Part shown: in pieces, positions 1 to 36,741 of the stretch
Position numbering within the stretch: position 1 is the first letter of the stretch
How the letters are laid out: each line of letters begins with the position of its first letter
Assembly (NCBI RefSeq): GCF_004010195.1
Contig: NC_057751.1
Span: 14,238,812 to 14,275,552, forward strand
Direction: 5' to 3'
Origin: Chiloscyllium plagiosum
Lineage: Eukaryota
Length of the DNA stretch: 36,741 nucleotides
Notes under the pieces: generated by a model
What the model saw: the letters and a program-made list of their open reading frames with translations, nothing else
Told to the model about the DNA's origin: nothing
Database searches by the model: none
Program-made: the position numbers and the translations under genes

Positions 1-27
1 GTAAATCATGAAAGCAAATCATGATTC

Positions 28-232
28 GGGCGGCATGGTGGCACAGTGGTTAGCACTGCTGCTTCACAGCGCCAGAGACCCGGGTTCAATTCCCGACTCA
101 GGCGACTGACTGTGTGGAGTTTGCATGTTCTCCCCGTGTCTGCGTGGGTTTCCTCCGGGTGCTCCGGTTTCCTCCCAAAGTGTGGACTTGTTGGGCCGAA
201 GGGCCTGTTTCCACACTGTAAGTAATCTAATC
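28..232 (+). mobile_element. HE1-type tRNA-derived SINE with internal deletion
   Basis: tRNA-like head with A box (tggcacagtgg) and B box (ggttcaattcc), CR1-like 3' tail and aatct end repeats. The central part seen in other copies is missing (junction cctcccaaag|tgtggac). Confidence 0.9.
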
Positions 233-929
233 GCAGGATTGTAATCAGACAAAATAATGGATTGCAAACTAAAAATAAGAGGCTGTTTAAACCAAAAGTA
301 TGGGTAAAGAGGTGGGCTTTGGTGGGGTGGGTGTGTGCGCTGTACCAAAATAAGATCCGAGCTTAAGGGCCTACACACTTGAAGGTATGATTGTTGTTTG
401 GAGTGAAGAAAGGAGAAGATGCAGAAGAACTTGCAACAACAACTTTAACATAATCAGATGTCCCAAGGTACTTCAGTTCATGACACCCAGCCATACAAGG
501 ATGTGTTGGATCAGCCAAGTAGGTGAATGTTAAGAAATATTGGAAATCTGGAAGGAGAGGCAGAAAGTTGTAGGGGGTGTATTCCAGAGTGTATGTTCCA
601 GGCATTTTAATGACCACTGGTCGAATGATCAATTTTAGGACGAATATCCCTTGTGGGCTAATGTTCTGCCAAGGCAACCTCCCAAGATCTGCGCAGACAG
701 CTACTTCTGCAAGTGGAAGCCAATGCATTGTCACCCCAATTGGCATGTGCAGAACATGGCAGCATCAATGTAATGGAAGGAACATTGTTTGGGGCTGCAC
801 AACAGGTCAGGATTAGAGAATGCTGCAACGTTTCTTCTGTGCTGAACTACCACACACCGATTGGCATCTGGATGCTGATGCTGCACGTCTGTCTCAGAAT
901 TCTGAGCACCGAAGACAAGTTAGAGGGAG

Positions 930-2080
930 TATTGTTGTGTTTACGGATCACGGGAGGGCCAAGCTCATGGAGGGATTTGGAAACATCTGAGAGAGCATGG
1001 ATTACAATTTTAAAATGAAAACCTTACTTGACTGTGAGCCAATGTCGATTAACTCTTGTCTGTGGCATTGGGGTATGGGAATTGGTACAAGGTAAGGCAT
1101 AGGCAGCAGCTCCATTGCCCACTTCATATCAATGCCCTAACCCTGTCTTCAACGAGTTGTTCTGTTCAACTATATTAGGCACAGACGTGCATGAGTGCAC
1201 GCACACGCACGCACACACCTCCCTCCCACCCTCCTCCCCCCACCCCCCCCATGTAAATGTACTTTCTTTGTTGACCTCTTTCCTTTTGTCTGCAGCTCTC
1301 TTTTATCTCTGGTCTTGCAGCTCCCATATGTTCACTTCATTCCTGTTACTGCTACTTTCAGATTGAGGGGCAGCAGGCCACATAGATCAGTATTTCTTCT
1401 TAGCCATGAAGAAAGAGACTCATTCCCTTTACCATTGACAGAGACTCTTGAACGTCATCTTGAAACATGCTGAAAACGTACAAGAGATTCTCGAGACGTG
1501 AATGATATTATGAACATTGCTTAATATGCTACGTCTGGTTTAAGTTCACCGCAATTAGATTTGTCAAGTCTCAGGGAAACAAAGGCTATGTGAGGATTTC
1601 ATGGCAGATGAGTTGAAACTAGTGAGGTTGGCCTATGTTATGGAAGTTGAAATAAGCCATGGTAGTGATAGGATGAACATGAACAAGGAAGCTCATCTCA
1701 GTGTCCATTTTGATAAAGTACTTGTGAAGGGATTGGCTTCATATCAGGTGATTGTAGGGAGAGGAATGGGGTCAGCAGTTGGAGGTCGAATTTAGAAAAT
1801 GGCGAGTGAAAATAATAGCTCCAGAATTCTCAATAATGTACTGGAATGAAATTGCTACTCATCTAGTCCTGAATGTCACAGAAGCAGTCTGTTAATGAAA
1901 CAACAACGGATGGGTCTCGAGAGCTGTTGGCAAGGTAGAGTTGGGTGTCAGCAATGTAAATGTGAAAGCTAATGCTGTGCCTTTTAGATGATGCCACCAA
2001 GAAAAATGGTGTTGAGGATAAAGAGAAATGATGTGGGCTCAGGATAAACTCTTCACATATGCAAGAGGTAATGGTGCAGT
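930..2080 (-). mobile_element. Highly decayed L2-like LINE RT fragment(s), approximate bounds
   Basis: Minus strand near 1935-1965 reads H-I-Y-I-A-D-T-Q-L-Y, a decayed HxYADDTQLY L2 motif. Confidence 0.45.
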
Positions 2081-2152
2081 GGTTTTGCCTGTAAGCTATT
2101 ACACCTTGTGGGTGCTAGGCTGCATCGTTGGGCCAACTTTCAGCCATTTTGC

Positions 2153-3040
2153 TGTGGTGTCAGGCAGAATCACTATCCATTCAGATTTGACTCGAATGAA
2201 ATCCTGTTTTTGGTGAAATTCTCTTTGTTTCCTCTGTGTTCTCTTGAGTTCAAACCCATGGAGACTGGCATTGGTTGACTGGAAGATATCACGTTCAAGG
2301 CACAGTGCGATCCAATGGCAGTCACTTTTAATTGTATCTTAGGCCAAGGCCCTATTCAGTTATTTTATTGAGTCTTGTGGAACTTTTCAGAATGCTAACA
2401 TTTGGGCAATGGAGATGTTTTAAGCAGCAGGTTTCAGTCAGAAAGCTGACAGTTGGCACAGTGGAAGGCCTTTCGGAGGTGAACTTCTGTTTCACACATA
2501 CGAAAAGCTGGAATTGCACTGCTCAGTCAGAGTCAGCCTTGGAAACTCAGTGGCAGGCAGACTGAAGAGAAGAGATTGACAAAGTGAGATCAAGGCAGTC
2601 AAGATTTGAGGGAGATCAGAGTTCTGACCTTGAAGTGAGAGGAGCTGAGGTCCTTTTTTGGGGTTGGGGGGGGTGTTGTTGGACTGCTTTAAAGAATTTC
2701 CATGACTCACTGGCATCTAGGTGGATTCCTGAAAAAATTCAGTCTCCTGTCTTGGCTATGTCTGCTCTTTATTGTGTGGTTTCGTTGTAAGTTGGATCAT
2801 GTTATTTCTGTTTACTCATGTTTGCCTCATGTTAAATCTGGATTTCAGAGTATAAGATTGTTTGCTTTTTGTTTTCTGTGTACCAAGATTGTTTTATGAA
2901 TTTAAATCTGTTGAATCCTGTGGTTTTAATCTTTAAGGAAATAATTCTGACTTGCAACTTGGTCAGCTTTTAAAGCTTTGAGTTTCTTGTCCCTCACCTG
3001 AGAGTAACCAGATTTGGCCGTCTGGTCGAGGATTGTAACA
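2153..3040 (+). mobile_element. Possible old solo LTR
   Basis: TGT...TGTAACA termini, T-rich 3' third, no ORF. The 5' boundary and TSD are not verified. Confidence 0.3.
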
Positions 3041-4412
3041 GCATGACTCAGGAACCCTGCAGACCAAAGGGCCCAGGAATGAGTGGTGAACCAGGCTCAC
3101 CAGGGGAGTATTGAAATAATTTGAGTCACAAGATGAGGGGCTGGTAAGCGTTTCAGCAACAGAGATGCTGTGTTGACAATGGAGCTAAGAATTATTATGG
3201 AAATGGGCATGAATAGTCTTGGTGATTGTATGGCAAAGTGGCTAGAAGCTTGCCCTGGCTGAAATGAAACACGAGGGTCCCAACATGCTCTTTTCCAGTC
3301 TCTGGACAGTTTTCAGTGACAGTGATGGCGCTTGTGCAAAGGACTGGACTGTAGCAGAGACTGAAGACAAGGACTTCAGTGTAGTTAAGGAACATTGCTG
3401 CTTCCCAGGAACTGCGTGTTAGACCAGCAGAGTGACAAATGAGCAAATGTGCAGGCATTGTTGGGGACTGATGAGATAGTGTTTGATGCCACTGTTGTCC
3501 ATCTGCAACCTGATCTGTTTCCACACGGGATCACCAAGGAGACAGCGGACAATTATGGAATAGGATGAGGCCACTGAGAGAGAGAAAAGAAACCATTGCA
3601 GGTGACATTGGCATGAGTGCAGTCTCTCTCCTCTCCGTGTCAGAGAAGCATTGGAGGATGGTGGTCTGCTCAGTCTGTTGTAGGTTGCATGCAAGTTTTC
3701 ACATCAGGGAATGTTTAAATAATGGCATCCAAAAAAATTGGTATTCAGCAGTTGGTGAGGCACAAACAAATAGATTAGTGAGCCTGACATCAGTGGTGGG
3801 TAAGTTGGTGGAGGGGATTCTGAGGGACACAATTTACATGCATTTGGAAAGGCAAGGACTGATTGGGATAGTCAACATGGCTTGGTGCATGGGAAATAAT
3901 ATCTCACTAACTTAATTGAGATTTTTGAAGAAGGAATGAGGAGGATTGATGAAGGCAGAGCAGTGGATGCGATCTGTATGGATGTCAGTAAGGCATTAGA
4001 CAAGGTTCCTCGTGGTAGGCTGGTTAGTAAGGTTAGATCACATGAAATCCAGGGAGAGCTAGCCATTTGGATACAGAATTGGCTTGAAGGTAAGAGACTC
4101 GGTTTTGGTGGAGTGTTGCTTTTCACATTGGAGACCTGTGACCATCGGTGTGCCACAAGGGTCAGTGCTGGGTCCACGGCTTTTCGTCATTTATATAAAT
4201 AATTTGGATGTGAACATAGGAGGTATAGTTAGTAAGTTTGCAGAAGACCCCACAATTGGTGGTGTAGTGGACAGCGAAGAAGGTTACCTCAGAGTACAAG
4301 GGGACCTTGATCAGGTGAGCAAATAGGCCGAAGATGGAATTTAATTCAGATAAATGTGAGGTGCTGCATTTTGGAAAGGCAAATCAGGGCAAGACTTGTA
4401 CACTTAATGGTA

Positions 4413-4710
4413 GTCATGATGTACCAGTGTTGGACTGGGGTGGACAAAGTTAAAAATCACACAACACCACGTTATAGTCCATCAGGTTTATTTGGAAGTA
4501 CTAGCTTTTGAAGTGCTGCTTCTTCATTAGGTAACTAGTGAGGCAGGATCATAAGCCACAGAATTTACATAAATTCTTTCTTTTGCTGTAAATTCTGTGT
4601 CTTATGATCCTGTGCAACTAATTATCTGATGAAGGAGCAGTGCTCCAAAAGCTAGTGCTTCCAAATAAACCTATTGGACTACAGCCTGGTGTTGTGTGAT
4701 TTTTTCATGA
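4413..4710. mobile_element. Fold-back (palindromic) PLE-terminus-derived element A with hammerhead motif; 7-bp TSD aatggta
   Basis: Arms 4452-4568 and 4588-4704 are reverse complements. TSD at 4406-4412 and 4711-4717, and the host CR1 resumes after it. Confidence 0.85.
4623..4657 (+). ncRNA. Minimal type-I hammerhead motif with G12>A change (likely inactive)
   Basis: CTGATGA-A-GGAGC-AGT-GCTCC-AAAA-GC-TA-GTG. Confidence 0.6.
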
Positions 4711-5878
4711 AATGGTAAAGTGCTGGGGAGTGTCGCTGAGCAAAGAGACCTTGGGGTGCAGGCTCTTTGCTCCTTGAAGGTGGATATGCACGTAGACAGG
4801 GTAGTAAAGATGCCATTTGGTACGCTTGCCTTTATTGGTAGTTGCATTGAGTGGAGGAGTTGAGAGGTCATGCTGGGTTATACAGGACATGGGTTAGGCC
4901 ACTTTCGAAAAAGTCAATTAAATTCTGGTCCCCCTGCTGGAGGAAGGATGTTGTGAAACTTGAAAAGGTTCAGAAAAGATTTACAAGCATGTTGCCAGGG
5001 TTGGATAGGCTGAATAGGCTGGGGCTGTTTTCCCTGGAGCGTCGGAGGCTGAGGGCTGACTTTGTAGAGGTTTATAAAATCATGAGGGGCACGGATAGGA
5101 TAAATAGCCAAGCTCTTTTTCCCAGGTGGGGGAGTCCAGAACTCAAGGGGCATAGGTTTAAGTTGAGAGGGAAAAGATATAAAAGGGACCTAAGGGGCAA
5201 CTGTTCTGTGCAGAGGGAAGTGCATGTATGGAAGTGGTGGAGGCTGGTGCAATTACAGCATTTAAAAGGCATCTGGATGGGTATCTGAATAGGAAGGGTC
5301 TAGAGGGATCTGGGCTGGGTGCTGGCAAATGGGACTAGATTAGGTTGGGATATCTGGTCAGCATGGACAAATTGGACCGAAGAGTCTGTTTCCATGCTGC
5401 ACAAGTCTACGACTATAAATCAGTATTAAGAGTTTGTATCCACGTTACTGTTAATAAATTGTTTTTGGAGATCACATTTTGTCTGTTTTGGGGCTGTGCT
5501 GTAAAAGTGAGGGAATTCCTTTATCAATGACATGGCTAAACTATTTGAAGTGTTGGGGTTGATGATGGAGTAGCCTTTCACTTTGCATGTAAAGATGGCA
5601 TTTTATTGCCGGCAGCTTGAAGTTTTGGATGGATCATCAAAGGTGAGAAAAGAAATATTGAAAAAGGGAGTGCAGTTTGGCCAATTTGCAAAGTGTTTTG
5701 CCCCAGTCTGCTTCGAGATACGTAGCATGCTGCTATAAATAGCAAGTGTGTGCTGTGTGGAAAACTGTGGGGGAAAAGAATAACTCGCAACCTTGGGTCC
5801 TCAAAGGATTAAGGCAAGCTGCCAGCATTGTTCTCTGTGCCTGGTGTTTGCTTCGTTGAAATCAGGAGCAGAGTGTTG

Positions 5879-5900
5879 GTCACGTGACGTGTCACAGCTG
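5879..5900. promoter_or_regulatory. Clustered palindromic TF motifs: GTCACGTGAC (USF/TFE/CLEAR-type E-box), overlapping TGACGT CRE half-site, CAGCTG E-box
   Basis: Sequence gtcacgtgacgtgtcacagctg retains CpGs within a non-repetitive segment. Function is inferred only. Confidence 0.4.
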
Positions 5901-5950
5901 CTGCAACACATCAGTGGCCAGGGAGTTAAACCACAGTTAACGCATGCATA

Positions 5951-5969
5951 TAGAGAGAGAGAGAGAGAG
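5951..5969. repeat. (GA)n microsatellite
   Basis: tagagagagagagagagag. Confidence 0.9.
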
Positions 5970-6108
5970 CAAGCCTTTCTCTGTTCTCTTCCTCTCTCTG
6001 CACCTGGCTGAAGGGAAAGTTGTTTTTAACCTAAAGTACTGTATCACTTCTGTTAACCCGTCAGCATATGTGCTCGTGCTGCGTGTGTGTACGTTTTCTC
6101 CTACCTAG

Positions 6109-6221
6109 CCATGTGCAAGCAGTTGTACTGGAGCCGAATGTCAGCATTTCCATTTGGAATCCAACTCGGAGAGAGGTGGGAGCATGAAGGGAGGGGTTTG
6201 ATGGCCTATGCATTGGCACAG
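6109..6221 (+). other. Candidate unannotated KAT6A alternative exon (ATG 6111: MCKQLYWSRMSAFPFGIQLGERWEHEGRGLMAYALAQ)
   Basis: Preceded by gttttctcctacctag (acceptor-like) and gccATG. 37 open codons end at CAG|gttaga in phase 0, compatible with exon 23237. No homology recognised. Confidence 0.35.
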
Positions 6222-7475
6222 GTTAGAATATCACTTTCTGTACTTGGTGTTCACTGAATGGTCATCTGGTTCAGGTGGGGTTACTGGGTAAGCTGTGCAT
6301 TTGTACGGTGGCGAGCGGAGATCATTGCAATTTCCTTTTATGTTGCTGAATTCAAGTTTTCTTTACATTGGTGCGTCCCACATTTGGAAACTTTGAAAAT
6401 AGTCAAGTTTAAATGACTTAGCTTGCAAGTTTGTTAATTGGATCCTGCAAAGCATCTGGTTTCTGAATTTATTTGTCAGGTTAATATGAAGAACACCATG
6501 AATTGTGGGGCATGTGAAGTATGGGCACGTGACTGTATTTGTGTGAAATAAGGCATATGGAAAGTGGCTAACTGCAATCACTGTACCCCTCAGGAAGGGT
6601 GCACAATAACAACCCAACTCGTTTGTGAACAAGGAGCAAGACATCTGCAAGGGTTACATTTGTCCTCATGAGTCCAGTCCTGATGTCAGTAAGTGATCAA
6701 TAGAAATGCAGGAAATCGGTGGGCATGAGAAGATCCCCTGGTCCATTCTGGGTAGTATAATGCTATCAAATGATCATCTGCCGTCCAGGCCAGAATGGAG
6801 TTCTGACAATAGGTCCCCACGACCATTGCTTTTCGTATTCAAGTGACACTGGGTCATTTCTCCACTCTGTGTATTTTCTAGTTTCCTGCCATCAGTTTCA
6901 TTACCGGTTGGAATGGTGAGAGGATATTATGAGCGAGGCAGGAAGCAGCATAAGTTTGTGTATACCCGGGGGTTGGAGTCATGAGTTAACGAGGAATCAG
7001 AAGGAAGTGTTCTTGCCGACACCATGCATTGTAATTCGGATTGTGAGGATCAGTCATACTGGTGCAATATTTCTTTGATATCCTCAGGAGAGGTGATAGT
7101 CTGTGATCTTCTAAACTAATTTCTTTAGTTCTGAATCTTATGGTGACCTCAAACTTCCCCATCTTTCTGCAGTGCAACAGATTCTACGCTTGGTTATGGA
7201 AGTACCCCAATTAGTGGACCTCTGGTACTCTGTGCTTGGTTGACATGACACGTCTACCTCCAAACTTAGGCAACAGTTGACTGATGATTGATAGCAAATT
7301 AACCTCCCTTTATCTCACTGCGGATGCTCTGACTTGAATTCTCAGCTCCTTCCTGTCCATACCGACCTATTCGTTGTGACTATCAGGTTTTGCACGTCCT
7401 AATAAATAGCTGTGCAGTTGAGTTCTCCTTGTATTCGTGTTCAACCTTGTTCGTTTAGTTCATTTATTTTTGCCA

Positions 7476-8886
7476 GGAGAAAGTGAGGACTGCCGATGCT
7501 GGAGATCAGAGTGGAAAAGTGTGGCACTGGAAAAGCACAGCAGGTCAGGCAGCATCCGAGGAGCAGGAAATACCACATTTCGGGCATAAGCCCGTCATCG
7601 GTAATGTGGCTGGGGAGGGGTCAGGTGACAGATGGGGAGGAGAAGGGGGCTGAGAGATAAATAGGAGGATGGGGTGGGGCTTGGGGAAGGGAGCTGGGAA
7701 GGCGATAGGAGATGCAGTTGGTGATAGTAACAGTCGGAGTGGAGGGTGGAGTGGATAGCTGGGAAGGAAGATGGACAGATAGGACAGTTCAAGAGGGTGG
7801 TACCAAGTTGGAGGGTTGGATCTGGGGTGAGGAGACATTAGGAGCTGGTAAAGTCGATGTTGATGCCGTGTGGTTGAAGGGTCCCAAAGCCGGAGATGAG
7901 GCGTTCTTCCTTTAGTTGTCAGGTGGCTTGGATTTAGTGGCGGAGGAGGCCCAGCACTTGAATATCCTTGGTGGTGTGGGAGGGGGAGTTGGAGTGGTCA
8001 GCCACAGGGCAGTGAGTTCTTTGGTACGTGTCTCCCAGAGATGTTCCCTGAAACACCCCACAGGTTGGTGTCCTGTCTCCACAATGTCGAGAAGACCATA
8101 TCGAGAGCAATGGACCCAGTCAATGAGTTGTTCGGATGTGCAGGAAAATCTCTGCAGGATATGGAAGGATACTTTGGGGCCTTGAACGGAGCTGAGACAG
8201 AGGTGTGGGCACAGATTTTACACATCTTGTGGCAGCAAGGGAAGGTGCTGGGTATGGAGAGTGGGTTTGTAGGGCTGTAGACCTAATGTGCACCTTCTCT
8301 TGCCGCTGCAAGAGGTGTAAAACCTGCCCTCCCCCCACCCCCAACATTAGGGAGGCAGGACAACGCCAACTCGGGAATGTTTCAGGGAACATCTTTGGGA
8401 CACGCACCAAACAACCCCATTGCCTGATGGCCAACCACTTGAACTCCTCCTCCCAGTCTGCTAAGGACATGCAGGTCCTGGGCCGCCTCGACTGCCAAAT
8501 CAACTGTCACTCAACGACTGGAGGAAGAACACTTCATCTTCGGCCTTGGAACCCTTCAACCACACAGCGTTAACATTGACTTAAGAGTTTCCTAATGTCC
8601 CCTCCCCCCACCTCATCCCAGATCTAACCCTCTGACTCGGCACTACCCTCTTGAACTGTGCTACCAATCCATCTTCTTTCCCACCTATCCACTCCACCCT
8701 TCCCTCCCACCCATCACTAATATCCCCTACCTGCATCTACCTATCACCTTCCCCCAACCTCCACCTACCCTCCTAGTTATCTCTCAGCCCCCTTCTCCCT
8801 CCCACATTCCTGAAGAAGGGCTTATCCCTGAAATGTTGACTGTCCTGTTTGGCCTGCTGCACTTTTCCATCGCCACAGCTTTCGAC
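7476..8886. mobile_element. Penelope-like element remnant: two inverted 3' halves (GIY-YIG endonuclease and 3' terminus), minus arm ~7476-8275, plus arm ~8285-8886
   Basis: Minus arm translates FSCTSEQLIDWVHCSRYGLLDIVETGHQPVGCFREH (decayed GIY-YIG). Plus arm gives CRCKRCKTCP...NHLNSSSQSAKDMQVLG...EEEHFIFGLGTLQPHSVNID. Decayed hammerhead motifs at 7573-7602 (-) and 8807-8838 (+). A 13/16 direct repeat at 7460-7475 and 8887-8902 is a probable TSD. Confidence 0.85.
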
Positions 8887-10389
8887 TCATTTCGTTTTGC
8901 TACCATTTTGGATCCAAGCACACAAGTGCAGGCACAGTTGACTGGATGATTTTGTTTTGTGTGTATAACAAATATGTGATCAATTTCAGTTATTTTTTCA
9001 CTAAAAGTAAGAAGAGGGTCTCGTCTAATCAAGTGTTCTAACATTTTTACTTCTGAAGTACTTTCCACTCGCTGTTCAAACCCTTCAGTACTCTTTGAAC
9101 CTCTGGATTATGCAGCTGTACTTCCTTAGATAAGCCTGCAGCTTCCGTATTAATCTCTCCTGACATCCTCTGAAGTGGTATTGAGCTCTTTGTAATATTT
9201 TCATTGATTTCATTGAAAGTTGTAGCAGGGCAAGCCAGGAGCAGCATCAGGAGTCCCACTGTCCCCTTAATACTACCTAATCTGATAATGTAGTAAGCTG
9301 TTAAACCCATACTTGCAGCCACCTCCTGCCATCTCAAGTGATCTCACAACTTCTATTATTACTTCAAACATGGAAGATTATCTCTGATCACTTTATTGTC
9401 TCTCACCGCCCAAAAACTCCTCAACCTCCACCTTGTGCCAGTTCCCACACTTGGAGAAGCTGCCTCTCATTTCACTTCGAAATGTATATCAAACGTGCAA
9501 ACTGCTGAGCAGTGATCCTCTACTCATCCAGACATTTTCTGGTCAATTCTTTTCTCAATCACCCTCACTTCTAGCTTGTGATGCTTAATCCCCCAGTAAG
9601 ACCATTGACAGTCCCTCAGCTGTAACTTTGAATAATGTCCTAATTTCTGTATCCTTCAGACCAAAGGATCCAGACTCGAACAAGTATGTTCAGGAAATGG
9701 TTCAACCAGATCTTCTGGACCATGTCAAACAAGATTGGGTCTTGCGCTCACCCACTGAAATAGCTGTCATTGTCAGGTTCTTCCTGGGAAGCAAGGATGA
9801 CCTTTACCACCTTGTGACTGCAAACTATCTGCTTGACTCCTGTCTGTCTGTGTTTCTTCCTCAATCTCACCTCCAGCAACGTCGTTTTCTTTGCGACTGG
9901 CATCGAGAGCTATCCAATCAGCTGCCTCTGCTACTTCCATCCCTTCTCCTAGCTCATGTTCTGTTCGTCTTCATGCTCATTATAAACAACCAAGTCGGAA
10001 ATGACCAAATTGCAAAACTATGAAGATCATCTTGCTGAAATGAAGACTGGTATAATGTGCCTGTTCCAAATCTTTGTCATAGTTTGGCAGTCCATTTGAA
10101 TGTCTCCTCAGAAACCCTTCAGTGGCCCTGGGTGGTTCTGAAACTATTTTAGAAGAATTCATTATTTTACCGCAGTTATTCAGTCTCCTTCCAAATCTTG
10201 TAAGCTTGTATGATCGCAACTTGTGTTGCCTTCAGCTTTGTTCTTCTGAGAACTATTTCCTTTTAATCTGTAAAATTATATTTTTATTAAGTCAGAATTG
10301 TCCTCAACTTAGCCGTTTGGTTTCTTTAGTCTTGTTTTAAAATGTTCCTGCTGCTTAGGTTTGATTTCATACAGTCTTTTTCAAAATTT

Positions 10390-10691
10390 GGGCGGCACAT
10401 TGGCACAGTGGTTAGCACTGCTGCCTCACAGCGCCAGAGACCCGGGTTCAATTCCCGCCTCAGGCGACTGACTGTGTGGAGTTTCCCGCCTCAGGCGACT
10501 GACTGTGTGGACTGTGTCTGCGTGGGTTTCCTCCGGGTGCTCCGGTTTCCTCCCACAGTCCAAAGATGTGCAGGTCAGGTGAATTGGCCATGCTAANNNN
10601 NNNNNNNNNNNNNNNNNNNNNNNNNNNGGTCGGTGTGGACTTGTTGGGCCGAAGGGCCTGTTTCCACACTGTAATGTAATCTAAAAAAAAA
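10390..10691 (+). mobile_element. HE1-type SINE with ~29-bp internal tandem duplication, spanning an assembly gap
   Basis: tRNA head, ttcccgcctcaggcgactgactgtgtgga present twice, CR1-like tail with aatct and A-run. Confidence 0.92.
10597..10627. other. Assembly gap (31 N)
   Basis: Run of n. Confidence 1.
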
Positions 10692-11218
10692 TTTCCTCTG
10701 ACTGACAAACAAGGCATTCCAAACAGAAGATTTACGGTGCCTATAATATATATTACGAACTTTTATCCCGAGGTTTATGGTTGTCTAAGTTGCTACAGTT
10801 GGTTGCATGAGTGATTAGGTCTGCAGAACAGTGTGTCATTCTAATTCTGCCATTATTGGCTCACAAGATGTTGTTGTTGAGTTAATCAGACCTTGACGAC
10901 CCATTGTTGGTAGTTTAATCTTTGTGAAGTAATTGAATTAATAACCATATTGAAGTTGTTGTAGTTAATTCCAGGATCTTGCACTTTTATCTGATGCCTT
11001 CAATTCCATGACTCTGTTTCCCTGTTTATTGAAACATGGGCCTATCCTGGTTGATATACAGCAGACTAATAGTTAAGGTTTCCTTCTACTCACGTTTGAC
11101 CTAAGTTTTGATGTGTTCATGTAAGCTTAGAACAGAGAGTCGCAATTAAAGTAGCATCTCAGACTGGCAAATAGTTTAAAATAACTCCACAGGATTAGAA
11201 ATGGGACCTATTCAGTCC

Positions 11219-11380
11219 ACAAAACAAAATGCTGTGGATGCTGGAAATTTGACATGAAAGCAGCTGGTGGGAGCATCTGTGGAAACAATCTGAGTTATGG
11301 ATGTAGATTTGCTCGCTGAGCTGAAAGGTTCATTTTCAGGCGTTTTGTCACTATATTAGGTAACATTCAGTGAGCCTCTG
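11219..11380 (-). mobile_element. Decayed PLE terminal fragments, including a degenerate hammerhead-like motif at ~11337-11372
   Basis: Reverse complement reads CA-CTGAAT-GTTAC-CTAATATA-GTGAC-AAAA-CG-CC-TG. Stem II and CA/TG stem I are retained, but the core is mutated. Confidence 0.45.
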
Positions 11381-11429
11381 AAAAATCATTTCGAGGCAGT
11401 GAGGAAGATGCAAAGAAAGAGTGACTCAG

Positions 11430-11860
11430 TGATATTAGAATGGAGAGGTGATACCTAACAGGCAAAAGAGAACTGACTCAAGCTCTTTTCTCTCACCAAG
11501 GAGAGTTGTGGAAGGTGACCTGATGGAGATCTATGAGATGAAAGCTGTTGATAATCTGAGAGGTGATGTTACCACTCTCAGAAGAGACAAGTACAAAGGG
11601 TCTTAAATGTAAGATAGCAATAAAGCTATGAGAGAATTAAGGAAAATATATTTCTTTTAACCAAGAATATGGTGAGGATGTGGAATTCCATACCAAAGGA
11701 GTAGTTGTTGTCAGTTGCTGATCAATTAAGGTAAATCTACATCAGCATGCAACTGAGAAATTAATGGCAACGTATCTTGATGAGATGAAATTAAGGCGGC
11801 TAAGTAGAGGTTCATGTGGAACCTGAAAACCAGGATGAACCTGTTTGGCAGACACTGGAA
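11430..11860 (+). mobile_element. Old decayed CR1 3' fragment
   Basis: Degenerate LFSL..RR..GDL.E.Y and F.QR.V..WNS.P segments (ggtgacctgatggagatctat; gtgaggatgtggaattccatacca). Confidence 0.6.
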
Positions 11861-13229
11861 ATACTACTTAGTTGTTTCTAAGATTAGTGATAATTTATTG
11901 AGCCCTTCTGTTATGCGCACATACTATTGTGCTCCCTTTGTGCTGACTCATCAATATTTTAAAAGGGAGCATAATGCCATTTTTCAAATATGTGAGAAAT
12001 AAGGTTCAATAACAAAGGGAATAACATTGTCGTATGGATTCCAAGACAAGCTCTGGCATGATTGAAGTATCATTGATTTGTGGGCTTATAGATTTCCATT
12101 GGAAGTCAGACTCACAGGGCAAATGGTCGTCAGCATTTCACAATTTTATATGTGCATACAGGAGAAGCAAGAATGTACAAGGGCCATTACCTGGAAGTCA
12201 GGATGTGCAATTTAAGACATTGTGTGACAAGTGACTTTTCTTGCTGTGATGAGAATCCTTGAAGATTGTGTGCAATTTAAGCGCATAATGCTTCTGAAAA
12301 CCTGTAAGTTAAAATATGTCATACTGGTAAAAGTCTCAAGAACTGAAGCAGATATCCCGGTTCTCATCGCTGGATGCAGATATCATAGTTTTGCTGCCTT
12401 TAAAGAAGTCTGAGGCCAGCTGGAAGCAAAACACTCTCTTTCAGTGATTGTCAAACATTTGACTGCTATTGAGAGCAGTATCTAGAATTTAGCAGATGCA
12501 GTGTTCTGTTTATGATTTTGTTTATCTCCAGCGAAAACATGTTTCTTTGGGTTTCCGCAGATGTAATTGGCAATGATGCAATTGTTTCATACTTGCGCAA
12601 GGTATTTTCTCTCATTAACTGCATCACTGATACAGCCACGCCCATGTCTGGAGAAGTACTGTTTCGAATAATTGTTCAGATCTCTGTCAAGGATGCATGT
12701 GTTTTGTTCTCGTTTAGTTTCTTGCACTATATGCAGCAGCTCTTGAAGCACAAGAGATATTTTGATGGTGAAGTTCAGACTGAGATGTCAATTCATAATT
12801 ACACATGTTCCATCTGCCAAAGAAGATAAGCCATTGCTTCAAGTTGTAATTTTTTTTCCTCATTTCAGTCAATAGGATTCAGTGGTCATACACAGAATTA
12901 CAACATTGAAAAAACCATTCAGAAGATGCCTCTTTGTCGCCATTCGCACTGGCACACAAGCATCTTCATTCACATAACCATATCCCCTCATCCCCCTTTC
13001 TTCACTGATCTGATCTCATCAAGAGTGTTTGGTTCCTGTATTAGTTGCTGTTCCAGGAACTGAATCCTAGTGCACCACTTCTGTCATGCTCTCTATTGAA
13101 TCTCTTAACTTGTACTCTTGCCTCAATGGCTATTGGTTCTGGGCATCTTGAGCAACAGTTTGGCTCTTGCTGCCCGACTTCATGCTGTCATAATTTGAAA
13201 TATTTATTGTAAGAACTGCTTTCTTAGAG

Positions 13230-16200
13230 GTGTTTTAGGTGTTGGAGCTGATATCCTCGAAGTCCAGGAGCAGTAATTCCGATTTCATAAGGTGTTGAAT
13301 TGTTTTGGAACTTTGGGGGAAGAAAGATCAAAGCAACGGGACTTGAAAAAGGAGGGAGAGAGATATAACCAGAGACCACATGGTCAGAGAATGAAACGAG
13401 AAAGAAACCTATACTGCTGTCTGACACAGCAGTGAATCTGCGAAGTTACTGCTTTTGCTGTTTGAGTTCAAGTATCTCGATATGGGAGTACGTCTGAGAA
13501 AAATTACAAAGCAGCAAAATTTACAGTTGACCCTAGACAAACCTGTGTGTGAGAGCTCACAACCTCACAGCAGTCAATTGCATAGTTTTTAAGTGTAAAC
13601 TTGATGTACTTTTTCTTTGTAAATCGACAATAGTGAGTAGAGAGGGTTCTTTTTTGATATATTTTATTGAGATCTGCCTCGATTAAATTGTAAAAATACA
13701 AAACATAGGTACTAAGTTAGCCTGGAGCAATGGTTTTAAAGCAGTAAGATTGTTATTTTCTGGGTCTGCAGATTGTTAAGATGCAGAGGTGGCCTTTTGT
13801 AGAGTGACATGCTCTTCCTGTCGGGTGAGGGAGATTAGGGAGTGTTTCCATGTTACTCCATGCAGTAAATATGTTTGATTGCAAATCCTATCAGATTGCA
13901 TGGATTGGTTGGAGCGGCAGTTAGAGACATTAGGAATTTACAGGAGTTGGGGGTGTGACGGATGGCGGTTATAGGAAGGGAGAAAAGCTGCAGATACAGT
14001 CAGGTAGATGGGTTACCTCCAAGAAAGATAGAAGAGGGAGGCAGGTAGTACAGGAGTCTTCTATGGTTATCCCCATCTCAAACAATTATGCTGGTTTGGA
14101 AAATGTAGTGGGTGATATGCTCTCAGGGGAATGTAGCAAGAACAGCCAAGTTTCTGGTACCGAGACTGGCTCTAATGTAATGAGGTAACGTTCAGGTTCC
14201 AAATGATCGATTGTGATAGGGGACTTTCTAGTCAGAGACACAAATAGACATTTCTGTAGCTGACAGGGCGAAATCAAGGTGGTGTGTTGCCTCCCTGGAG
14301 CCAGGATCAAGGATATCTCAGAGACAGTGCAGAATATCCTCAAAGGGGAATGGGACCAGCAGGAGATGGTTGTCCTCATGGGAAATGATGGCATGGAAAG
14401 GAAAAAGGATGAGATTATGAAGGGAGAGTATAGGAAGTTAGGCTGGAATTTAAAAATGAGGTCCTCAAAGGTAGCAAGATCTGGATTACTCCAAGTGCCA
14501 CGAGCTAGTGAGGGGAGGAATAGGAGGATAGAGCAGATGAACGTGTGGCTGGGGAGAAGGGTAGGAGTAGGAGGACAGAGCAGATGAATGTGCGGCTGAG
14601 GAACTGGTGCAGCGGAGAAGGGTTCATATTTTTGGATCATTGGAATCTCTTCTGGTGTAGAACTGACTTGCATAAGAAGGATGGATTACCCCCGAATTGG
14701 AAGGGGACTAATATACTGGCAGGGAGATTTGGGAGAGCTGCTCGGGAGGATTTCGACCAGTTAAGGTTGGGGGGTGGGACCCAGGGAGATAGTGAGGAAA
14801 GAGATCAGTCTGAAACTGGTGCATTTGGGAAAAGGAACAAGTTAAACAGTCAGGGCAGGCAAGAACAAAGCAGAGAACAAGGTAGGACTGATCAATTAAA
14901 CTGCATTTATTTTGATGCAAAAGGCCTAACATTGAAGGCAGATGAACTTGGCGCATAGTGAGAAATGTGGGACTGGGATATCATAGCAATTTCAGAGACA
15001 TGGCTCAGGGATGGACAGGACTGGCAGCTTAATGTTCCAGATACAAATGCTACAGGAAGGATAGAAAGAGAGGCAAGAGAGGAGGGGGAGTGGCATTTTT
15101 TGATAAGGGATAACATTATGGCTGGACTTAAGAAAGGTATTCCTGGGAATATGTCTGGGGAAGTTATTTGGGTGGAACTGAGAAATAAGAAAGGGATGAT
15201 CACCTTGTTGAGATTGTACTATAGACCCTCCCTCTAATAGTCAGCAGGAAATTGCAAAACAAATTTATAAGGAGATCTCAGTTATCTGTGAGAATAATAG
15301 GGTGGTAATTGTGGGGGATTTTAACTTTCCAAACAGACTGGGACTACCATAGTGTTCAGGGCTTGGGTGGAGAGAAATTAAGTATGTCCAAGAAAATTTT
15401 CTGATTTAGTCTGAGAATGTGCATAATAGAAAAGGTGCAAAACTTGACCTACACTTGGGCAATAAGGCAGGGCAAATGACTGAGGTGTCAGTGGGGGAAT
15501 ACATTTGGGCCAATAACCATAATTCTATTAGTTTTAAAATAGTGATGGAAAAGGATCGACAGGATCCAAAAGTTGAAGTTTTAAATTGAAAGAAGGCTAA
15601 TTTTGATGGTATTAGGCAAGAACTTTCAAATGTTGGGGGCAGATATTCACAGGTAAAGGGACAGCTAGAAAATGGGAAGCCTTCGAAACTGAGCTAACGA
15701 GAGTTCCTGTTCGGGTGAAAGGCAAGGCTGGTAGGTGTAGGGAATGCTGGATGACTAGAGAAATTGGTTTGGTTAAGAAAAAGAAGGAAGCATATGTCAG
15801 GTATCGACAGGAGAGATCGAGTGAATTCTTAGAGTATAAAGGCAGTTGTAGTATACTTAAGAGGGAAATCAGGAGGGTGAAAAGGGAACATGAGAAAGCT
15901 GTGGCAAATAGATTTAAGGAGAATCCAAAGCGATTTTACAAATACGTAAAGGACAAAAAGGTAACCAGGGAGAGAAAAGGGCCTCTCAAAGATCAGCAAG
16001 GCAGGCTGTTTGTGGAACTGCAGCAGGTACAGGAGACACCAAACAAGTATTTTGCATCAGTCTTTACTGTGGAGAAGGACATGGAAGTTATAGAATTTAA
16101 GAAAGTAGACTGTGGCATCTTGAAAAATGTCCATATGATAGAGGAGGTGGTGCTGGATGTCTTAAAATGTATAAAGGTGGATAGATCCCCAGAACCTGAT

Positions 16201-18375
16201 CAGGTGTACCCTCGAACTGTATGGGAAGTTAGGGAAGTCGTTGCTGAGATATTTATATCATCGGTAGTCACGTGTGAGGTGCTGGAAGCCCAGAGGTTGG
16301 CTAATGTGGTGTAGCATTTAAGAAAGGTAAGGACAAGCCAGGGAACTATAGACTGGTGAGTCTGACATCAGTGGTGGGCACATTGTTGGAGGGATTCCTG
16401 AAGGACAGGATGTACATGTATTTGCAAAGGCATGGACCAATTAGGGATAGTCAACATGGCTTTGTGCATGGGAAATCATATCTCACAAACTTGATTGAGT
16501 TTTTTGAAGAAGTAACAAAGAGGATAGATGAGGGCAGAGTGGTGGACATCATCTATCTGGACCAGTAAGGTTCCTCATAATAGCCTGACTGGCAAGGAAT
16601 ACAGGGTGAACATGTCAGTTCGATACAGAACAGGGTGGTGGTGAAGGGTGCTTTTCAGACTGGAGGCCTGTGACCAGTGGTGTGCCACAAGGATCGGTAC
16701 TGGATCCACTGCTTTTTGTCATTTATATCAATAATATGAATGTGAACAGAGGATGTAAAGTTACTCAGTTTGCAGATGATACCAAAATTAGTGGTGTAGT
16801 GGACAGTGAAGAAGGTTACCTCAGATTACATCGGGATCTTGATCTGATGACCCAATGGGCTGAGGAGTGGCAGTAGAATTTAATTTAGATAAATGCGAGG
16901 TGCTGCATTTTGGGAAAGCAAATCTTAGTTGGAGGTAACGTCCTAGGGAGTGTTGCTGAACAAAGAGACCTTGGAGTGCAGGTTCATAGCTCCTTGAAAG
17001 TGGAGTCGCAGGTAGATAGGATAGTGAAGAAGGCGTTTGGTATGCTTTCCTTTATCGGTCAGAGTATTGAGTACAGGAGTTGGGAGGTCATGTTGCAGCT
17101 GTACAGGTCATTGGTTAGGCCACTGTTGGAATATTGCGTGCAGTTCTGGTCTCCTTCCTATCGGAAAAATGTTGTGAAACTTGAAAGGCTTCAGAAAAGA
17201 TTTACAAGGATTTTGCCAGGGTTGGACGATGTGAGCTACAGGGAGAGGCTGAACAGGCTGGGGCTGTTTTCCCTGGAGCGTCGGAGGCTGAGGGGTGACC
17301 TTATAGAGGTTTACAAAATTATGAGGGGTATGGATAGGATAAATAGGCAAAGTATTTTCCCTGGGGTCGGGGAGTCCAGAACTGGAGGGTAGAGGTTTAG
17401 GGTGAGAGGGGAAAGATATAAAAGGGGTCTCAGGGGCAACTTTTTCACACAGAGGGTGATACGTGTATGGAATGAGCTGCCAGAGGATGTGGTGGAGGCT
17501 GGTACAATTGCAACATTTAAGAGGCATCTGGATGGGTATATGAATAGGAAGGGTTTGGAGGGATATGGGCCAGGTGCTGGCAGGTGGGACTAGATTGGGT
17601 TGGGATATCTGGGACAGCATGGACGGGTTGGACCGAAGGGTCTGTTTCCATGCTGTACATCTCTATGACTCTGACTTATCCACTTAATGCTAAGGTCCTG
17701 GGGAGTGTTGCTGAACAAAGAGACCTTGGAGTGCAGGTTCATAGCTCCTTGAAAGTAGAGTCGAAAATAGATGGGATAGTGAAGAAGGCGTTTGGTATGC
17801 TTTCCTTCATTGGTCAGAGTATTGAGTACAGGAGTCAGGAGGTAATGTTGCGGCTGTACACGACATTAGTTAGGCCACTGTTGGAATATTGCGTGCAATT
17901 CTGGTCTCCTTCCTATCGGAAGGATATGGTGAAACTTGAAAGGGATCAGAAAAGATTTACAAGCATATTGCCAGGGTTGGAGGGTTTGAGCTACAGGGAG
18001 AGCCTGAATAGGCTAGGGCTGTTTTCCCTGGAGCATTGGAGGCTGAGGGGTGACCTTACAGGGATTAATAAAATCGTGAGTGGCATGGATAGGATAAATA
18101 GACAAGGGTTTTTCCCTGTGGTAGGGGAGTCCAAAACTAGAGGGCATAGTTTTAAGATGCGAGAGGAAAAATATAAAAGGGACCAAAGGGGCAACTTTTT
18201 TACGCAGAGGGTGTATGGCATCAGGATGTGTATGTGAATAGGAAGGGTTTGGAGGGATTTGGGCCAAATGATGGCAAGTGGAACGAGATTAATTTAGGAC
18301 ATGTGGTCGGCATTGCCGAATTGGACCGAAGGGTCTGTTTGTGTGCCATACATCTCTATGACTCTATAACTCTAT
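13230..18375 (+). mobile_element. Near full-length, inactivated CR1 LINE: putative 5' UTR, ORF1 (zinc finger and SGNH esterase), ORF2 (APE endonuclease and RT), 3' UTR; contains a second 3' end at 16934-17672
   Basis: ORF1 TCSSC, IVIGDFLVR, VCCLPGARIKD. ORF2 CIYFDAKGL, DIIAISETWL, GDFNFP, SQHGFVHGKSYLTNL, GVPQGSVL, FADDTK. Many stops and frameshifts. Ends in ctctatga/ctctataa repeats. The 5' boundary is approximate. Confidence 0.92.
16934..17672 (+). mobile_element. Younger 5'-truncated CR1 3' end nested in tandem within the host CR1
   Basis: Repeats 17688-18375, has a less disrupted frame (ORF 16910..17392) and its own 3' UTR ending ctctatgactct. Confidence 0.85.
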
Positions 18376-18892
18376 CTGAGTCTGATCTTGTAAATTGTGT
18401 TGGGGGTGCAAAGAATACAACAAACTGCAGGTGTTTATTTGATTTCTCATCCCATTGTCAGGGAGATGTGGTGGATCACAGGCACTGTGTTGGGAATTTC
18501 AGATCACACTGTGTGTTCTGCAAAAACACATGGTGGCTAATCTGCTGAAGCTGCAACTTCAGAGTGGATAAGACATCTGGAGTCACTGTAGTATGCACAG
18601 GAATCTGAAAGTTTTGTTGGCAGCATGTTTTAAGAAGTTTTCACCCTGCTGCGACAGAGTACCAAAAACAAATTATTTCTGCTTAATCTTGATAAATACG
18701 AGTCAGGCTTGGCTGGACTCTTTGTCAATTCTGAGCACCTTGACTTAGGTAGGGTGCAGAAAGAGATCCATTAGAAAGGTGCCAGGAATGAATTTTCCAT
18801 GATGTGAAGAAGAGAATTCAAGAAGTTGGGATTATCCACAAAGCGGAGAAAGTTTAAGATGTTTGATCATATTCAAATCAGGAATGGTTTTC

Positions 18893-19722
18893 GAGTCATA
18901 GAGATGTACAGCATGGAAACAAACCCTTCGGTCCAACCCCATCCATGCCGTTTAGATATCCCAACCCAATCTAGTCCCACCTGCCAGCACCCGGCCCATA
19001 TCCCTCCAAACCCTTCCTATTCATATACCCATCCAGATGCCTCTTAAATATTGCAATTGTATCAGCGTGAAAACATTGCCCCTTACGTCCCTTTTATATC
19101 TTTTCCCTCTCACCCTAAACCTATGCCCTCTAGTTCTGGACTCCCTAACCCCAGGGAAAAGACTTTGTTTATTTATCCTATCCATGCCCCTCATAATTTT
19201 GTAAGCCTCAGCCTCTGACGCTCCAGGGAAAGCAGCCCCAGCCTGTTCAGCCTCTCCCAGTAGCTCACATCCTCCAACCCTGGCAACATTCTTGTAAAAC
19301 TTTTCTGAACCCTTTCAAGTTTCACAACATCTTTCCGATAGGAAGGAGACCAGAATTGCACGCAATATTCCAACAGTGGCCTAACCAATGTCGTGTACAG
19401 CCGCAACATGACCTCCCAACGCCTGTACTCAATACTCTGACCANNNNNNNNNNNNNNNNNNNNNNNNNNNNNNNNNNNNNNNNNNNNNNNNNNNNNNNNN
19501 NNNNNNNNNNNNNNNNNNNNNNNNNNNNNNNNNNNNNNNNNNNNNNNNNNNNNNNNNNNNNNNNNNNNNCTCCAGTCTGAAAAACAGCCCTCCACCACCA
19601 CCCTCTGTCTTCTACCTTTGAGCCAGTTCTGTATCCAAATGGCTAGTTCTCCCTGTATTCCATGAGATCTGACCTTGCTGATCAGTCTCCCTTGGGGAAC
19701 CTTGTCGAACACCTTACTGAAG
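18893..19722 (-). mobile_element. Young CR1 3' fragment, spans an assembly gap
   Basis: ORF 19191..19712 (FDKVPQGRL...LEYCVQFWSP...ERVQKSFTRML). The 3' UTR is the reverse complement of 17490-17672. Confidence 0.92.
19444..19569. other. Assembly gap (126 N)
   Basis: Run of n. Confidence 1.
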
Positions 19723-19879
19723 TTGATAGTGAATAAAGAGAAACTGATTCAAGTAGCAGAACATTTCGTCACCCAAGGATACATTGTGGATGTTTGTTGA
19801 AGTCACCATGCCTGAACATCTTTTCACACAGTAAGTTGGAACCTGGCATGCTGTCTGAAAGAGTAGTGAAAGCAGGTTC

Positions 19880-21365
19880 ACAGTAACCTTCAAAACGGAA
19901 TTGGATACATAACCCGTGGGAGCATTGACATACAGAGGGATCTGTGCATACAGGTCCGCAGTTCCCCTGAAAGTGCCAATCCAGTTGGATAAGGTGGTTA
20001 AGAAGGCATACCGCATGCTTGCCTCCATTGGCCAGGGCATTGAATGTAAAAGTTGGCAAATTATGTTAAGCTGTACAAAGTGTTAGTTAAACCACGTTGG
20101 GAATATTGCGTGCAGTTCTGGTTGCCACACTAGCAGAAGGAGACAGTGCAGAGAAGGTTTACCAGGATGTTGCCAGGTCCTGGAGGGTTTCAGTTGTGAG
20201 GAGAGTTTGGATAAACTCAGATTGTTTTCACTGGAAAAACAGAGGCTGAGGGGGTGACCTGTGAAGTTCGACAAATTATGTGAAGCATAGGGAGCGGGTG
20301 GATAGTCGGAGGCTTTTTCCCCCAGGGTGGAAAGGTCAACTACATCAGGGCACATTCAGGGTGAGAGGGGAAAGGTTTAGGGGACAAGTGCTGGGAGAAT
20401 GTTTCGTCCAGAGGGTGCTGGGTGCCTCGAACGTACTGCCAGTGGAGGTGGTAGAAGCAGGCATGTTAACGTTTAAGGCGTATCTTGATAGATAGCTGAA
20501 TGGAAGACAAACCAAGGGATAGAAACTCTGTATGGGTATCACGACACTGTGGTGAACCCCTCTGCTAATTCAACCAAACACCCAGAAAAGCTCACCTCAC
20601 CTCACAATCTGTTAAAGTATGAGTGACCGAGAATTCCCAAATTCTACTACTTAACAAAAAGAATCAATTTATTCTTTAACTCTAAAAGTGAACATTAAAC
20701 AACAGCTATTTACAACTCTAAGCCTCGTTTCCCTTCAAGCTTTGTTATCTCCCTCCAACTCTATAACAGTATACTGTTCCAATAAACACCCTACTAAAAT
20801 TATATCAGCTTAATTTTCAAAACCAGAGCGTGCCAGTGGTCTCTGGTTTCCTCCTCCCTCTGATTGTAGATCTCCCTGGATCGTCTTCAGGTTTTGGCTG
20901 CAAAGATGTTTCATATGAAAAAGGTCTCTTTGATATAGAGTGTTTTGAATGGCAGTCTCTCTTGATGGCAGTTTACTCTCTGACTAACCCTCAAAATGTC
21001 GGCTTCTTTATACCCCCAAACAGCAGATCGTCTCAATGGTACGATGTTGGCAAAAAAAAAATTCAGACTTGATTGGCTTTTAGTATCCTGAGGCATAATT
21101 TAAACTGATTGGTTAGATTTGGATGGTAGAGAAAACAGCTGAGGTATCTAGTTTGCAGCCAAATGTTACGTATTTTCAATTTTCCAGTGACTACTTGGCA
21201 GTCACATGACAGTTGCCTGCAAACTCTCATGCAAAATAGCTGTACCTCTTAGAGGTACAGTACACTCCTTCAACTTCATAACAATGGACAATAAATAGCG
21301 GATCTGAGGAAGGACTAGGAATCGTGCAGATTTGGTGGGCCGAAGGGCTTGTTCCAGTGCTGTTT
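19880..21365 (+). mobile_element. CR1 3' fragment of another subfamily, split by a solo LTR
   Basis: QRDL.., VVKKAY, EYCVQFW, FTRMLPG motifs. The 3' tail (gggccgaagggcttgttccagtgctg) resumes after 21284. Confidence 0.8.
20548..21283 (-). mobile_element. Solo LTR (736 bp), antisense to KAT6A
   Basis: Minus strand TGTTATGAA...TTCACCACA (TG..CA, 7/9 inverted termini). In order on the minus strand: CCAAT (21108-12, 21072-76), TATAAA (21007-12), AATAAA (20668-73). It interrupts a CR1 3' UTR. TSD not evident. Confidence 0.7.
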
Positions 21366-21539
21366 TAAATTATATTTTATTCATGGGAGAAATAAATGAT
21401 TGGGAAGAGAGCAAGGGAGGGGGATACTAATTGGATGGCTCTGGCAAAGAGCTGGCAGATGCACAATGGGCCTGGTGCATCCCTCCTGTGTATTCTGTAA
21501 GCCAAACATCCTCCGATAGGGAGGAAAGGTACGATACCC

Positions 21540-21800
21540 AATGCTATAGCTCTCTGGATGACAAAGGACAGAGCGGTTTAGCTGTCATAGAAAAGGCTGG
21601 ATTATGAGCAATGTCAGCTTCAGTAATACACTTGAAAACCAGGCAGAATACTAAATGTGCTGGTGAAGTTGAACAAGGCTATTATAAGGGCAAAGAGAGA
21701 TCTGGAAAAAAGATTAGCATGTAACCTCAAAGGGAACTTGAAAATGCTGAATAAATCAAGTGGAATAAATCAAGAAATAATGTGTTGAGCTGACAACGAA
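21540..21800 (+). mobile_element. Old CR1 ORF2 mid-region fragment
   Basis: Degenerate WMTK...ENQAEY...AKRDLEKRLACNLKGN. Confidence 0.55.
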
Positions 21801-22268
21801 AAGCATTTTGTTACACTGAACAGAGACAATGAAAGGCAAAGAAGTGTAACAATTGTCAAGTAACCTGCGTACGTTAGTAAGTTCACAATAATAGTGTTAG
21901 CCTTGAATTGAATGCTAACTCTGTTCTCAGATGATAGCCATACCCTTCAACAGGTCCCTGATCTAGTGCATGAAGGAAAATGATGATGGTCTGACTGTTC
22001 CTTCAGCTGAAGTGAGCTAGCATAGTACAAAACCATAAATTAACTAGTCATTCTGAATTAACCCACCAGTGCGGTGCATTTACCAACTAGGTTGGTCGTG
22101 GAACTCATGAACAGAACAATAGGTAGAATCTGAGTAAATACAGGATGTCAATTTTCAGAATAGCCACTGCCACAGACAGACAAGAGATGGCCAGTCTGCT
22201 CCTGGGCTTCCCACTTTTGAGTTGGCTAGTGATTTCAAAATACACGCTGTTTGATTCCACCTTTCTGA

Positions 22269-22593
22269 ATTAGATTAGATTAGATTCCCTACAATGTGGA
22301 AACAGGCCCTTTGGCCCAACAAGTCCACACCGACCCTCCGAAGAGCAGCCCACCCAGACCCATTCCCCTACATTTACCCCTTCACCTAACACAACGGGCA
22401 ATTTAGCATGGCCAATTCACCGAACCTGTACATCTTTGGACTGTGGGAGGAAATCGGAGCACCCGGAGGAAACCCACGCAGACACGGGGAGAACGTGCAA
22501 ACTCCACACAGACAGTTGCCTGAGGCAGGAATTGAACCCGGGTCTCTGGCGCTGTGAGGCAGCAGTGCTAACCACTGAGCCACCTACCGTCCC
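22269..22593 (-). mobile_element. Full-length HE1-type SINE
   Basis: Reverse complement has tRNA head, central domain, CR1-like tail and (aatct)3. Confidence 0.95.
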
Positions 22594-22662
22594 AAAGTGC
22601 TAACATGGAGAATAACGTGATACTCTTGAGGGTAACTCTGAAATTGACTGAATATTCCAACT

Positions 22663-22696
22663 GTCCTGAAGAAGGGCTCATGCCCGAAACGTCGAT
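22663..22696 (+). ncRNA. Intact minimal type-I hammerhead ribozyme core (PLE type)
   Basis: GTC-CTGAAGA-A-GGGC-TCAT-GCCC-GAAA-CG-TC-GAT. All core residues are present, stem III is the palindrome ACGU, and cleavage is predicted after C22693. Confidence 0.75.
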
Positions 22697-22725
22697 TCTC
22701 CTGCTCCTTGGATGCTGCCTGACCT
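22663..22725 (+). mobile_element. 63-nt PLE-terminus insertion with perfect 10-bp TSD (tattccaact)
   Basis: TSD at 22653-22662 and 22726-22735. The insert is homologous to the termini of the PLE at 7476-8886 (ctgctcc..ggatgctgcctgacct). Confidence 0.9.
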
Positions 22726-23236
22726 TATTCCAACTCCCCAGAAGGAAAAGATCATTCTTCCAAATGGGGTCTCATGTCCTGGGTGGGGGGGGGGGGGGGA
22801 AGGCAACATGTGTGGCCAGGTAGTATGTCTCCAAAAAATTCGTTTACGCTCATTTGCAGAAATTGCACAAGTTATTTTGAAGTTTGCTCTGAATGAGGAA
22901 TGTAACAGGTGAGTTTGGAATATTGAGTGGAACTTTAATGAAAGCATTGCATACCTTGCATGTTTTCTGGCTGAGGAAAGAGTGACAGGGCAATTAGATT
23001 GATAACACAGGTAGAATGATAATTCCCCAAATTTGCTGGAATCCTATAATCGATCCTAAAAATGAAACTTGAGTATGATGGCATTCTTGAATGGAAAATA
23101 TTTCTCTGCATTATACATTTTAAAGCATCACATTGTTCAGGTTGAGGAAATCATTTGCTTTTCCAGCAACACCTGGAGGATCCGACAAGATTGGTCGTGT
23201 ATTACTATTCATTATGTGCATGTTCTTCTTTGACAG

Positions 23237-23352
23237 AAAGTTGGAGTCACTGGCCCACCAGATCCACAAGTCCGTTCACCTTCTGTAATAGAATTTGGAA
23301 AATATGAGATCCAGACCTGGTATTCCTCTCCATATCCCCAGGAATATACAAG
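23237..23352 (+). CDS. KAT6A: KAT6A coding exon (116 nt, phase 0 to 2), start of MYST domain: [38 protein letters not shown](R)
   Basis: Acceptor ttcttctttgacag, donor AG|gtactg. Translation matches the MYST N-terminus ([19 protein letters not shown]). The [13 protein letters not shown] leader is characteristic of KAT6A rather than KAT6B. Confidence 0.96.
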
Positions 23353-23484
23353 GTACTGTAACCTCAAGTTGGATTTGCTTGTATAACTTTTCCTATTTGA
23401 AGTTGAACTTGGGAAATTACATGGACAAGAAGTGATCAAGAAAAATCTGCAATTATGCTGTGCTTTTCAGTCCTGTTGAACATT

Positions 23485-23836
23485 TCAAAGTGCTTCACAG
23501 TCAATGAAGTACTTTTGAAATGAGATCACTGTTGTGATGTAGGGAAGACAGCAGCCAATTTGTGCACAGCCGGCTCCCTCAAGTGACAAAGTGATAATGA
23601 CCACATATTTCTTGTTGTGACATTGGTAGAGGAATAGAAATCGGCCATGGTTTTGCAAGATAGTTCTTGTGATTTTTTCCAAAATAATAGCAAGAGATCA
23701 GATCAGGTAGATTTGGCCTTTGGTTTAACATCTCTCTCGAAAAGCAGTGCTTCCAACGTTCCCTCAACACTGTGTCAGACCTTATCATGCTTACGTTGTG
23801 AGGTGAGACTTCGCCCAAGGATCTTGTGACTCAAAA
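23485..23836 (-). mobile_element. Ancient Deu-domain SINE (SacSINE1/AmnSINE1-like), decayed
   Basis: Recognisable segments aagtgcttcacagtcaatgaagtacttttgaa, gcagccaatttgtgcacagc, ggtttaacatctc..cgaaa, and a B-box remnant near 23805-23832. Confidence 0.7.
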
Positions 23837-23839
23837 GTC

Positions 23840-24965
23840 TCACAGCATGGAAACAGATCCTTCAGTCCAACTAATCCACGCTGACCATGTTCCTGAACTA
23901 AACTTGTCTCAGTTACCTGCGTTTGGTCCATATTCCTTCAAATTCTTCCTGTTTATGGAATTATCCAAATGTCTTTTTAAGGTTGTAACTGTCCCTGCAT
24001 CCACCACTTCCTCCAGCAGTTCAATCCACAGATGAACCACCCTCTGTATAGAAAGCATTGCCTTTCATGTCCTTTTTAAAGCTTTCTACTCTCGCACTAA
24101 AAAGATGATCCCTCATTTTGAACTCCCCCACTCTTGGGGGGGGAAGACCTTTGCTATTCACTTTATTTGTGCCCCTCATGATTTTATAAACCTTTAATAC
24201 AGTCACCCATCCATCTCCTGTACTCTCTTGAAAAAAATCCCAGCTTATCCAGCCTATTATGCGAACGCAAAAGCCTTCCATACCCGGCAATATCCTAGTA
24301 AGTCTTTTCTGAACCCTCTCCAATTCAATAGTTTCCTTCCTGTAGCACTGTGACCAGAATTGCATTCAGTACTCGAAAAGAGGCCTCACCAATGTCCTGG
24401 ACAAGGTCAACACGACCTCCCAACTCGTATACCCAAAGGTCTGAGCACTGAAGGCAAAGTTGCTAAACTCCTTCTCAATCACCCTGTGTCTCCCTGAGAA
24501 GCAAATATCAAAGGATAATGTCCCTGGTCCCTGTGTCTCTATTCTACAATACTGCCTAAGGCCCTACTATTTTTATGTGAGTCCCACCTTGTTTGTTTTA
24601 CCGAGATGTAATACCTCACATTTATTCAAATTAAACTCCATCTCCCACTTCTCAGCCTGTTGACCCAATTGATCAAGATGTCTTTGTAATCTTAGTTAAA
24701 AATCACACAACACCAGCTGATAGTCGGACAGGTTTAATCGGAAGCACTAGCTTTTGGAGCACCGCTCCTTCATCAGGTGGTTGTGAGCGGCGCTCCGAAA
24801 GCTAGTGCTTCCAGTTAAACCTGTCGGACTATCAGCTGGTGTTGTGTGATTTTTAACTTTATGCACCCCAGTCCAACACCGGCATCTCCAAATCATTTGT
24901 AATCTTCACTGTCCACTCTGCCACCAATCTTGATATCCTCTGCAAACTTAGTAACCACGCTTCCA
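23840..24965 (-). mobile_element. CR1 3' fragment, interrupted at 24694-24895
   Basis: ORF 24021..24365 (MQFWSQCYRKETIELERVQKRLTRILPG), with SKFAEDIK near 24930-24950. Confidence 0.88.
24694..24895. mobile_element. Fold-back PLE-terminus-derived element B with 11-bp TSD tttgtaatctt; hammerhead motif on minus strand 24745-24779
   Basis: Arms ~24694-24766 and ~24785-24858 are near-perfect reverse complements. TSD at 24683-24693 and 24896-24906. Minus strand reads CAC-CTGATGA-A-GGAGC-GGT-GCTCC-AAAA-GC-TA-GTG. Confidence 0.9.
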
Positions 24966-26303
24966 TGGAATAAATTTAATCTGGGAGGGGTTCTTTGGTG
25001 TTTCGGGGCAGATCAGTTACATCGACCGCTTGGAATGATAGTATCATGAGTCTTAAACCTCAAGTTAAATGACAGGAGGCATTTCGTCTCCCTCATCGAA
25101 TACTCCATGTAATTTGCAGAAAAAGCCACATATGCAGTTCAACCCAGCCTTGGAAACACATTTGAGCACAGGGATATTGTCTGAGATACAAGTCACTTTT
25201 ATTGATGAATTCAAGGGAAATATTCAGCATTTGAAATGGAGAATTAAAAGAGCATTTGGAATGTGGTTCCACCTTCCCAATCCATGGTGAAGTTGGTGAG
25301 TGATGATGATTAACAGCAAGTGCAGCGTTTCAGATGGTTTTAAACACAGCACTTGAAGTGCCCATACAGTTACCACTCAGTAGCACATTAGTTTACGGGG
25401 TGAGGAGCATCCATCTCAGTGCTCATGTCAACACTTGTAGAATGGAATTACTTCAAGTATATTATCCTGCAGATTACAACTTTGTCTTTATCATCATAGT
25501 CATCAGGGAGCAGTGTCACTTTGACCAGTTTTACAAGAGCTTATATCCTCAGTAGAGAATTCTTCATCTACTGCGATGATACATGAACCATTTAACTCCT
25601 TAAGAATTTTAAAAATATTTTACAAAGAAGTTGTTTTCAGTTCATCATGGGTATTTAAAACACGGCAAACAAAGATCTCTTCTGTTAAAACAGAAAAGCA
25701 ATGGATCTTGCCTTTGCATCACACAGCTCACCAATTCCGCTGTCAACCAACTCCTGGGTTGGGTGAAACTGGGTGACTGCCTTCCTTCACAGTAGTTGAT
25801 GGTGAGGGAAGTCATAGTGAATGAACTGAAAGTCAGCTGACAATGGAAACTTGGGGCCGGCTGATTGCAAATGTGAACTAAACAGATCTGCCGTTCTTGA
25901 GGATAATAGTCACTTTTGACCAGCCAGTCTGCCAGAGGATAAATGAGGTTATATGTGAAGCCAGGAATTTTTTTTCCAGTGAACTCTGAGCAACCTGTGC
26001 AGTGAGTGCCCTATCAGACAGGGCAGCCCTTGTTAAGCAAAGAGCAGGATTTTGTCCTGTGCAGGGTTTCACTGGTTCAAACCACAGGAGTTTCTGCATG
26101 TGCACTTGAACGTCCTTGATTCTCCCAAACTGTGGTTAAGTGTCTGAACATGGGTAACTGAGACATTCCCTTAGAGGTATCATGTTCACTCATTATACAG
26201 TAAACAAATATATCGATCCTTCGTGTGTCACACTACCTTGGTTTGCCCATTGTTAGCTGGCTGAACTTCTTTGGATGTAAAATAGTGACTGATCAAAAAT
26301 AAA

Positions 26304-26444
26304 GTTAAAAATCACACAACACCGGGTTATAGTCCAACAGGTTTATTATAGTCCAACAGGTTTATTTGAAATCACTAGCTTTCAGTGTTGTGTGATTTTT
26401 AACTTAGTACACCCAGCTCCAACACCGGCATCTCCAAATCATGA
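26304..26444. mobile_element. Fold-back element C, same family, internally deleted
   Basis: gttaaaaatcacacaacac ... gtgttgtgtgatttttaac inverted repeat, same tail ccaacaccggcatctccaaatcatga, tandem duplication of tatagtccaacaggtttat. Confidence 0.85.
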
Positions 26445-29400
26445 GCAAACATAAGTATAGTGCGTTATTTTCACTTTTATCATGTTAGTTTCAAAGGCAT
26501 TCTCAAGTGTTGTGTTTCTACTAAACTTTGAACGATGTGGTTAATAGCAAACGGTGTTTGCCCAGAAACACAGCATTCAGGTTGCTTTGGCCATTGTGTG
26601 TATAATCGTGCTGGGTTGAACCTTCTCCACATGTCAGATTGTTTTCCATCAAATTTAAACCCCACCATCAGGAATTCATGGCATTACCAAGTAAATGTAC
26701 AGTGCTGATGGTTTTTATAAGTTTAAGCACAGAACATGCAGCTCATTATACACCAATTGCCCATCACACACTTTCAGTTTGCTTTGCAATATGTTGTAAT
26801 GAGACTCACCAGCAAAGCTCCAGTGCTTGTTGTGCTGAAATAAGGAACAAAGAGCTCATTAAATCAAAGAGACACAACCGAGTGGTTCAATTAGGTTGAA
26901 ATGTCCTTTCTCAGTATTGAAGTATGCTGCGATGCTGACTGTGACTGTTAGTGAATTGTGATTTAACTAATGAATTGCAACTTGCAGCCTTAGCGCAGCA
27001 ATTCGAGCTTTTCACATGCAAATACTCAATGACATACACTCAACTGATAGTGTCCGAGGAAGGATAGTCTACTGTCCTTTATCACAATTGCAACCACAAC
27101 CACCTGATGATGGAGCAGCTTAAGGTGTCATGAATTGATACACTTGATTAAATTGTTCCAGATAACTACGATTAAATAAAACACACTTGGTTCACTGCTC
27201 TGATGTTGTGAAAACTTCTTTCCAATTTCCTCGTTAGACCATGAGCTCCTTTCTGAAATACTGCTTCTTAGTACCAAGCACCACCTGTGAAACACAATAG
27301 TTGAAATTCATGAGCTTATTCTGGTGACAACAGAGAAGGTAGCTCCCAGACTGTGCATCAATCACAAGACCCAAGTGAGAGTAGATAGGGGAGGAAAGGC
27401 CGTTGTTGTCAGTGAGTATCAGTGCACTGGCTGGGCCTTCAAAAAAGTTGACAGCTACCATAAAGTACTGATAGTTTGCTTGTCCCAGTTATTAACTTCA
27501 CAAGCAAAACACTCCCTTTCAGCATTGCATTATTGGCTCCCAGCAAAGGTCATTTCCACAGGAGAAATGCACCGCTGCTGGCTTTGTCTCACCTGAATTA
27601 ACTCCATCACTGCCAAATACTTAACCTGCATGAACATTTTTCTGTATTACTGAACTTGGTTAAGCTCAAACATTGTTGGGAGATGATAATTCTAGATCCA
27701 CTTTGCCTCCCTAATTGATCTTAACACAAACACAATTGTCCTGCGTTAATTCTGGGGATCTGAACTGAATAGTGTTTTTCTTTTAGTTTGGCTGAAATTG
27801 TTTAATTGCTGTGCAGGGACCTTTTGAATTAGAGTGATTGTATTAGAGTTGATTGACGATCTCGATTACTGTAAGCTGAGCAAGTGCAGATGGAAATTGA
27901 ACTTTATGGGAATGGCACAGAAATAGTGTGGAGCCCATAAGGTCACATGGCAACAAAAGAAGTTAGAGCGGACAGAGAACTGTTCTTGCAGTGTTAAATT
28001 CTCTGAAGTGGATTTCATAGGGTGTGACTTTGCTCATTTTGTTTCTGACACATGAACTCACTTTCTTATGATTAGGCAGGCAGCCTTTACTTTTAGTATG
28101 TATGGTTCATGAATATGCGTGACTATGACACTTCAGGTCCTTAACCACCTCGTGTCATGAAAATAGATGCATCTTGACCACAAACACACAGACCCTGTAT
28201 TATGTTGCATGGCATTTAGACGTTGCAGCAAGCTCAGTAGAGGACATGCGGTTTGAGTGAAACTGTGGAATGTGTTTTCAATAGCTGCCAAGTGATGTTG
28301 CCGAATTAAAAGCATTAACTCACCACCATCTTACACTCGTACAATAAAAGAGAAAATGTTTGCTTTATCTATCACAAAAATGTTTTTAGCATGAAACAAT
28401 TAGACTTGAATGATTGAGCAATTTCAAATTAATGTTTGCACATCTTTGGTCGCTACTGAACTCAAATATATTTTCATGTCTTGGTTTATTCACAATTTCT
28501 ATTTAAGTGTTGCAGACTTGTCAATTAAAAGATTATGGGAAGCAGCGTGTCAAAATAACCTGTGCAAGAGTGGTTGAACTTAATTTGTCAGCCAGAATGT
28601 GGTATTGTTTGAATGAGACATTCTGTGACGTTGCACTGACAAGCATTAATTCTGGACTGAAGTTTCTATGACATTGGATTTTAAATGAAACTTGTCAGTG
28701 AAGCTGAAATCAGGTCAATTGTCCATTGAAAGTGAATTATGTGGATGCAATATGATGGAAAACCAGATAAAAGTTAATGACAGATAAACTGGCTGATGTC
28801 AGTTTTTAAAATAATTGGAGTATGGGTTAAGATGACAGTTCATGCACGTTTTCCTGTTTATTTAACCCGCCTTGCCTTACAAGTTGCAGTAACCTTTGAC
28901 ACAGTAAAGAGCACCAATGACTTCCTAACAAAGATGCATATAGTCAAAGGAAGAAGCCCTGAGGTGCTCTGTGTTATTTGATTCTCTCTCTGTTTTCCAC
29001 CATGTCTCACTGTTAAGATTTCTTCTCAACTGCCGTTACCCAGACATATTTTGGATTTTTCTGTTCCCACCATCTCAGATTTTGATCCCATGTGGTAGTC
29101 ATAGTGGTATTCCAGAGTACAATGTAATGTTGAGAATTTTGCAGATTGTTGAAGGACCATGTTTCTGTTACCAATGATCATTTGGCTGCTCTTTTCTCCC
29201 TCCTGCCTCCCGTGCCTCACCAAAAATCCCGGCTTCCCATTTCTTGCCACATTATTAGACTTTGTCTGTGTCAACAGCTTTTAAATTCATCCGATGATCG
29301 TAACCTATCTGAATCACTTGTGTCAGAGCCTGACTTGCAGTTTTACAGACAGGCCTTTGGGGTTAGTTTACCCAGTTTTGCAACATGGAGGATTAACAGT

Positions 29401-29483
29401 TTAGTTTTGCTCTTTCAGGTCCTAAGGCTGGAAGCCATGGATTGTGGGTTTGGTTCCAGTATTGATGATTCATTGTGTCTGTT

Positions 29484-30243
29484 TCTTTTATTTTGTTAAT
29501 ATATTTATTCACAATTTTTTTAAACTTTACAAACATATAAAATTATTGAAAAATACAATCATTAACATATATCTGTATAATAACAAAAAACACAAAGTAC
29601 AATACAACCACCATCTACTAACTACTAACCTATCCTATAATGCGAAACAAACCCTAACACTGTGCAAAGTGATAAATAAGCAAATAACTAATAGATCAAA
29701 AATGAGAAAAGCAAAAAAAATCATAAAAAACACAGAACACAGAACAGCTATGCCCGGCACAAACCTCCCAAACAAAGGAACGGGAGCATTGTATATATAC
29801 CCATATTAACTCAGGAGACCCCCCCACTCCCTCCAGGCCCCAGGGCTCAACAAACCTAACCATCCTGGTTAAACAAACGCCCTAGTTAAGATAACTGACA
29901 AATCTATATCCAAATAACTCAATTAGGGCTGCCACATCTTACAAGAATGGTCTCTTGTGTGGTGCACCATATTTGTAAAAAAGTCCAAGGGAATGTGCTC
30001 CATAATTAATTTCTGCCATCCCAGCAAGCCTGGCGGGTTCTCGGACATCCAATTCATCAGAATATTCTTTTGTGCACAGTAAGAAAGAGTATTAAATAGT
30101 TTCTTCCCATGCCCGTCTAAAGATGGTAAATTCGGTAGACCTAGGAGGAGAGATATCGGATTTACTTTAATTTCAGTCCTCAATACCCTCCCTACCTCCT
30201 CCGCCACAGCGCTCCAATAAACACTGAGCCTGTGGCATGTCAT
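29484..30243 (-). mobile_element. L1-clade LINE 3' fragment (ORF2 C-terminus, T-rich 3' UTR, polyA signal)
   Basis: Minus strand C..LSVYWSAV...AQKNILMNW....PPGLLGW...KMWQP is typical of fish L1 ORF2 ends. AATAAA and an A-rich end lie near 29484-29507. Confidence 0.8.
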
Positions 30244-30390
30244 TATGTTTCTAACATATAAAATGTGTAAACATATGTTACAGTCAGATGAGAAGACAAA
30301 TGTGTGACTTGAATGGCTATGACAAAATCTATAAAACTTGTCTTCATGCAAGGAGCTTGATGTGTCGGTGCTGTATCACTGCATTTGTGA

Positions 30391-30606
<216 letters not shown>

Positions 30607-31047
30607 TGAGTCTGCTGTGACAGCTAAATTGGGATTAAGTGCAGTCAGAACATAAAATGTCTTTTGCTCATTTCATTGGCAAAGTGTTCCGTATTCTTTC
30701 CCACCTAACCTGGCTTTACACTGAAAGTCACCAACAGAGCGATCTCAAGTTGTGCCGAGTTTCCCTCTGCCTGTGTTTCTTTTAAAATGTTGTGCCCAGT
30801 TTAGTGCATCTCAAGTCATAGAGATGTACGGCATGGAAACACCCTTCGGTCCAATTCCTCCATGCCAACATTAGTCTACTCCCATTGGCCAAACCCTTCC
30901 TACTCATGCACCCATCCAGATGCCATTCAAATGTAATTGTACCAGCCTCGACCAACTCCTCTGACAGCTCTTTTCAGACACTCACTACCCTCCACATGAT
31001 AAATTACCCCTTAAATCCCTTTTAAATCTTTCCCGTCACACCTTAAA

Positions 31048-31340
31048 CCTCACAGCACCAGGGACCCAGGTTCAATTCCCGCCTCAGGCAACTGTCTGTG
31101 TGGAGTTTGCACATTCTCCCCGTGTCTGCGTGGGTTTCCTCTGGGTGCTCCGGTTTCCTCCCACAGTCCAAAGATGTGCAGGTTAGGGTGAATTGGCCAT
31201 GCTCAATTGCCCATAGTGTTAGGTGAAGGGGTAAATGTAGGGGAATGGGTCTGGGCGGGTTGCTCTTCGGAGGTTCGGTGTGGACTTGTTGGGCCGAAGG
31301 GCCTGTTTCCACATTGTAAGTGACCTAATCTTATCTAATC
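31048..31340 (+). mobile_element. 5'-truncated HE1-type SINE inserted in CR1
   Basis: Lacks the first ~33 nt (A box). Otherwise closely matches the reverse complement of 22269-22560. Confidence 0.93.
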
Positions 31341-31479
31341 CATGCCCTCTAATATTGGACTCACCGACCCTGGGTAGAAAAACTTGGCTATTCACCCTAT
31401 CCATGCCCCCTCAGGATTTTATAAAGTTCTATCAGGTCATCCTCTGACGCTTCAGGGAAAACAGCCCCAGCCTATTCAG

Positions 31480-31480
<1 letters not shown>

Positions 31481-31511
<31 letters not shown>
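31481..31511. repeat. (CT)n microsatellite
   Basis: About 15 CT units. Confidence 0.95.
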
Positions 31512-31514
<3 letters not shown>

Positions 31515-32384
31515 CCCTCGCTCACGCCATGCAACCGGCAACATCTTCATAACTCGATGAATTCGTTCGAGTTTCACAACATCCTTCTGAGAGCAGGGAG
31601 ACCAGAATTGCACACAATGTTCTAAAAGTGACCATACCAACGTCCGGTCGTGCCTCAACATGACCTCCCAATTCATACACTCAATTCACTGACCAATAAA
31701 GGCAAGTATACCAAACACTTTCTTCATTCCCGTCTACCTGCGCCTCCACTTTCAAAGGACTGTGAACCTGCATTCCAAGGTCTCTTTGTTCAGCCAAACT
31801 TCCCAGGAAATTACCATTAAGTGTAGAAGTCCTGTCCTAGCTTGCCTTACCAAAATGCAACACCTCACTGTTATCCAAATTAAATCCCATCTGCTCATCA
31901 AGGATTATGAACAATCCAATGAATTGTTGAGTCTTACAACTTGTTGAGATGCAAATAATTATAACTCTTATTTAAAATTGTACATTGCATGCAACTCCAT
32001 ATGCAATGTTGCTTGGCATCAACATCACTTGTGCTGTAGTCGAATTGAACTGCAATCAATGCTGAAGTCAAGATGTTGTTCTCTGTATAATGACTTGTTG
32101 TTGCAGATGTTTCAATATTCTTTTGTTTAATGTGTTTCCTCTTAGCTGTGTTTGCCTTTTACTATAAAACCATCTACCCCATTGGAAATATTCTGGAAAT
32201 GCTTTTGAAAAGTACTTCACTCCATCCTTTTCTCCATCTTTCTTACTCTTGCTTCGATTTTCTCTCCCTCTTGCTTTGTTCACTTAATGCATTCCTTTCA
32301 GGGTCTTTCTCTTTGCCCCACCTGAACAATTTTTGGGCATGCAGTGATAATTGGTTTGATGTTTTCTCATCTTCCTGCTGTTGA

Positions 32385-32621
<237 letters not shown>

Positions 32622-33585
32622 TAGACAGTAGACAGTAGGTGCAGGAGTAGGCCATTCTGCCCTTCGAGCCTGCACCGCCATTCAGTACGATCATGGCTGA
32701 TCATCCTTAATCAGTATCCTGTTCCTGCCTTATCTCCATAACCCTTGATTCCACTATCTTTGAGAGCTCTATCCAACTCTTTCTTAAATGAATCCAGAGA
32801 CTGGGCCTCCACTGCCCTCTGGGGCAGAGCATTCCACACAGCCACCCTCTCTGGGTGAAGAAGTTTTTCCTCATCTCTGTCCTAAATGGTCTACCCTGTG
32901 TTTTGAAGCTGTGTCCTTTGGTTCGGCATTCACCCATCAGCGGAAAATGTTTCCTGCCTCCAGAGTGTCCAATCCTTTAATAATCTTATCTGTCTCAATC
33001 AGATCCCCTCTCAGTCTTCTCAACTCAAGGGTATACAAGCCCAGTCGCTCCAGTCTCTCAGTGTAAGTTAGTCCTGCCATTCCAGGAATTGACCTCGTGA
33101 ACTACGCTGCACTCCCTCAATAGCCAGAATGTCTTTCCTCAAATTTGGAGACAGAACTGCATACAATACTCCAGGTGTGGTCTCACCAGGGCCCTGTACA
33201 GCTGGAGAAGAACCTCTTTGCTTCTATACTCAATCCCTCTTGTTATGAAGGCCAGCAGGCCTGCTGTACCTGCATGCTTACCTTCATTGACTGGTGTACA
33301 AGAACACCCAAGATCTCTCTGTACTGCCCCTTTACCTAAATTGATTCCATTTAGGTAGTAATCTGCCTTCCTGTTCTTGTGAAATGGAGCCGTTTATCAC
33401 TACTCTTTGTTTCCTATCAGCCAACCAACTTTCAATCCAAGTTAGTACTTTGCCCCCAATACTATGCGCCCTAATTTTGCTCACTAACCTCCTATGTGGG
33501 ACTTTATCAAAAGCTTTCTGAAAGTCCAGGTACACTACATCTACTGGTTCTCCCTCGTCCATCTTCAGAGTTACATCCTCAAAAA
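32622..33585 (-). mobile_element. CR1 fragment of a distinct subfamily with an internal deletion near 33380
   Basis: MDEGEPVDVVYLDFQKAFDKVPHRRL...RKQRVVING, then FRTEMRKNFFTQR. The 3' end has tagacag repeats. Confidence 0.9.
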
Positions 33586-35733
33586 AGCTGCACCAAATTG
33601 TGGCCTTGATTTCAGTAAGTTTTAAAACACCTTTATGAATTTATGATTACTGTCAACAGTTTGCCCATGTAACTCAAATGGTGCTAGCTTTGTAGTTTTT
33701 TTTGTGTTATATAAAGTTCTACACGCGAGCTCAATTTATTTGCAAATTACTTCTCACCTCACTGTGTTGTGACACTCATCCACTTATCTAAAAGCCGTTC
33801 CAAACAATGCATTTATCGCCATGTTCTATTTGCTCAGCTATTTTAGCCTCGCTGCTCACTCAAACCTCTCCCAGCTGACGACTTGTCCTAGCATTGGCCT
33901 TCTCGGGCACAAAATCGCGAATTCAGTCATCTGCAATTTTCACAACCGAATCAGGTTTGACGTTTTAAAATGGGTACTTGTGCTCAACTCCCCCAACTCT
34001 GAGATCCAGTTACTGCTTCACATCTCTTGCTTCTCCCATCTCCATGCCATTACTGTCAGTGCTCAGAATCTGTCGATTCTGGCGGTTGTCCTATCTACTG
34101 CAAATGACCCTGGAAGGATAAGTCCTCTCAGAAATCTGAGAGGAGAAGCTAACATTTTTACACTACGGTTATGTGGTAACAACATGGCAGCGCATCCCTC
34201 ATACTGTTCACAGCAGGGGAAGTACTGACCATACTTAAAATGTCGCAGGTGACCTTGTGGGTATGGTTTAAAAAAAAAAATGTGCTGGTTATGTCAAGCC
34301 ACTTAAGAATGGAGTGGTGAAAAAGTATCCTTTGAGGCAGATCATGGAGAAGAGGCACTGAGAAGGATGGCCCGACTGACCATGTTAAAAGCTACAGAGA
34401 AACATATCCAGTTAAAACCAGAAGTGTCACTAGTGACTTTACTCCAAGTGGTTTCACTGCTGCTGCTAGGCCACAAGTTGAAAACATGGGTCTGCTGTCC
34501 ACATTGTGTGTCTTGTGCTTACTGGGGCAGACACAAGAATACCAAATTACAAAAGAAAACAAGAACCTACACTCAGCAAGATGCTGTGGGCTAATCTGTT
34601 GGTCATTGGACTTTGCACTAGACAAGGAAGAGTTCGCCGAGAAACAGGACACCCACCCCAAGTTTTTGTTTCATTGAAAAACGCAATGTGTGGGCAAGTT
34701 CCTTTTGAATGTAAATAACAGTAGCATCTAAACAAGTGTGAGTGAATAACCTTGGGAGCCTAACTAATCATCCCACACCCTTTCCACGTTTTACTTAACC
34801 TTGGACACTTCCCTCCATTCAGCACCTCCATTTCACTGTTTTGATCAAGCATTTTATATCTGTCCGCAACCTCAGCCTGCCTGACAGGCTTTCTTCCAAC
34901 CTGTTCTCTTGGTTATGTTTTTGTGATTTCAATCGAATGCTACAATTTTCTTTCCCTTTTTTTTCCGAACAATTGGAAAAATCTTCAGCAATTTTGCTCC
35001 AGTACTGGAGCTTCAGCCTTTTTCCCCAAACCTTTTCCCACCTTCAAGTGCACGAGCAAAGTCTGCCTCTTGGTGGGAGTTTTCAGTTTGCTAAGTGCTT
35101 GTTGACTCCAAGTACCCCTTAAACATGCAGACCCCCTGCTCAAAATTATGAATAGCTTTTGAAATACTTTGCAAATTTCAAAGAGCTGTAAAACTGTCCT
35201 AGGTGCACAGATGGTGACCAAGCCATGATCAGTTCTCTCACCAAGCGCACAGAACTCTAAAGTTTCTTTCTCTCTCCTTCCTCAGAAGCACATTGCAGAT
35301 AAGTAACAGTGAGAAATTGTGAATCCATATGCAGATACGATAACTCAGAGCTGCTGTACTTGAGCTCTCCTTGAGCAGGCCAAACCACTTGATTACCTTC
35401 CGGGACAAAAGCTGAAAAGTGCTCTTGGGCAGTTTTGAATGGGAAACACTGAGCTTTAAGTTATGCAAATCCAGAAAGGACTTCATTCCTAGAGGTGGAG
35501 ACTTGCCATGAGTTCTTGCCCATAAATTACCCTTCTTTATAAGCCCCTTTATTGACAAAAATGTTGCATCTTAACACAAGCATGAACCAGGCCATGAAAT
35601 AAATGGAGGAACAGTGGGGAAAGCCAGACGTTTGCTGGCAAGACTTAGTCCAGGAGCACAAAACCTGGGCTTCTCGGGGCCAATCCTGCAGAGTTGTTGT
35701 CGGTGTTGTGTATGTTTGTTGTTTTATATGTGA

Positions 35734-35898
<165 letters not shown>

Positions 35899-36171
35899 TG
35901 AAGAGCTCAACACATGGCAAACAACCAATCTTGCCTTTTCATTGTGGAATATAACACTGAACTGTTGAATTAAATCGAAGGTTCACCTCTCCTTAAAGGG
36001 GCTGTGCTCCATCTCATTGACATTACATCCAGTAGTTGCACCATTACATTCTCAGGGCTGTTTTGCACTAAATTCTCTTTACTGTGACAATTGAAAATTA
36101 GTGGCCATATTGGAAATGGAGAAGTGTGCAGATTATTGTTTTTATTCAGTTAAATTGTCCTAATAACTTTC

Positions 36172-36741
36172 CAATCCCTCTACACCTCCATCCGCCATGA
36201 CCAGGGCCTCCAAGCCCTCCGTTTTTTCCTCTCCAGACGTCCCCAACAGTACCCTTCCACCGACACTCTCATTCGTTTGGCCGAACTGGTCCTCACCCTT
36301 AACAATTTATCCTTCTAATCCTCCCACTTCCTCCAGACCAAAGGGGTAGCCATGGGCACACGTATGGGCCCAGGCTATGCCTGTCTCTTTGTTGGCTACG
36401 TGGAACATTTGATCTTCCGTAATTACACCGGCACCACTCCCCACCTCTTCCTCCGCTACATTGATGACTGCATTGGCGCCACCTCATGTTCCCACGAGGA
36501 GGTTGAGCAATTCATCAACTTCACCAACACATTCCACCCTGACCTTAAATTTACCTGGACCATCTCCGACACCTGGCTCCCCTTCCTGGACCTCTCCATC
36601 TCCATCAATGACGACCGACTTGACATCGATATTTTTTACAAACCCACCAACTCCCACAGCTACCTGGATTACACCACTTCCCACCCTACCTCTTGCAAAA
36701 ATGCAATCCCGTATTCCCAATTCCTCCGCCTCATCTGCTCC
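36172..36741 (+). mobile_element. Penelope-like element reverse transcriptase, 5'-truncated, runs off window end
   Basis: Single frame SLYTSI...LVLTLNN.SF*..HFLQTKGVAMGTRMGPGYACLFVG...FLRYIDDC...LKFT...LPFLDL...YKPT..HSYLDY.TSHP...KNAIPYSQFLR. One stop (TAA 36316-36318). YIDD at 36457-36468. Confidence 0.93.

Follow-up and report, generated by a model that had tools for sequence, protein, structure and literature searches.

The locus analysed here raises the question of whether a ribozyme-like insert in an intron of a chromatin-regulator gene acts on the transcript that carries it, or is one more copy of a mobile element. The window (the whole 36,741-nt stretch of shark DNA that was analysed) contains a 63-nt insert between two copies of a short direct repeat, and the 5' half of this insert resembles a hammerhead ribozyme. 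An earlier note on the same DNA had described it as a minimal, recently mobilised ribozyme cassette that might cut KAT6A pre-mRNA when paired with a second copy. The features of the window that bear on this proposal are collected in Table 1.

Table 1. Positions of the host exon, the insert and its parts, and other copies of the same repeat family in the window
Feature	Position	Strand	Basis
Older long-form copy with tail, antisense to the gene	7475..7606	-	85% identity over 132 nt
Older degenerate sense copy, pLTR-like sequence upstream	8805..8869	+	Family alignment, sequence
Left target-site duplication copy, tattccaact	22653..22662	+	Sequence; duplication search at insert edges; contains ATT
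63-nt insert, a doubly truncated (5' and 3') copy of the hammerhead/RT-entry module of a Penelope-like family	22663..22725	+	Family alignment
Minimal type-I hammerhead motif	22666..22693	+	Sequence, family conservation, motif definition of PMC4209133
Right target-site duplication copy, tattccaact	22726..22735	+	Sequence; duplication search at insert edges
Exon, start of the MYST domain (KAT6A-type)	23240..23353	+	Open frame, zf-MYST, 2ozu

Host gene and surroundings of the insert

The open frame of the exon downstream of the insert matches zf-MYST in Pfam (E 1.6e-10), and its best solved structure is that of MYST3/KAT6A (2ozu, E 4.8e-19), a match that does not distinguish KAT6A from KAT6B because no KAT6B chain is present among the 32 hits. 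The motif therefore lies in sense orientation within an intron, approximately 500 nt upstream of a MYST exon, as had been stated.

Several other sequences surround the insert. The segment at approximately 22500-22590, about 70 nt upstream of the insert, resembles a fragment of a tRNA-derived SINE; ARAGORN identified no tRNA-like gene in 22300-22700, and Rfam at gathering score returned nothing there. A run of approximately 16 G residues lies at 22785-22800, 50 nt downstream of the right copy of the duplication. In the next intron, the minus strand of 24021-24365 contains a 114-aa frame (..ERVQKRLTRILPGMEG..YKIMRG..) that looks like the tail of a retrotransposon reverse transcriptase (RT) ORF. 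When words of the window were sampled against sequencing runs, 20 of the 24 runs listed matched part of it, with a second organism label accounting for a fraction of 0.43 of the words; these shares are uninformative on an empty site, polymorphism, transcription or RNA ends.

Anatomy of the insert and its hammerhead motif

The perfect 10-bp target-site duplication (TSD) described earlier was read again on both sides of the insert, and the 63 nt between its two copies agree base for base with the first description. Counted from the C of the CUGA box, the insert spans -3 to +61. Perfect direct repeats of 10 nt at spacings of 20-200 nt number 18 in the window, compared to a mean of 4.85 in 20 shuffles. 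The tattccaact pair abuts exactly both ends of the segment with homology to a repeat family, and TSDs of at least 8 bp at such edges were found in 0.15% of 2,694 mismatched control pairs. The arrangement of TSD and insert is thus not due to chance, since the repeats sit exactly at both edges of homology to a family of 91,134 copies.

Every conserved base of the hammerhead core, namely C3 U4 G5 A6 N7 G8 A9, G12 A13 A14, A15.1, U16.1 and H17, is present in the 5' half of the insert, in agreement with the earlier note. The CUGAAGA box (C3-A9) at 22666-22672 is preceded by gtc and followed by an extra unpaired A at 22673, between A9 and stem II. Stem II consists of 4 bp (GGGC/GCCC, 22674-77/22682-85) closed by the G10.1-C11.1 pair and capped by the loop UCAU, the whole element spanning 22674-22685. 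It is followed by GAAA (22686-22689), a C-G dinucleotide, U16.1 (22692), C17 (22693) and G1.1 (22694), with the predicted cleavage site at 22693/22694. Two further parts of the original description were reproduced: helix III is replaced by the palindrome ACGU (22689-22692), with no helix III hairpin, and helix I of the window copy comprises 3 bp (GUC with GAU, including one G.U pair). In the family sequence, in which the upstream bases read ..attc, helix I is 2 bp long and is then interrupted by a mismatch. Minimal hammerheads (min-HHRs) have helices I of 4-5 bp, and of 2 bp in D. virilis (PMC4209133). The assignment to the minimal type-I hammerheads of the kind carried by Penelope-like elements (PLEs) is likewise upheld, as an extra base after A9 and a palindromic 15.2-16.2 are typical of PLE min-HHRs (PMC4209133).

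Rfam at gathering score gave 0 matches in the whole window, and no hammerhead family (Hammerhead_1, Hammerhead_3, Hammerhead_II, HH9 or HH10) was reported for 22600-22800 at E values up to 10. This silence is expected and uninformative, since the models presuppose a helix III hairpin and the motif is without one. A chance origin of the motif can be rejected, given its copy number and its conservation at the level of the family.

The insert belongs to an abundant repeat family

A genome-wide search for a 30-nt core with up to 2 mismatches identified 91,134 places (45,736 forward and 45,398 reverse) in 3.56 Gb, whereas the reversed core, used as a control in the same pattern search, was found at 0 places. 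The insert is therefore not a free-standing ribozyme cassette but one of at least 91,134 cores, and represents the pLTR/hammerhead end of a PLE truncated at the 5' side and, unusually, also at the 3' side. Loci around 53 cores were examined (30 + 3 + 20), one overlapping locus being dropped, and the ends of 59 exact-core copies were mapped (58 from 52 loci, plus the window copy).

The 3' ends of these copies fall mainly into two clusters approximately 33 nt apart, with 23/59 at +90..98 and 19/59 at +122..131. In the window copy, the 3' end lies at +61, and early ends were found in five of the other 58 copies (+38, +72, +81, +84 and +84), none of them at +61. From a reading of the alignment listing, five more apparent early ends are internal deletions or clusters of mismatches after which homology resumes. 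On the 5' side, 42/59 copies match the upstream pLTR for no more than 10 nt from CUGA, with a peak of 14 copies at 5 nt, and the window copy does so for 3 nt; the remaining copies extend for 16 to 334 nt upstream of CUGA.

Many copies are abutted by head-to-head inverted, 5'-truncated partners, the arms of which begin at many points within the core, and for 22 of 55 secondary copies the distance to a selected copy is no more than 13 nt. A TSD of at least 8 bp was found for 4 of the 55 testable copies, the window copy included, and 51/55 had no clear one; 4 copies were dropped from this test owing to N or short flanks, and inverted partners mask many true edges. The other three TSDs measure 14 bp (L052), 11 bp (L022) and 10 bp (L009). 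A clean TSD is thus the exception in this family, and a 3' end at +61 is atypical.

The boundaries of the family, at approximately -5, +28 (the ribozyme cut), +61 (the window copy), +93/94 and +126/127, follow one another in steps of approximately 33 nt. The pile-up of 5' ends lies just upstream of CUGA and off the ribozyme cut site; sampling of intact cores may exaggerate it. Beyond the long 3' end, sequence is shared between L017 (from approximately position 1640 on) and 3 of 123 high-scoring pairs (HSPs; to reference position 230), and this may be either a continuation of the full-length element or another repeat.

No head-to-tail tandem repeats, each with a canonical type-I hammerhead, as are typical of non-LTR retrozymes, were seen in the examined loci, which show singles and inverted pairs, and the window has a single intact copy. 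Locus L032 contains a same-strand pair 150 nt apart with an inverted piece in between. Three same-strand copies 2.2-2.7 kb apart on one contig (contig 1, L031) were considered as a possible tandem full-length PLE, and this candidate was rejected, as no frame exceeds 163 aa and orientations are mixed. The two older copies in the window (Table 1) lie 14-15 kb upstream of the insert, each with pLTR-like sequence on its 5' side, and their cores are broken largely at CpGs: in the antisense copy the CUGA box and C15.2/C17 are changed, and the sense copy is disrupted in stem II and around GAAA.

A probable Penelope-like parent element

In two loci (L002 and L011), family sequence runs for approximately 200-480 nt upstream of the core into a GIY-YIG-like frame, which reads ..LYIGETGR..EH..HPVAQHFN..LIF.LGT. 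Pfam assigned no family to the 65-95 aa frame of L011, either as it stands or with the stop read as X. The same frame shares 84% identity with the C-terminal end of P0001, a protein without known function (from bamboo shark according to its source), which has a sub-threshold GIY-YIG match over the same stretch (E 0.0046). Longer relatives of P0001 (n=94) carry RVT_1, and several also carry GIY-YIG. One of the relatives, P0011, combines RVT_1 at 291-479 (29.4 bits, cutoff 29.6) with GIY-YIG at 708-751 (25 bits, cutoff 22.6), and RT followed by GIY-YIG is the canonical order of EN+ PLEs (PMC4209133, PMC11167929). An RT domain directly adjoining this family is not visible in the fetched loci because parts of them read N.

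Two non-coding signatures point the same way. The two alternative 3' ends approximately 33 nt apart correspond to the PLE 'tail' of 30-40 bp, which Frangieh et al. 2024 (PMC11167929) attribute to a pair of internal RT start sites; a tail is also described in the available part of PMC8557442. An inverted 5'-truncated copy lies beside the 5' end at many loci, and such partners are typical of PLEs according to the available part of Craig et al. 2021 (PMC8557442). As Pfam is silent on the L011 frame itself, the assignment to PLEs is carried by the chain of homologues together with these signatures. An ATG lies within loop II in the sequence common to the family copies, and the frame it opens reaches a stop after 25 codons, shortly ahead of the short 3' end.

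Conservation of the hammerhead across the family

If source elements depended on a working hammerhead, the core would be expected to vary less than its flanks in copies genome-wide, a comparison that the earlier note had named beforehand. A 230-nt family sequence from L017 served as reference, against which BLAST gave 123 HSPs in the loci. Exact-core matches, which had been picked for that very core, the window's own matches, and HSPs ending before position 45 or starting after 60 were left out, and 55 copies were kept; these unselected copies are copies that happen to lie in loci fetched by coordinates. The expected excess of conservation was observed, with non-CpG mismatches at 7/365 in the core and 205/3022 in the flank (Table 2).

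Table 2. Non-CpG mismatches by class of position in unselected family copies
Class	All 55 copies	26 copies at least 300 nt from a selected copy
Invariant core	7/365 (1.9%)	4/170
Stem II	14/280 (5.0%)	6/128
Flank, +29..+90	205/3022 (6.8%)	158/1363
Free positions (N7, extra A, loop II)	41/221 (18.6%)	28/105

The invariant core thus varies 3-5 times less than the flanks, and N7 and loop II vary freely. For the 26 more independent copies, Fisher tests gave p 5e-5 for core versus flank and p 1.3e-9 for core versus free positions; these p-values overstate the case, since the counts are cells rather than independent events and subfamily differences (A or U at N7; UCAU, UUAU or UUUU in loop II) are inherited. 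CpG positions differ in 15-21% of cases in every class among all 55 copies, and no compensatory change or covariation was found in stem II among them. Such a pattern would be expected if the hammerhead worked in the source elements, and the low variation of the core suggests that these elements kept one. A fixed core beside free N7 and loop II positions likewise supports the view that the motif truly functioned as a ribozyme there.

Origin of the window copy

In all likelihood, the insert arose by retrotransposition as a very short, dead-on-arrival copy of the end module of a PLE, a module that includes the minimal hammerhead together with the initial portion of the RT start region. By analogy with the anole PLE, a GIY-YIG endonuclease would have made staggered nicks at an ATT-containing site, giving rise to the 10-bp duplication; ATT is the nick site favoured by the anole PLE endonuclease (PMC11167929). 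Reverse transcription may then have started inside the PLE RNA, approximately 30 nt upstream of the usual start site, as the same analogy suggests, and would have halted several bases upstream of the CUGA box, in the zone in which most copies of the family likewise have their 5' ends. In the source elements, the hammerhead has been retained by selection, presumably for processing of PLE RNA aided by PLE protein. The recent mobilisation put forward earlier agrees with the state of the copy, which appears young relative to the family on account of its 100% identity to the typical family copy L017 (62/62 nt in a BLAST-type alignment) and its three CpGs, all intact. At -3, the insert has g and the family t.

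The hammerhead and RT-entry unit might instead constitute a separate, non-autonomous element that resembles a SINE or is akin to non-LTR retrozymes and depends on PLE proteins for mobilisation in trans, rather than being produced by random 5' truncation of full-length PLE cDNA. The concentration of 5' ends within 10 nt upstream of CUGA (42/59, with the peak at 5 nt) would fit such a unit, as would the similarly short minimal in vitro template of the anole PLE (PMC11167929) and the derivation of animal non-LTR retrozymes from PLE pLTRs drawn in the available part of a 2026 preprint (10.64898/2026.07.22.740005). However, intact-core sampling enriches copies that barely include the core, the partner arms start at many points inside it, and neither tandem arrays nor a promoter came to light, the tandem-looking L031 lacking a long ORF and being mixed in orientation. 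This reading is possible but unlikely. Its narrower form, in which a unit of approximately 95 or 128 nt with edges at -5, +28, +61, +94 and +127 is a discrete trans-mobilised 'mini-PLE' with approximately 10^5 copies in the shark genome, is improbable. If it were true, the spacing of approximately 33 nt would suggest that PLE priming or resolution involves a ruler-like step, and expressed PLE protein could chaperone cleavage of sense-intronic copies, the KAT6A one included.

Another alternative to insertion by a PLE endonuclease is the capture of family RNA or cDNA as filler during repair of a chromosome break. Both ends of the insert are non-canonical, the 3' end being 30 nt short and the -3 base differing from the family, and the scarcity of clear TSDs in the family (absent from 51/55 copies) could be read in the same way. 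In contrast, the perfect 10-bp duplication abuts the insert exactly, which staggered nicks give and filler capture does not; moreover, the target contains the ATT preferred in the anole system (PMC11167929), and early 3' ends in 5/58 other copies fit variable internal initiation. Break-repair capture is therefore the weaker alternative, and quite improbable. Insertion of a truncated PLE copy through endonuclease nicking and reverse transcription remains the preferred account, and it leaves the question of what the copy does in its intron.

Consequences for the host transcript

The earlier note had proposed that KAT6A pre-mRNA could be cleaved at the window copy in a conditional manner dependent on repeat RNA, namely when its ACGU pairs with that of another copy, in cis or in trans. 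In favour of this, no base of the core is altered, the motif has the sense orientation within the intron, and at least 91,134 potential partner sequences exist in the genome. Moreover, dimeric action is established for short-helix-III hammerheads of amphibian repeats (PMC7229834, available part). Nevertheless, the only other copies in the window (Table 1) have broken cores, and no intact partner copy is present within its 36.7 kb.

Folding predictions do not favour the paired form either. The monomeric 63-nt RNA has a minimum free energy (MFE) of -11.5 kcal/mol and folds no better than its shuffles (z = +0.6). Cleavage by pairing with a second copy would involve a helix III of 4 intermolecular bp and a helix I of 3 bp, and the double-hammerhead fold is strongly disfavoured, at -18.9 kcal/mol compared to -31.5 for the best dimer (12.6 above it) and 2 x -11.5 for two monomers. 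In the dimer ensemble, the ACGU helix is predicted to be very unstable, with a helix III pair probability of approximately 6e-4; stem II is present in the MFE structure and has a pair probability of 0.85. These are nearest-neighbour values, which ignore tertiary contacts and proteins.

Published min-HHRs are almost inactive when PLE protein is absent, and cleave only weakly as dimers. A Schistosoma min-HHR does not cleave as a single motif and has low activity as a dimer or trimer (PMC4209133), and the anole PLE hammerhead depends on PLE protein, with no RNA-seq reads beginning or ending at its cut site (PMC11167929). Given these observations, and since nothing distinguishes the window copy from tens of thousands of others, it is highly improbable that this chromatin-regulator gene contains a conditional cut site here. 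The window copy is one ordinary member of a repeat family, and very probably has no role as a regulatory cut site. As a solitary intronic copy it is most probably catalytically silent, judging from its predicted fold, because helix III is missing, helix I is only 3 bp and no intact partner lies nearby, and it would be neutral for the host gene. More generally, an intronic hammerhead-like motif in a chromatin regulator can be an ordinary PLE product, and is not to be taken as gene regulation without RNA-end evidence.

Comparison with known hammerhead systems

The amniote intronic hammerheads HH9 and HH10, reportedly described by De la Pena together with Garcia-Robles in 2010, are said to be single-copy, deeply conserved, complete three-helix ribozymes that are included in Rfam. 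They share with the shark motif a sense position in the intron of a protein-coding gene, whereas the shark motif is a repeat copy without helix III and without an Rfam match.

Non-LTR retrozymes and the hammerheads of amphibian satellites also share features with the shark motif. In the available parts of their descriptions (PMC7229834; Li et al. 2026 preprint), they are likewise type-I, have a weak helix III and reach very high numbers in the genomes of some vertebrates. According to the same partial sources, the amphibian and retrozyme hammerheads work as dimers (PMC7229834), and a link to PLE pLTRs is drawn by the preprint (10.64898/2026.07.22.740005). However, they form tandem repeats of approximately 150-450 bp with canonical loop-loop contacts and give circular RNAs (PMC7229834, available part), whereas the shark copies are dispersed singles or inverted pairs.

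A likeness is also found with PAc, the Poseidon-type PLE of Anolis carolinensis (PMC11167929). In both elements, the hammerhead lies shortly upstream of two RT starts 30-40 nt apart. An AT-rich or ATT target is also shared, as is the extension of both DNA strands, which would give inverted partners. The PAc ORF starts in stem II, while the ATG frame in loop II of the shark sequence stops after 25 codons. The window copy, moreover, starts approximately 30 nt before the site usual in its family, and PAc is known biochemically, the shark element from its sequence alone. The family offers a clean natural record of 3'-end choice by a PLE, with two main ends 33 nt apart and rare earlier starts, of which the window copy is one.

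The closest counterparts are the PLE min-HHRs themselves (PMC4209133). Shared features include the CUGANGA and GAAA boxes, the G10.1-C11.1 pair, one unpaired base separating A9 from 10.1, a palindromic 15.2-16.2 in place of a helix III hairpin, a short helix I and a location in the PLE pLTR. The genomic arrangement is shared as well, as the majority of min-HHRs occur singly, scattered in the genome as remnants of truncated PLEs, while some are paired on opposite strands (Cervera & De la Pena 2014, PMC4209133), and the shark copies are also mostly dispersed singles with some such pairs. Stem II, in contrast, has 6-8 bp in Schistosoma and D. virilis compared to 4 bp in the shark copy, and helix I has 2-3 bp in the shark, the published lengths being 4-5 bp or, in D. 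virilis, 2 bp. Copy numbers also differ, with at least 91,134 near-identical cores in the shark compared to approximately 4,000 in coelacanth and approximately 9,000 in Xenopus (PMC4209133).

A literature search returned no text joining ribozyme, Penelope and cartilaginous, sharks are not mentioned in the main texts of Cervera & De la Pena 2014 (PMC4209133) and 2020 (PMC7229834), and the available part of the 2026 preprint has a single chondrichthyan sampled for retrozymes (10.64898/2026.07.22.740005). The family described here is thus a PLE family of a cartilaginous fish that carries a minimal hammerhead in approximately 10^5 near-identical copies. The insert in the MYST gene is a shark instance of the already known PLE minimal hammerhead, and differs from most of its relatives in being unusually short and TSD-flanked.
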